NCBI GenBank assembly: GCA_964270895.1
Contig: OZ185441.1
Origin: Podarcis filfolensis
Taxonomy: Eukaryota
Length of the DNA: 64,000 nt
Direction: 5' to 3' (one strand)
Below are positions 1-64,000 of the stretch, one piece after another. How positions within the stretch are numbered: position 1 is the first letter of the stretch; each line of letters opens with the position of its first letter. The notes under the pieces are model-generated. The model was given only the letters and a program-made list of their open reading frames with translations, made no database searches and had not been told where the DNA came from. Position numbers and translations under genes: made by a program.

Positions 1-3000
1 GGAATGTCCTCGCCTTTCCTCCCCATGCATGCCCCCTAAATCTGTTCTGGGCATGCCTGAAACCCTCCAGGGCAGATTTGTGGATGGTGTGGGGTACAGG
101 TATGAGGAGGTGGGGTAAAATCCCCTTGCAGGGAGAGAAGGGGCAAAACTGGATCTTTTCAATTAAAACCATTTCTCCCAAAACACCAATCCCCACCCCA
201 GCACCCATTTTTGTGCCGGTAGGAATACAAAAATAGGAGAATTTGTTGGGTTTTCCATACATTGCTATAGCCCTTATTAGGGAGACTGTTGTATAACAGA
301 TTTTCCATATGTTTGGGGCAAGTGTGTGTGGAGCGCAGTACCACAGAATATGAAGACTGTGGGCCATGCTCTAATAATGACAGTACTAATTCTATGTGCC
401 TTTGGCATCCTGACAGAAGAACACTGTGGGGCAAATCACATTTAAAATTTAAAATCTATTTGTAATACAGCATATGGACTTGCTTTACAATGAAAGAAGG
501 GAGGAAAAGTCTGCCCAAGTCCCTAGTCATGCCTAGAGTAGATTTATGAAACCCTCTTGATATCCAGTAATATTATAAAAGTACACAGACCTACTTCATT
601 AGTGGGGTGGACACTGAGATGGCCAATATTAGTTTTTACAACTATAGCAATTTGAATATATACACATATTTAGAGATGGTCCCATTATTGTTCCAGATTT
701 TGATATCTGGTTGCTTCCACCTGGCCTAACTCCATATGATAAATCCAGATTTCAGAACAAGAGATAGAATTCTGTGTATGCACCATTATCTCACTCTAAG
801 CATATAATTTTTAATATTTATTTTATTGACACCCTCCCCCCCAAATTTAGTAATTGCACGATGGTGACAATGTCTCAATCAAAACTAAGAGGAAATTTAA
901 AAACAACCACCTGCACTGCTGAAGTCCAAAATATTCTGTCTGGGAAGGAAGGACAACTCATTGCTTTGTTCTCTTCAATAATTTTAACTGTGATACTGCA
1001 CCATTTAATCCTTGCATCATTTTGGAAATACCCCCAACTCCAAGTTAGTTGTTCTCCCTTGGAGAAAAAAATAAATCTAAAAATCCTCACCAAATTCTTC
1101 TCTGGAAATTGTGCTGGAAAAATGGGAACGCAAAAATCTGAGACAGCAGTGTTTGACTGGATTTGAAATCTATCCCTAAACACATTCAGACTGTAATCCT
1201 GTATCTCATTGAAGTAAACTGAACTGAATTCAATAGGACTTTGTTGGTAGTGCTTTATGTATGTGAATATATATAAAACACACACAACCATATATTTATG
1301 GGACTCTGAACAATAAAAAGTGATATTTGGAGGCTGGAAATTACAGTTCAGCAACATTAATGAGAAGAGACATTCAAAATAAATAGGCAGGGTGTAGAAT
1401 TTTCCCAAACAAACACTGGGAATGAAATTTTGATTGTGTGATAACATAGACACAATAAATCAAATCTTTGACCCAGCAAGACAGAAAAATAAAGCTTGAT
1501 TTATTTGTTGCCCTTTATGTAGCCAAGAAATTAAAATATTTGGTATTAATTGCAATTAGGAAATGGAGTCTAGGGAAACGTTAATTTAAAGGACAGATGG
1601 TATAAGATGCAGGATACTGCAAAAGAGAAAAGCAGCAAGAATTTATGCTGCTTGCTTCTAGAGTAGTCCCACTGATTTCCATGGGATTACTCAGATGAAG
1701 CATTTGGGTCTGCAGCTAAAATTCTTTCGGGATGAACAATGCTTCCTTTGGGAATTTTGGCTTTTATTCATTTATAATCCCAGTTAAACTGAAGTACAAT
1801 AATTTAAGCCAACTGGCACCCTCTCCTAAACACATTTACTTGGCATTAAGTTCTTCTGAAATCACTGGAACATGTTTCCAAATAAGTGTGTTGAGGACTG
1901 TGATGTAAATCAGCTTAAATTCCAAGCAGATTAATTTAAATGAGGGCCAAATTAGACAATATAGGAGAGATGCATAAACAGTCCCCTGATTCCCCCCCCC
2001 CATTCATTTTAAATGCAGCCATGAAGGGCTAAGGATGCTTAAATATTTCCTTGCAGGCCATTTCTCTAATCAAGTCATGCCCTCAGCTGTTTCCACAACC
2101 ATAGGGTCCTGTTCTTTTGCCCTTTGGATGAAAAAACCAGGGAGGCATTTCTCCCCCCAGAATAACAGCCTAGAGGGCAAGAATTAAGTCTGTTTTCCTC
2201 CAGCCAAGGTCTCCAGCATCTCACCCAGTTTGGCCATCAACTGTGAATTAACCTATGATGACACAAATAGATCACTTATTTTGCAAATTAAAGCAAATCA
2301 AATGATGTTAAAAATTATGGGTACAAAAAAAAAAGAGAGAGCTCAAGGGACCACAGCTAGCAGGAGAGCAGGTACTGCGTACACATGATGCTACTAATTT
2401 GGTTCTTGTGTGTTGCATGAAATGACAACAGACTTTGGAATTGTTGTCAGAACAATCACTCTAATGGTGTATGTCCATGGACTTCTGGAGATGTGTATTG
2501 GTGGCTCCATTCTTAGCTGCAGGATCATGTCCAGAGCATAGAGCTGGGAGAGTGCTCTTCAACCCAGTTTATGCAATGGAGTGCTCTCCCCAATGCTATA
2601 TGAAGCCATTGAGGGTAGTCCCTAGGAGTTTTGGAGCACGGTGTCATTTGTAGGTAGATGATACCCAACTCAATTTCTCCATTATGCCAAACCTGTTCTA
2701 GATGGGGTTCACTCCCTCTGAAGGAGCAGGTTTGCAAGTTAGGGGCACTCAAGTGACCTCTGTGGCTTTTACTAGCATTGGCGGATACACCAGCTGCAAC
2801 CATCCCTGGACCAAGACAGTCTGACTACAGTAGTCCATGCATGCCTAACCTCAAGAATCACTGTAGCAAACTTTGTTGGTTTGATTGTGTTATCTGGACC
2901 AGAAGTTGCAAGTAGTGCAGAATGCAGAGGCCAGACTGCTTACAGGAACAGGTTACTAGCAATATATTGCTCAATTGCTGAGAAAACAGCACTGGTTGCC

Positions 3001-4760
3001 AATTTGCTACCATGTCGGGTTTAAGGTTCTTTTGTTAAGCCAAAGCCCTAAACTGTGTGGGGTCAATACTAATTTCTTATGCTCTACCTCAGTAGAGCAT
3101 CTTCTGATGCTCTTCTGATGGGGCAGTTTTGTTGGTCAAGACCCATGGTTTGGTCAGCCTTTGCCAGGGACTGAGCACTTAATGTGGCAGGCCCTGCCTG
3201 CAGCAGCCCGGCATGAATCATCTTTGTCTTCTTTTAGACACCTTTTGAAAACTATTTTTCAGACAGGCCTTTGAATTGTGAATTTTTTACCTACTAGTAT
3301 GTATTGATGTTTTTATATTATTGGTTTTATGTTGTACACAGGCTTCTATAAAAGTGTGATATTTTAAATAAAAACATTTCCCAACATACAAAAAGGGCCA
3401 GCAAGTAGTGCATATGTGTGGGGACTTCAAACAAATGTTGCAGTGTTGATTCCTTTTGATAGTCAGGATAGCGCCACGCCCTTTGTCAAAATACTCCATC
3501 TATCTTTCTGCCATTTTTCATCCTCAGCAGTCACCGGTCCAACCCAACTGAGCATAGTGAGTTCTCATTGGCCTGTTTTGATAGGGTCTTTTTTCTACCA
3601 TAAGTTTTTATTCTGCTTTAAGCTTTTTCTGCAAACCTTGGGATTTCCCCATGCACCTTTTCTCATTAAGACACCTGTGTACTTTACTTTAAACTTTTTA
3701 TTTATGAAGTTACATATATTGGATCTGTTATACAAAATACTGCTTTTGTATTATGAAAAATTACTGTGCCAGCAATGAAAAACTTAAAACATGCCTTAGT
3801 GTTTTCTGATTAAAATATAAAACTTTCCCCACAACATTCAGTTTTTCTTCATAGTTGGTTTGATGCACTCATTTGTTCTCTTGATAACACAAGAAGATGT
3901 TGCTTTTCCAGTATCTTCTTAAAGAGGCATTTGTCTTAGGAGGTGAGGTTCAGACAGGTTTTTCCGTACATTTTGAGGATTCTTCAGGGATGAATGGCTA
4001 CATGAACAAAACATTGTAAAGCAATTATTTTAAAGATGAAAATAATTCTGGATACAATAACAGTTTAATGCCATTTGCCTCCATAGATGTGTTTATATTC
4101 TATGCTTAAGCTTCTCTTAAATTCTAGTATGTAACTAGACCAGACCATGTTCCACAGACATTTATTTCTGGCAGTACGTTAAGGCTGCAATCCTATACCC
4201 ACATTCTTATAAACAAAGTATGTATAGAAGTGCACTATAAATGGATATATTTATTTATAAAAATATTTTAGCTACTACCTATTACAATCAGCCTTGAGCT
4301 GGTGTGCACAAGTATAAAACACAAATCACAATGAAACTGTTCAAACAGCAAGATCATAATGAAATGAATATGATTGTAGCTGATTACCCTAAGGGAATCA
4401 GTATCTGACTCCTCCACATTAAATGTGAGAAAAAACCAGAGTACAGTTGTGTTTTTAACAAGCACCAAAATATCATCAGTGTTGGTGCTTGTCAGAGGGG
4501 AGGTAGTTCCATTAAAAAGAGGACTACTGCAGAGAAGACTGTCTCCTTAGTTTTTGCTCACCAAGACTGGTATAACTAAGAGGGCCTCCTGGGTCAAATA
4601 AAATGCATGAGCAGAGCAGTAAGGAGAAAGATGCTCCTGTAGGTTTTCTAGCCCCAAGTCATCTAGGCCTTATAGGCAAAAACCAAAACCTAGAACCTGG
4701 CCTGGTAGCTTACTGGCAGCCAGTGCAGCTCCCTTAGAAGTAGTGCAATATACACATATA

Positions 4761-4915
4761 CTGTATTTTTCCATCTATAACACACCCCCATGTATAAGAC
4801 GCCCCTATTTGGGGGGACTCAGATTTAAGAAAATGGGGGGGGGGAGATGGCCCCCTATTTTTTGACATTATTTTTTAGGGGGGGGGAACCTACTCTTATA
4901 CACGGGAAAATACGG
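4761..4915. mobile_element. Tc1/mariner-type MITE (TIR cYgtatttt, TA TSD) nested in an L2 relic (about 4600-5130, minus)
   Basis: ta|ctgtatttttcc ... ggaaaatacgg|ta. Confidence 0.7.
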
Positions 4916-7055
4916 TAATTGGACACTCTGCAAAGTAACATAGTAGCAGCATTCTGCAGCTTACAGACCAAGCTTAAGGAAAGCTCCACATAGAGTGCAT
5001 TATTACAGTAGTCTATTCTTGACGTTACCAATGCATGGTCACAGTGGCCAGGTTATTTGCTACTCCTAGTCCTAGCCATTGTAGCCACTTGGGATTCCAG
5101 AGACAAATGAATCAAGCTACACTCCCAAAGTGTGTGCTTCCTTCTTTAGGAGGGAGAGGAACCCCATCCAGAACAGTCACATCACCAAACTGCTGGACCC
5201 TGGAACCACCCACCCACCTCCATCCTGTCAGGATTCAATTTCAAATTACTTGCTCTCATTATTACATCCAGACAGAGGTTCAGAACCTGTACAGCCACAT
5301 CTGATTCAACTGTAACAAAGAAATAGAGCTGGATAGCATCAGCATATCGCTGACACCACATTCTAAATATCCTGAGGTTCGCTCCTAACGGCTTTTTGTA
5401 GATGTTAAATAAACAGTATAGTCCCCAGTACAGTATATATGTTCAATGGTACAATCCTATGTATGTTTACTCAGAAATAAATACAATTTTGTTCAATGGA
5501 GATCAATGCACAATAAGTATGCACAGGATTGCAGCCTAAATGTTAAATCTAAAAAATCCCTACACAATGCAAACTGTAATACCACTAGAACATACAATGA
5601 CTGCAGTATTATCATTGGTTTCTATGAGATAAGTAAAAAATATTCATTTGAGGGTACAGCACAATCTTGTGGCATGTCAACTCAGAAAACAAAACCTCAA
5701 GTTCAGTGACACTTACTTCCAGACTGTGGGTATGGAAATGTATTCTTAATGACTGCTTGATATACTCTTGTTAGGACTAGAAAGATATGTGCTATGCGAA
5801 TGAAAATGCAGAACACTTATTATCTGAATTTCAGTTACCCAATGCCTGATATTTGTATTTCTTTTGTGTTCTTTGCACAGAGGTATACTCTGTATTTTAC
5901 ATAAATAATTCCCCCATTTATCTTAATTCTGGCAATCCAAATGTTTTCCAGATCATTCCGATAAAGGAGTCTGTTCTCTGTCTAACTGCAAAGCCCAGCT
6001 AGGGCGGTCTGCTATGGAGACAGGTTTCCACTGGGAGATTTCTCCTGACAGGAGCTCAGAATGCTACTGCCAGGCAAGGGAAGGCACATTCAGAATTCAA
6101 CCATGCTCATGTGCTCTTCTGCAGTGTGCACATATTGCTGAACAGGAAATCAGTGCAGTCAGCTTTGCTAGTTTCTGGGGGAAAGTGAGGACTAGGCTGA
6201 GTCCAGCATCCGGTTTCCTCTCACTGCAAGAGACGATTTGCACTTTCAGTAGCGAAGGACAAAGGGAGAATCCTTGAGTTCAATGATAGTTTGACAGTTT
6301 ATTGGTACACTCAGATATCTTTGGATCACATCCTATATATGATGCATAAAATCCAAGCAGCTTTAAGGCCAAGGATCTCCTGACTTTAAAAAATACATGT
6401 GCAAGAAGCCTACATTAGGTACAGGAAGTGGTTCTGGGAAGTTTTAACCTCATACTCCATTCCTTTTTTAAAATCATCCCCATTGCTACTAGCTGTGTTG
6501 AGAAAAAAATACAGACATGCATTAGAATCAGCTGCATATACAGTCTGCACAGTCAGCACTGATTCGGTTTGCCATGTAGATCAGCAAGTTATCAGCGTGG
6601 GATATCACAATTATTGGATTGTGGTGATTCTGTACCACTCAGGAGTGGATTGGCAGAAGGATCAATTGAGCTCTCCTCCCTTCCAGGCTTTCACAGTAAA
6701 CAGTATTGGAGAAGTGGTAGTAGACTGTATGTGTGCTGTTTCTTCACTCCAATCACCCTATAAGGGGCTTTTGCCCCCAGTAACTTCCAAATATGGACTG
6801 GAAATCCTCACCGTCCCGTGTCCCCCCCCCCCCACTACCAGAAATGACATTCCAGTTTAAAAAGGACTATCACAATAATGTTACACATATCTAGTTTGGC
6901 CCTATCAGTTACAAAATGTGATCAGCCTAAATCAGAATTTTGCTAAAAAATATGAAATGAAAAAAGGAAGAACTTCAAAAACAAAAATTGTTCAAATATC
7001 AACAAAATAGTCCCTGTGTGCTACAGCTGTACACAGGAAGCTGAACCTCCCTCTC

Positions 7056-7061
7056 TTTATT
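7056..7061 (-). terminator. PPP1R42: Putative polyadenylation signal AATAAA of PPP1R42
   Basis: tttatt on + at 7056-7061, about 120 nt downstream of the stop codon. Confidence 0.5.
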
Positions 7062-7177
7062 AGTATGCATTTTCTTGTCAATATAAATTTTAGTGGATTA
7101 ACCTCTGTGAACCCATCTCTCTAAATAGTGCACTTCCAGCCCCTCATTTATGCAGAACTTTCAGTTATGCAGAAGTT

Positions 7178-7380
7178 TCATACACTGATGGACTCCAAAG
7201 GTGTGCTACAAGAAACATACCTCGTTTTCTCAGTAACTCTGTCTTCTTCATGGACGGTTCGATGGGATTCTTTACTATAAGGAGATCTATGCATCTCAGA
7301 CAAAATTGCAAAATTTGGTTTTTCTTTGGTCATTGGGAAATAGTAAATAGGAAAATGTGGGTGTTCTTTGTCATTATTAT
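7178..7380 (-). CDS. PPP1R42: PPP1R42 last coding exon (D-NNDKEHPHFPIYYFPMTKEKPNFAILSEMHRSP...LESISV*)
   Basis: Acceptor ccctgcag|AT, phase 1 matches the previous exon, TGA at 7180-7178. HPHFPIYYFPMTKEKPNFAILSEM resembles human [22 protein letters not shown]. Confidence 0.8.
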
Positions 7381-8029
7381 CTGCAGGGTACAAATACATG
7401 CATGCATTAATTATTCCAAAAACTTTCCCCACAAAATATTAACCAAACCAATGAAGACATGGTTACACCTGCAAAATATATAATAACTAGATAAAGTGGA
7501 AATATAATTTAACAGAACTTTGGATAATTTATGGAAGTATAGCATTTTTCAAAAATAAACTATAAACATTACTGATGTGCATGTTTAATGTCAAAGTGCC
7601 TGAGAACATTATCCAAGCAGAATTTTCAGCTAAAAATTGGAAGTAGCAGAAAAATGATGGTGAAAGAGAAGCCTTTGCTCTGTTACTCATTTTACAAACT
7701 AAGACTCTGGAAAGTGACATAAATAGGTAAATAATGATGATGATTATTTAAAAAAAAAACTACTTTTACACAGTGATTCTCTACAGGCAGCAATACTATA
7801 ACTGCTCAACTGTACACAATAAAAGTACATAAACTTTTAAAATACTGGGTAAATGTAATTCAAAATTCTTCCTATAAAATATTTTGAAGATTTGCTACAG
7901 AAGACAAATAACCCATTCATCAATCATTTTACTGGATTATCAAAAAGAGTGAGTATACTTTATTTCTTTAGAAGATTTATCTACTGTACTTCTAGGAAGC
8001 CAAAGGGCAACAAAATCAGACAATGTAAA

Positions 8030-9640
8030 AACAAAGCAAAAAATAACACAACCCCCAAATACATAACATAGCAACACAACAATTTACTAATACTATCAGC
8101 AGCAAACTAAGCTATTTTTCCAGTCAGGTCTCTCATCTTCCAAATGCTTTCCGAAAAAAAGTGAATCTGAACTAATGGCCCAACTGGGAAGGGAATTCCA
8201 CACAAGGAGCCACCAATGAAGAGGCCCTTCCGCAGGTCCTCACACTACGTATTTCATCCCATTTAGAGGTTACAAAGAAGACAGCATGGGCATGTCAGTA
8301 TAGCAAAAGGCATTCTTGCATAAATTTGTGTTCCAGGCCACTTACATGTCAAAGTAAGCAACTTCATCTGGACCCAGAAAACAATTGGCAACTGATGCAG
8401 CTCTTTTAAAATAGGAGTAATATGCTCACAGTGTGCTACCCTTACCAGCATTCTGCACTAGTTAAAATTTTTGGAACACCTTCAAGGACAGTCCTAGATA
8501 GAGTGCATTAAAATCCAATTTGGAGGTTACAATAACAGCCATGGCTGGAATGTCCCTATCCAGAAATAGCTGTAGTTGGCATACCAGCCAAAATGGGCAT
8601 AAGCTCTCCTAGTCGTAAATGACAAAGATTGTTCCAAAAGCACCCCCAAACTATGCACCTTGTTGTTCAAGTGCAACCCCATCAAGTACATGTTCTGCCA
8701 ACTCCTGGGCGAGAGAACTACCCACCCACAGTATCTGTGGCTTGCCTGGATTCATCTTCAATTTACTGATCCACATCCAGCCCATTACTGCCTTCAGATA
8801 GACACTGGTTCAGGGCCTGCATTGCCTCTTCTGGTACTGATGGAACAGAGAGACAGAGTTGGGTGTCATCAACATACTGATGACAAGTTGCTCCAAATCC
8901 CCTGATGGCTGTTCCCAGTGGCTTTATATAGATATTAAATAGCATCTGCAACAAGATTTAAGCCTACAGAACTCAATAGGACAACCCCTACAGGTCAAGC
9001 AGAAGTCATCCAATGCTGTTCTCTGGAACTGTCCTTGGAGATAGGAATGAAACCACTGCAGTGCAGTGCTTCCAACTTAGGGGGTGCAGTATACCATTGC
9101 CAATAGTACCAAAAGTCACTGAGAAATCAAAGAGAATCAATAGGGCCACACTCTCCCAGTTATTCTCTTGACAAATTTCACTGACCAGGGCAACCAAAGC
9201 AGTTTCTGTCACTAAACCTGGCATGAAGTCAGAATGCAATGGGTCTAGTTGCTTTCATCAGAGCATGCTTGAAGCTGCCTATCAGCTTGCTCTTGCCAGC
9301 CAGGAGGAGTAAGAGTCAAGAAGGCACATGGTTGGCTGCATACATTAGAGCAGCTTGTCCATGTCTTTGTGTTGCAGTAGTTGAAACTGATTCATAACAG
9401 CGGACCAGTCAGTCCTCTGGAAGGCTCTATAGGACAACCAAACTTATCATCCAGTTTATAATGGATCTGAGTAACTTTACCCTTGAAGTGCCTGGCAAAT
9501 TTGTCACAGCAGGCCAATAATGGGACAGCCTCCTTCATCTGGGAAAATCCTTTACCACAAAGGAAAAGCTCTGCTGGGTGGCTACTTTAAGATGTAATAT
9601 TGGCAGAGAAGTAAGCCCATAACCACTGCCACGCAGTAGA
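8030..9640 (-). mobile_element. Degraded L2-clade LINE (reverse transcriptase region to 3' end) in the last PPP1R42 intron
   Basis: Frameshifted peptides LFNIYIKPLG..HQYVDDTQLCLS (8763..8954), FMPGLVTETALVALV..LLILFDFSVTF (9006..9239) and HCEHITPILKELHQLPI (8263..8451). Confidence 0.85.
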
Positions 9641-9934
9641 CACAAAGATGTGCTTGTAACTGTTTGGTCAGATTCATCTAGCCATCACTTCTTGCTCCTT
9701 GAATTTAGGTTCCTCAGTATTCCAGGGAGCCATCTGGGTTTTATCCTGTTGAAGAGAGCTTCTAGGAGCAATCCTTTTGAGAACTGCTTCAGAAGAAGTG
9801 TTGGCCATGCCAGTTGAAACCCCCCCCCCCCCCACAGCATTCACCAAAAGACTAAACACTCCCAGGAGTAACCTTAAAAGCATTATAACCTTTTCCTTCT
9901 AAACAGCCTATTTTCTTAATTTTGTAAATGATCA

Positions 9935-10114
<180 letters not shown>

Positions 10115-11109
10115 TCAAGAAAATGCTGATAACTCTGGCTTACCCAATCCTTTCCTAGATGTGGCTCTGGTATTCTTAGGAAGTCAATATCATGGAGAAA
10201 CTTTTGTCTCAGTATGAATTGTTCTTTTGCCATCAATGATTATGCCAGACCTGAAACACCAGTTTGTTTCCCTAATCTCCACCTGCTATGGTATAGGTGC
10301 TAGATTCCTAGCACAAGAGAAAATCTCATCTCCATGCTTCAGTGATGTGAGCCCTGCTGTGGGGTAGCACAACAACCACCGGTGCTCTACCAGTTCTTTG
10401 GCAGAATCTAGGAAAGCTTTCATGGGGGAAGAGGGTGGCTGTGCCAGCATCCTGGGTGGCATCCTAAGGGCTTCTGTAGTAGTTCTATCAGCTCAACCTG
10501 ATTCTGGCAGGTGACTGTGTGCTTTCCTCCATGTGACCTTGACGGCTTCATTCTTCATAAGAAATACAGCAGATATTTCTCAGTTGGATATTTCAGGCAG
10601 GGCCTCTTTGTCTGTGGCACCCAAGATTTGGAACAGTCATGGGAGGTCTGCCTGGAATCATTACTGTTTACTTTTAGAAGAGTTTTATTTCAACAATAAT
10701 TCTGAGTAAATGTACATAGGATTGGGTCGTGGCTTGTTATAGGCCTCTCCCTGGACCCCTGTGGAGAGTAAGAATTGCCTCAGGTGTCTAGGCAGGTTAT
10801 TTCTACTAAAAATGTATTTTGAAGGTTGCTAACAACTAAAAGATATATGGGACTGTCAAACTAGTAATTTTTTTGTGACCTAGTAACATCTGTTGGCCTA
10901 TATAGAAGTCTAAGGCTACAATCCTATACCCACTTAGCTTACATATTCACAGGAAATTTGTTGTATGGTATGCAACACAATCCTAGACATGTCTACTCAG
11001 AAGTAAGCCCCAATGAGTACATCATGGGACTTTTTCCCAGGTAAGTGTGTTAATGCATGGATTAATTTCTGGTAAAAGAAAAGTGCTCTCTGAAAGTACA
11101 TTATTTTAC

Positions 11110-11227
11110 CAAGGGATTTTGATTGCTGTATAACTCTGTCCTTATATTTTGGTTTCTGGCAAACAGGATTTCCATTCAGCTCTAATTTGCGCAGGTTGGT
11201 CCATACACCCAGCACAAACTCCAAGTC
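11110..11227 (-). CDS. PPP1R42: PPP1R42 coding exon 5 (DLEFVLGVWTNLRKLELNGNPVCQKPKYKDRVIQQSKSL)
   Basis: ttgcag|GAC, G|gtaaaa, 118 nt; LRR cap; ORF track 10997..11233. Confidence 0.92.
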
Positions 11228-11539
11228 CTGCAAATACCAAAGAAAAGAAAATCAATACTTTTGCTAACTTAGCTCAGTGCTGTAACTAGGTGGATTAATA
11301 ATTCTATTTATTCAATTAAATGTAAACTTTCTAAAGTAATGTTATTTACACAGCTACCTTTATAAAGTAATCACATGATGGCATGCGGTATGTTAAATTA
11401 AGAAACACAATGCTTTACACATAAAGCCAAAAAGCAACCTTCTAATTATTCCTTAAACATGATTTCAACCCTTTGATCTTCACTTTCTACTGTAAAGGTA
11501 AAATGTAAAATATAGGCCAAAATCCAGAACACCAGAAAC

Positions 11540-11798
11540 ACATAAGAACCTAAGAAGAGCCTGCTGCATTAGACCAGTGCCTCATCCAGCATTCTGTTCT
11601 CACAGTGGCCCACCAGAGGCCTGTGGGAAAACAGCAGGATTTGGGCAAAAAAAGAGCACTCTTCCCCTCCTCTGGTTTCCAACAACTGGTATTGAGAAGC
11701 ATTGCTGCGTCCAACTGTGGAAGCTGAGCATAGTCCTCATGGCTAGTAGTCATCAATAGCCTGTTTCTTAATGATTCTGTCTAATCTTTTAAAGCTAC
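11540..11798 (-). mobile_element. CR1 LINE 3' end, running into the assembly gap
   Basis: cataagaacctaagaagagcctgctg...gttctcacagtggcc; same family as the 31446 and 53144 copies. Confidence 0.75.
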
Positions 11799-11988
11799 NN
11801 NNNNNNNNNNNNNNNNNNNNNNNNNNNNNNNNNNNNNNNNNNNNNNNNNNNNNNNNNNNNNNNNNNNNNNNNNNNNNNNNNNNNNNNNNNNNNNNNNNNN
11901 NNNNNNNNNNNNNNNNNNNNNNNNNNNNNNNNNNNNNNNNNNNNNNNNNNNNNNNNNNNNNNNNNNNNNNNNNNNNNNNNNNNNNNNN
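11799..11988. other. Assembly gap (190 N)
   Basis: Run of N. Confidence 1.
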
Positions 11989-14900
11989 ATGTGCTCAATT
12001 ATAGGGGCTTACATGCAAAAAAATCTGTGTATGTGGCTTGATTTTCCTCATGCAAGTTGCATCAGGGCCTACATGAAGAAAATAGACTCCCTGTATGTGG
12101 AGGTGTATCTCTGGATTCCGACCATAATGTAAGCTGCCTGAATATATATGAAACCTTGGTAGATTGCACTGGAATATTACTACTGGTTGTTGTTGCTGTT
12201 GTTTTGATGGCACTCTACAATATACAAAAACCCTTCACTTGCAAATGAATTCAGAGTTGTTTGTTCATGGAGAGGAAGCCACAGGTAGACAATTCTTTCA
12301 TGATTATTGTAATTATTTAGAATAAAAATAATAAATTTCCTCCACATCTGTTATTTTCTTGGCCTGAGCTAGGAGAAGGAAAGTTTTGTGTTTTTACATA
12401 ACCTTTATCTACTATGGGTTTCTTTCTTTTTTTATTAAGGGCAATCTGACCTAGTTTTTCTTTTATATTACTACAATATATAAACTGGTTAACATGGCTT
12501 GTATGACTTACAAGATTTGGCAGATATGGGACTTCTTGTGGAAATGCACTGCTCAAGTACCTTCTTATTGCTCTTCTGGATACTGTTGTCAGCAACCAGA
12601 AATAATAGCACTTGGCAACTGAATTGAAAGTAATTTGCTTTTTTCACCAGTTGAGAAATATTTTCACTTCCATCTGTGTAAATATTAACAATTCTCTTTT
12701 TCTTGATGCTCTTATTAAAAATTGTATAACATGTCACTATCTTTACAGTGACTTAGATCCTGATAAGTGCTAGCGGAAGTTGATAACTGTTTAGAGTGTT
12801 CTATTTGTTTTCAACTTTTTTTTAGAGTTTTGCTCACTATAGTGTTTTGCCATGGCTAATTTTAACTCACATTTTTTGTAGGCCACCCTGATATCTCTAC
12901 AGACAAAGGGAGAGTTATAAATATGTCAACAAGCCAGCTTTCCTTCCCACCAGCAGCTTCACAAGCTTCTTCTGAGGGTCAGGGACCCTCCTGAATGAGG
13001 TAGGCTGTGGGGAGAACCACTGAAATTCAAGCAGAGCACATTCTCTGTGTAGAGATCCTGCTTAAAGAAGATGCCTCCATCTCATTTTCAGCAACTCCCT
13101 TTTCACCCCCCATGCCACAGTGCTACCCTTATTCTGGAGAGTATTTCACCCTCAGGAGAGGCTACTTAGAGGACTGTCAGTGAGGAGTGGAGAAGGAAAT
13201 TTACCTTCTGCCAATCCTCTTCCGCTGGCTTTTTTCAGAATCCAAGTTATTATCTATTATTACTGTATTTGCATTCCTACATTTCGTTTACAATGATTAT
13301 CACTAAACACTTGTGACTCAATACACAGGGATGCACACAAACAGTTCTATGACAAAAGGTGTGTTGTGCCCGCCCTGCTCCCAGATAGATGTGTGGCAAA
13401 TGCTAAGTTTTTGAAAGGGTTTTCCCGGCACAGAATCCGATCTTGGATCAGTGAGGGGAACTGCATTAGCAGGTCCTGTCTACAAGTATGGTTCTCTATC
13501 CAGTTTCAGACATACATGCAGAAGCTTCATGTCATGTCCTAGCTGGATTAAATTATTGGAAATGTTACTTTTCAATGTACAACAGAACCTCTTAAGCTAT
13601 TCAGCAATATTTTCTAGTGTCTATCAGTTATCCGCACAAACCAGATGCAAGGAGCAGGAGAGCAAGGGTTTCTTTTTACTCTCCAGTATTTCATATTTGG
13701 GAAAATCCATAATCCTTGGACTGTTAAATTTCAAGTTTGCCAGAGGAGTCATGCAGAACATGGAAAGCAACATGGAGATTTTCTTTTAAGCTTTCCCACA
13801 ATTAACTATTTATAGAAACATTCTGCTTCTGTAACATTAACCTCAAGGAACTGTTTTCTTTCATAGTTATAAACATAATATTCTGCTCTGATTACTAAAC
13901 AAAAAGGCACATATTATTTCTCACATATAAAAATATATCAGGATGTATTTTCATATCAGATACAGTGTTTTGCATATCTAATGTTTTGCGTATCTGGACA
14001 ATTTGGCATTTTATTTCCCAAACTGAAACAAAGTCCAAGTACATGCAATTACATTGGCTCACATTAATCTCTTATCAACCTAAACTCTGCCTTTGTTGTC
14101 TCCATAAATGTCAAAATTTACATTGTAAGACCCATTGAAATCATCTTCCTATACTTGTAAAACTAGAATGCACTTGAAAAATTAGATCAACTAAAGCTGG
14201 TTTTGAAAATGTAAAATAGTATATATTTCTTGGAACCTTGCTAAGTAAATAGCTAAACTTTGATGAATGTACCCACAGAATTTTCCAGATTTTTGTTGAC
14301 TACTACTCACTTGATAAATGATCCAGAACCTGCTCACGCCATTGTATGTTTATCTAAGAAGGTACTAATCCCATGTTGAAATATGATTACCCTTTGGATA
14401 CGCTCTAGTTGTTCATTGCCTTCCTGTCTCTAATAAAGTGCTTTCACTTTACAGCCTTTCAATAAGCTATACTAAAGGGACTAGACACTTTTTTGGGCAG
14501 TCTCTGTTTGATAAATGATCATGTCATGCTATCACTTAGAGGTCTGCTACAAAATACTAAAGAGCAAATTATATTCTAGGCAAACTGTGGGAGGTGAAAG
14601 CCTCAGATGACATCCGTAGTACTAGCAGCAGCCTTCTTCCCAATTAATGATGGCCATTTAAGAACCTGTATTTGACCAGTGTACTCCAATTTTTATCGGC
14701 TGTGTCTAGCTCAACTGCCCTAACTACATCTGTAGACAGCAATTTGTCATCATTCTGACGGTCTGCCATTATCTCTTTCAGAAAATCTATATTTTCTCTC
14801 TTGTTCCTGACTGAATTGTGAAGTGAAGGAATTCATCTTTTTGATATCTTGTTGTCATAATCAATAATGGCAAAAGGTTGAATAAATTAAAGATTTACAA

Positions 14901-15864
14901 CCATATTCCCAGAACACTGAACCAGCGTAAGGCCTTCCAAAATAAATAGGAATGGTACTACTTTAGTTACTTAAAAGTGAGAGTCTTATAATCTGAACCT
15001 ATAGGCCACAATCCATGGTTATGTGCACAAAGGGGGTTCTATACTCTTGTACGACATTGAGACAGGAGATCCATTTTTTGGCATACATGCCACTTGGTTG
15101 CATAGAACAAAATGAGAAACCTTGGAATGTGTATATGTGATTAGGATCGCAGAGCTGACAGTGCTAATTGTCTGTTTGGTGGTTCATAGGACAGAGCATC
15201 ACATCTGCACCCTAGGATGTAGCTTTACCTAGTAACCACATGGATTAGTATTTTAATTTTTAAAAAGTGTAATTAGAGCCTTCTAGGTTAAGCCAAATGC
15301 ATCCTACATCTTGTTTCTTATGGTCTTAAAGAGTTGCCTATAGGAAGCCCAAAGTTGTGCGTGAGAGCAGTAGGCCTCTCCTACTGTTTCCCAGCAAGTG
15401 ATATTCAGAGACATGCTTCCTCTGATCCTGGATGTAATATATAGTCATCGTGACTAATAAACATTGATTACCTTGCTCTGCATGATCTGTTTAATCCTCT
15501 TAGATAAATGTTTTAGTCTATTCCGTTATGGTTTTAAGTTTCTGTGTTTTAAATTATGGTTGCAATTTTTTTAGTGACAAAGTTACTGTTTTATCTTTTT
15601 TTGTAAACACTTTGAGGTTTGCTTCCTACAATCAAGCAGTATATAAATTATATGAAATAAATAAACAGATAGAAATGAGTGTGATAAACAGTGTTGTTAA
15701 AGCCATATAGTGAAATGGGACTTCATCTCTGTAGGCCACAGAAAAAGAAAAATATATCCATGCATATTAACTTTAAATTATCCAATAAAAACAAGTAATT
15801 CAAACCACTGAAAGATTATTAAATATTAACTGCCTTAATTTCCCATATATGCTTATCAATCTTA

Positions 15865-16014
<150 letters not shown>

Positions 16015-17126
16015 TTAAAAAGAAAAGCCAAAAGTTAACTGCTGAAATCATATGTGGTTACTAGAGAACAAACCTGATTAAACTTAGTGAGACTAACTTC
16101 TCACTAATGTAAAACATACATAGCACTGCACCACACAACTGTATGTTTTATCAGCACCTCATAACGAACACTTTGGGCTCATCTACACTTTTGCTTGACC
16201 CATATTTTGATCGTATTGTGTACTGGTTAATTCCCCTGGGACTGAGAGCCTTTCTCATTGTTCTGCAGCTGTGCCTTGTGAAAACCTGATCTTACCCACT
16301 AAGTCAGATCTTATCAGATGTGCAGAAAATTTGAAGTGAGATTTTGCGTAACTTGATTTTCACTGGATGATTAGAAAAGCTCTTGGACCTGGAGGAATTA
16401 ATCAGTACACAATACAATCTAAATAGTCTGAAACCGATTGGTACTTTTAATGCTCTTTCATAATACAAATGGCAGTAAATTGACCATGAAAAAACTACGA
16501 TGAGGAAGAAAATACAAATATAGAGCTGTACTTTTTTGTAGCTTCAGTTTTGAAGTTGTCAAATGACAAATGAGTAGTGAGAAGGAATAGAAGAGGATCA
16601 GGTTTTGCTGCATCTAATGGGTATATATAATAATGTTAATAATGCATAATTCATTAAGCTGTGCTTGCTCAGTTTTAAATGGAAATTTAAAAAAAGGATT
16701 CTATAGCCAACAATCTACACATTTCTTGCAACCTTGGTTTGTTTCATATGATTACAAAAATTATAATAGGGTTTTGCTTCTAAATTAAACATACCTAACC
16801 GAGCAAATGCTCAATGTCAACCAAATGTTCTTGGCAATGGGAATGACAAACATATTCTATCAAATGATGAGAAATGAATGCAACATAAATGATTACAGAA
16901 CTTATTGCAAAACAAAAAGAATTACCATAGAACTCACTACTATTGGACACCCTTTGTTTTACACATATTTTTGATGTGCAAATAGTAGTAGTAATAATAA
17001 AAATAAAAATTAACCCTTTTGCATTCATATCCTATGGGAATGCAGCTCTTTGGCAAACAGATATTAGATTTAAAAATAATTCTTGTAATTTTTTCGCAAT
17101 CAATATCTTTCACCACTGAAACTCTA

Positions 17127-17330
<204 letters not shown>

Positions 17331-17893
17331 TTACCAAAAGTAAAAAAGTGTATTTTATGACAAATAAAGTGTATTAAACTAAAATCCCAATTTCCATAGG
17401 GCTCCATGGAACCATCACAGATTTTTCTACAAGCAAATCTATTTTGTAAAAGGTTAAAGATTTATAAAATCTGAAGAGAAATCAGAGTATGCAAATCTAT
17501 TTAGAATTACCTGGAAACAACCCAAACAAACTGAAAATATTTTAAAGCAATGTATAGCGGCAGGATGGAACATTGTCCTATATAATTCATTACTTTATTA
17601 TAGAAATATTAATAATAATATATAAATGTTCCAGATATTATCTGAAGCATAATCCAGGCAAAGAAAAAAACTGTAAAATCAGTTTCAGTGGGAGAGATTC
17701 AAACATATGCTTAACTCATCCAATGAAATCACTAGCCAAACTAATCCGTCATTGGATTAATGGAATATATGAACAAAATTATCATATTTGAAATAACATA
17801 TTGGATATATTCAGCAAGTATATACAGTAGCTATATTTCTTACATCAATTTACATATCAATTAATAAATCTGATGATAATAATTTTAAACTTA

Positions 17894-18061
<168 letters not shown>

Positions 18062-18924
18062 CTAAGAGAAAGAATGAAGAAAGTGTGTTACTGTGTAGTT
18101 CACTCATAAGTAAAATGCTTCAGTTCCCAGATACAGCCTTTTCCTACTGCATGGGCTTTTTTTATACTTCCTTCAACATTTTGATCTTACTATCTACGGT
18201 ATCCTTGGTAGATATAGTTGTAAATATAGAATGAATGGATACTATCTTAATTTATGATGGCTAGGAACTAAAGAATAGCACGCTGTTCTAAATATCTAAG
18301 GGGCCACTGAAGTTGTCCTCCCCCCTATGTTACATAGCAAGTTGCTTTTGAAATGGAAGAAACTTTCAGAAGCACTTTATTATTGGGCATGGGGGTCTGC
18401 TGTTCAAAGGAGAAAATGGAAAGTTCTAACTGCCCATAGCCAAACCCTTAGGAATGCCTGAACTAGGTCTTTGGACCTCGGCTCATATTTTCCAACTGAC
18501 AATTACACTAGAATTGTATATCATTCCAGAATATAGGGATGCTATGATCTTCCCAAATTTCAAGCAAATTTCTGAAAACAATACATTTACTTCCACTATA
18601 CTCAAATATATTTAAAACAAACTATATTTCTGTTTTAAAACGTTCAGTGCAAATGAAAGGTGCTTTAAATTAACTAAGTGTTATTGTCTTTTAGTCAGTA
18701 ATTTCAAGCTGATTATTGTAATGGTATAAAATTTAATTTAACAAATTCCCTCCTGACTCTTTTGCTAACTAAAAGTGTCTTGTTTTTATTGAACTTATGT
18801 AAGCACCTCTGGCAGACTTTTTGGCTGAAGAGCAGGATAAAAATGCTTTGAATTGCTATTAACAAAGAAAGCAAATAACAAACAAATAATAAGTTGTATT
18901 TTCAAATAATCAGTGTATTCTTAC

Positions 18925-19053
18925 AATTATATCTATATTTTTATTTGATAACTTGAGATGAGTCGTTTTCCTCAAGTAATGGGCCAAGGACTCATCTCTG
19001 CGATTCTTCTGATTGAGGCTTTTACCAATTAGCTCCAATGTTAGTCGAACCAT
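18925..19053 (-). CDS. PPP1R42: PPP1R42 first coding exon (MVRLTLELIGKSLNQKNRRDESLAHYLRKTTHLKLSNKNIDII); exon starts at 19124 with 71 nt of 5'UTR
   Basis: ATG at 19053 in attATGG context, ATT|gtaaga donor, upstream acceptor ttttattttaag|G at 19125/19124. Confidence 0.92.
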
Positions 19054-19550
19054 AATCTTACAGTGAAGTCAGTTTTTTACTCCAAGAATTCAATATCCAT
19101 GTATTCTTTTTTGTCACACAGGGCCTTAAAATAAAACAAAAAGTTACAAAGTATATTTCAGAGTCATAAAATTATTGTATACTCTTTCTTCAACATTATT
19201 TTCTAGTTACTATTAAATAATTTAATTACAATGAGATTTTCTTCTCATTTTCAGACATTATTAGCCATATTCCTAATAAAGAAAAGATTAATGGTAATAG
19301 ATGTCTTCCCAAATTTTCTATAGACTATTATACTAACATCCTAGCTCTCTCTATATAGAAACAGGACATAGAAGGCTAATTGTGTTTTAATTTTTAAAAT
19401 CTGTATAAAATTGCATATGAATAAAACCATTAGTTTTGAAGGGGAAAAAACATAGTAGTGATCAAGTACTATTTCAGAATAAGCTTTGTTTCTGTTTGAG
19501 ATAAGGACGTCTGCTCAGATGGCACCTGTCATCCAGGATTCTTATAAGTA

Positions 19551-19570
19551 TGTGTGTGTGTGTGTGTGTG
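19551..19570. repeat. (TG)10 microsatellite
   Basis: Read directly from the sequence. Confidence 0.95.
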
Positions 19571-19923
19571 TATTTAATAGGGGCAACATTTTATTCAAAG
19601 CTTTTCAGTCAAGGTTCCGCATGACTTTATAATCCTAACTTGGAATTAAAGTCCTATTAACTATCTTGAATTTGAGTTCCTTTTAAAGGGACTCACTTCC
19701 GGCTGATCACAATTAAGCTGGTAGTCACATAGTGACAATACTGCAAAAATATATATTTATTACAAAAATCCTACTTTAATAAAAGTCCTGGGGCTTCCTC
19801 TTCTTCCTGATCCCCCACCTCACAAAGTATTAGAAAATGCTGATCCCAGAACCTTAGAGCTCCTAACGCCACTGTATATGTGAGAAGATACTCAGAATTG
19901 AGTCAGGTAAGCTCATTTCAGTA

Positions 19924-20163
19924 CAGTGGTACCTTGCTTTATGAACTTAATCCGTTCGGAAGTCCGTTCTTAAACCAAAGTGTTCTTAAACCAAGGCGTG
20001 CTTTCCCATAGCAGTGGGGGATTCAATTTACACTCAACAGGAAGCGGAATATGTTCTGCTTCCAAGACAAAGTTCACAAACCAAAACACCTACTTCTGGG
20101 TTTGCAGCGTTCTTAATTCAAGTTGTTCATAAACTAAGCTGTTCTTAAACCAAGGTACCACTG
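19924..20163. mobile_element. Tigger/pogo-like MITE, about 23-bp TIR CAGTGGTACCTTG.TTTA.GAAC, TA TSD
   Basis: ta|cagtggtaccttgctttatgaac ... gttcttaaaccaaggtaccactg|ta. Confidence 0.88.
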
Positions 20164-21329
20164 TACTGGCAAATCTGATGAATGCAAAGATTCATATCAC
20201 TATGATATTTTTAAAATCTGAAAACCTTTCATTAAATTGGAATGCTTTTTACACAGAAATGCCTCTAGAATATGGAATTCTAGGACCTTTTAAAAACAAG
20301 TATAGTGCTATATTGTGTTCATCTTGATCCAGGGACAATCCTCATATAACAGTTGTGAGAAAGATGTCCTATTGATATGGGCAAGAAATAAATTACTGCT
20401 GTTCACTACTTCTAAATTAAAATGATCTGTAGAAATACCAGTGCTTGACAAGTAGAAAAGGCCCAGGAAATGGAACAGCACTGCTAGTAGCAAGATGGAA
20501 CTTCAACCACTTTTTTATGTTTAAGGGTCAAATGAATTTGAACTCTTTTTCAAATTTCAAAATGTGTAATGGGCACGATGATTAAGCAAGGGCATAACCA
20601 GGGGGCTGAGCTGTCCCCTCAAATCAAGTACATATATAAAAATACTTACCTGCGACACAATTGGTCAGTTAGTTAACTCAGTTCTCTGCCCCCCTAACAT
20701 AAAGCCTGCCCCGCCTAAAATAAATTCTGGCTTCGCCCATGGTTCTCTGGTTTACCCTTTGTATAGGGGTTATTCAGGGAATGAAAGATGGTCTTTACAA
20801 TACCAATGCTTCTAGCTGAAAGGGTGGGGGAGAATCACATTTTCCCAGCTGCAAAATATTGCAGCCTGACCATAAATTTTGGGTAAGAGGCAATACCCAG
20901 AAACACCCTTTTCTGGAAAGATGTCTTGAATCCCACAGAACAAACCAATGCCTCTTCCTGTTTTGCAGGGGTCAGATTAAATGATTTTGGGGGTCCCGAC
21001 TCCCTTACAATTCTGCGATGTGTCAGGCAGGGACACTTCAATTTACTGTTATGCGTGGTGGTAGCGCTGGAATCATCTTGGCTATTAAAAACTGCTGAAA
21101 CCATGCATGGGCGTAGCCAGGATTTTTGTTGGGGGAGGGAGAGGCTTTTGTTGGGGGGGGCAGAATCTCAGATTTGTATTGATTTGTATTCTTTTGCGGG
21201 CAGCTGCCCCCCCCCCCAGCTACACCCATGCATATAGATAGAAGAGTGGGGGAGATGGCAAAAGAAGCACTAGCGTATCTGCCTGCATCCCGCTCTCCAA
21301 TCGCTTTTCTCTCTGCTCATCAGATCGAG

Positions 21330-22160
21330 CCCAGACGGGGGAAATAAAAGTGTCGGAAGGGATAGATTGCCAAGGGGTGGGGGGCAGTTTCTACACACAA
21401 ACCACACTTGATACGGGCTCCTCAGAAGGACTTTCGTCTCCCTTCGGACGAAGTGTGGAAAGGGGCTAACGCGCCTACGCTAGCAAATTATATGATGTCT
21501 CAAGAAGGCGCCTGGGCCGTCGAAGCCCCGCTATTCACCGTCCCGACGCACACGGGTCTCCTTCCCCACTCACACGAACTCCGCGCCCTTCTGCCCAGCG
21601 CTTCCCCACAACCTCTTTCCCCGCCAAGCGACAGGTAAGGGGACGGGTCGCAGCAGGGCGCGCGCGAACACAGGCAAAGAGGCTTCGCCGCCACGGACGG
21701 AGACGCCAAGCGCGTTGCTATGGAGGCAGAAAAGGTCGCCTATCCAAACACTTCCGCGGGCAACGGGAGGCGCAAGAGCGCACCTACGACCCGCGCAGCG
21801 AAGCGCGCTCCCGAGTCGCGGTCGAAGCGGGGAAAGGAGCCGGGAGGAGGAAGAAGGTAAGGGTTTGCGCACGCGCAATTTCGTGTCTGCTCGGCGCGCT
21901 CGCCGCCTAGCAATTGCCTATTGTCGGGGCTTCTGCCGGCGAGTTGAATGCCGCTGACGTTCGAAACGGCGCGCGCAGCTGAGTTCGCGCGGCTACCTCA
22001 CAAAGGGGACTTGATTCCATTTTTTGTGTGTGAGACGTATCGTTTAACGGCCGAATCCCCCCCCCCACCCGCTTTGTTAAAGATATAGGGAATATATAAT
22101 AAAAATGAACACACATTTTTAATGCAATTCTAAATTGTTCGGGCGACGACGTCGTCAATA
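21330..22160. promoter_or_regulatory. PPP1R42: CpG island, probable PPP1R42 promoter and non-coding first exon (candidate donor CGT|GTGAGT at 21574/21573 on minus)
   Basis: Abrupt GC- and CpG-rich block in AT-rich DNA, about 2.4 kb upstream of the first coding exon; exon 1 limits uncertain. Confidence 0.75.
21714..21727. promoter_or_regulatory. RFX X-box-like motif GTTGCTATGGAGGC
   Basis: Partial match to the GTTGCYATGGNAAC X-box within the CpG island; right half-site degenerate. Confidence 0.45.
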
Positions 22161-23010
22161 GGGAAAAATAATATTATACCGTACTTCCAAGAGGTAGACT
22201 TTCTTTTTTACTGTTTTGGGGTTCATTTTGAATCTGCCCCGTCCCAAACCTCGGGGTTTGGAGCTTCTTTTCCGCGCAGTACTATTACTGAAGACTGATA
22301 ATAAACCCGCCGTTCTTCTCGTGGACCTTCTGGATTATTTTCCTCAGCTAATGTTTCATCTGTTGTCGAGATGATTGGTTTAGCCAGCCAAAGCTGAGCA
22401 CTCCCTTTTGGGAGAGCTGTGAAGTGAATTCCTGTGCATGTTTGCTTGGAAGTGCCATTCATTTCAATGAGTCTGAGGTGGGCTTCTTTCTCCTTAGCAT
22501 CTCGTTGGCCGCTGAGGACATCTGTTATGAACTTTGCAGGTAAACTTTTGCTTCAGCTGCTCCATTTAAGATTGCAGGCAGGAACTCTTAATTTGAAGGA
22601 AGGAAGAGTTCTAGCCTTCCCCATGCTGTATCTGTGCATTGTTTTTTTAACCGGACACCTCCAACTGCATTGTGAAATGGCACACTCCATACAAGGCTAT
22701 ACCACCATCTAAGTAAAAAATGGAATTCTTCATTCTGCTTCTTTCTTAACCCATCCATTTGGCTGATCAGAGGAAAATGGTATAATGTTAATGTATTGCA
22801 GTTGCTAGAACAGTGTATATAAAATTCCCAGGCCACCTTAGCAACTGCAGTATTAAGGTGGACAAGAAAAAAAGGCTTTTCTAGAGTAAAATGCCTTTGT
22901 GTAATCAGGATTCATCATGGGCAGAGGAGTGACATTATTTTTTATGCACCCCCCTTAATGCTATACACGACATCATAAACGGTAGTGACAATACACCAGG
23001 AACACAATAA

Positions 23011-23115
23011 AAAGGTAAAGGGACCCCTGACCATTAGGTCCAGTCATGACCGACTCTGGGGTTGCGGCGCTCATCTTGCTTTATTGGCTGAGGGAGCAGG
23101 CGTACAGCTTCCAGG
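23011..23115 (-). mobile_element. Sauria-type SINE, 3' fragment
   Basis: aaaggtaaagggacccctgaccattaggtccagt... (reverse of the ACCTTT tail); near identical to the copy at 48666. Confidence 0.85.
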
Positions 23116-25304
23116 TGTAATGGAAGGGATTACTTGGGATGGGATGACAGGTTGCACCAGGAGTTTCCTGTTTTTTAAACATTTGGGGAAACCATGCAGT
23201 TATTCCCAGTGGTGAAGGAGTCTACAAGGGAGTTATTTTTTAAAGTCCATAAGCTTGTATGGCACTGCTGCAGCTGGAAATGGATAGCTGGTGATCCTAA
23301 CAATGGAATCATTCATCTAAAGTTTATGAAGCCATAATAAATTTGTAATGGCATTTTCACAGTGACGATACATTAAAATTTGAATGCTCGGAAAAAGTAA
23401 TATGGAGGACGAAATCTTGATCTTCTGCGACAAATAAGTAACAATTGTGTATTACTTTGTGAAACATGCTACAAAATGAACCAAAAGGGCTAAGATGGTT
23501 GGGGACCCTCCAGCCCACGGAACAAATCTATGCAGCTTTCCGGACATATAATCATAGTGGACCCAATCCTAAAAACAGTTTTTGCATGAAGAAATCCCAT
23601 TTAAGTTAATGAAACATAAATGTGCTTAATTGTCACTGGCCTCGGTTCTGTGCTGTTATAAGAGCACATGTTCCCTAATGAGTTTTTGAGTTATCCAAGA
23701 TGAGCTTCAACATTTCCATTTCTTCCTAGCATTTGGCAGGATCTATAAAACTTTTAAATCTTCCAAGTTTGGAAGTTCATTTGCCTACTTATCAAATGAC
23801 AGAAAATATTACAATATAAACTTATTCCTGTATTTCAGTTTGCAATCAAAACTGACTGTGCCCCAAAGGTTCTTGTTCTGGGAAATATATCCCCCTTTAA
23901 AAAGGGCTTTTATATTATTAAACTTAATTTTAGCCTTACCTTGCCCTCAGACCTTTGACTTGTTTGTAGCTGTAGTTTTTGCAGGTGTCTAAAGCTGTCT
24001 CTGTTACTAATTCAGTTAAAAATACATTATGTGAGGTTTAAGAGAAAATATTTGTTCATCAAGATTTGAAATAAGATTCTAATCTACTGGCATAGAACAC
24101 TGAAATATTGTCTGTGTATTTTCAGGGTGTCAGAATACAAAAAGACTTTGTCTTTGAGAAACTTCATAAAGTAAATTATATATATATGGTTGGTTAGTTA
24201 GTTAGTTAGTTCACTATCAAGGTACAATTATATCAGACAGACCCAATGTCAGCCTTTGGCATTCTGGGGCAGCTGCTGAAGTCCACGACTTTTTAGGGGC
24301 CTGCAGTATGTAGGTATGGAGAGAAGAGAGGAAGAGAGACTGTTTATCTGAGAAGCCCTGGATGGCTCTACCTGAGCTGCTATATTAATTTCTCACAATG
24401 CCCCTGACATAGCATCATTTGGGGACATGGTGGGAAATTAAAATAGTGGCTATTCTCAGTCACCCCGTGCTGCTCGGAATAGTCTGGCTTGTTGCTGCTA
24501 GGTAAGTTTTAGAGGACACACCCAGAGGTCACGTTACCAGCACGTTCTCAAACCTTGAGCCACTTCTGACAGCAGATGCCTTTGACAATACTACTTCTAG
24601 CTCTTGTGAGGCACCTGGTCATGCAAAGACTGTTGCATTGTGAGGACAGAGAGATAAAGCCAAGGCAGAATTGCTTTGCTACCTCTGTGCGTGGATTTTT
24701 ATGCTCACAGGAGCTGCAGAGATCAGTTCAAAACTTCATCACACACAAATGGCCTTGGAAGATGGGTTTGATGCTCTTCTTTCCAGGCATAGGATCTCCC
24801 TCCCACCATTTCTGGCTGAAAGTTTGCCCAAGGTCATCCAGGAAGTTCAGTGCTTAAGATGGATTGGAACCTATCCAACACTAGCCACTAATGGGGGGGG
24901 GGGGTTCCAACTCTACAGTTCTATGATTCTATGGTGCCCTGACTGCCTGCTACTCCAATCAGTTTTGCATGGTTGCTGAGTTGAGTGGCTGCTGCAGGAT
25001 TGCAAAATCTAGACTAGCACTGTAGGAGGCTGTACTACAACCAGGTTTTCCCAGCAATGTATGTGAAAAGGACCCAAAGCTACTTCTCTATAATTTGGCC
25101 CAACTCAGTGCAGACAATGCAGGCAATAAACACTAAGATCAAATCAGCTTCAAATCAGCCCCACTATCCATACAACCTTACTTTCTGATAATTGCTTTTG
25201 CTTATAAAATTCATGCCACTATAAACTGGTTTGCTGCCAAAAAGGTACAATCTAACAAAAATTAAACACTTTAAAGTTCTATTGGGTGTGTTAAATATTG
25301 TTCT

Positions 25305-25772
25305 ATTGGGGAGGATGTGGCCCATTTGGATCCCTTCCAACTGGGATTCAGGCCTCACCACGGGACTGAAACTGCCTTTGTCACACTGGTCGATGATCTC
25401 CGGCGGGCTAGGGACAAAGGTGAGAGCTGTTTCCTAGTTCTGCTGGATCTCTCGGTGGCTTTTGATACCATCAACCACAATATCCTTCTGGACTGTCTTG
25501 AGGGGCTGGGAGCTGGGGGCTGTGTTATACAGTGGTTCTGCTCCTTTCTCCTGGGCCATGTCCAGAAAGTGGTGGGGGGGATGAGTGTTCAGACCCCTGG
25601 GTTCACGCTTGTGGGGTGCTTCAAGGTTCCGTCCTCTCCCCCATGCTTTTTAACATCTACATGAAGCTGCTTGGAGAGATCATCAGGGGGTTTGGGTTGG
25701 GTGTTCATCAATATGCAGATGATACCCAGCTCTACCTCTATTTTAAATCAGAACCAGTTAAGGCAGTGAAAT
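25305..25772 (+). mobile_element. L2-clade LINE reverse transcriptase fragment
   Basis: LDPFQLGFRPHHGTETAFVTLVDDL..LVLLDLSVAFDTINH and [26 protein letters not shown] in overlapping frames. Confidence 0.92.
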
Positions 25773-27140
25773 GGGCACATACACCAAATGAGATAAATGT
25801 CACAATTCAATGTTTACTTTACATAAACACACATTACTTTTAATAAATAAAGTGTTTAGCTCTTAATATCTATTGAAAATCAACATTTGTTAGGATAATT
25901 CATAGTGGGCACAGTGAGTTTTCAAGAAGGCACCACATTGTAAACATTCCCCTCCCATTCCTGTTCTTATTGAACACAGCGAAACACTAGCATCCAGCAA
26001 ACACCTTTCTTTCACAACAAGCAGTAAAACTGCATTAGTTTAAATGTATTCGTTTAAATCCAAATTCAAGTGATACATCAAATGAATGACTGTTACTTTC
26101 AACAACTGGGGAAAATGCAGATGGTTATAATCACAAAAGACTGCATGCAACGCATATATTAATTTCCTTTTTAATAGTAGTGCCATTGCTGTTATACATA
26201 AGTGCTAAGGTAACTGAGTCTAAAATAAACAGAGAAATTTACACAGGAAATGATAGATGAATTACATAGGAGTTGAATGTAGACTTCAGTAAAAATGAAG
26301 GTTTCTAAAACAATTTAATTTCCTCTCAAAGGGTTCATGCACTTCCTCTCCGTTATGATCCAAAGCTGTATTCTCATACATTATTTTACATAGTGCATGT
26401 CCCAAATTAGCTCATCTTTATTCATATGAAACTGCCTCGATTACTTGGGCTTCCCTGCTAATGCCTATACTGTATATGATGTGCATACTACTGGACATTG
26501 GCTGTGACATGTTACAGTTTGAAGTACAGGAGCTCTCATGTCAAACCCCATAGTCACACCCTAAAGCAGTCCATATCCATGGCTCCTAAGAGAATAAAAA
26601 ATACAGTAAGCTGTACTAATATTTCCAAAAAAGCAGCAATACATAGCACAATACCCATTTTATTGGTATTTCATGGATGTTGGACTATGATGCTGGACTA
26701 AGACTGTGAAGATTTGTGTTTATATCCGTGATCAGTCATGAAGTTTGCAGAGTGAGCTTGGGTCAGTCACTGAGTCTAGCCTATCTAACCAAAATGTGCT
26801 AGACCCAAATAGGGATGCAGAAAAGGGAGGTATGGGGAAGTCGTTGAAACAAGGTTCAAGAAAGAGAGGTTAAGAAATTATATGTGTTTATATGTTTGTT
26901 TGTTTGTTTGTGTGTTGTTAGTTGTCAGTTGTATTGTGTTTTAACATATGTTGGAAAATCAATAAAAATTTATTAAAAAAACAACACCCAAAACGTGCTA
27001 GACCCACCATCCAAGCTTACACCACTGACAAATACTTTGTTAGCAGAATATGTCATCACTTCTCTCATGAAAAGGTACTGGAGATGTCTTGCTGATGTTC
27101 CTACGCCACTACATTACTGAATGTAAGGTTATTAGTGGCT

Positions 27141-27164
27141 GCGCGCGCACACACACACACACAC
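27141..27164. repeat. (GC)4(AC)8 alternating purine-pyrimidine tract
   Basis: gcgcgcgcacacacacacacacac. Confidence 0.9.
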
Positions 27165-27739
27165 AAAATTAAAAATAGGAAGAGCACAGAAGGTGCAAAG
27201 TGCATTTTTGTGAGTGCAGGTCTTTGAAGGGTATTCCACAAGAGCCTTTCCAGCTTGGTATCATTCAGATGTTTTGGATTACAACTCTCACCAACCTTAA
27301 CCAGTATTTAAAAACACACAGAGACATTTTCCTAGACCCCTGACAATTTTATAATAAAATTAACAATTCATTTGTCTCCATTATGAATGATGAAAGAATA
27401 GGGACCAAAACTAAACCACTTTCTTTGTTAATATGACTGAAAAATGTGAATGTAGTTAATCAAAATGTGCCCTGAAGGATTTTTTTGCCTTCCATTTTAT
27501 TAGGTCATTTCAAAGTTCAGCATAATAGTGCTTAACTCCAAAATAAATATGAATGCTGCTTAGCTTACAAGAGGCTCCCCAATGTTGGTTGTCCCTATGC
27601 CTCGGCAAAAAAAAAATAGATCTACAGTCAAGCCATTAATCATTGATATGATCAAATACAGTTCAGCAATTTCTTTCTTCCAAGTACTTAAAACAAGTTG
27701 TTATCAAGCTCATTTTGATACATTTGTATCAAATATTTT

Positions 27740-28010
27740 ATTTATTATTTGATTTATATTCTAACCCTTAACAAGTTCCCAGGGCAGCTTACAAAAGAAT
27801 TAAAATTACAAACAAAACATACTAAAGCAAAAATATTAAAACAACATTCAAACATCACAGTATAAAAGAGCAATATAGAAGAAGCAGAGTTATCAAACAC
27901 CAAACAGCTTAAAAGCAACAATTAAAAAGCCTGGGAAAATAAAATGGTCTTTGGCTGGTGCTGAAATGCCGTCCAGTTTGGCACTAGAAGAGCCTTCTGA
28001 ATAAAACATT
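27740..28010 (-). mobile_element. LINE (L2-like) 3' end relic
   Basis: tttattattttgatttatattct..cccagggcagcttacaa..aaaagcctgggaaaataaaatggtcttt pattern; boundaries approximate. Confidence 0.5.
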
Positions 28011-30712
28011 GGACAAAGAGTGGAATTTTAGTAGATCTGAATGCAAGAAGAGATAAGATTTTGTGACTTCCAAGTACTACAGCAACACATTCTATATCCT
28101 GTGTGTCTTAAACACAGTATTTGCTGCGATCCATGTAGCTATGAACATGCGAAAAACCCCAAGTGCTACATTTTTTAGTTCTGTGTCAGTATCTACACAT
28201 CTAATGTGATCAAGCAATATTAAGATACTCAGTCTCATAGCACAATTCTATGCATGTTTACTCAAAAGTAAGTTCCACTGTATTCAGTAGGATTTGTTTG
28301 CACAAAAAAGTTGTGCAAAACTGCAGCCTGGAGAAAATCAAAGAAAGACTATTTTTAATCCATTTTATCCATGTGTGTAACACTTCATTTGCAGACACCT
28401 TTACAATCTCTTTACTTCTGAGATCAACTGCATAAGGCAGGTCATCATTCCAATATTATGTATGTTATATTTTGTTTTCAATAAACCAGTACTATAAAAT
28501 AGTACAATTGAAAAACAGTGTAGAACAGGTAGGGCTGTTCATCCTGTCTCCATTTTAATATGGTCCTAAAAAAAAGAAGAGGAGGAAAAAATGGCTGTGC
28601 CAGCACACCAGTAAGTGTGCATGTCTCTTTTCCACAAACTGCCTCAGATGTATAACCTCCCACTAGGACACCCAGATCTACATCTACTGTAAAAGAACAT
28701 CGCCACCGGCATAATTATAAAAGCGTAAGTCAGACAGAGCAATGAGATAGAAGTATTCCAGGTAAATCCCTGCTTCCCTTCACTCAGTCAGCTGTGCTAA
28801 AACATTTAGAACTACAGAAAATCTACGGAGTCCATCATGCAAGTTTAGTACAAATCATATAAACAACCTGAACTTGGAAGATGAGTCTAGAGGTTGGTTT
28901 TTGGGATTTTTTTGGTCATTTTATAAAGCAACGTATATACTTATGGAGGAACTGGATAGTTCAAAAGTATTGATGAGTAAATATGTGGAGGAATTCTAAG
29001 TCTTTAACATACAATGCGTGTGTGTACAAATGCATCCACATTCAGACTTAAAATGTATACAAAATATGAGAACAATAGTACAGTTGTAGCACTGTTTTAT
29101 GTAACTAGTTACTCAAGAAAGCTATTGCTCCTGCTCACCGAAGTTGCCATTGCAGTTTAACTAACTTTAAAATAATCCAGAAATATAGAAGAATGCTGAA
29201 AGGTAAACAGTATGTTTTCACTTACGTTTATACAACGAATTTAGACACAGTGCAGACTTCAGGAGCATAAATGAATTCCTGTGCATGCATGATTCTTACA
29301 TCTGCATCATATCATTCACACAGTTTTCCTGTAATCTTTTATCTCTGCAACATACCATATTCAAACTGCGAAACACTGAGAATAATTCCAAGCTTCGTGG
29401 CCTTGTCATGCTTATTTTCAAAAGGTGTTCACTGTATACCATTGTACCATTGTCTTGTGCAATATTGTGACTGTTCAAAATAAAAACTGGCTAGACATTG
29501 TGTTGATTTTAAAAACAAGGAACCTCCAAGCTGGAATAGTTTATATTACCACCAACATATCTTAAAGTGATAGCTTTAAATCAGAGAGAATGCATTGCAG
29601 AACAATACTGTTCAATGAAAGTGGCTTGCTTTTTCAGCAGTGCACCAATCACTTACATTTTGATTCAAGGATTATCAGTTACCCAAGTTCCTTGAAATCT
29701 TAAGACTAGACCACATTTTAAATTTGTAGTACTTAAATCAGGAAATAAACTAGTCTTGTGGGACAGTTTATACACTTACAGGGTATTTATACTTGAACAG
29801 AATGGAGTTGATAGAAGTGGGGCCCAGACCTCTATCTGTGCCCTATGAAAGGGTGTTAGGCTCAGCTTATACGATGTGCAGCTTACTTACATCCATTGGC
29901 TTGACCAAAATAAGATGCTAATTTGCTTTAGAGCAACAGGTAAAGAGCAAAAACTAAGAGGAATTATGGACACTTAAATAGTTGGTTTCTGAGATTATTG
30001 AAAAGTATGTTCCAATTATGAGATTTTTCTATTCCCAATGTAAAAATAAGGGGGGGGGGCTATATCCAGTTGAGGCATCTTGCTTGCACAAGAGGGTCTT
30101 ACTCATCCTCTTTCCCCCCGCTTCTGTTCTAATCTGTTCTAAAACAGATAGCGATACCAGAGGAAGTCTCACCATGACTGCTGGTAAAATGTTTCTCAAA
30201 CCATGCCTTAACAGCATTATTTTAAAATTTTATACCTCATCTTTCTCCCCAAAGGAGCCCACAGTAGCAAACAAGTAACAAAACAATAAAAACATCTTAA
30301 ACACTATTCCAGTACAGATGCAGCAATCCTCACAACAAAGTTGGTGACTAGAAATGCAAAGCAATCTTGGAAAACATAAGCCTATAGAGTCTACATAAAA
30401 CAATTAGACAGGCTTTCAAGACAAAACCACAACTACCATGTTCACAAATGTGTTTGTCTGTGTCTGTATTATAGAGGTTTGAGCTTCAAGAAGGAACTCT
30501 GTTCTAAGACATGTACAGAGCAGATAATTTACCAGAGACAGATTGTAGTGTTTTTTTGCACTGAGAAGTAGAGAGGCTGCTTGGTCTAAGCTTGGGACAA
30601 TTTACGGTTTCTGGCTCAAGAGTTCTACATGGGAATGAGAAAGAATGATAAATTTCAGAGATAAAATTAAACAAAGCAAATGAAAAAAGCAGCTGGCCAT
30701 TTTAAAGAGATC

Positions 30713-30718
30713 TTTATT
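30713..30718 (-). terminator. COPS5: Putative COPS5 polyadenylation signal AATAAA
   Basis: tttatt on +, about 280 nt past the stop, followed on the minus strand by a U/GU-rich tract. Confidence 0.55.
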
Positions 30719-30994
30719 GCAGATTGACAAAGAGATAAATTCTAAACTTCCAAAATCCAGAAACAGTCACAATTATTGTTCTTTTGAAGCAACAACCAAA
30801 ACTTTATGGTAAAGAACAGATTACAATAAATTTTAGAGCACTGTTCTTAAAATTGAGCAAAGAGGTGGTAGAGATGATTTAAAGTACAACAAATTAACTG
30901 AAGATTTCCATTCTGGCTTCAGCTCCAAACTGAACAAGTCCAACTAGGTATGTTTGTCTCCATTCTGAAGATACGTATCGGTCGGTGATATACT

Positions 30995-31147
<153 letters not shown>

Positions 31148-31445
31148 TCAGATGTCTAAGAAGCTCACGGTGCCCATAACCCCATGAATCTCTACAACCA
31201 TCCAGTTATGAAAAGGCAGACATAGCGTTTGATAGTTGACTGAACTGCTTGTTTTAAAAGGTAAACTCAAACAAGCTTTATATGGAAACATACAATTTCA
31301 GACATGTGTCTGACACCTCAAATCTAAGACAAAAAGAAATATCAGCTATTGTACTATGTCAATAGTAGTTTAAAGATCTGAGACAGATACATGGAGAAGT
31401 AGTATATTGTTTCAATATACACTGAAGTTGCATGTTGCATGCACT

Positions 31446-32030
31446 AAAGAACGTAAGAGAAGCCTGCTGGGTCAGGGCAATGGTCCATCTGGTAAAGCAT
31501 CCTCGTCTCACAGTGGCCAACCAGATGCCTGTGAGAAGCCCGAAAGCAGGACATGAGTGCACCAAATCCTCACTTATGATTCCCAACAACTGATATTCAG
31601 GGGCTTACTACCTATGATAGTGGAGGGAGAACATAGTTATCATAGCTAATAGCCGATATAGCCTTATTCTTCATCAATTTGTCTATTCCTCTTTTAAAGC
31701 CTCTCTTGATAGGAATGGGTCATTGTTACTTGTAGGAGTGAATTCCACAGTTTAACTGTGTTTTGTGAAGCACTTTATTTTGTCTAAATTTTCAACATTC
31801 AGTTTTGTTAGATGTCCAAAACATCTCTATCCAATTTCTCTACACCATGCCTCACTTTATACATCTCTATCATGTCTTCACTTTTCTCTAAACTGAAAAG
31901 CCCCAAATGTTGCAATAGGAAAGATCCTCAATCCCTCTGATCATTTTGGTTGTCTTTTTTTTAACCTTTCCCAACTCGACCATAACCTTTTTGAGGTGAC
32001 ATAGTATTCCAAGTGTAGTTGCAGCACAGA
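31446..32030 (-). mobile_element. CR1 LINE 3' fragment in COPS5 intron 7
   Basis: aagaacgtaagagaagcctgctgggtcagggcaatggtccatct...gaaaagccccaaatgttg; boundaries approximate. Confidence 0.75.
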
Positions 32031-32286
32031 TCCACTTATTGATCCATTGTGTCAATCTCTCCTGATACTTACTTAAGCTTATATTCTAAAGATGACATAA
32101 AAAGAAAAATGGTGGAACAAATGGAATGGTGGAACATCTAGGAGCTCCAAAGACTTAAAAAGAAAACTCAATAATCCATGAAACTGGCAAGTGATATGTC
32201 ACAACAACCCACAGGAAGTGATTAAAGTGATTTTAATCATAATATAATTTATGTTCTGAAATCATTTAGTTAAGGAGAAGACCTTA

Positions 32287-32457
<171 letters not shown>

Positions 32458-32969
32458 TTACATTTCTTTAACTGCCATTAATGCTTCTAATTGGAGCAGA
32501 AGTAACCACCTTTAAAACATTTACAACAACTAGACTTTGTTTTGTGCGTAAGGCAATAATATAATTAAAATTCATTTAAAGCACTTTAGTTCTTTTAAAG
32601 TTTACTCTGTCTTTTAGCAGTAGCCAGTAAGAAATTAAATTTAGAATATTTAGTTGCTAGACAAGATAAACAGCACTCTCTGAAAAGATGCAAAAAGTTG
32701 GAGGGAAGAAAGTTGGCCTCTTTCCAGCTGCTTTCCTTGCAATGAATTCAACATAAATTTTGCAACAGATTTGTGCCGAATGATTTGTAATTGGATACAA
32801 GATCACTTGCACAGGAACATGTACGCTGCACAGGCTTCTCTTGGGTTCCACTTCCATATACCTCTCTGTTCCTGTTTCGTTTTATCTTCCAGCCTACAGA
32901 AAGAAGCTCCAAAGTGCTTATTTTTAGAACACCCTACTGATCAGGGTTAAAAGTCACAAAGATACTTAC

Positions 32970-33081
32970 AGTAAGCAAACTAGATGAACTTAGTGTGTTC
33001 ACCCAGTATTTGTTCCACAAAAGCTCAAGCAACTTGCGATCCAAAGAGGATTTGAAATAGGAGACTTCTAAAGCATAATAC
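32970..33081 (-). CDS. COPS5: COPS5 exon 6 ([37 protein letters not shown])
   Basis: aaaacag|G, ACT|gtaagt, 112 nt; ORF track 32934..33128. Confidence 0.97.
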
Positions 33082-34049
33082 CTGTTTTGCAAGAAAAGTA
33101 TATGAACAACTTTCAACATGAACTGCACAATGAAATGTTACATTTAAAAAACTCTCAAATATGGAAAAATCCCAAGAACATAAATGTGACCAAGAAACAA
33201 TATCATCTTTCCTTTTAAAACAAGTGGGGAGACTTGTGGTCCTCCAGATGCTGCTGGACTCCAACTCCCATCAGCCCCAGCCAGAATGACAAGAGGTGAA
33301 GAGCCATAGGTTCTCTACCTCTCTTCTAAAACAGTCCAGTATATCCAGTATGACACTACTTAAGGGATCATTTCATGTCTGTACCTTGGTTCCACAAAGC
33401 GCCACACAATAGTCTTATGCTCAAAACATATACCAGAATGACTGTATTGTGGATACTGAACTATCACCATAACCCCTGAGCTTTGAATAGGGCAAAACAA
33501 ACACCTACACAGAAGTGGAGAGGGGATAAACAACAGCCAAAGAAAAATCCAAAAAGAAAACAGTGGACAGCTGCATATTAGATATAGTTCTCAATGTGCT
33601 GCAAGGAAACTTTTATCAAGTTTAATGCTTCTTGAGGAAAAACTGCCCAGGACAACTTTTCTACTAAAACTCATTTAAGCAACACAATGTTGATAAAATT
33701 TCCTCACATTGCATTGGGAATGCTGTTCAACAGAGTACCCCTCACTTCTGGACTAACTTTTTAGGGAGCACCGGGGTTTACAGGAAGAAGAAATAGGAGA
33801 AAATTGCCTCCTCTCCCTTCTTCCAGTGGAGTATTCCATGAGAAAAACTCCATTCAGAGAGGAAGTCTGGATTCAACCTCTTGTCTGTTAGTGAGCACCT
33901 GTCCTCTTTTTGTTTCATAAGGAAAACATACATCCCACCCCCCTCAATATATGACTATCCAGGAAGCCTTGGGTAATTTCACAAATCTTTTCAAAAATTT
34001 CTTTCCAAGTTGGAAAACATTTTGAAATCTATGAGGAAATAATTTCTTA

Positions 34050-35230
<1,181 letters not shown>

Positions 35231-35267
35231 CCATAGGGTGGATCCTTACATCATATACATTTGGTTA

Positions 35268-35387
<120 letters not shown>

Positions 35388-36144
35388 CTAAGAAGCACTT
35401 GAACACAATTTTCTTAACTCTAGATCAGGCACGTTCAACTCCCAAGTGACTGTGAGCTACTCCCAGTATAAAAAAAACTGGCAGTGATCTACCCATTGTC
35501 ATTGGAGGGAGGAGGAGCTTTTGTTAGGGGGAGCTTTTTTTGTGGGGGGGGAGGCCAAAGTTGTTGGACATCGCTGCTATAGATCAAGGGCATTATTCCG
35601 ATCACATTATCCTTTATAGTAGAATGATTAGTACCTGTCCAAAAAATATCAATATAATATGACTTTTGTAGAAAGTCAAAGATTCTAGTTTAGTGGCTTA
35701 AACTGTCGTTTCCTTGAGGGAAAACCTTGGTTTAGATTATGACATTAATGGAGCAGTGAGAAAGGCCTATGAGTTGTACTTAGTGGTTGCATGAATGAAT
35801 GGAAGCTTGCACAACTAATCTTGCCTCCTCTCCCGCTTCCAATAAAGTCTCTCCTGAAAACCTCCTGAACATTGTGGGACGTTTCATACGGGGCTGCAAT
35901 ATGATGAGAGAACTACCTGAAATCATTAGAAGAAACTGTTCCATTGGTGCAAGATTCTTCAACCCAATTTCAAATGATTCCCTCTTTGTCTACTGTAGCA
36001 CCATTTGACACAGCTGCCCACAATGGAGAGGTTTGAGCAAATACTGGCTTCTACCCCAATATGTTAAAAGTTTTACAACTATTTTCTAGTGGACATTCCA
36101 CAATGTAAGTTCAAAGTCTAGAAATACTGCAAGATAATTTTGTT

Positions 36145-36307
36145 GCTGTTGTGCTCTGGTTCGCCAGAAGCAGCTTAGTCCTGCTGGCCACATGACCCGG
36201 AAGCTGTACACCGGCTCCCTCGGCCAATAAAGCGAGATGAGCACCGCAACCCCAGAGTCAGTCATGACTGGACCTATACGGTCAAGGGTCCCTTTACCTT
36301 TACCTTT
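36145..36307 (+). mobile_element. Sauria-type SINE, 5'-truncated, with (ACCTTT)n tail
   Basis: ctctggttcgccagaagcagcttagtcctgctggccacatgacccggaag...gtccctttacctttaccttt. Confidence 0.85.
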
Positions 36308-37374
36308 TGGCCCTAAGGCCCCTTAAGGAGTGAATACAATATTTAGGCAAAGAAAAAAATACAATAAAAGAAGAATGAATGCATAATTGCCAAATGCCCA
36401 CCAATTGTACTAGATATGCATTTGTGAACTGCATTCATCCTCTCTCCACATTGCTCTCCAGCATTCACCCTCTTACTTAGAAGCTAGGCTCACTCACATA
36501 ACTCCTGCCCCTTCTCCAATCTCACGCCTAGGAGCAAGTCCACCAACAATCAAGCCTCCAAATAAGCAGGCTTCTGAAGCAGCTAAAGTTGTAGCACTAA
36601 ATGGCTACAACCTTCTGGCTTCTCTGCAAGCTGATGTTCTTTAGGTGCAATAGTAGTAAAAACAGGCTGGGGAGGCTACATTTGGTACCCACCTCCCAGC
36701 CAACAATAGACCTGTCTCCTGATTTATGCTTCTTAAAACTCTCTCAAGCAATTATTTAGACATACGTTTCTCCTGATTAAAGACTATCTTGAAAATAGTC
36801 TTAGTTGTAGGAACAAGTGTAATAACAAGAGCTATTCTTGGTTCTGCTTCATATGGTGTAAGTAACAAAATTATCTCTGGTGAACAGGGGAACTCTGGAA
36901 AGGGGAGCAATGGACCCTAATACTCCAATGCCCATACGGACAGCAGAGGAGTTAGGGAATTCAGGAAGCCTTCTCCTTCTTCATTTTAGCTCCTGCACAC
37001 AAGACTCTTAAAATGTAAATGTAATTTGTTTTAATAGAAGAATCTGCTCCCATGAGCATGTCTTCAACTAATCAATGAGAAGTTCTTACCCTGTGATAGG
37101 CAATTCAGTATATGCATAGTTTTCCAACGTTACAAAGTGATCCTGCAAATACTGACTTGAATTAGTTGTGATCAAATGAAAAGGGCAGCTGAGTTTATGG
37201 CTCAATAGAACAAGATATAAAAGAAATACATCCAATATATAAGAAACAGAAAGGTCTCCAAGTAGTGTGAACAGTTTTTTAATAGGAGTTACCTGGTTAC
37301 AAAAAAACCAGCAATAGGTAAAACGCCATCCAGTTTTTTATAGCTATAGAACTTAAATTTATTGTTTAACTCTA

Positions 37375-37542
<168 letters not shown>

Positions 37543-38129
37543 CTAACCAAAGTTTTTAAAAAAGGGAAAGAGGAAGAAAGCAGGTTAAACTGAATTTAAT
37601 CATTGTGAATACTGCCCTCTTTTGGACAGTTGGCAAACCGCAGATATTTAAAAATTAAGCCATGTATGAACATAAAAAGCCCTACAGGATCAGACACAAA
37701 GCCCATCTACTCCAAAATTGTTTTCTGAAAAAGATGGCCAGGCAGGAAGCTCAGAAGCTACTGTATTATTATTATTTTTGTAAATAATGAGCTTGTTGTT
37801 CACTTAACAAAAGCAGAAATTAAATTGAAGAAATTATTTTCTTTAAAATTTCTAAGACAATTAAGATGTACATAAAATGGAGTAAATGAAGCAGTAGGAA
37901 TATGCATAAAGAAACACAACATTGAAGCCCTTCAATAAGGTAACTAGAGGAGAAAAATGTATCTGAACTAAATCTGATCCAAACTTATACTCAACTGGCG
38001 GTGTAAGTGACAGCATATTGGAGTTCAAGGGCAACACATGTTGTTCATAAATTAGAAACTGAGCTGTCTCCAATTCCAGATGTGATTATAAACAGTTTTA
38101 ACACATGCTAACTTGCTAAAAGGAAATCA

Positions 38130-38465
<336 letters not shown>

Positions 38466-38849
38466 TTAAGGCAAGAGAGCTCACCCTGAAACTCAGAATC
38501 AACAAAATGATACTGGAGAAGATTTTGTTTATAAAAATATTTTTTTTAAAATTAACCTGATATAAAATATCAAGGTGGTGTACAGCAGTATGCAGATGCA
38601 ATAAAAAACAATGCCACCATAAAAATACATAATAATCACAAAAATGACTGGCCCACCTTTGGAAAATTTAAATCACTGAATGTAAAGCACTATCTTAATA
38701 AAAACATCTTTGAGAGAAATCTGAAAGTTAGCAGTGAGAATGCTTGCTGAATCTTCACATGGGACCAGGGACACTAAATACTTCTAGGTGAATTAAAGTT
38801 GGGCATCTGTAACAAAGAGGACAACTAACAACACTTCTCAGGGGGATCT

Positions 38850-39200
38850 CGTTGATCAAGCTGAGATGTAAGGCCTCAGGCAGTCCTTAAGGTATCTTGG
38901 ACCCAATTTCTTCAGGGTTTATATAGTAATACTGTACAAGAAATTTGAACCTGGCTTGGCAGCATGTGGGCAGCCAAATATTTTAGCAGAGGTGTCAAAT
39001 TCTGTTGGCCATTTGCCTTCCTCAGCAGTCTAGCTGCTGCACTCGGCACTAGCTGGAGTTTCAGTACCAGGCCCAAGGCCAGCCCTACACATAGAGCACA
39101 TTGCAGTAATCCAGTCTTGAGGTTGTCAATACAAGGACTATAGTGGTCAGGTATAGATGGCATACCAGGTGAAGCTGGAGAAAGGCACTCGCTAAACACA
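38850..39200 (-). mobile_element. L2-clade LINE fragment in COPS5 intron 1
   Basis: ORF 38912..39220 contains LLQCALCVGLALGLVLKLQLVPSAAARLL. Confidence 0.75.
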
Positions 39201-40179
39201 GAGTTTACAGATATACTCATCAGTATAGTACATACCCATATGCGCCTACTTAAACATTAAGATCTTCTACGGTCCTTCTTCAGGAGGTGCATGTGGTAGC
39301 TACTGACAAAAAGGTGTTTTCATTTATAGTACCCTGGCTATAAAATGCTCTCCTCAAAGAGGCTCATCACATGCCTAATCTGATGTCATTTCAGTAAAAC
39401 CTTTTCATTGTTCCAGGCCTTTAAATCTGCTACTGCTACAAAAAAATCATTATCACTAGATAATGATAATGTTATATATTTTATAGATTTATTATGCATA
39501 TTTTAATCGCCTTTATATTTGTTGTAAGGCACCCCGAGAACATGGTTACAGGGTGGCAAATAAAGATTTCAAACTAATAAAATAGATCCAGATTTCAAAA
39601 GAACAAAATATGTTTCTCTTAATGTAACAAGCAACCTACGTTGTACAGCAATAAGTTGTGTGGATATGAGAAACCCAGGTAGAGCCCTGCTTCTACCAAT
39701 TTGTTCAATTAAGATCAAATGACTGTTTGACCCATCACACATTTGGGAATAGCTAGAAAACTGTGAGAAGGGGGAGCTCTAAAAGTGTGTGAGTTACTTC
39801 TTTCCTCCCAGAAGAGGCCTTTGACTTTTCAGCATACAACATTTTGAGACGTTTCATTTGCTAGTAACATTTGTTCTTGGGAGGCTGCTTGTTTTTCCAT
39901 TTCATAATCCCCCCCCCATTTGCCTTCACTAAGTGTCAAAATGAAGGAGTCACGGCGTGTCTGTGTGTTGATATGGGGCATTCACCCATCATTTCTACTT
40001 TCCTTGGATTTATCTATGACTCCCCACCTTCCCTCGTTCACCCCACCTTTGCAAACGACTGTCAAGACCTGTTACTTTTTCTTCTCTTAAGATCTGCAAG
40101 AGGCAATCTTTCTTATCTGCACCCTGGTAGTCACCTGTCCAGAGTTTTGCATTTTGATCTGTCCTCTTAGCCCCCTCTG

Positions 40180-40920
<741 letters not shown>

Positions 40921-41219
40921 CTGCCATCGCAAAGCATGCCTTTTATTTGTGAGGGCAAACTACTCCACATTTTAAAGTGAGTTTCTGGTATCTAAAAAAC
41001 ATGACATCCCAATGGCGCATTATGGGGTATGCCCTCCAGCTTATTCATAGCTTTCACCTCTGAAATTTAAAACCAGAGGCTGGGCTGCCACCTGTCAGGG
41101 GTGCTGGAGTCCTCTCTCCTGTATTGTGGGTTCTGCGTTGAGCACTACGTGACACCCAAGATCCCTTTCACCTCTTAAAATTCTATGAAACGTTCGTTTT
41201 GAATGAACATATAAGAACG

Positions 41220-41416
41220 GGTTACAGATAGGTAGCCGTGTTGGTCTGCCATAGTCAAAACAAAAAAATTTTTTTTTCTTTCCAGTAGCACCTTAAAGAC
41301 CAACTAAGTTAGTTCTTGGTATGAGCTTTCGTGTGCATGCACACGAAAGCTCATACCAAGAACTAACTTAGTTGGTCTTTAAGGTGCTACTGGAAAGAAA
41401 AATTTTTTTTTTGTTT
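41220..41416 (-). mobile_element. Fold-back Penelope-like terminal-repeat insertion; 12-bp TSD CATATAAGAACG (41208-41219 / 41417-41428); contains a 130-bp perfect palindrome at 41273-41402
   Basis: Base-by-base symmetry about 41337/41338; exact flanking direct repeat; near identity to the 52761-52979 copy. The Penelope assignment rests on the hammerhead-bearing repeat (inference from established knowledge). Confidence 0.85.
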
Positions 41417-42410
41417 CATATAAGAACGCATCCCCTTCTCTGCTCCCCCATAACCAATGCATTTTCATCTGTTGAGGCACTCCTCATATTCTGCATCACC
41501 GTGTTGTTCTTGACTCTGTGCACACACCATACTTTTAAGACTGTGCACGCACTATACCTTTTTTAAGTACTGTACATTTATCCCTCTGTTACAATTCCCA
41601 GCAACCCTTAACAAACTACAGTGCCCAGAATTCTCTGAGGGAATAATGTAGGGCATAGGGGCGTGTTCTTTAACTCTCATTTGCTTAGAAACAGAGCTTC
41701 TAGATTTCCCCTAATATAGTCAAGAGCAGAGAGAAAGTGAGTTCTTATATGTCTCTATATTGAGGAGAGATCTCGCCATTCTAGAAAGTGAAAGAACATC
41801 ACGCCTATATTCCAGGGTGCGGAATAAAAACATGCGCAAAGTACCCACAGAGTGGCCAGGCCAGACTCAACTGGGTCCGCCTAAAAAGTAGCGGGATGTT
41901 ATCGCCTTCGGTTTCCAACAACATTGCCTAGCTAGCCTTTGATTGTGCAGTTTGCACTCGCTCCGCGACGAAGTGATAGCAAAAACAACATGTTTTTCCG
42001 AGCATGCACAGAGCGCCCGCCCTTGGCCGCTGAGCAACCACGCGCAACTCTCAAAACACCTGACGTTAAAAGGATTTAAAGGAGGGTCGAGTAGGACTTA
42101 GCACCTTTCCTTTTCAGGAGACAAACCCCCCTTAAGGCGCTGTTCTACTGAGCTACAGGTTTTAGGCCGGGTTTCCGACAAGCACCAGGGGGAGCTGTTC
42201 GTGCGCAGCAGCCCCGTCCCCTCTCCGGCCGTTAGGCTGGCTCCTCCCCGAGAAGGCGGAGGGCTGGAGCGACTTCGGCGGAGCGGCGAGGCGAGGCGAC
42301 GGGAGGCGCTGCCGTAGCAGCTGTTTGACAACCCGCCGGCGGCTGGGCCTCTCCGGAGCGAGAGGTGCGTTTCGGGCGGGTTCCGAGCGGCTGCAGCTCC
42401 AAAGACCTCG

Positions 42411-42413
<3 letters not shown>

Positions 42414-42452
<39 letters not shown>
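42414..42452. repeat. (GA)19 microsatellite
   Basis: Read directly from the sequence. Confidence 0.98.
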
Positions 42453-42455
<3 letters not shown>

Positions 42456-42835
42456 CGCACCCGTCCGGTAACTTGGGTCGCTCTCTGGAGAGGGTTGGGA
42501 AGTGCGCGCAAAGAGCGCATCCCTCTTCCCTGGGGGTGGAATATTCGCCCGAAGTAGAGGAGGGTGAGGAAGGGGCGTCTTGGCGCGCGCGGGGTGCTGA
42601 GGGAAGTCCCCGCATGCATCCTTTAAGAGTTTGGGGGCAGTTTGGGGCTCTCCTCGAGGGGCTTCGCTCGGGTAGGGGGGAGTTTTTGTGCGCGCAAAAT
42701 CCTCTTTTTTTGGGTGGGGGGAATGTTGCACCTTGGAGTCTTATTCCTCGGACTGGGAGTTGCGCCTTTCTTTAGAGGAGCGCAGACTGCGCGGGTCCAG
42801 GAGTGCGGAGAGGCCCCGGGTTTTGTTGTAATCTG

Positions 42836-42848
42836 GTTGCCTAACAAC
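42836..42848. promoter_or_regulatory. RFX X-box-like motif GTTGCCTAACAAC
   Basis: One mismatch to the 13-bp X-box GTTGCCTAGCAAC. Confidence 0.5.
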
Positions 42849-45800
42849 GCCGTATAGCTTCTTAAAGCGACCGACGCCCTGGGCAGGCGTGGAAGCAACA
42901 GTTGCTCTTCTCTTCCGAGCCCACCCTTTCTTTCCTCAACCTCCCCTATCCTATGACTCCCTTTGCTGATGCCTGGAGATAGGGAAGGTTTCTGCTCTCG
43001 GGTATCTGTGGCGCCTTAAAACATTTCGCATGGATGTGAAGAAGGGCTTCAAAGACGAAAATATGTAAAGTTACCAGGCCATGAACGAGCAGCATCTGTT
43101 CAAGGGACTCTTCTTATGGACGGTCAAGACAGTTTTGTCATAAGCGTCTAGCTTTATGAATACCTCCCAAAATACATAAAATGTGATTGTAAGTATGTTT
43201 ACTCAGAAGCAAATGTGGCCGAGTGCAATGGTGCTTACTAATAAGTGTACAAGGGATTGTAACTTTAGTATTAAGGAATGGCTAGTGGTAGTGTGAAACG
43301 TCTCAAAAGCATTAAAGCCAACAAATAATATATCAGAAGGCCAGTGATCATTCCCACCATTTAGTGAATAGAAGTCTGTTTCATTTACAAACTGGTTTGC
43401 TAGTGAACCTGTTAGTCAGACTATTGCATATAGATTTCTTCAATGAGTGGTTTTGAAGCAATCTTGGTTCATTGTTATGGCCTGCAATAAATGTCTGTGA
43501 AAGGCTTCTTGGTCTTAGTAACAAATAGAGGTTTTTACCAAGTAAAAATTGAGGTTGGGATGCATTTCCAATATATTCAGCACCAGTCTAGAAACAGGTG
43601 GGCCACTTGTTGAGTGTGCAGTGCAGGCTTTATAAATTTTGCTGCAGAGGGCAAAAGACTGCACTGCTACTGCCTCAGTTGAATTCAGCAGGGCTGACTT
43701 ATGAGCTGCCATGATTAAAATTGCAGTTCTCTCTTACTAACACTTATTTACCTGGAAGTAAGCCCCATTGAATGCTTGCTTCTGAGTAGACATGACTCAG
43801 GGCAGAATATTTGCTGCCACCTGGGGCATATCCTCTAGCTCCAGCACTGCAGGTGTGTTAAATAACACTGGCATAGTTGGATCATTATCTTCTGAAGCCA
43901 CAGCTCCCTCTTTTCGTGATATCACTGCCAAAGCCAAAGGTCTAGTAAGTGAGGTTTTCCCTGTGGTGACATTGGTGGAACTAACTGTAGAAATCTCTTA
44001 AAGGATATCTGATTCCCACTGTCATTGACCATGCAGGCTGCTCTTTCAGTGACCTGACTGGACTGGTGAAAAAGCAGGTTGACCTTTTGTCACTAGCATG
44101 GTTTATTTAGTGCATTTTTACTCTGCTGTTCAGCCAAAAAGGCTTCCAGAGTAGCTTACATATTATCAATAAAAAATAAGTTTTGTAATCTAAAATACAT
44201 GACACAAAAATGAAAAAAGGATGGGGAGGAAAGAGGTGGGTAAAGCAAACTCAGACACCAAAGTTAAATAGCAGTTTTTATAGTAACCAGCTGGAATGAA
44301 AACAGTTCCAGGATAGGAGGAGCCTGACAGAACTGACCTTTCAGTAGAATGCTGATGGATTGGCCCTGCTTGACAACTGCTGCAACCTATTGGAGTGGTT
44401 GCTCTTTGGCAATCACCTCCACCTTGTTGTTGAGTCTGGTTTACATTAGGCAGGTGGTTGGTGAAGTTCAAGAGTAGATACTCAACTGGCACTGATGCTG
44501 AACAACTGAGCAGCAGGGGTTCTCTTCAAAGAACTTGACAGTGTTTGTGGTGATGAAAAGCTCTGCTGTTGCCATTTTTGTAACAGTACCATCTGACAAG
44601 GCATTTCTGGTAATTCCAGGCCATCTGTGTTTGAAGGTCAGGTTCTCTCTGTGGTTCACTATTACTTGCTTGCCATATACCGTACTTTGACAACAATGCT
44701 GGAGTTTCTTTTTGAAGTGCTGCACAAGAGGTTCCAATACGTATAACCATCATACTGCTGCAGGGAGGCAGGAGAGGAGTTCTGACCTTTCGTTGTAGAA
44801 TCTTTTCCCCCTGGGGGCTTTCAAGGGATACTGCTCATGAGGAAACTCTTACGCTATGCTTTAGCCAAACTTCTTCCTTTGCAGGGATTACAATTATTCT
44901 GTGAACCGCCCTGAGACCCCCCAGGTGTAGGGCGGTATATAATTAAATAAATAATAACTTGGTGTGAATACTAGGACCAAACTATAAGATTGGCTTTATG
45001 TATTGTCTGATGCTAATTGGCATTGAGATCTCAAATGGCTGCTTGGCTTGTGAGGGGAGAGTAACTGAAAATTTTGTCTCTCACTGATGAATTGGTAAAC
45101 TTTTGCTTACTTATTTACAGCATTTTTATACTGCACAGTAATAAGTTACCTGCATGGTAGACATTTTTTAGGATATAATATATAGACATATGAACTTAAC
45201 AAGTTAAAATAACTGCTGTTTTCTGTAGCACTTTGACCTGAACTTATGAATGTTTGATCCTGAACTGATGGACAGGTCTTCAGAGGCTGGTTCACAGCAG
45301 AAAATAGCAGGCAAAATAGGTCGGCTAATGTCAAGTGATTGACAAGTGAGTGGCCCCATGCACCTTTCAAACTTGTCCTGTGTAGGGAGATAACAATCTG
45401 TCCTACCAGTCCTGTTCTAAGGACGTGTATTTTATCAGCATGCAAACTAATGTGATTAAGGATTTAGAGGAGTCCAAAAGGGAACTTATTTTTAGCATTG
45501 ATTGTTCTGTATCAGGAGGATTGTAATTGAATTATCCTAGAATGCAATTATTATTATTATTATTTGAACTTCCTGCATATTGACTTCATGTGAGAGAGTA
45601 AGTGGTAAAGAAATAGTTATTATCTGTGGTACATATTCTGTGCACACTTTTTCATGTAGGAAAGCTATCACATGAGTAATCAAGTTAATATGTACATGTG
45701 GGTTGCTGTTTAATTAGTATTGTATATTTATGACAACAAACACTTCCATCAATTTAACAATATCCATTTTTTCAGGTGTGTTTGTTATTTCTTCTAAACC

Positions 45801-45870
45801 AATATGCTCATGATTCTGTGTAATCTCATGGAAGAGTTGGCCATTTTTACTGTTCAAAGCTACATATTAA

Positions 45871-45950
45871 GGCACTACCTTTATTAGGCCAACCATAATG
45901 TCACAAAAGTGTGTAAACTTTCAAGTTCCCCAGAATTCTTCCACTGGCTA
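45871..45950 (-). mobile_element. Degenerate Penelope-like terminal repeat with decayed hammerhead
   Basis: Minus strand reads ccagtgga-agaattc-tggg-gaactt-gaaa-gttt...ttggcctaataaagg: hammerhead layout with a mutated CUGAUGA core. Confidence 0.45.
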
Positions 45951-47151
45951 GATTATGAAAAAAAGGCAAGGGGGAGAGGGGGAAAGGCTGTTATTCAAGC
46001 CATCTTTGTCTGCACCTGATAGAGTCTTAAATGTGGGAGGAGGTAGCAGACATTCAAATGAGACCCTTTCAGGTGTTTTGCATGTATCAGGTTGCAACCC
46101 AAGCCTTCTGGGAAGGAGAAAAGACATAATGATTGAGTCTCCATTTCTGCAAATGCACAACCACCCCTTGCTGCTTAGTTTTGCCTCCATCCTTTGGTGA
46201 AAAACACAGGTTCCTTTGGTAGGTAGAGAATAATAATAAAAATGCAGTCATTATACAAAAATTGGTAGAGATAAAATATAGCTGCTGTGCTAGGTGAAAA
46301 AGTAAACAAAACCCAAATTGGGTAGCTTTACCCGGTGGCTGGAGGGAATTCTCCCTTTAATAATAAAATACCATCTCCAGGTGCTATAAAATCCTTTCCC
46401 TCTAGTTTAGGATTCTGGCTAAATTTGGGGTGTTTTCCATGTTACAAAAAACAAACAAACAAGCCAAGGTTAACTTGTGCCATAAAGAAAACTCCACAAT
46501 ATATATTAAGGCAATGCCTTTATTGAGCCAACCAAAATGTTATAAAGGCCTGTGGAATTATAAATCATGGTACAGATGGGAACGTGTAACTGCCAATTTT
46601 CACATGTAATTGTTGGAATAATTTGAACATCGTGAATTAGAAGCTTAATAATGACGCACGATGCTAGATGTGTATTGTTAAAAATAATTACTCTAGTGTG
46701 TGTGAAGGCAAGCAGAAGGAAGGGTTAGAAGCTAGTTGGTACCTCCATCAATGAGGGAAATAATGGTAAAGGATATCCCTGCACTTATACTGCCTCTGGA
46801 TTATAGTTTTGGAGTTCCTGGAAAAATGATTGTGCTGGGCTGCTGCTTGCCACACTTCAGTGTGGTTTTGTTTTAAACAATCTTGTTTGGGCAGGCCTCT
46901 TGTCAGCTTGTCCCGTTGACTATTCAGAAACCACATGTGTGGTTTTCTTGTGTTGTAAGACTACAGTAAGATCTTGAAAAGAATAGATAATAAAAGAGGT
47001 TGTATTTTTTTCCTGTCTCATTTGCACGTTTCTGATGATTTCTGAGTAATTCAAAGTTCTTAATAAAGTAGCTCTTAGAAAAATGAATTTCTGTTGTTGA
47101 AGGTTGCATCTGATGGATCAATAACCCTATATCACTTCCAAAATTGAAAAA

Positions 47152-47253
47152 ATGATGCCTGAGGACCTAGACCAGTTTCTTGAAGAACAAAAAGCAAAGC
47201 TGGCACAAGACAAAGCAAAGCTTGACAATGATCCACCTTACATGGAAATGCAG
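47152..47253 (+). CDS. CSPP1: CSPP1 first coding exon ([34 protein letters not shown]); exon starts at 47103
   Basis: aaaATGATG start, CAG|gtagga donor, acceptor ttgttgaag|G at 47102/47103. Confidence 0.9.
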
Positions 47254-47540
47254 GTAGGAAATTGATACTTTATTTTTTAAAAATGGATGAAGAATATTAT
47301 GACTGTTCTCCTGTATGTAAACAAGTCTGGAAGATAGTGTTTTCACCAGTGGCAATCCCTCTTTAGAAAATGCTAGGGAAATTCTGAAGTCCCTCTGTTG
47401 CATTGCAATGCAACCTACAAAGTAAAACAAGGTTGTCAAACCTCTGGCTCTCCAGATGTTATTGGACTTTGACTCCCATCAACCTCAGCTGGCATGGCCA
47501 ACAGTCTAGGGCCACAGGTGCCACACCCCTGAACTAAATA

Positions 47541-48039
47541 CAGTGGAACTTTGCTTCTCAAACACCTTGGTACTCAAACAACTTGAAACCCAAAAAATTC
47601 AAACCCTGAAGTAAGTGTTCCGGTTTGCAAAATTTTTTGAGAAGCTGAACGTGCTTCGTTTTGAGTGTTACGCTTCTGATTTGAGTGCCGCACTTCCGTT
47701 TTGAGTGTTATGCTGAGGTCTGTCTGTTTTTGATATTTATTTTGTGTTTTTGTTTTTGTGGCTTTTTTGTTTTGTTTTTGTGACTGTGTGGAACCCAGTT
47801 CAGCTACGGATTGATTGATTGATTGATTGTGTGACTGCAGTACAATGTTTATTGCTTTCATTTTATGGATCAATGGTCTTGTTAGATAGTAAAAATCATG
47901 CTAAAGTACTGTTTTAGGGGTTGTTTTTAAAAGTCTGGAACGGATTAATCGATTTTGCATTATTTTCTATGGGAAAGCGTGCCTTGGTTTTGGAATGGAC
48001 TTCCGGAACAGATTAAGTTTCAGAACTATGGTACTACTG
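47541..48039. mobile_element. Tigger/pogo-like MITE (about 500 bp, degenerate TIRs, TA TSD) in a CSPP1 intron
   Basis: ta|cagtggaactttg ... tatggtactactg|ta; internal segment shared with the 19924 element (ttccggaac..attaagtt). Confidence 0.7.
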
Positions 48040-48101
48040 TAAAGTTATTATAGTGACAGCATGTTAATTCTGTCTGCGTTACACTTTTTTTTCCTTTTCA
48101 G

Positions 48102-48198
48102 AACAAAAGTGCAGAGAAGCTTTCTGAGACCAGCAAAATGTTAATAGCCATGGCTAAAGAAAACATTCCACCAAATAGTCAACAGACTAGTATACACG
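48102..48198 (+). CDS. CSPP1: CSPP1 exon ([32 protein letters not shown])
   Basis: ttccttttcag|AAC, G|gtattt, 97 nt. Confidence 0.9.
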
Positions 48199-48665
48199 GT
48201 ATTTGCAATTTTTTTTAATTAAAAAAATGCTTATTGTATTACATTAAGAGAGAACATTACTGTATTTACTGTCACTTTATTTCCTAATGTAGTCCCACAC
48301 CTAACTACTCAAAGTCAAATATATATAAGTGGTGGTCCTTTCCACCAATGTGAAGCAGGGAAAGAGAACTATGCACATAGTACTATATACTCATAATAAG
48401 AAACCGCAACAGAGTTAATAATATCTTTTCTCGACACAGAGGGATTCCTGTGCAGCTGGGTTGTGTTTTTGGAGAGATACTGTTTCTGAGGCAATGTGGC
48501 TTTACTGATACTGTGCTATGAAGCACAGTTGCATTTAGTTGTAATGGCAGGTCTTTGGGTGTCCCTTGCATAGTCACGCTATGGCCTGCCTTCTTACCTT
48601 GGTTGCCATTGGTTGCAATAGCTGAGATTCCTTACTCAATGGATAAAATACAGTCTGAATATACC

Positions 48666-48898
48666 CTTAAAAGGTAAAGGGACCCCTGACCATTAGGTCC
48701 AGTCGTGGCCGACTCTGGGGCTGCAGCGCTCATCTCGCTTTATTGGCCAAGGGAGCCGGCGTACAGCTTCCGGGTCATGTGGGCAGCATGACTAAGCCAC
48801 TTCTGGTGAACCAGAGCAGTGCACGGAAATGCCGTTTACCTTCCTGCCGGAGTGGTACCTATTTATCTGTGGTTTAACCCACAGCGCCACCCGCGTCC
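48666..48898 (-). mobile_element. Sauria-type SINE with internal deletion; 11-bp TSD CTGAATATACC
   Basis: TSD at 48655-48665 and 48899-48909; both ends present, about 120-130 nt missing relative to the 54215 copy. Confidence 0.88.
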
Positions 48899-51800
48899 CT
48901 GAATATACCTCTGGCGTTCAGTAAATACTTAGAGGTACATACAAAGTAGAGCATATACAGCTTTTAATATCTTTGAAATGGCGTTGTTTTTATAGTCTTC
49001 TTTTGCAGCATTAAGTTATTTAAATTAGAAAGATTGTACTTTTCATTGGCATTGCCTCTTTCATGTGCATTACATTGCTTTCTTTAAAATATATAAATAT
49101 TCTAGCTGCCTATATTGCATTTCCCAGCCTCTGCATTTTCAGGTGTCTCTTTTTCTCAGTAGCTTACTGTCTGCTTGTTTTTCCTCTGCAATTTCCATCC
49201 TCATATGCACCAATTCCTTTTTCATTTTGGGCTTAGGGAGAGATACCTCCTACAGAGGGTTCTTGCAGCAAGTTTATCGTTGCTTAGCAACACCTTTCAT
49301 CTCTCTCAGTGTGTAGTTCTATGCTGCTTAAATTTAATTTATTCTCATACATGCTGTCATGCTGCTATTTTTTGTGGCTTCCATCAGTGATCAAGGTCCC
49401 CCCCCCCCAATCTTGGTAATGACATTTGAGCTTGCTATATAAATGTCCATGGAAATGGGTACTGATCTAATTAGAAACTGAAATCGCAGACCCTTTGTTT
49501 AGGTGAGGAAGGTAATGTTAAAGTAGACCTTTAGTTAAGTTCTGCGTTCATTCTTTCAGAAAGCAAAGTAAGAGCCATGTTGCTTCATATCAAAGCAATT
49601 GGGTTTTCAAATTCAGATAGTAGAAGTACCAGCACGCTAGCTGTGGAAAACATGTCCTGTCTGCAAGTTATAACAGCAGTAGTACCTTAGATCGATATTG
49701 AGGCTGGCATTATGCATTCTCTTTTGCTTGACAAGCCCTGTCACTCAAAAGGCAGACTGAAGCTCTTTAAACAAATGGTTAGGGGCTACTCAAGGACACG
49801 CAGTACCGGCATCTCTGTTTGTTGTTGCTAAAAATTGTGGCAGTTTCTGTACCAGCACTTCATGGTGTATACTAGCACCTATTTTTCTACAAAAAAAGCA
49901 CTGTAAACGGTACTTAGTAATTAACTTTAGGTCCCCTTAATCATATAGATAATATTTTGTTTAAAGTTTGCAGATAAAGCCCTACAGCTGATTACAACTG
50001 TGAGAATCCCCTTCTAAGTCCTTGGGCCTTGAAGCTGTCTCCACTGTTTATCCAAGACAAGGCTACAAGATGGTCTGATCAATGACATCTAATAGCTAGA
50101 TACGTAACTCGAATATGTGTGTCATGTAGCAAACCGGTAACATGAGCCACTGACACTTGGTGGCTAAAGATGTGGATTCGGCAGCTTTCTGTTCAAATAT
50201 TGATTCTAGCATGGACTTGCTTTGTGCGGTTTTTGGCAAGTCACTCTTTGGGTGCCAGTTCTTCATCTGACCAAATGAATAAGACACTGACCTATTTTGC
50301 AGGAATGTTTGGGCAAAACACAATATATTGTGTATGTTTGGAAGTTAAAAGTTACAGATAAAGGATACTTCTGCTACTAAGAAATTGAGAGACATTAACC
50401 CAGAGATATACATCTAGGATAAAAGTATCTCCACACTTGCTGAAAAGTGGCTACTATAAATACATGGAATTCTGTATTTAGACCATAGCAGACAATGTCC
50501 TTTCAGATGGAGAAATTAAGCTAAGGAACCTGCTTCCGGGTCTGCTCTGCCTTAATGGAGGCAGCCCCCACAACAGCGGGAGATTGTTGGCGAAGGAAAA
50601 AACCTAAGGATGATTGAGAGTAATCATCCTTGCAAATTTCCCCCAGGGATGGGGGAATGGGCTTCACTCACAGTTCATCTTGGTACCTGACTCTTGCTCT
50701 GGCATCGAATACAGGGGTCAGGAAGACGCTGAGTGCAAAAGTACTTCACCTGCCGAAAGCCACCACCGCCATTAAGAAGCAGAGGTTTTTCTGTTAACTA
50801 GAGCTTAATTGGAGCATGCTAAAAGAGATGAGATCACAAACTGCAGAACAAACCAACTGCAAGGACTTTAAGGTGCAAAAGACGGTGTAATTGAAAACTC
50901 ATAAAAATTTATTATTAATCTAAGGAACCAATTAATTATCCAATGGTTCCAACCAACACTACAATCTGATATCCATCCTGCCTTCCCTCTCTTGAAATGA
51001 GAGCCTTTAATATCAGCCAAAGAAAGTAGAAAGAGAGTTTTGCCAGAAAATGAAATCTTACATTAAATATTGACAATATTGACTGGTGGTAGGAGGGTTT
51101 GCTTGACCCATTTTCTTGCTGACACTCCCCACCCTCCTAAGTTGCTTTTCCTTCCTGCAGGAGAAAATCCTCTCTGCTGTAAAAAGGCTCCTTGGTTGAA
51201 GTAGAATGGTAATATCTTAGTTCCTCCAGCATTGTCATTTGTTATGATGAAATTCTTCTGCCACATAGCTGCATTTGCTATAAAAGCCAGAAAAGTTATC
51301 TTGCTGACTTCTTCCTGTCTGTAAAAATCTCCCAATGAGTCAGCCGTTTGGAATTAAATTTAGTGCAAGCTGGTCCTATTTTTCCACTTTTGAAAGACTA
51401 ATAGATTTTATGGGTAAGCTTAGAAGTCTGAGAAATAGCGCTTAATCTGGTGGTACACTTTTACTGTAAATGTTCAAGTTTAGACTTATGTGCCAATATG
51501 TTGACAGTAATCTGACAGTAGGTTAAATGACATCACTATAAATGACCTTAAAATAACAATTAAGTGTTGCTCACTCTCAGAGGCCACTGAGGAAACACCA
51601 TGACAGCACCAAAAAATGTATGTCTTCTGTATTTATTTTTTCATCTTTAAGCTGTTGTATGTTAGGATATAAGATACATTCTGGCTACAGCTGGTGGAAG
51701 TTTTAGTCCTAAAGTTCTGGAGGGCACCAGCTTGGGATGGCTGGATCAGACTAATGGTTGTCTAGCTCTGTGTTGTATTTTCTGTCAGTGGCCAGCTGGG

Positions 51801-52760
51801 TGCCTATGAGAATCTCACAAGCTGGACATGATGGTGATGTCCTTCTTCTGTTTGTTCTAGCAATTGGTATCTAATGATAAACCACCTCTGTCATTGGGAG
51901 TTCCATTTAGCGGATGTTAACACTTTTATGCCACACTTCAACAAACTATATTAGAGGGGGGAAAGCAATAGCATATTCTACTGACTAATGCAGGGCTTTA
52001 GCTGACAACGTAAACTAGGTACTACATGTGATGCTACTTACTAGTCAAGATTGTTCCCAGCTGCAGTTAGCTAAATATTTATTTTACAGTCTTGCCGTTG
52101 TACATATCTCTCTGCCTTTCTGTCAGCTGCAATGATGTTATAGGGTTAGCTTTGGTTGAAATAGTCCTATGATGTCACAAACAACAAACTTATGCAGAGG
52201 ATGTGGCCATTTTTGTTACACAGTATAATGTGCATTATGAGGTGCAAAAGTTAAATTGTTGTCATGTGCCCTCAGTTGCATAGTTTCCATGAACCAGAAT
52301 AGAGATTGGGAACTTTTTGGCCTTCCATATATTGCTGTCTCCAGCCACCATGGCTAACGGTCAAGAATTATGGGGGCTGTAGTCCAACAACATATGGAGG
52401 ACTATAGGATCTCCATCCCTGAACTCGAACTTTGTTTGAAAGTGTTTAAAATTATATATGTCTAAAGGTTTCATCCTTTGAAAATACTCCGCATATACCA
52501 GTGTTGAAACATGAACTAACTTTGAGACAACTACATAGTTCACTCTTTTGGAATTATCTCAGTGATTAGCTCAGCTAATTTTTTCTTTAAAGTAATACTG
52601 CTCTTTGGTTCCTTGGAATGTTATTGTAAGGTGTGTTTCTTTTAAATGGATACAGTTAGAGCGGCATACATTGATCTAATAAATTGTTTCATTCCGTTTG
52701 TAGATCATTTTCTTTCGAAATAGCGTATCAACCCTCACTTTCCTTCCAGATAAATATACT

Positions 52761-52979
52761 AAAAACAAAAAAAAAATATTTTCCTTCCAGTAGCACCTTA
52801 AAGACCAACTAAGTTAGTTCTTGGTATGAGCTTTCGTGTGCATGTATCTGAAGAAGTGTGCATGCACACGAAAGCTCATACTAAGAACTAACTTAGTTGG
52901 TCTTTAAGGTGTTACTGGAAGGAAAAAAATTTTTTTTGTTTTGACTATGGCAGACCAACACGGCTACCTATCTGTAACT
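52761..52979 (+). mobile_element. Fold-back Penelope-like terminal-repeat insertion; 13-bp TSD AGATAAATATACT (52748-52760 / 52980-52992)
   Basis: Inverted arms 52761-52844 and 52861-52942, a unique tail ending TATCTGTAAC, an exact TSD and an embedded hammerhead motif. Confidence 0.88.
52844..52881 (+). ncRNA. Minimal type I hammerhead ribozyme motif (Penelope-like-element type); predicted cleavage after C52877
   Basis: Stem I GUAU(52844-47)/AUAC(52878-81); core CUGAAGA (52848-54); stem II GUGUG/CACAC with CAUG loop; GAAA (52870-73); 1-bp stem III A-GC-U; CUC cleavage triplet. Confidence 0.8.
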
Positions 52980-53143
52980 AGATAAATATACTGTTCTGTT
53001 TCACTGTTTCTTAAAAATAAATAAATAGAAATTTACATAGTTTAATCCGAGGTAGCTTTAATCGCTCCTCTTTCACTGCTTTTTATAGCCAGCTTCCATT
53101 GCTTCACAACTCCGAGATTTCTTTAGTGACTTTGAAAGGGGAA

Positions 53144-53386
53144 AACGTAAGAACATAAGAAGAGCCTACTGGATCAGGCCAATGGTCTGTCTAGTTCTGT
53201 AATCCAGTTCTCATAGTGGCCAAGCAGATGTCTACGGGAAATTCTTAAGCAGGACCCTAGCACAAGAGCACTCTCCCCTCCTGCGGTTTCCAGCAACTGG
53301 TATTCAGGAGCATACTGCCTCTGACCATGGAGGCAGATCACAGACATTGTGGCCAGTAGCCATTGACAACCTTATTCTCCATGAAT
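53144..53386 (-). mobile_element. CR1 LINE 3' end
   Basis: taagaacataagaagagcctactggatcaggccaatgg... (reverse of the TTCTTATG tail). Confidence 0.8.
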
Positions 53387-54214
53387 GAGAATTAGGCTAA
53401 TCTTACCAGATTTTTTTCAATGAATCCTGGGACACTTTTCAACTTCAATGGATTTTGTATGGGGACTGATTTGTAAATCCGGGGACTGTCCCCCGGGAAA
53501 GGGGGACGTCTGGTAACCTTAAATTAGGCATTTGTCATAACCATGTGAAAAGTTGCTTTTGGCATTTTATTAAAGGACTAATAATGCTTTAGGTTTACAT
53601 GTTCTGATTGATATGCTTTGGGAGTTCTGCCATATGCATATTCACTGTGAAATAGGATCACATATGTGGCTTAAGAAATAAGTCTGATAGTATCCAACTA
53701 AGTTTCACTCAGAGTAAACCCATTGAAATTAATGAGCATGACCAAGTTGGGTCCATTAATGTTAATGTGTCTACTCTGAGTATAATTTATTTGAATACAG
53801 CCTTTAAGTATATCTCAAAAATATCGCAAATATACACAAGGTTGCCATTTCCATCATCTAGCTAGAGTGGCCAACCTTTAGTCACAATTTTTTTGGAAGT
53901 GCCTGTCAAGAGATAATCTTGCCAAGTTTTTCACCTTGGAGAAGAATGCATTCCCTTCTTTTCCTTTCTGAAGCTGCATGCAGATAAGATTAGGAAGGGG
54001 ATACATGTACTGTGGGTTCAGCTATGGAATAGGGGACAGCAAATGTCAGAACTCTTAAAAGCTTCATATGCCAGAACTCTTAAAGGCACTGTTTGGGGAG
54101 GAGCAGAGTTTGCAATTGCCTTTTATGTTCGGCAAAATTATTTTGTATCATTGAACAATATATACTGTACTTCGTATTGATTAATGGGCAGGCCTTGTAG
54201 TTAATTGGTGGTAA

Positions 54215-54585
54215 AGGTAAAGGTAAAGGACCCCTCACAGTTAAGTCCATTCGCAGACGACTCTGGGGTTGCGGTGCTCATCTCGCTTTACAGGCCGAGG
54301 GAGCTGGCGTTTGTCCGCAGACAGTTTTTCTGGGTCATGTGGCCAGCACGACTAAGCCGCTTCTGGCGAAACCAGAGCAGCGCATGGAAATGCCGTTTAC
54401 CTTCCTGCCGGAGCGGTACCTATTTATCTACTTACACTTTGGGGCGTGCTTTCGAACTGCTAGGTTGGCAGGAGCTGGGACCGAGCAACAGGAGCTCACC
54501 CCGTTGTAAGGATTTGAACCGCCGACCTTCTGATCGGCAAGCCCAAGAGGCTCGTGGTTTTAGACCACAGTGCCACCTGCATCCA
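54215..54585 (-). mobile_element. Full-length Sauria-type SINE with Pol III A/B boxes; 13-bp TSD TAATTGGTGGTAA
   Basis: TSD at 54202-54214 and 54586-54598; A box TGGCACTGTGG (54575-54565), B box GTTCAAATC (54519-54511), ACCTTT tail. Confidence 0.9.
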
Positions 54586-54731
54586 TAATTGGTGGTAATT
54601 CTTTTAACCTAACAAGGCCAGGCTAAATTGGAGTTTTCTTGAGAGCACAGTGCTTTGAACTTGGATTACAAGTTCCTATTCTCCAGTGAAAAGTCCTTTT
54701 GTGACATAGAAATTACATTTGTTATCTTTGA

Positions 54732-54938
<207 letters not shown>

Positions 54939-55978
54939 TAAATTTCTGGTGCTAGCTGGCAAAGTGAAAAGTACATTTAAGCTGGCATTTGCTAGGAACC
55001 GGAGATATACTAATTTCTTGAATTTATTACTGCAGCTTATATTGCACATTATTTAGTCCCAAGATTGTGCCAGGTGCTGTACAGAACATAAATAACAAGA
55101 AGCTCTTGGAACAGATTAGTGGAAGAGGGTTTTCAGGAGATTTGGTGGAGGAAATGTAGATGGCTTGATGAACAGGGCAAAGCTGTCTCTTGGACAAAGG
55201 GAATAACGTAGTGTTGGCAGAAGGGGAGGGGGTTAAAAAATGGAAGACTTCACTGATGGGGACCACACAGTCACTGGGTGGGGAGAACCACAGCCAGTGA
55301 TGCAGCATAAGTAATCGTAGGAATAGTTGTTATAAAAGGAAATGCAGAACACCTAGCATCATCAAAACAAAGGAGAACGTGCTGAGAAATACCACATATA
55401 TTGTGTGTAGACTGGTTGGAGGACTGAAACCTGCGGAAAGTGGAAGATGAAGAAGGGTTGCTGAAAAGCAACTGGAGTTGTGTGGGGCCAGGAGAGGAAA
55501 ATGCCTTAAAAGCAAAGGCAGCTGGAAGGACAGATTGTTGATGCCAAAAGTGCTAGGTCAAGGAGAACGAAGCATTTGGATTCTTAGCATAAGCTTTGAA
55601 AAGAACAATTTCAGTGCTCTGAAACATAAAGTGGATCAAAGAGCCAAATGTCAAAAAGTGCAGGCAAAAAGGATAGATTCTATATCTGAGGTTACTAAAT
55701 GAAGGCCGATGGGAAAACTCAGTCATTGTTTTCTACAATTTATGCAGATTATATATATTATATATTCTCAGTAGAGATTTAAAGGTCAGCAGAGTAGATA
55801 AATATATTTCAGAAGCATTTTAATGTACATGTTCAGAATCTGCGGCTCAAGAATCAAAAACTACTTTTCTGAAATATTTTTAAATGCACACATGCCACTC
55901 TGAAGGGTGAGTGAGATTGCAATGAAACGGATTTTGATAGGATGTTCTTTATGAATAGTCTGTTTTCCTGACTTTTAG

Positions 55979-56002
55979 GGTATTTCACAGACAAAAAAGA
56001 AG
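55979..56002 (+). CDS. CSPP1: CSPP1 24-nt microexon (GISQTKKK)
   Basis: ctgacttttag|GGT, AAG|gtaggg, phase 0/0; matches human GITQGKRK as recalled. Confidence 0.82.
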
Positions 56003-57311
56003 GTAGGGTGCTTGCATCATGCTACTCTTCAAATTAATATAACATTGTGCTTGGTTGTAAATTGCTAATGAAAAGTTTTGGGGGTGAAAATCAGTCTTTG
56101 TGCTTTGCTGTGCTCTGTGAGCTGCCTCATCACAAGATATTTATGCATAATTTCTATTAATGTCATCTTTCCACATTGTCTTTTCCTTTGATTTCACTGC
56201 TCAATTGATAGTCCTCTTCATTAGCTTTAATTTAATGAATGTTTGCTACAGAGCATGCTAATATTGAGGAATCTCTGTACCGTGGAACCATCAGTTTGAG
56301 CTAATTTAAATGATTAATCTTGGAATGCTCTTAAAAAGAGAGCCTTATTATTCAATTATACCTTATTGGAATTCTATCTTGGATTTACCCACCTACGCCA
56401 AAAAAATTCCAATAATATGGAAACATATAATAGTTATTGGCATGTGGACCAGGAACAGGCAAAAAAGAAACTGCAAGCCTCTGTACACTTTCAGGAGAGT
56501 AAATCCCATTTTATACACTGGGACTTATTTCTGATAAAACTTGCATAAGATTGTGCTACATGTTAACTCAACTTGATGGTGTCTCTCGTTATTAACTTCT
56601 CTTTTTAAAGTTAAGATACAAATGGTGTACACAAATACAGCATTTTCTGTTTGGAGCTTCAAATGATGAATTTTTTAAAAATGCAGTAGCATGTTTTATA
56701 TTTCTATTCACCAGATTCCTTGTGTGCACAATAAAATAACCATGATTTATGCTTTTACTATCTAATTTAGATTAAAATGAGTGGTGGAATAATAAAATAC
56801 TGGGTCACAATAAGTACAGATCGTAGGACAGTACTACTCAAGTCAATTTTGGTAGTTTCATGATGATGCATTGGCCCATAGTTAGGTTACTGCTCTCAGT
56901 ATAAGCAAAAAACCCCCTGTTTTTTGCTGAAAGAATTGGGTTGTATAAACTGGCTCTGTGATAGAAATTATTTGAGATTAATTTAAAAGATTGTATCTAA
57001 CAGTGTTGCTCAGTATGCCTTCCATCAGTGGAACAAGGAGGGAAGTAATTTTGGGCAATTTCCCAAGATGTGATTTCAGGGCCTGGGCATGGATGGAATA
57101 ACAGAGGAGAGGTGAATTGGGGGGAGAGGTGGGGAGGTTTCCCTTTTGCTGATGGAAATCTTACTGTAAACTGAATACTGTAAGTGGCACCATCGGATAC
57201 AATGCATAATACATAGTAAGCCTGAACTACTTTAAAATATATATTTATTAAATTATTTGGCATCGTCTATATCAGATCAATGCACATGGTCATTGGTTTT
57301 CTCTTGTGCAG

Positions 57312-57392
57312 AAAAAACACCTTACATCTGGTGAAGTTGACCCATATACTCAGGGACTATCACTTCCTATTGGTGACAGGAGGTCTGCTAAG
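57312..57392 (+). CDS. CSPP1: CSPP1 exon (KKHLTSGEVDPYTQGLSLPIGDRRSAK)
   Basis: cttgtgcag|AAA, AAG|gtaggt, 81 nt. Confidence 0.92.
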
Positions 57393-57686
57393 GTAGGTGC
57401 ACAAAAACTCAGTATATATTGCATGGTGTTTGCAGCTTAATATATAGAATTTCCACACCTGTGAAAACTGAAGCTTTTGTATGATGTACCTTAGCAGGCC
57501 ACCTGCAGAAGGTTTTAGTTAGATGCTGCTGGAGAAAGCACAGCCCTTTACTTGCAGTGCAGTCCCTAACCTGAAAACTGCTGGCTGACTGGAGTTAGGA
57601 AAGTAGTGGAAGTGCCTCACTGTCAGAGGGGCAAGTTCATGATGGAGGCCCCCACTATACCTGAGGACAGCTTTGTGGGTGTAGAG

Positions 57687-57802
57687 CAACCTCGGCCCTC
57701 CAGATGTTTTGAGACTACAATTCCCATCATCCCTGACCACTGGTCCTGCTAGCTAGGGATCATAGGAGTTGTAGGCCAAAAACATCTGGAGGGCCGAGTT
57801 TG
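57687..57802. repeat. Short hairpin MITE-like repeat (about 20-bp inverted arms ctcggccctccagatgtttt)
   Basis: Inverted repeat visible; related partial copies near 33230, 35420, 47435, 51670 and 52300. Confidence 0.75.
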
Positions 57803-59586
57803 AGGAAGCCTGGTGTAGCGCTTCTGCGGCTGATAGTTGTTTGGTTGCGGTAGCCAGAGTTAGGCTCAGAAGCAGGGCATTCACGAGGAAGGGATAAGAT
57901 GGAGGCATTTGTTCTGAGATGCTGCAGGATAGGGCCCTGTCTGTATTTCGGCCTGGAGCCAGCATAACAAATTCTCCTTCATGTTGGAACCAGGGGATGG
58001 CGATGCAGGGGGAGGAGTGGCTTAAAAAAGAAAAGAAGGAACAATTAAAAAAGAAAGAACAAAAATGGGTGGGGAGGAGTAAATGCTTTTTTACCACCAC
58101 CCTGCGTTCCAGGTTGTGGTATGGATGTGTCGCTAGACTAGCTGCCATGCCTTGCCCCCTCCACTGTCCCTGCCCACCCTCCTGGGTGGGTTCTGTACAA
58201 CTGATCAAATCAGTTAGAATGCTGCTTTGATTTCAGTCCAGAAATAAAATCTTTTTTGAGCCTCTGTTGGATTGGAACTTTTTTTTAGAGATGGAACTTG
58301 CGACAAAATGTTGCATTGCGGAGTGCTCTTTTTCAGGACACTCCATTCCATTTCCTCACCCCCCAAACCCTTGTTTTCTGTCTTTCCCTCTCAACACCAT
58401 TCTGTAGCTCCTGAATAAACTCAGTTCTTATTGAGCTATTTTGGGCGTTCTCTCCCTGTTCCTGTTGGCACCTCCCTCTTACTTCTAAGATTGCTGGTTA
58501 TAAGCACCAGCACTCTGAAAATTGAGATAAATATTAGTACATCCGTTGTGCAAAATATTTATCTTCATTTGTATTGTTTCTGTGGATTGTCTTATACCAT
58601 ATCTCATCCACAAAGTCCTCTTGGATACTTGGCCTTTTGACATTTAACAGATGGTGAGAATGCCAGATATTGGGTACTCCTCATAAAAGAAGCTCTAGTT
58701 TATTCTCCTGCTCTAAGGAAGAAACCTCCACATACTGTTTCATATTAACTGGTTAATTTTCACCTTGCAGATTTAGTTACGCATGTCACCCAAACAAATT
58801 GTCTGTATTTCGGAGCTCTCTGTACTATTATTTCTGTAGCATCATCCACATGCATAAAAATTATGAGAGGATAGGTCCCTTCTCCAATAGACTACCAATC
58901 TAGTTAAATGGAAATGATCAAGCTGTAACTTTTTTAGGGAAAACATTCCTCACTCTGGTTCTTAGTCATATTGATTTTATTTCTTTACAGCTAAACAAAG
59001 TAAGGACTATTTAATTTATTACTCTCCGGTATTAATGGCAAATCATGTTCCTTAGTTCTAGTTGGAGGATCACTTGGGATTCAGATGTTTTTGGAAGCTT
59101 TTTTAAAAAACAAACAAACAAACAACCAAACAAACCCTACTTGTTTATTTTCCAATCATAAGATATAAAATCAACAACAGTAAGCTTATTTACAATAAAA
59201 TGTGAGATACAAAATCAAATATTGTTGTACAGTGTGCATTAGCATACCATTGACTGTGTTTTAGTATTTTTATTGATCTCTTGGTACTTTTAAGTTTTTA
59301 AAAAGAAAATGAAGTTTTCGCTTTGCTTAAACTGAAGTCTCATAAGTTTACATGCTAGAAGAGATCAAAGTTTAGCATATTTGAAACAGGAACTAATACA
59401 AAAATAAAAGAGAAACGTTAATGAAAAGCCAAAGTTTCTTTGCAACACCTTCTTTCTAAGCCAGAGTTTCATATGTACTAATAAAACGTTGTAAACAGTA
59501 TAAGAAGCATCATTTTATTATCATCCTGTGTCTGTGGTGTTTAAAACCTTTTGTAGATCCAATACGCTTTCCAATATCTGTTCTAG

Positions 59587-59688
59587 GACAGGTTAAGACT
59601 TGAAAGAAACAAAGAATACAATCAGTATCTCAGGGAAAGAGAAGACTGGAATGAAAGGTTAAGAAGAGTAGGGAAGAAGCACGCAGAG
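59587..59688 (+). CDS. CSPP1: CSPP1 exon (DRLRLERNKEYNQYLREREDWNERLRRVGKKHAE)
   Basis: ctgttctag|GAC, GAG|gtaaac, 102 nt. Confidence 0.92.
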
Positions 59689-60214
59689 GTAAACCACAGA
59701 CAGAGATTCTCGACTCTTTCACTGTTCACAAACCCATTATTTAGACTTTAAATTTAGAATTATTCTGGGCATGGCACGGTATGGGCAGGCTGATATTTAT
59801 AGCTTGTTGAAATATAAAATTAATCCTGATTTTACTCTTAAGATTTTATTTGGAAGATGCTGCATGTGTCACATCCCTTAACACTGCCCTTGTTATCTTC
59901 TTTCCCTTTTTTAGTTCTATGAAAATGGGGGGGAGGGTGGATAAAAATACCCAGTTGCAGTGAAGATGTGGCCCATGCCATCCTGCTTTCTTTGCATTTA
60001 TGTATTTATTTTAGTCAGTTAAAATACAACATTGATTCTGATATTCACTACAGTACGCACTGCAATATTGCCATTTAATAAGTGGTAGTAACATTATGCA
60101 GCCTAATTTAAAGCCTGCTTTTCTGGGTTGGCATTGAAACGGCTTATTAAAATTGCAATGATTAACGGCTTCCTTTGTGTTTAGCTTTAAAAATGTTTGT
60201 CTTTGTGTTAACAG

Positions 60215-60627
60215 CATGACACAGACACAAACAAAAAAGGCATTGCTGTCACCAGATCCCAGCCAGCATTACATACCACAGCATTACAGCCACCAATAAG
60301 AGATGAAGAATTCTTCAAGAAAGATGCTTGCACTTCTACAGATACCTTTGAAGAGCTGTCAGAAAAGAGACAATCAGTAGATCAACACCACAAACCAAAG
60401 AATGACGTTGGACATGGGGACACCCTGTTACACAAACAACTTGATGAAGTATTGAACATTTCCAACAGAAAGCACCAAAGACTGGATAGCAGACCTGAGA
60501 CCTTTTCTAGAAGGCATCACAGGTTTGATGAAGGTCATGATCCTGAAATAGATGATGAAATGGACCCTAGATTTCGATATGAAAGCGACTATGACAAAAA
60601 GCCACTGAGGGTCTTTCATGCTCAAAG
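60215..60627 (+). CDS. CSPP1: CSPP1 large exon (HDTDTNKKG...EMDPRFRYESDYDKKPLRVFHAQ-R)
   Basis: gtgttaacag|CAT, AG|gtaact, 413 nt open reading, C-terminal part resembles human EMDERFRYESDFDRRL. Confidence 0.88.
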
Positions 60628-61612
60628 GTAACTTTAACTTCCTGGCACTTTGGGCCAAACTAGACATGACACCTTTCTGTCACTCTGTGGTTTTTATAAG
60701 AACTAATAGCCAATATGAGGGTGTCCTATTTTTGTTGGGATTGTACTGAAGAGAAAAAGAATGGTGTGGCCCTTCTGAAAATCTCCCCGTAACCCATTAC
60801 CAGACTTGAAAGAACAGTTCCTGTTTGTGCTCATTCATAGCAACTCCTCAGTCTGCTATTAATACCCTTAAGAACACCTGACTGCTGATGATGCATTTAG
60901 CATCACCTCTCCTTTATTGTGCAAAACAGGTGCACACTGTTTGGCAAATTACAGAAATAGAGCCGTCTCCCTTTTCTGTCTCTATCCATATGTTAATTGA
61001 GTGAAACAAACCACCTCCAGCCCAGAAGAAGGATGTTTGTAAACTTCATTTTTTAAGCTAAGGCTGGCACTAGAATATGGTGTGGTAATAACGTTACTTC
61101 AGTTCAGTTCAACTACTGCATGTGATTGTGCATTTAGAGTAGAGCCTTATGTTCTACCATACTAAGTCTGCATTTCTATCCTGGGTGCAGCTGTACAGCA
61201 GTTTTGAAAGGGAGGGGAGAATATAAATATGCAATGGACATCAATCCTAGAATCCACACATGTCTGTGACTTCATCTCACTCTGATTCTTGGCCATTTTC
61301 CTATAAGCTCTGACAACTGTACTACCTCTGTGGGTTACGTAGTCAGAGTGACATAAATTTCAGTTAGGAGAAATGTGTTGTTTTTTAAAAACAGTTCACA
61401 ATTACTTTCTGAGAAGGCAGGATTTTTGTTATCTGGATGTCCAGAGCTTTAGCATAGATGAGGGCCCCAAATTCCTACCACCTTGCAGCAAACACCTGTG
61501 AGAAACCTCTGTTTCTGGCAATTACCGACACCTCAACTTCATCAGTTTTCCATCTTTTCTAAAATGGTCAGTTTCATTGGGCTAAAAAGAGCGATTTCTT
61601 CTCTTTGATCAG

Positions 61613-61648
61613 AAGCAAAATTGCCAAAAGATATCACAGTTTGAAAAG
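61613..61648 (+). CDS. CSPP1: Candidate 36-nt symmetric CSPP1 microexon (R-SKIAKRYHSLK-R)
   Basis: atttcttctctttgatcag| acceptor, AAG|gtaaaa donor, phase 2/2, stop-free in frame; no homology support available. Confidence 0.45.
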
Positions 61649-61761
61649 GTAAAAATACATAGGTGTTATGCAGTGGCTATCGTATAAGAGATTTTACCTA
61701 AATCCATGATTCAGCTTAGCAGTTACAAGCACATGACTTTAATGTGCATTCCTTTTTGATA

Positions 61762-62020
61762 TAGTAATACCTCCGTGAACGTCCGCCTTGTCTAGCGTCC
61801 ATTCCGGTGAACCTCCGCAGCAAACCCGGAAGTACTGGAATGAGTTACTTCTGGGTTTGCTACTCACGCATGCGCAGAAGCACTAAATTGTGCTTCGCAC
61901 ATGTGCAGAAGTGCAAACCGCTCCGCGCATGTGTGCAGACTCGGCCCTTTGCCATGCATCCTTTTCAGCTAGCGGTCAGGGCTCTGGAACAGATCCCAGT
62001 CGCAAAACGAGGTACGACTG
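61762..62020. mobile_element. Tigger/pogo-like MITE, TA TSD
   Basis: ta|tagtaatacctc ... gaggtacgactg|ta. Confidence 0.7.
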
Positions 62021-62266
62021 TATTTTCTCCTTATGGTCGGGTAATGTGCCCTGGGAATCACATTAGAAACCTTTGCAGTTGCTTATTTTGACCTATCTGC
62101 AATCCTTAGGGATGCAAACTTAAATTAAGGTTTGGATTCTTTCGATAACCAATGAGTTGCTAGGGGCAACTTGCCTTGCCCTGAACTAGAGTTTTTTGAC
62201 AGGAGGATTGCATACTAAATGTAGTTTGTTTTGATTGGCCTATTATCTACTTCTTTCTCATGTCAG

Positions 62267-62337
62267 AAGCCAAGGCACTAATGAGCAAGCACAAGCTGCT
62301 GCTGGCAGTGTCCCATATGCAACAGGACTAATCATTG
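62267..62337 (+). CDS. CSPP1: CSPP1 exon (R-SQGTNEQAQAAAGSVPYATGLII-G)
   Basis: ttctcatgtcag|A, G|gtatgt, 71 nt, phases 2/1 fit neighbouring exons. Confidence 0.8.
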
Positions 62338-62369
62338 GTATGTATGTATGTATGTATGTATGTATGTAT
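62338..62369 (+). repeat. (GTAT)8 microsatellite starting at a splice donor
   Basis: Read directly from the sequence. Confidence 0.95.
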
Positions 62370-62629
62370 AATCTACCTACCGGGAGAAGTTGTGTTGTGA
62401 TAACTGCCATAATATGTTATACCTTTTATTGGGATTTTAGGTAAAGTAACTTATAAAGGTTAGAGATTGTAAAAATCCCAGAGTACAAAGTTAGAAGAAA
62501 TGTTTCACCCTCCTGTTCCTGTCCTGAAAACATTTTAATACAAAGCTGAAGAAAAATGGCCGTGTTCTAGCACTTTAATAAATTGCTGTTTCTGAAATGG
62601 AGCACCAACAAAATAATTAAATAACAAAT

Positions 62630-62880
62630 AATAAATAAATATTAATAACTAATAATAATTTATTATTTATAACCCACTCATCTGGCTCATTTCCCCAGCC
62701 ACTCTGGGTGGCTCCCAACAGAATATTAAAAACACGATTAAACATCAAGCAGTAAAAACTTCCCTAAACAGGGCTGCCTTCAGATGTCTTCTAAACTTCA
62801 GATAGTTGTTTATTTCCTTGACATCTGATGGGAGGGCGTTCCACAGGACAGGCGCCACTACCGAGAAGGCCTTCTGCCTG
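62630..62880 (-). mobile_element. L2-clade LINE 3' end with (TAA)n tail
   Basis: taataataatttattatttata..ccccagccactctgggtggctcccaac..gggagggcgttccacag..gagaaggcc. Confidence 0.7.
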
Positions 62881-63427
62881 GAATTACAGTTCAAGGGCTA
62901 AGCCATGTGGGGGATTTGCAATTGGATCTCTTACGTTTTGTTTTCTCTCAAGCTTAAGTGCCTCCCGGTGAAGGCATGACTACATTCTTTTGTAGTTGCT
63001 TCACTCTGACAATTGTTCACCTGCTTCTCCAACTTTGACACTAATATGAAAATGGTTTGAGCTGCCACATCTACTGAGAAATAAATACTATTAAATTCAA
63101 TGTGATTAGGATTTTAGCCTTGGTTGCAAACTATAGAATGCAAAATATTCTTCGGCACAATGATGTTCAGTGGGATTTGTGCTTATTCATCTGGATTGTG
63201 CCTAAGGCAGGAAGAGATCTATAGTTCATTTTTGTTGTCAAAGTAGGAGAACAGGGGAAAGAGGTTTGGAAAATGCATTTCCTTGGAAGTAGTGATTTTA
63301 GGAGTAGTGGAATTGCTGCAGGTGATAGAGTTCTGCTGTGTTTATGGCACAATTTTAGCAGAATCTATGTATCTATGATACTAGAAGAGCAACTTGTACA
63401 TATTTTAGCTTCTATCTTCATTTTTAG

Positions 63428-63521
63428 GTGGTCAAGACAGAGAGCTTATCCAGAGAAGAAAAGAGCAATATAGGCGAGAACTGATGGAACAAATTGCAGA
63501 GCAACAAAGAAATAAGAGACG
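63428..63521 (+). CDS. CSPP1: CSPP1 exon ([32 protein letters not shown])
   Basis: catttttag|GT, CG|gtaacc, 94 nt. Confidence 0.93.
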
Positions 63522-63827
63522 GTAACCAGAAGCTACTGAACTAACAATAATTCAAATTGATGAGTGATAAGTATTGAAAACTTTGTGAGAAATATGAAGG
63601 GAAAATCTTTTTATTACTAACAGCTTGGGACAATGTATTGATATTTAAATCTTAAAAGTTTCATTTTTCCTCCCAAATTGCTTTCTTATCTCTTGAAAGC
63701 ATGTCCTATTGCATCTTCAGAATGGTAATTAATGCAAGGATAAGGAAACAGGGATGATTTTTGTCTGGTCATTTCTGCTTATGTCATTTCTACTTTGTAT
63801 AGAAGCTTAAGGTACCTCTTAGTTGTA

Positions 63828-64000
63828 CAGTGGTATCTCGGGTTAAGAACTTAATTCGTTCCGGAGGTCCATTCTTAACCTGAAACTGTTTTTAACCTGA
63901 GGTACCACTTTAGCTAATGGGGCCTCCCGCTGCCACTGCGCTGCCGCCGCACAATTTCTGTTCTCATCCTGAAGCAAAGTTCTTAACCCGAGGTACTATT
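63828..64000. mobile_element. Tigger/pogo-like MITE, right end cut by window edge
   Basis: ta|cagtggtatctcgggttaagaac ... gttcttaacccgaggtact; same family as the 19924 element. Confidence 0.85.

Follow-up and report, generated by a model that had tools for sequence, protein, structure and literature searches.

Insertions of Penelope-like elements (PLEs) often carry an adjacent inverted, 5'-truncated copy, which gives rise to inverted repeats, and a tail of 30 to 40 bp at one end only (PMC8557442). In vitro, the purified PLE protein of Anolis cuts and extends both strands of its target and prefers AT-rich DNA; reverse transcription by this protein is initiated internally at two positions, and the tail corresponds to the distance between them (PMC11167929). 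The pseudo-LTRs of PLEs contain minimal hammerhead ribozymes (min-HHRs), in which helix I is short, an unpaired base lies on the 5' side of a stem II of unusual length, and helix III is reduced to a very small palindrome that lends itself to dimers. Turtles and snakes have such motifs, sometimes as pairs on opposite strands (PMC4209133). Short, non-autonomous, hammerhead-bearing relatives of PLEs with a mean length of 176 bp have been described in reptiles (preprint 10.64898/2026.07.22.740005).

Here, we analyzed a 197-bp insert which contains a perfect palindrome of 130 bp and is located at 41220-41416 of a 64-kb stretch of lizard DNA (the window, i.e., the whole stretch that was analyzed). 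Very probably, the palindrome is the main part of a short, non-coding, and very abundant PLE-type retroelement that was inserted very recently and would have been integrated by PLE activity supplied in trans; this assignment is based on insertion structure, the putative hammerhead motif of a second copy, and published descriptions. An earlier, sequence-only reading of this DNA had named an insertion, which stands, but had not given the source element of the palindrome, which we now take to be a PLE-type product.

Compared to described PLE insertions (Evgen'ev & Arkhipova; Craig et al. 2021, PMC8557442; Anolis 'PAc' Poseidon, PMC11167929), the insert is alike in its head-to-head arms, a tail of ~38 nt at one end, an AT-rich target, and a variable duplication, and a putative hammerhead motif lies near the junction in a second copy of its family. 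Reptiles are a host group known for PLEs, and the host of the insert is likewise a reptile. In contrast to these PLE insertions, the insert is only about 200 bp long and has neither an ORF nor a direct pair of pseudo-LTRs. Moreover, its junction falls exactly on the dyad of ribozyme stem II, a detail not found in the PLE literature compared. No element-like ORF of at least 170 amino acids and no autonomous PLE was found in the 64-kb window.

Two types of hammerhead-bearing sequences allowed further comparison. A second copy of the family within the window (copy B) resembles PLE min-HHRs (Cervera & de la Pena 2014, PMC4209133) in CUGAAGA, the unpaired base, the long stem II, GAAA, AGCU, and the 4-bp helix I, whereas in the insert each strand has retained no more than stem II and GAAAGCUC; lacking the catalytic CUGANGA, the insert cannot act as a ribozyme by itself. 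Non-LTR retrozymes of animals (Cervera & de la Pena 2020; Li, Clavereau & Pollet 2026) are also short, non-autonomous, hammerhead-bearing, and PLE-related. However, retrozymes are tandem direct units that give circular RNAs, whereas the copies described here are dispersed single insertions with inverted arms and at most one ribozyme motif: in a retrozyme, every unit of the direct tandem array bears a type I hammerhead, whereas we found one motif in copy B and none in the insert.

A perfect palindrome within a 197-bp insert

The insert is flanked on both sides by a 12-bp target-site duplication and comprises the following features:

41208-41219, no strand: left copy of the target-site duplication, CATATAAGAACG; exact direct repeat, and empty-site contigs join 41207 to 41417
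41220-41257, minus strand: non-palindromic tail of ~38 nt, carried by the long arm only; the element terminates at the outer end of this tail, and copy B has the same sequence at this end
41258-41272, no strand: A/T homopolymer tract, an imperfect mirror (A7T9 here versus A5T10 at 41398-41412, plus strand)
41273-41402, no strand: perfect spacer-less palindrome with two 65-nt arms; 65/65 pairs, fold of -86.1 kcal/mol
41331-41344, no strand: self-complementary 14-mer GTGTGCATGCACAC, equivalent to stem II of the family hammerhead and followed by GAAAGCTC on each strand; CUGANGA core absent, aligned with copy B
41403-41416, plus strand: outer end of the short arm, T10 GTTT, with no tail; from the sequence, the mirror check, and the alignment with copy B
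41417-41428, no strand: right copy of the target-site duplication; direct repeat and empty-site contigs

A base-by-base check revealed 65 of 65 complementary pairs around the centre between 41337 and 41338, and the first mismatches were four T:T pairs (41269-41272 with 41403-41406) located within the homopolymer. In a repeat search, the arms were 75 nt long (41263-41337 and 41338-41412), 95% complementary, and not separated by any spacer. Folded as single-stranded DNA, the sequence paired throughout 41258-41416 with -86.1 kcal/mol, compared to -18.6 ± 3.4 kcal/mol for shuffled sequences (z = -20). None of 200 shuffles was equally good, and the chance expectation for 65 perfect pairs, ~4^-65 per position, is negligible. 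Both the fold and the pairing are beyond the reach of chance.

The sequence-only reading had claimed this same 130-bp palindrome without a spacer, which the 65 pairs confirmed, as well as an imperfect symmetry extending through the homopolymers to 41258-41416, which is the span paired in the DNA fold. Its view that a 12-bp duplication marks an insertion also held, as CATATAAGAACG is present at 41208 and 41417 and occurs exactly twice in the 64-kb window, while the extent of the inserted DNA was refined to 41220-41416. The refined extent includes a stretch present on the left side only. Thus, the insert is not fully symmetrical: its left arm carries 38 extra nt (41220-41257) that have no mirror on the right side. 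At the terminus of this tail, 72 contigs of run X12 (see below) ceased to match at 41221 and continued into unrelated AT-rich sequence. The target of the insert consisted of 69% A+T over ~32 nt. The internal sequence of the insert is taken solely from the assembly, and the contigs compared came from four other samples.

Both arms of the insert meet at the dyad of GTGTGCATGCACAC, that is, of stem II, and the palindrome therefore has no spacer. Since a junction at this dyad removes the CUGANGA core, the insert is dead as a ribozyme. No CTGANGA was detected on either strand when both CUGANGA orientations of 41220-41416 were scanned.

Copy B and its putative hammerhead ribozyme

A blastn comparison of an arm of the insert with the window revealed a second copy at about 52756-52978 with 92-96% identity. 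This copy B is located 11.5 kb from the insert and contributes two features:

52761-52979, plus strand: second copy of the family, 219 bp, with the short arm at 52761-52843, a centre with the hammerhead core, and the long arm plus tail extending to 52979
52844-52881, plus strand: predicted minimal hammerhead motif, found at no other site when the 64 kb were scanned on either strand for CUGANGA-stem-GAAA

Copy B is bordered by a 13-bp duplication, AGATAAATATACT, at 52748-52760 and 52980-52992, and its target consisted of 70% A+T over ~32 nt. The inverted arms (52761-52843 and 52863-52942) are accompanied by a tail at 52943-52979, which is present at one end only and has the same sequence as the tail of the insert. 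Inverted arms of a truncated copy (41258-41337 and 41338-41416 in the insert), a tail of 30 to 40 bp at one end only, and an AT-rich target with a variable duplication (12 and 13 bp; 69% and 70% A+T) are thus PLE features present in the insert as well as in copy B. Because the duplications are unequal in length, the termini asymmetrical, and the loci independent, a retroelement family is indicated, and not a DNA transposon or a local accident. The inverted arms, the one-sided tail of 38 nt, the AT-rich target, and the variable duplication together point to PLE-type integration supplied in trans.

The centre of copy B equals the centre of the insert plus 20 nt, and these extra bases complete a Penelope-type minimal hammerhead motif. 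Conversely, the insert can formally be derived from copy B by taking out exactly 20 nt, which are flanked by the 8-nt direct repeat GTGTGCAT. In order, the motif of copy B comprises GUAU, CUGAAGA, an unpaired A, stem II (GUGUGC-AU-GCACAC), GAAA, GC, and UC. The predicted cut would occur after 52877, and the AUAC behind it pairs with the GUAU at the start of the motif. As in PLE min-HHRs, helix I has 4 bp, an unpaired base precedes a long stem II on its 5' side, and a palindromic AGCU replaces helix III. We consider this a motif match to the hammerhead and the sequence a putative ribozyme. At E <= 10, Rfam listed no hammerhead family for 40000-43000 and 52600-53100, as is to be expected for minimal motifs without helix III. 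In the predicted fold of the full-length RNA of copy B, the motif was buried in a long hairpin (-136 kcal/mol), which would compete with the ribozyme fold.

Direct comparison of copy to copy comprised these two copies only. Within each of them, one variant was common to both arms (T/A at 41279/41396 in the insert, C/G in copy B), which fits arms that were copied from one template. The arms of copy B differed from each other at two positions (52826 and the 52904 region), where the long arm has A and the short arm, like both arms of the insert, has G; because of these differences, copy B appears to be either older than the insert or copied with errors. The A/T tract also differed between the long and the short arm, and did so in the same direction in both copies (41258-41283 versus 41392-41416; 52761-52788 versus 52917-52942). 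In sense orientation, the long arm has A9T7 (insert) or A7T8 (copy B), and the short arm has A5T10 or A4-TA-T10, respectively.

Empty site, age, and abundance of the family

Four contig sets were compared over 40750-41950: X2 (organism A), X4 (organism B), X5 (organism C), and X12 (organism D). All compared runs consist of contigs, which show presence better than absence. X2, X4, and X5 each contained one contig that matched from 40750 to 41207 and continued at 41417, with 209 nt skipped and 12 ambiguous letters. These contigs represent a precise empty site with a single CATATAAGAACG, and their flanks and the window were about 0.7-1.1% diverged. Bridging contigs had a depth of 10.7 in X2, 1031 in X4, and 23.5 in X5. 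Since this depth equaled that of neighboring single-copy contigs in X2 (10.7 versus 11.0) and X5 (23.5 versus 23.6), both samples look homozygous for the empty site. X12, with flanks diverged by about 5%, was also without the insert, and 91 letters replaced the 243 letters of the window at 41196-41438. An empty site would have had 34 letters instead of 91 in this region, and X12 may have acquired a separate small insertion, or an indel, at this AT-rich position.

Taken together, this is a genuine insertion of recent date, which is either specific to the lineage or still segregates. Its young age follows from the perfect arms, the perfect duplication, and its absence from genomes that differ by ~1% in the flanks. 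In these respects, the expectations of the sequence-only reading were borne out: arrival by insertion by the duplication and by contigs of three related genomes that have the precise empty site, the predicted empty allele with a single CATATAAGAACG by X2, X4, and X5, and a very young age by the observations just given. Its suggestion that the insertion could be polymorphic gained support from the empty site in relatives. Precise excision in the relatives, instead of insertion here, was rejected as unparsimonious, as the same loss would be needed three or four times.

Over the element, the summed contig depth in X2 was 2.8-8.0 x 10^5, compared to about 11 on the flanks. This depth, about 10^4-10^5 times that of the flanks and not to be read as a copy number, shows that the element family is very abundant. 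Many family contigs matched only up to 41344 or only from 41331 and then continued with TTCTTCAGATAC or GTATCTGAAGAA, i.e., had centres of the copy B type. In X2, X4, and X12, short contigs crossed the centre without a gap (e.g., 41310-41378), indicating that spacer-less junctions are also present at other loci. No match to the 24-nt spacer-less centre was found in metagenome contigs. Near-equal variant frequencies at the mirror positions 41311/41364 were considered as covariation between the arms, but about one-third of the contigs fit both arms, so that these frequencies are mirrored by construction.

Joining of the arms and genomic setting

In the mechanism that we propose, a PLE reverse transcriptase/GIY-YIG endonuclease provided in trans would cut both target strands, and DNA copies of the 3' part of the element would be synthesized in both orientations, beginning at two start sites separated by about 38 nt, which would leave one arm with the tail and the other without. 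Stem II, the self-complementary part of their ends, would be the point at which the two copies are joined. The structure of the insert matches the in vitro findings for the Anolis PLE, whose protein extends both strands and uses two start sites, and it suggests a possible role for stem II in joining the arms.

As to when the spacer-less junction arose, we lean toward its formation at integration, which is favored by the variant common to both arms of each copy and by the different junctions of the insert and copy B. Inheritance from a folded-back source copy without the 20-nt centre is possible, but less probable. It is favored by the A/T tract, since two arms made from one RNA would not obviously give the same direction of difference in both copies. 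Alternatively, a copy might have arrived with the 20-nt hammerhead core and lost it in place by slippage between the 8-nt repeats GTGTGCAT. Hairpins promote replication slippage, and the loss of exactly 20 nt bounded by a direct repeat fits such an event. However, we regard this course as unlikely: 130 + 24 bases of this young copy show no further change, arrival in the present form is likelier than a 20-nt deletion within so short a time, and the gapless contigs that cross the centre elsewhere argue for a recurrent junction.

Tentatively, stem II of PLEs may act at the DNA level during integration, in that two DNA copies, which originate from the two cut strands of the target, or a single copy that has snapped back, pair via the 14-nt palindrome and thereby join the arms. 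If true, this would explain why three of the four arm ends in the window stop at the stem II dyad and why such insertions give spacer-less palindromes. It would possibly also explain why the unusually long stem II has been kept in PLE hammerheads despite poor cleavage.

The locus offers a clean and datable example of how PLE-type elements would build perfect palindromes. A target duplication, a one-sided tail, an exact empty site, and a junction on a self-complementary ribozyme stem are combined in one place, and copy B, 11.5 kb away, has its junction shifted by 20 nt. The family has been active very recently in this lizard lineage, and perfect palindromes in this genome should for this reason be read first as PLE products.

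The insert lies between two CpG islands, which are associated with the following host features:

40349-40498, minus strand: coding part of COPS5 exon 1, with the ATG at 40498-40496 and a CpG island at about 40001-41000; from translation and CpG profile
42001-43000, plus strand: second CpG island, presumed promoter or 5' exon of the plus-strand neighbor; G+C 0.58-0.63, CpG o/e 0.75-0.90

The distance from the insert to the ATG of COPS5 is 722 bp, with the insert upstream, and the gap between the islands in which it is located is CpG-poorer (G+C of 0.42). Exons 2 and 3 of COPS5 matched Pfam JAB with E = 4e-20 and 6e-12, respectively. For the plus-strand neighbor, the first coding exon recognized from open frames is at 47152-47253, and searches of its exons against Pfam, NCBIfam, and the ESM Atlas returned nothing usable. 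This gene is presumably CSPP1, in view of the human protein and of the gene order COPS5-CSPP1. In a literature search, CSPP1 and COPS5 were listed together in several studies, which does not by itself name the neighbor. The sequence-only reading had placed the palindrome between divergent COPS5 and CSPP1 promoters; this is correct for COPS5, as judged from the ATG and the JAB exons, while the name CSPP1 is presumptive.

Most likely, the insert is a neutral or slightly harmful young allele in a CpG-poor gap between two CpG-island promoters. As a young transposon allele specific to a lineage or an individual, it is probably of little matter to the host genes. Nothing in the present data suggests a use by the host, and the empty site in relatives argues against a conserved role, since COPS5 and its neighbor work there without the insert. 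The sequence-only reading had proposed that negative supercoiling between the divergent promoters favors extrusion of a cruciform, by which the palindrome would become a structural modulator of COPS5 and its neighbor or a fragile site. Bacteria, yeast, and mouse transgenes do not maintain long perfect palindromes stably. The insert provides such a palindrome, 130 bp long, perfect, and without a spacer, with a very stable intrastrand fold and a central stretch of 16 nt (41330-41345) in which purines and pyrimidines alternate, and it does so 722 bp upstream of the COPS5 ATG and between two CpG islands. Nevertheless, we consider this role highly unlikely. Three close relatives have an empty site and a fourth lacks the insert, which speaks against conservation. 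Moreover, the structure would be a by-product of family insertion that copy B shares, the centre has 53% G+C and is not of the AT-rich kind that favors easy extrusion, and the CpG-poor gap beside another repeat fragment has the appearance of tolerated junk space. The human PATRRs of the t(11;22) translocation and mouse palindromic transgenes are unstable long palindromes, and the insert resembles them as a (near-)perfect palindrome of at least 100 bp with no spacer, for which cruciform extrusion is conceivable in principle. In comparison to the PATRRs, which span several hundred bp, it is much shorter, its centre is not AT-rich, and it is the product of a transposon that gives rise to such structures by the thousands. 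No instability was observed, and the only alleles seen were the full insert of the window and the precise empty site. If the insert segregates, carriers and non-carriers would provide a natural test of a 130-bp perfect palindrome between promoters.

Two further readings concern the nature of the insert itself. The insert, or just its symmetrical centre, could have arisen through erroneous assembly of a high-copy inverted repeat or through a chimeric read of such a repeat, and the family is indeed extremely repetitive, palindromic, and hard to assemble. None of the four compared runs carries the insert at this locus, the best-matching run, X1, has only 0.81 of the sampled words, and the assembly contains gaps (e.g., N at 11799-11988). 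We nonetheless give an artefact very little credence, as the exact 12-bp duplication, which is single-copy in the empty allele, marks a real transposition; the ends and the tail are canonical for the family, both flanks are collinear with the locus, and spacer-less centres were also present in contigs of other genomes. Long inverted repeats combined with a target-site duplication would likewise be expected of a MITE, and a long hairpin might serve as a small-RNA gene, i.e., as a precursor of a microRNA or an endo-siRNA. This is extremely improbable on either count. Because only one side has the tail, the ends of the insert do not form a pair of inverted repeats; the duplication varies in length (12 and 13 bp), and copy B has a hammerhead motif typical of PLE retroelements. 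As for small RNAs, Rfam hits at a permissive E-value, among them mir-559 with 63 bits (gathering threshold 95) and MIR4208 with 64 bits (140), are what could be adduced; all microRNA families hit (mir-559, MIR4208, mir-3910, and others) reached 54-64 bits against thresholds of 95-140 and did so symmetrically on the strands. Such sub-threshold matches, which were obtained for both copies and on both strands, are generic to any long hairpin and were rejected. Furthermore, no RNA run contains the locus, with the run listing consisting of contig sets only.

Several other repeats were observed in the window. A (GA)19 microsatellite is located at 42414-42451, inside the second CpG island. At 41588-41643, 170 bp from the insert, we found a fragment of another very high-copy repeat that has no second copy in the window. 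Its summed contig depth was 2 x 10^4 to 1.2 x 10^5, compared to about 11-24 for the flanks, and about 180 contigs per run continued outside the fragment with common sequence. The run of N at 11799-11988 represents either an assembly gap or a masked stretch. Finally, a dispersed repeat of ~200 bp is present in four copies (54213-54429, 48670-48868, 36152-36307, and 23011-23103) with a mutual identity of about 81-82%; it is probably a SINE and unrelated to the palindromic family.

What the first reader, a model, noticed from the sequence alone, without database searches (positions are those of the whole stretch)
41220..52979. Two independent insertions share one fold-back architecture: a possible non-autonomous hairpin-ribozyme retroelement
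The 197-bp (41220-41416, minus) and 219-bp (52761-52979, plus) inserts have different TSDs (12 and 13 bp, both AT-rich) but the same end points. In both, the long arm ends at ...CGGCTACCTATCTGTAAC, the short inverted arm stops in the GTTTT just before GACTATGG, and the fold-back centres on hammerhead stem II. The long arms differ by only about 3 substitutions plus homopolymer length. Inverted terminal repeats and hammerheads are established for Penelope-like elements. Identical junctions in separate events suggest either a stereotyped priming and fold-back mechanism or a pre-formed ~200-nt hairpin unit mobilised in trans like a SINE or retrozyme.
Basis: partly seen in the sequence, partly recalled or inferred. 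Interest (0 to 1): 0.82.

Follow-up and report, generated by a model that had tools for sequence, protein, structure and literature searches.

The report
Head-to-head Penelope-element insertion stubs
The two ~200-bp hairpin-shaped inserts are real and independent, but they look like the already described "inverted repeat plus one-sided tail" scar that Penelope-like jumping genes leave when they insert, not a new kind of self-copying hairpin element.

Summary
Two young inserts (41220-41416 minus strand, 52761-52979 plus strand) have exact AT-rich target-site duplications of 12 and 13 bp. Both have head-to-head inverted arms, the same long-arm end, and short-arm ends within 1-2 nt of each other.

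[quoted passage not shown] For the Anolis element PAc, the tail lies between two internal start sites of reverse transcription, and the enzyme nicks and extends both target strands. In the copy that keeps the hammerhead core (copy 2), the 36-nt tail lies at +90 to +125 from that core; PAc's lies at +85 to +119.

I read both inserts as dead-on-arrival, extremely 5'-truncated PLE products, primed from both target strands and joined at or beside the palindromic hammerhead helix II.

The "pre-formed hairpin ribozyme retroelement" reading is weak. Copy 1 has no hammerhead core at all. One diagnostic base variant is mirrored in both arms of each copy. The copies end at the start site, so by analogy with PAc they lack downstream template RNA.

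One oddity remains: both short arms share a different A/T-tract state.

The scan has noted the same kind of insert many times elsewhere in this lizard genome. I could not run a genome-wide tabulation.

The parts
41220..41416 (-). Copy 1: a 197-bp head-to-head PLE insertion with no hammerhead core.
   Evidence: The 75-nt arms have no spacer, and there is no CTGANGA box on either strand.
41208..41219 (.). Target-site duplication of copy 1, 12 bp. The partner copy is at 41417-41428.
   Evidence: family D2, 100% identity; 33% GC.
41417..41428 (.). Target-site duplication of copy 1, second copy.
41338..41416 (-). Copy 1 short (antisense) arm. Its outer end lies in the GTTT next to the A/T tract, and it has no tail.
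41220..41337 (-). Copy 1 long (sense) arm. It runs from the centre of helix II to GTAAC plus C, and includes the 36-nt tail at 41221-41256.
41273..41402 (.). 130-bp perfect spacer-less palindrome centred on the helix II palindrome GTGTGCATGCACAC.
   Evidence: (65-nt perfect arms).
52761..52979 (+). Copy 2: a 219-bp head-to-head PLE insertion.
   Evidence: As RNA the whole insert folds into a hairpin of -136 kcal/mol (z = -21).
52748..52760 (.). Target-site duplication of copy 2, 13 bp. The partner copy is at 52980-52992.
   Evidence: family D2, 100% identity; 15% GC.
52980..52992 (.). Target-site duplication of copy 2, second copy.
52761..52844 (+). Copy 2 short (antisense) arm. Its inner end lies in the helix II loop (…GCATG), its outer end corresponds to the GTTTT run, and it has no tail.
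52845..52979 (+). Copy 2 long (sense) arm. It starts 3 nt before the CTGAAGA box and ends at GTAAC plus T.
52844..52881 (+). Minimal type I hammerhead motif, mapped by hand. Helix I is GTAT/ATAC. The CTGAAGA box is at 52848-52854, followed by an unpaired A. Helix II is at 52856-52869, GAA at 52870-52872, and the palindromic AGCT standing in for helix III at 52873-52876. C17 is at 52877.
   Evidence: The architecture is as described for PLE min-HHRs (PMC4209133). Rfam does not detect it, and in the whole-insert fold it is buried in the hairpin.
52943..52978 (+). 36-nt 'tail', present on the long arm only. It lies at +90 to +125 from hammerhead A9, is 61% A+C, and contains an ATG that opens a frame (MADQHGYLSVT) running to the end of the insert.
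   Evidence: For comparison, the PAc tail is at +85 to +119 with the hammerhead core at -6 to +1.

Best explanation
Both inserts are independent, dead-on-arrival insertion products of an endonuclease-containing Penelope-like element (PLE) family of this lacertid lizard. Only the last ~118-135 nt upstream of the reverse-transcription start are present, laid down head to head.

**Proposed sequence of events**
1. The element's GIY-YIG endonuclease makes staggered nicks 12-13 bp apart in AT-rich DNA. This is shown by the target-site duplications.
2. Each 3'-OH primes reverse transcription on element RNA at one of two fixed internal start sites. One lies in the GUUUU run at about +86 to +89 from the hammerhead core. 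The other lies 36 nt downstream, at about +125/126. This is inferred by analogy with Anolis PAc, where both strands are nicked and extended and the two start sites bound the 'tail'.
3. That makes both outer ends stereotyped and leaves the 36-nt tail on one arm only.
4. The two converging cDNAs are joined near the hammerhead. Helix II is a 14-nt palindrome, so two antisense cDNAs are complementary to each other there. This gives the spacer-less palindrome of copy 1. Alternatively one cDNA runs on and jumps onto the end of the other, giving the copy 2 junction. This step is inferred.

The copies end at the start site, so they lack the downstream RNA needed to serve as templates again. The hammerhead is a passenger: it is absent from copy 1 and buried in the hairpin in copy 2.

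My confidence is about 0.9 in the identity (a PLE insertion scar of a known type), about 0.55 in the two-strand priming mechanism, and 0.7 overall.
For: - **Independent insertions.** The TSDs are exact, AT-rich and of different length (12 and 13 bp).
- **Common long-arm end and near-common short-arm end**.
- **One-sided tail at a matching position.** The tail is 36 nt on one arm only, at +90 to +125 from hammerhead A9. In PAc it is about 34 nt at +85 to +119 with the core at -6 to +1. PAc shows two internal RT start sites bounding the tail, cleavage and extension of both strands, and AT-rich targets.
- **Published PLE architecture.** An inverted pLTR, a 31-bp tail on one of the inverted pLTRs, the inverted copy 37 bp shorter, a TSD, and palindromes at the inverted junction (PMC3846280). 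An inverted 5'-truncated copy and a 30-40 bp tail at one end (PMC8557442). Pairs of min-HHRs on opposite strands 100-700 bp apart (PMC4209133).
- **Hammerhead features.** The motif in copy 2 has the PLE min-HHR features: an unpaired base 5' of helix II, a 4-bp helix I, and a palindrome in place of helix III.
- **Mirrored variant.** The GGAA[A/G]G variant appears in both arms of each copy, as expected if both arms are made afresh from a linear template at each event.
- **Different centres.** The two copies have different centre junctions.
- **Template requirement.** PAc template RNA must extend to +172 although RT starts at +111 to +118, so copies that end at the start site should be inert.
Against: - Only two copies could be examined. 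I recovered no full-length element, RT/GIY-YIG ORF, or further copies of this family, so the link to an autonomous PLE rests on architecture and literature.
- The tail-position match is to a different, non-homologous PLE family.
- Both short arms share an A/T-tract state (A5T10 and A4TAT10) that differs from both long arms (A9T7 and A7T8). Simple two-strand priming on identical RNAs does not predict this. It needs either slippage at initiation or a link between tract length and start-site choice.
- Frangieh et al. saw no strand preference for either start site, so a tail on exactly one arm in both copies is not forced by the model. The chance is at most 0.25 for two out of two.
- The copy 2 junction shows no clear microhomology.
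Confidence: 0.7

Rival explanations
1. Same PLE origin, but made from a single cDNA. The first-strand cDNA, primed at the distal start site, snaps back on the helix II palindrome, primes on itself and copies itself. The intermediate is then resolved about 36 nt short of the end. This is the self-priming model that Arkhipova et al. proposed in 2013.
For: Palindromes at inverted PLE junctions were interpreted as self-priming (PMC3846280). Copy 1 is a perfect spacer-less palindrome centred on the 14-nt helix II palindrome. An earlier scan note (s1-335256, not checked by me) describes an insertion in this genome that copied flanking DNA backwards, as run-through snap-back would.
Against: Snap-back gives no reason for the copied arm to stop at the same place, 36 nt short of the end, in both events, whereas a second RT start site does. 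The copy 2 junction has no terminal complementarity that could prime on itself. The arms differ in A/T-tract length within each copy, although one would be templated on the other.
Confidence: 0.2
2. A pre-formed ~200-nt hairpin unit is itself a non-autonomous retroelement, transcribed and mobilised in trans by a PLE in the manner of a SINE or retrozyme, so the architecture is inherited and not made at each insertion.
For: Both short arms share an A/T-tract state distinct from both long arms, as inheritance from a hairpin master would give. The 22-nt centre difference lies between 9-nt direct repeats (GTGTGCATG), so one slippage deletion could turn a copy 2-type centre into a copy 1-type centre. 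Earlier scan notes list several fold-back inserts of 214-219 letters (not checked). PLE pLTRs can mobilise unrelated sequence in trans.
Against: - The GGAA[A/G]G variant is mirrored in both arms of each copy, which would need parallel changes in a hairpin master.
- Copy 1 has no hammerhead core, and copy 2 has one motif on one strand only, so no unit can be cut out by two ribozymes.
- There are no tandem units and no tRNA-like head.
- The units end at the RT start site and lack the downstream RNA that PAc requires, to +172.
- Scan notes also list fold-back inserts of 184, 244, 262, 272, 578 and 732 letters, with hammerheads on neither, one or both strands (not checked). That fits variable truncation at each event.
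Confidence: 0.07
3. A DNA-transposon MITE with terminal inverted repeats, or a palindrome made after insertion by local inverted duplication.
For: Long terminal inverted repeats and flanking direct repeats.
Against: TSD length varies (12 and 13 bp), and the ends are asymmetric, with a 36-nt tail on one side only. The inverted repeat runs the whole element and meets head to head. The content is a PLE hammerhead region. Two independent loci show the same architecture, which argues against local rearrangement.
Confidence: 0.02

Closest known systems
Head-to-head (inverted pLTR) insertions of endonuclease-containing Penelope-like elements with a one-sided 'tail' (Arkhipova et al. 2013, PMC3846280; Craig et al. 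2021, PMC8557442)
   Same: A TSD of variable length, an inverted 5'-truncated copy abutting the sense copy, a palindrome at the inverted junction, and a 30-40 bp extension on one end only. The inverted copy is shorter by about the tail length (37 bp in Pen2a_Av, 36 nt here).
   Different: Here both arms are truncated so far that nothing but the last ~80-135 nt remains: no ORF and no pLTR body. The junction palindrome can be named as hammerhead helix II.
PAc (Poseidon_Ac) of Anolis carolinensis, internal initiation of reverse transcription (Frangieh et al. 2024, PMC11167929)
   Same: The hammerhead core is followed ~85-90 nt later by the first insertion boundary and ~34-36 nt after that by the second. 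Targets are AT-rich. Both target strands can be used as primers. The hammerhead is not needed for insertion.
   Different: The sequence is unrelated in the tail (by eye against the consensus; not aligned with a tool). Helix II is shorter here. In PAc the ORF starts at hammerhead A9, whereas here the only frame open to the end starts at an ATG inside the tail. No protein of this family was available to test.
L1 twin priming (5'-inverted L1 insertions; from my own knowledge, Ostertag and Kazazian 2001)
   Same: Both staggered 3' ends of the target prime cDNA synthesis, giving an inversion bounded by one TSD.
   Different: In L1 the second priming site is arbitrary and internal, so the product is inverted and deleted. 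Here both primings would start at defined sites near the same end of the RNA, giving a near-symmetric hairpin with stereotyped outer ends.
Metazoan non-LTR retrozymes (PMC7761336; bioRxiv 10.64898/2026.07.22.740005)
   Same: A short, non-coding sequence related to PLE pLTRs, carrying a type I hammerhead motif and dependent on PLE enzymes.
   Different: Retrozymes are direct tandem repeats with one hammerhead per unit, and they yield circular RNAs. Here there is no tandem and at most one motif, and the arms are inverted.

Membership tests
Penelope-like element (EN+) insertion product | Flanked by a target-site duplication of variable length in AT-rich DNA | tested here: met
   TSDs are 12 bp (33% GC) and 13 bp (15% GC), both exact.
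Penelope-like element (EN+) insertion product | 30-40 bp 'tail' extension present at one end only | tested here: met
   A 36-nt tail on the long arm only, in both copies.
Penelope-like element (EN+) insertion product | Adjacent inverted 5'-truncated copy, head to head, with a palindrome at the junction | tested here: met
   Arms of 75 and 82 nt. The junction lies in or beside the 14-nt helix II palindrome. Described.
Penelope-like element (EN+) insertion product | Minimal type I hammerhead motif (CUGANGA, unpaired base before helix II, GAA, palindromic or absent helix III, short helix I) | tested here: inconclusive
   Present by hand mapping in copy 2 (52844-52881) and absent from copy 1. No Rfam hammerhead hit at gathering or at E up to 10. 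Cleavage was not tested.
Penelope-like element (EN+) insertion product | Belongs to a family with a full-length member encoding a telomerase-like RT and a GIY-YIG endonuclease | not testable with these tools
   There is no such ORF in the window (one search finds only the two copies). No access to the rest of the genome. Scans of other collections gave chance hits only. Scan note s1-318028 mentions a hammerhead next to a GIY-YIG fragment elsewhere; I did not check it.
Penelope-like element (EN+) insertion product | Insertion boundaries coincide with internal RT start sites at a fixed distance from the hammerhead core | tested here: met
   Boundaries at +86-89 and +125/126 from A9, against +85 and +119 in PAc. 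This is a positional analogy only; start sites were not measured for this family.
Metazoan non-LTR retrozyme | Direct tandem repeats of ~150-300 bp, each with a hammerhead, so that a unit can be excised and circularised | tested here: not met
   No direct tandem. One motif in copy 2 and none in copy 1, with none on the opposite strands.
Metazoan non-LTR retrozyme | Unit-length circular RNA | not testable with these tools
SINE | Pol III-type head (tRNA, 5S or 7SL related) and a LINE-matched or A-rich 3' end | tested here: not met
   ARAGORN finds no tRNA-like sequence in 41000-53000. The Rfam gathering scan of the window found nothing. The 3' end is ...CTGTAAC with no A-tail.
MITE (DNA transposon derivative) | Fixed-length TSD and symmetric terminal inverted repeats | tested here: not met
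   TSDs are 12 and 13 bp, and one end carries 36 extra nt.

The most novel reading that the evidence does not exclude
The ~200-bp head-to-head unit is a self-propagating non-autonomous retroelement. A transcribed hairpin copy would carry the PLE start-site region at its 3' end and be copied as a whole, so arm-specific features such as the short-arm A5T10-type tract are inherited. A milder variant: the hammerhead's helix II palindrome has a built-in DNA-level role as the annealing site that joins two convergent cDNAs during PLE integration.
Probability: 0.08. Interest if true: 0.6.

Novelty: already known. Interest (0 to 1): 0.22.

Why it matters
As found, this is ordinary: two more copies of a very abundant lizard retroelement scar whose architecture is in the literature.

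Its modest value is as a clean natural readout of PLE integration. Very short, young, TSD-bounded head-to-head copies expose both outer ends and the inner junction at base resolution. A genome-wide table from this lizard could therefore test in vivo three things:
- whether both target strands prime at the two start sites seen in vitro for Anolis PAc;
- whether the tail is obligatorily one-sided;
- whether the hammerhead helix II palindrome is the preferred joining point.

The long perfect palindromes are also of practical interest. One lies between two divergent CpG-island promoters, and such sequences are potential fragile or dsRNA-forming sites.

Tried and rejected
- **Reads.** I therefore have no evidence on empty sites, other genomic copies or RNA ends. 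The listed runs were never laid, so I draw nothing from them. Shares of about 0.5 may only reflect the repeat itself.
- **More copies from public collections.** A 20-mer from the tail gave one hit in metagenome contigs (GC-rich sequence with no similarity beyond the 20-mer) and two in bacterial MAGs. The first is a chance match on inspection; the two MAG hits I judge chance matches from their source, without inspecting them. A 23-mer from the arm gave nothing in viral contigs.
- **More copies through small ORFs.** A word search with the 42-aa ORF that crosses the tail found no candidate.
- **Rfam.** No family reached gathering score in the whole window. At E up to 10, only hairpin look-alike microRNA models far below their thresholds matched copy 2, and no hammerhead model did. 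I reject the microRNA hits as generic long-hairpin matches.
- **Long-arm fold.** The long arm alone has no significant fold (z = 0.19), so I make no claim of a conserved stem-loop at the start site.
- **PAc alignment.** I did not align the PAc consensus to this element with a tool, because that would have meant typing a long sequence. The comparison is by position only.
- **Autonomous partner.** I made no attempt to find it by protein search, for the same reason.

Full report
**What is there.**
- Read in the sense of the long arm, both inserts have the same layout: an antisense short arm, a centre, then a sense long arm.
- Copy 1 (41220-41416, minus strand, 197 bp) is flanked by an exact 12-bp repeat. 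Copy 2 (52761-52979, plus strand, 219 bp) is flanked by an exact 13-bp repeat. Both repeats are AT-rich, at 33% and 15% GC.
- The family's diagnostic 20- and 23-mers occur only in these two inserts in the 64-kb window, with none expected by chance. A sensitive BLAST of the long arm found no older fragments.
- These are therefore two separate, young insertion events of one repeat family. All CpGs are intact, and the long arms differ by three substitutions.

**Anatomy of the arms.** I aligned the four arms in sense orientation.
- Both long arms end at ...CTATCTGTAAC plus one variable base.
- Both short arms stop in the GTTTT run immediately before GACTATGG, within 1-2 nt of each other.
- The 36 nt from GACTATGG to GTAAC are thus present on one arm only.
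- The centres differ. Copy 1 is a 130-bp perfect spacer-less palindrome whose axis is the middle of GTGTGCATGCACAC. In copy 2 the short arm ends at ...GCATG in that same palindrome, while the long arm starts about 20 nt further 5', at TAT-CTGAAGA.

**The hammerhead.**
- Copy 2 contains, at 52844-52881, a hand-mapped minimal type I hammerhead. It has a 4-bp helix I, a CTGAAGA box, one unpaired A, helix II, GAA, AGCT in place of helix III, and C17.
- Cervera and de la Peña described this design for PLE hammerheads: a short helix I, an unpaired base 5' of helix II, and helix III reduced to a palindrome that can only pair in a dimer.
- Rfam models do not detect it at gathering score or up to E = 10.
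- In the RNA fold of the whole insert the motif is buried in a hairpin of -136 kcal/mol.
- Copy 1 has no CTGANGA box on either strand.
- The ribozyme is therefore not a constant part of the unit.

**Why the end points are the same.**
- Frangieh et al. (PMC11167929) purified the protein of the Anolis PLE PAc. They showed that it cuts AT-rich DNA on both strands and extends both strands.
- They also showed that reverse transcription starts at two adjacent internal sites of the RNA. The ~34-nt stretch between those sites is the 'tail' seen in genomic copies, at about +85 to +119. The hammerhead core is at -6 to +1.
- In copy 2, counting from hammerhead A9 (52854) as +1, the short-arm end maps to +86 to +89 and the tail spans +90 to +125.
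- The geometry matches to within 5-6 nt although the sequences are unrelated.
- Arkhipova et al. 2013 described for rotifer PLEs the same whole layout. [quoted passage not shown] A 31-bp tail sits on one of the inverted pLTRs, the inverted copy is 37 bp shorter, and inverted junctions consistently carry palindromes.
- Craig et al. 2021 give this as a general PLE feature.
- Cervera and de la Peña 2014 noted pairs of min-HHRs on opposite strands 100-700 bp apart.
- The 'identical junctions in separate events' are thus the known PLE tail signature.

**Mechanism I favour.**
1. Staggered nicks 12-13 bp apart give two 3' ends.
2. Each end primes on element RNA, one at the proximal start site and one at the distal start site.
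3. The two antisense cDNAs converge and are joined near the hammerhead. Helix II is a 14-nt palindrome, so the two cDNAs are complementary to each other exactly there. That explains a spacer-less palindrome with its axis in helix II (copy 1).
4. In copy 2 one cDNA ran through the hammerhead core and the join shows no clear microhomology, which looks more like a template jump.

What is shown: the TSDs, the end points, the junction sequences, and the position match to PAc. What is inferred: the use of both strands and two start sites in this family, and the joining step.

The classical alternative is snap-back self-priming of one cDNA. It explains the palindromic centre equally well. It does not explain why the copied arm stops 36 nt short at the same place twice.

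**Is it a hairpin element that propagates as such?**

Evidence against:
- The only substitution that distinguishes the two copies as lineages, GGAA[A/G]G, is mirrored in both arms of each copy. That is what fresh synthesis of both arms from a linear template predicts.
- Copy 1 lacks a ribozyme. There is no tandem arrangement and no second same-strand hammerhead, so the retrozyme criteria fail.
- There is no tRNA-like head.
- PAc needs template RNA out to +172 while starting at +111 to +118. A copy that ends at the start site should therefore be inert.
- Earlier notes of this scan list fold-back Penelope inserts of 184 to 732 letters, with hammerheads on neither, one or both strands. I could not check them. 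They fit variable truncation.

Evidence for:
- Both short arms carry A5T10 or A4TAT10, where both long arms carry A9T7 or A7T8.
- The 22-nt difference between the centres lies between 9-nt direct repeats, so one slippage event could convert one form into the other.

I leave the tract asymmetry unexplained. Slippage at initiation beside the U-tract, or a link between U-tract length and choice of start site, are possible causes. I give the hairpin-master reading about 0.07-0.08.

**Limits.**
I have no reads-based evidence, and I sent those letters to no search tool afterwards.
- Public collections reachable here hold no lizard copies, and the ORF word search was blank.
- The autonomous partner was not found.
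- I compared PAc by position only, because aligning it would have required typing a long sequence.

**Context.**
- Copy 1 lies in the ~1.3 kb between two CpG-rich stretches, at 40.0-40.8 kb and 42.0-42.8 kb.
- The first of these contains an ORF at 40343-40603, minus strand, that I recognise from memory as COPS5 exon 1.
I did not check that.

**Verdict.** The mechanism-type reading is supported and already published. The new-element reading is not supported. The scan has reported the same kind of insert many times on other DNA of this genome.

Noticed in passing
window 41273-41402: The 130-bp perfect palindrome of copy 1 lies between two CpG-rich stretches (40.0-40.8 kb and 42.0-42.8 kb). The first holds what looks like COPS5 exon 1 (ORF 40343-40603, minus strand). 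The palindrome therefore lies in a probable bidirectional promoter interval and could be a fragile or cruciform-forming site.
   Followed up: partly
window 41258-41284, 41393-41416, 52761-52782, 52920-52942: The A/T homopolymer tract is arm-specific. Short arms have A5T10 and A4TAT10; long arms have A9T7 and A7T8. Both independent inserts share this pattern, and the favoured model does not explain it.
   Followed up: partly
window 52947-52979 and 41220-41252 (minus strand): An ATG inside the tail opens a frame (MADQHGYLSVT) that runs to the end of the insert, preceded by a stop. It may be the start of the family's ORF, as in rotifer PLEs where the pLTR plus tail encode the first ~22 residues.
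   Followed up: no
window 52887 and 52912: Two C-to-T changes are private to the long arm of copy 2, while its own short arm keeps the C. They are either post-insertion mutations or copying errors, and are the only mismatches outside the A/T tract.
   Followed up: partly
window 42300-42420: A (GA/CT)n-like microsatellite, visible as SLSLSLSL and RERERERE runs in the ORF translations, lies inside the second CpG-rich stretch.
   Followed up: no
window (whole): The window contains 190 N letters.
   Followed up: no

Follow-up and report, generated by a model that had tools for sequence, protein, structure and literature searches.

A minimal hammerhead motif in a Podarcis filfolensis intron, probably carried as a passenger in a Penelope-like retroelement insertion

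Introduction

The question raised by this locus is whether a hammerhead motif lying on the sense strand of an intron is a working ribozyme, capable of cutting the pre-mRNA of its host gene, or a passenger brought in by a mobile element. The motif was picked out in a first-pass annotation of a 64-kb stretch of Podarcis filfolensis DNA (the whole of which is called the window here) as a minimal type I hammerhead of the form established for Penelope-like elements (PLEs). Minimal hammerheads (min-HHRs) of metazoan PLEs have been described in detail (Cervera and de la Pena, 2014; PMC4209133). These workers reported them from reptiles (turtle and snakes), and the published examples are mostly solitary remnants. 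A hammerhead so placed raises two issues, the first being how such a sequence came to lie in the intron and the second being what, if anything, it would do in the host transcript.

The hammerhead motif

The + strand at 52844-52881 reads GTAT-CTGAAGA-A-GTGTG-CATG-CACAC-GAAA-GC-TC-ATAC (38 nt), and these letters agree with the spelling, the core nucleotides, the 4-bp stem I, the 5-bp stem II and the self-complementary AGCU given in the first-pass annotation. Taken as a minimal type I hammerhead, on the basis of the sequence and a descriptor and with traits as in PMC4209133, the motif opens with helix I, in which 52844-47 pair with 52878-81 (4 bp), followed by the CUGAAGA core (C3-A9) at 52848-54 and an extra A after A9 at 52855. 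Helix II is formed by 52856-60 with 52865-69 (5 bp and a 4-nt loop), its closing pair being G10.1 (52856) with C11.1 (52869). Next come GAAA at 52870-73, of which 52870-72 are G12-A14, then A15.1, G15.2, C16.2 and U16.1 at 52873-76, with the palindromic GC at 52874-75, and finally C17 at 52877, so placed that the predicted cut falls between 52877 and 52878. The core positions C3 U4 G5 A6 N7 G8 A9, G12 A13 A14, A15.1/U16.1 and H17 are all present.

Two segments of the motif can pair with themselves. The helix II sequence, GTGTGCATGCACAC (52856-52869), is a perfect 14-nt palindrome at the DNA level and is fully self-complementary, and the AGCU at 52873-76 is self-complementary too, the intermolecular 4-bp duplex that it would form being worth only -2.5 kcal/mol. 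On its own, the 38-mer is predicted to form stems I and II with little stability (-6.8 kcal/mol, z = -0.44). An ATG lies within helix II/loop II; the frame that it opens reaches a stop after 9 codons and forms no ORF.

How unusual the motif is was gauged on both strands with a descriptor for minimal hammerheads that follows the published one: four or more base pairs in helix I, then CUGANGA, 0-1 extra nucleotides, a G-C-closed helix II likewise of four or more base pairs, then GAAA, a palindrome of 0, 2 or 4 nt, U and H. This descriptor has a single match in the 64-kb window, both strands included, at 52844-52881, and none in 300 first-order-Markov simulated 64-kb sequences, where a relaxed version also returned nothing. 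Because the window yields this single match against none in the 300 simulations, the hammerhead motif is real and far beyond chance.

Beyond the published descriptor, four traits emerge from the PLE min-HHRs, namely one nucleotide added behind A9, G10.1 paired with C11.1, a palindrome at 15.2-16.2 and family-like occurrence (PMC4209133). The sequence at 52844-52881 shows four such traits, including the extra A at 52855, G10.1-C11.1 and the palindromic 15.2-16.2. Helix I, with 4 bp, is short and open, and helix II, with 5 bp and a 4-nt loop, falls below the 6-8 bp quoted for min-HHRs. This architecture, together with the insertion context set out below, supports the earlier identification of the motif as a PLE-type minimal hammerhead.

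The covariance-model check proposed alongside that identification gave no hammerhead. The Rfam hammerhead families concerned (Hammerhead_1, Hammerhead_3, Hammerhead_II, HH9 and HH10) have no match in the whole window at gathering thresholds, and searches at E<=10 on 301 nt and on 53 nt also returned no hammerhead family. The matches below threshold were to miRNA-precursor families only, reflecting the generic long hairpin in which the motif is embedded. We do not take the silence of Rfam as a refutation, because it took a dedicated descriptor to find the min-HHRs in the first place (PMC4209133).

The insertion and its sister copy

The motif sits within a 219-bp retroelement insertion at 52761-52979 on the + strand (copy 1), delimited by a 13-bp duplication and by its match to a second copy, and composed of an inverted left arm, the hammerhead, a right arm and a tail. 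The left target-site duplication, AGATAAATATACT, occupies 52748-52760 and is one half of an exact 13-nt direct repeat (11/13 A/T), the other half being the right duplication at 52980-52992. The left arm (52763-52844, - strand) is an inverted, 5'-truncated second copy of the element; it is paired throughout the predicted fold, where it would lock the 3' half of the ribozyme by antisense pairing. The right arm (52861-52942, + strand), assigned from the inverted repeat and the alignment of copies, is the sense copy and runs from helix II to an A/T run. The two arms, each of 82 nt, make up an inverted repeat that is 93% complementary with a 16-nt spacer, and the hammerhead lies at its loop end. 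Beyond the right arm, at one end only, is a 37-nt tail (52943-52979, + strand) that has no complement in the left arm and carries an AC-rich CCAACAC at 52955-61.

The end of the tail, TATCTGTAAC (52970-52978), and the start of the hammerhead, TATCTGAAGA (52845-52850), share TATCTG. The insertion could therefore end, on its 3' side, within a degenerate repeat of the hammerhead start belonging to a following unit, as would be expected of a tandem parent, or the resemblance could be due to chance.

Stop-free stretches within the element are short. Neither a PLE reverse-transcriptase nor an endonuclease ORF occurs in or near it, nor was a pLTR, or an ORF of the telomerase-like RT plus GIY-YIG EN type, found beside the motif; the motif is single in the 64 kb, and the element contains no direct tandem repeat, its repeats being inverted only. 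A tRNA-derived SINE was considered and rejected, since ARAGORN found no tRNA-like head in 52700-53000 and the internal T-runs would terminate Pol III.

The second copy (copy 2), recognized by alignment with copy 1, lies at 41220-41416 on the - strand and consists of the palindrome and the tail with no CUGAAGA box. Its arms, of 75 nt each and with no spacer between them, are at 41263-41337 and 41338-41412, and it is flanked by a 12-bp target duplication of its own, CATATAAGAACG, at 41208-19 and 41417-28 (8/12 A/T). The palindrome, about 150 bp in length, is situated between GC-rich islands at ~40500-40800 and 42000-42800. Spacer-less palindromes of this type are prone to cruciform formation and to replication slippage.

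The two copies match from end to end and, outside a 20-nt indel, are ~97% identical, with few differing positions. Their tails are the same except for the last base, and the starts of their left arms are no more than 1-2 nt apart; it is the central junction that differs. The 20 nt that copy 1 has and copy 2 lacks (52845-52864, + strand) contain the CUGAAGA box and are bounded by a 9-nt direct repeat, GTGTGCATG, at 52836-44 and 52856-64, such that the indel may equally well be placed at 52836-52855. A further difference lies within the arms themselves, as both arms of copy 1 carry GGAAGG where both arms of copy 2 carry GGAAAG. Since these variants are shared between the arms of each copy, the arms of each insertion derive from one template, and the two insertions derive from different templates.

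A BLAST search of the element against the window, with 53002-53040 masked, returns these two copies only. Words of the element do, in addition, occur in DNA runs from four organisms (0.79-0.95) and in RNA contigs from four (0.26-0.42), and the family is on this account common to relatives and present in transcriptomes, a result that says nothing about cleavage. A scan of viral contigs for copies of the family found none. Two loci from a metagenome scan were set aside as chance matches, lacking helix II or any homology.

Origin of the insertions

PLE insertions have been characterized by strong 5' truncation, often with an adjacent inverted 5'-truncated copy, and by a tail of 30-40 bp that is often found at one end only, these features being generic to many unrelated families (Craig et al., PMC8557442). 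Here, too, an inverted 5'-truncated partner is present in both insertions (arms of 82 nt in copy 1 and 75 nt in copy 2), the 37-nt tail of copy 1 recurs on one side of copy 2, and the target duplications, of 13 bp and 12 bp, lie in A/T-rich DNA. It is therefore probable, in an argument drawn from two copies, that the insertion belongs to a young and abundant retroelement family of the PLE type and that its hammerhead is a passenger inherited from the parent element.

A precedent for how such an insertion might be built is provided by Poseidon_Ac (PAc) of Anolis carolinensis. In A/T-rich DNA, the PAc protein cuts the two target strands and extends both, and its reverse transcription starts internally at two sites, the tail being the stretch that lies between them (PMC11167929). 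Uncleaved RNA is the dominant template in that system (PMC11167929). By the PAc mechanism, inverted copies arise because both target strands are used.

Transferred to the present locus, this scheme would make the insertion two 5'-truncated copies of the 3'-terminal module of the element, set head to head, the module running from the hammerhead through ~65 nt to the A/T run, with a 36-37-nt tail on one side only and a target duplication of 12-13 bp around the whole. We infer, after PAc in vitro, that a GIY-YIG endonuclease/RT complex would nick both target strands and that reverse transcription would begin on an uncleaved template RNA, from two internal sites whose positions are fixed. The cDNA begun at the proximal site would give the left arm, and that begun at the distal site the right arm and the tail, both being copied from the same RNA toward its 5' end. 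The truncated ends of the two cDNAs would then be joined to each other, within or beside the helix II sequence GTGTGCATGCACAC. On this scheme one of the cDNAs of copy 1 would have been extended 20 nt farther, capturing the complete minimal hammerhead, while in copy 2 neither cDNA would have reached that far. Both copies run past the predicted cut site, which argues that their templates were not cleaved by the hammerhead, in agreement with PAc.

Because the junctions fall in or next to the palindromic helix II, the 3' ends of two nascent cDNAs could anneal there. One may speculate, though we think it rather unlikely to be the case, that helix II also serves as the point at which two nascent cDNAs, one primed from each target strand, anneal and are joined. 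Were this so, it would supply a concrete mechanism for the inverted-repeat insertions of PLEs, which are otherwise unexplained; the ribozyme sequence would be kept partly for a role at the DNA level, and the position of the join would decide whether the hammerhead is left intact or deleted.

The foremost alternative, in our estimation a possible but somewhat unlikely one, places the fold-back in the parent rather than in the act of insertion. The transcribed and retrotransposed unit would in this case be the fold-back together with its tail, a non-autonomous and SINE-like derivative of a PLE or retrozyme in which the hammerhead is a locked passenger, and copy 2 would have lost its 20 nt between the GTGTGCATG repeats at a later time, or else copy 1 would have gained the duplication. 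Such a master would account directly for the near identity of the outer ends and of the overall architecture of the two copies, although fixed start sites of reverse transcription explain fixed outer ends equally well. It would account, too, for the bounding of the 20-nt indel by exactly the 9-nt repeat, as for slippage at a hairpin tip, and for the private variant common to both arms of each copy. An RNA hairpin of some -140 kcal/mol, however, would be a difficult template for reverse transcription, and an inverted partner with a one-sided tail is generic to PLE insertions, which points to formation at insertion (PMC8557442). Of the two, the assembly of the head-to-head insertion from two truncated cDNAs is the more likely, on the evidence of two copies.

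Folding and self-cleavage in the host transcript

In the reading of the first-pass annotation, the motif is an active self-cleaving ribozyme that could cut the pre-mRNA of CSPP1 in the course of transcription, or could pair in trans with RNAs from sister copies. In its favor, the core nucleotides are intact without exception and the motif is in the sense orientation within the intron, and PAc has a hammerhead of the same design that is active in the presence of its protein (PMC11167929). The arrangement of the insertion around the motif is what tells against it. The left arm is perfectly complementary to the 21 nt at 52861-52881, a segment comprising the 3' strands of helices II and I and, between them, the GAAA, the AGCU and the cut site. 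For the whole element a single hairpin is predicted, at -139.4 kcal/mol (z = -22.9), and when the hammerhead stems are forced, with an open core, the energy rises to -99.0 kcal/mol, a penalty of ~40 kcal/mol corresponding to P ~1e-28. The hairpin is already the minimum free energy (MFE) structure of a transcript that ends at 52881.

Since the left arm is transcribed first, it would pair with the 3' half of the ribozyme as the latter emerges, giving a hairpin of ~82 bp in which the catalytic fold would not be populated. With the left arm removed, stems I and II become the MFE structure, a result that can be counted in favor of an active ribozyme as regards its parent. The hammerhead is thus predicted to be foldable in the parental context and not to be foldable in copy 1. 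Energies of this kind take no account of A-to-I editing, helicases or RNA-binding proteins, and any one of these could make the hairpin less tight.

The second obstacle is the lack of a partner. Because the AGCU leaves no loop, the monomer would be without helix III, and the descriptor finds no second hammerhead in the 64-kb window that might serve in a dimer. Two monomers, when cofolded, are predicted to form a fully intermolecular duplex by way of the 14-nt helix II palindrome (-30.6 kcal/mol); a classical hammerhead dimer shares helix III, whereas the duplex modelled here would share helix II.

What is known of related ribozymes points the same way. Min-HHRs were inactive in vitro as monomers and weakly active as dimers (PMC4209133), and the PAc hammerhead, which cleaves only in the presence of its protein, has in vivo no RNA-seq reads that start or end at its cut site (PMC11167929). 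In sister copy 2 the core has been lost without consequence. From the antisense lock and the absent dimer partner it follows that no meaningful self-cleavage of the host pre-mRNA would be expected, and we consider both the co-transcriptional cutting and the pairing in trans proposed at first to be very unlikely.

Least tenable of all, and hardly to be credited, is a fold-back DNA transposon (MITE) in whose terminal inverted repeats hammerhead-like boxes arose by chance: the long inverted repeat, the small size, the A/T-rich insertion sites and the sub-threshold Rfam matches to MITE-like miRNA hairpin families would suit it, but the target duplications are unequal (13 vs 12 bp), the ends are asymmetric with the 37-nt tail on one side, the inverted repeat is not terminal and reaches the center, and the palindrome does not require the four hammerhead traits.

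Host gene context and significance

The insertion at 52761-52979 has + strand coding exons on either side, at 47125-47262 and ~54816-54920, and is therefore intronic and in the sense orientation; a further exon is at 60452-60628. The + strand exons received no name from Pfam or from the protein atlas, and we take them, by reference to the human protein, to be CSPP1-like. On the - strand, an exon at 37411-37542 encodes a JAB domain with a JAMM motif (Pfam JAB, E = 3e-12) and is COPS5-like. Two GC-rich islands lie between this minus-strand JAB gene and the + strand exons, and the islands, which are those around copy 2, are likely the divergent COPS5-like and CSPP1-like promoters. The layout is consistent with a COPS5/CSPP1 head-to-head pair, on the basis of the JAB/COPS5-like neighbor and of the human CSPP1 protein. 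The earlier placement of the motif in a sense-strand CSPP1 intron accordingly stands as to intron and orientation, with the name of the gene being owed to the human protein and to the neighbor.

Two other features of the window may be recorded. A perfect (GA)19.5 microsatellite occupies 42414-42452, in the island of GC-rich sequence that lies upstream of the first coding exon on the + strand, and a run of 190 N at 11799-11988 marks an assembly gap or a masked stretch.

For CSPP1 the insertion would seem to be of little consequence, and the motif is not suitable for annotation as a gene-regulatory intronic ribozyme. The realistic effect on the host RNA would be a long stretch of intronic double-stranded RNA, a near-perfect duplex of ~82 bp as predicted, which is plausible as a substrate for RNA editing or small-RNA pathways. 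The hammerhead insertion is an ordinary copy of an abundant repeat, of a kind already known. Its modest interest lies in the fact that two copies, viewed side by side, display the PLE signature, with outer ends that stay fixed, a tail on one side and a head-to-head center that varies. The coincidence of the head-to-head junction with the palindromic helix II is a mildly interesting lead.

Comparison with known systems

The intronic hammerheads of amniotes, HH9 and HH10, share with the present motif a position on the sense strand of an intron in a protein-coding gene. As described (de la Pena & Garcia-Robles, 2010), they are single-copy, ultraconserved and conserved across amniotes, of canonical type III and recognized by Rfam, whereas 52844-52881 is a minimal hammerhead in a multi-copy repeat with no Rfam match.

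The non-LTR retrozymes of animals (Cervera and de la Pena, 2020, PMC7229834; Li et al., 2026, preprint 10.64898/2026.07.22.740005) resemble the element in being small, non-autonomous and PLE-linked, with type I hammerheads, and monomeric dispersed derivatives of them exist as well. They are distinguished by head-to-tail tandems, by canonical hammerheads with loop-loop contacts and by circRNAs. The element described here, in contrast, is an inverted, head-to-head insertion in which one minimal motif occurs.

The likeness to the PLE min-HHRs (PMC4209133) extends through most of the motif. Both have the type I topology, a short and open helix I and an intact CUGANGA / GAAA / H17 core; both have one unpaired nucleotide between A9 and G10.1 and a G10.1-C11.1 pair; both lack a real helix III and have a palindromic 15.2-16.2 (AGCU) that implies dependence on a dimer. 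The copies are in both cases dispersed and mostly solitary, and sometimes occur as pairs on opposite strands. The differences are that the Schistosoma families have a helix II of 7-8 bp, as opposed to the self-complementary 14-mer (5 bp) found here, and that the present copy is outside any recognizable pLTR with an RT-EN ORF and is buried by a perfect antisense arm.

A further parallel is with PAc of Anolis carolinensis. Outside the features that follow, there is by eye no evident sequence similarity to PAc, and the unit here is a non-coding one of 200-220 bp with no ORF. The two hammerheads nonetheless appear by eye to be of the same design, CUGAGGA-U-GCCUGC...GUGGGC-GAAA-CG-UC^AGG in PAc as compared with CUGAAGA-A-GUGUG...CACAC-GAAA-GC-UC^AUAC here, and in both an ATG lies within helix II/loop II. 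PAc has ACAACAC at its start of reverse transcription, 82-89 nt past the cut, and CCAACAC is found here, again by eye, 78-84 nt past the cut. Shared as well are ends fixed by internal starts of reverse transcription, a tail of 30-40 nt and the use of both target strands.
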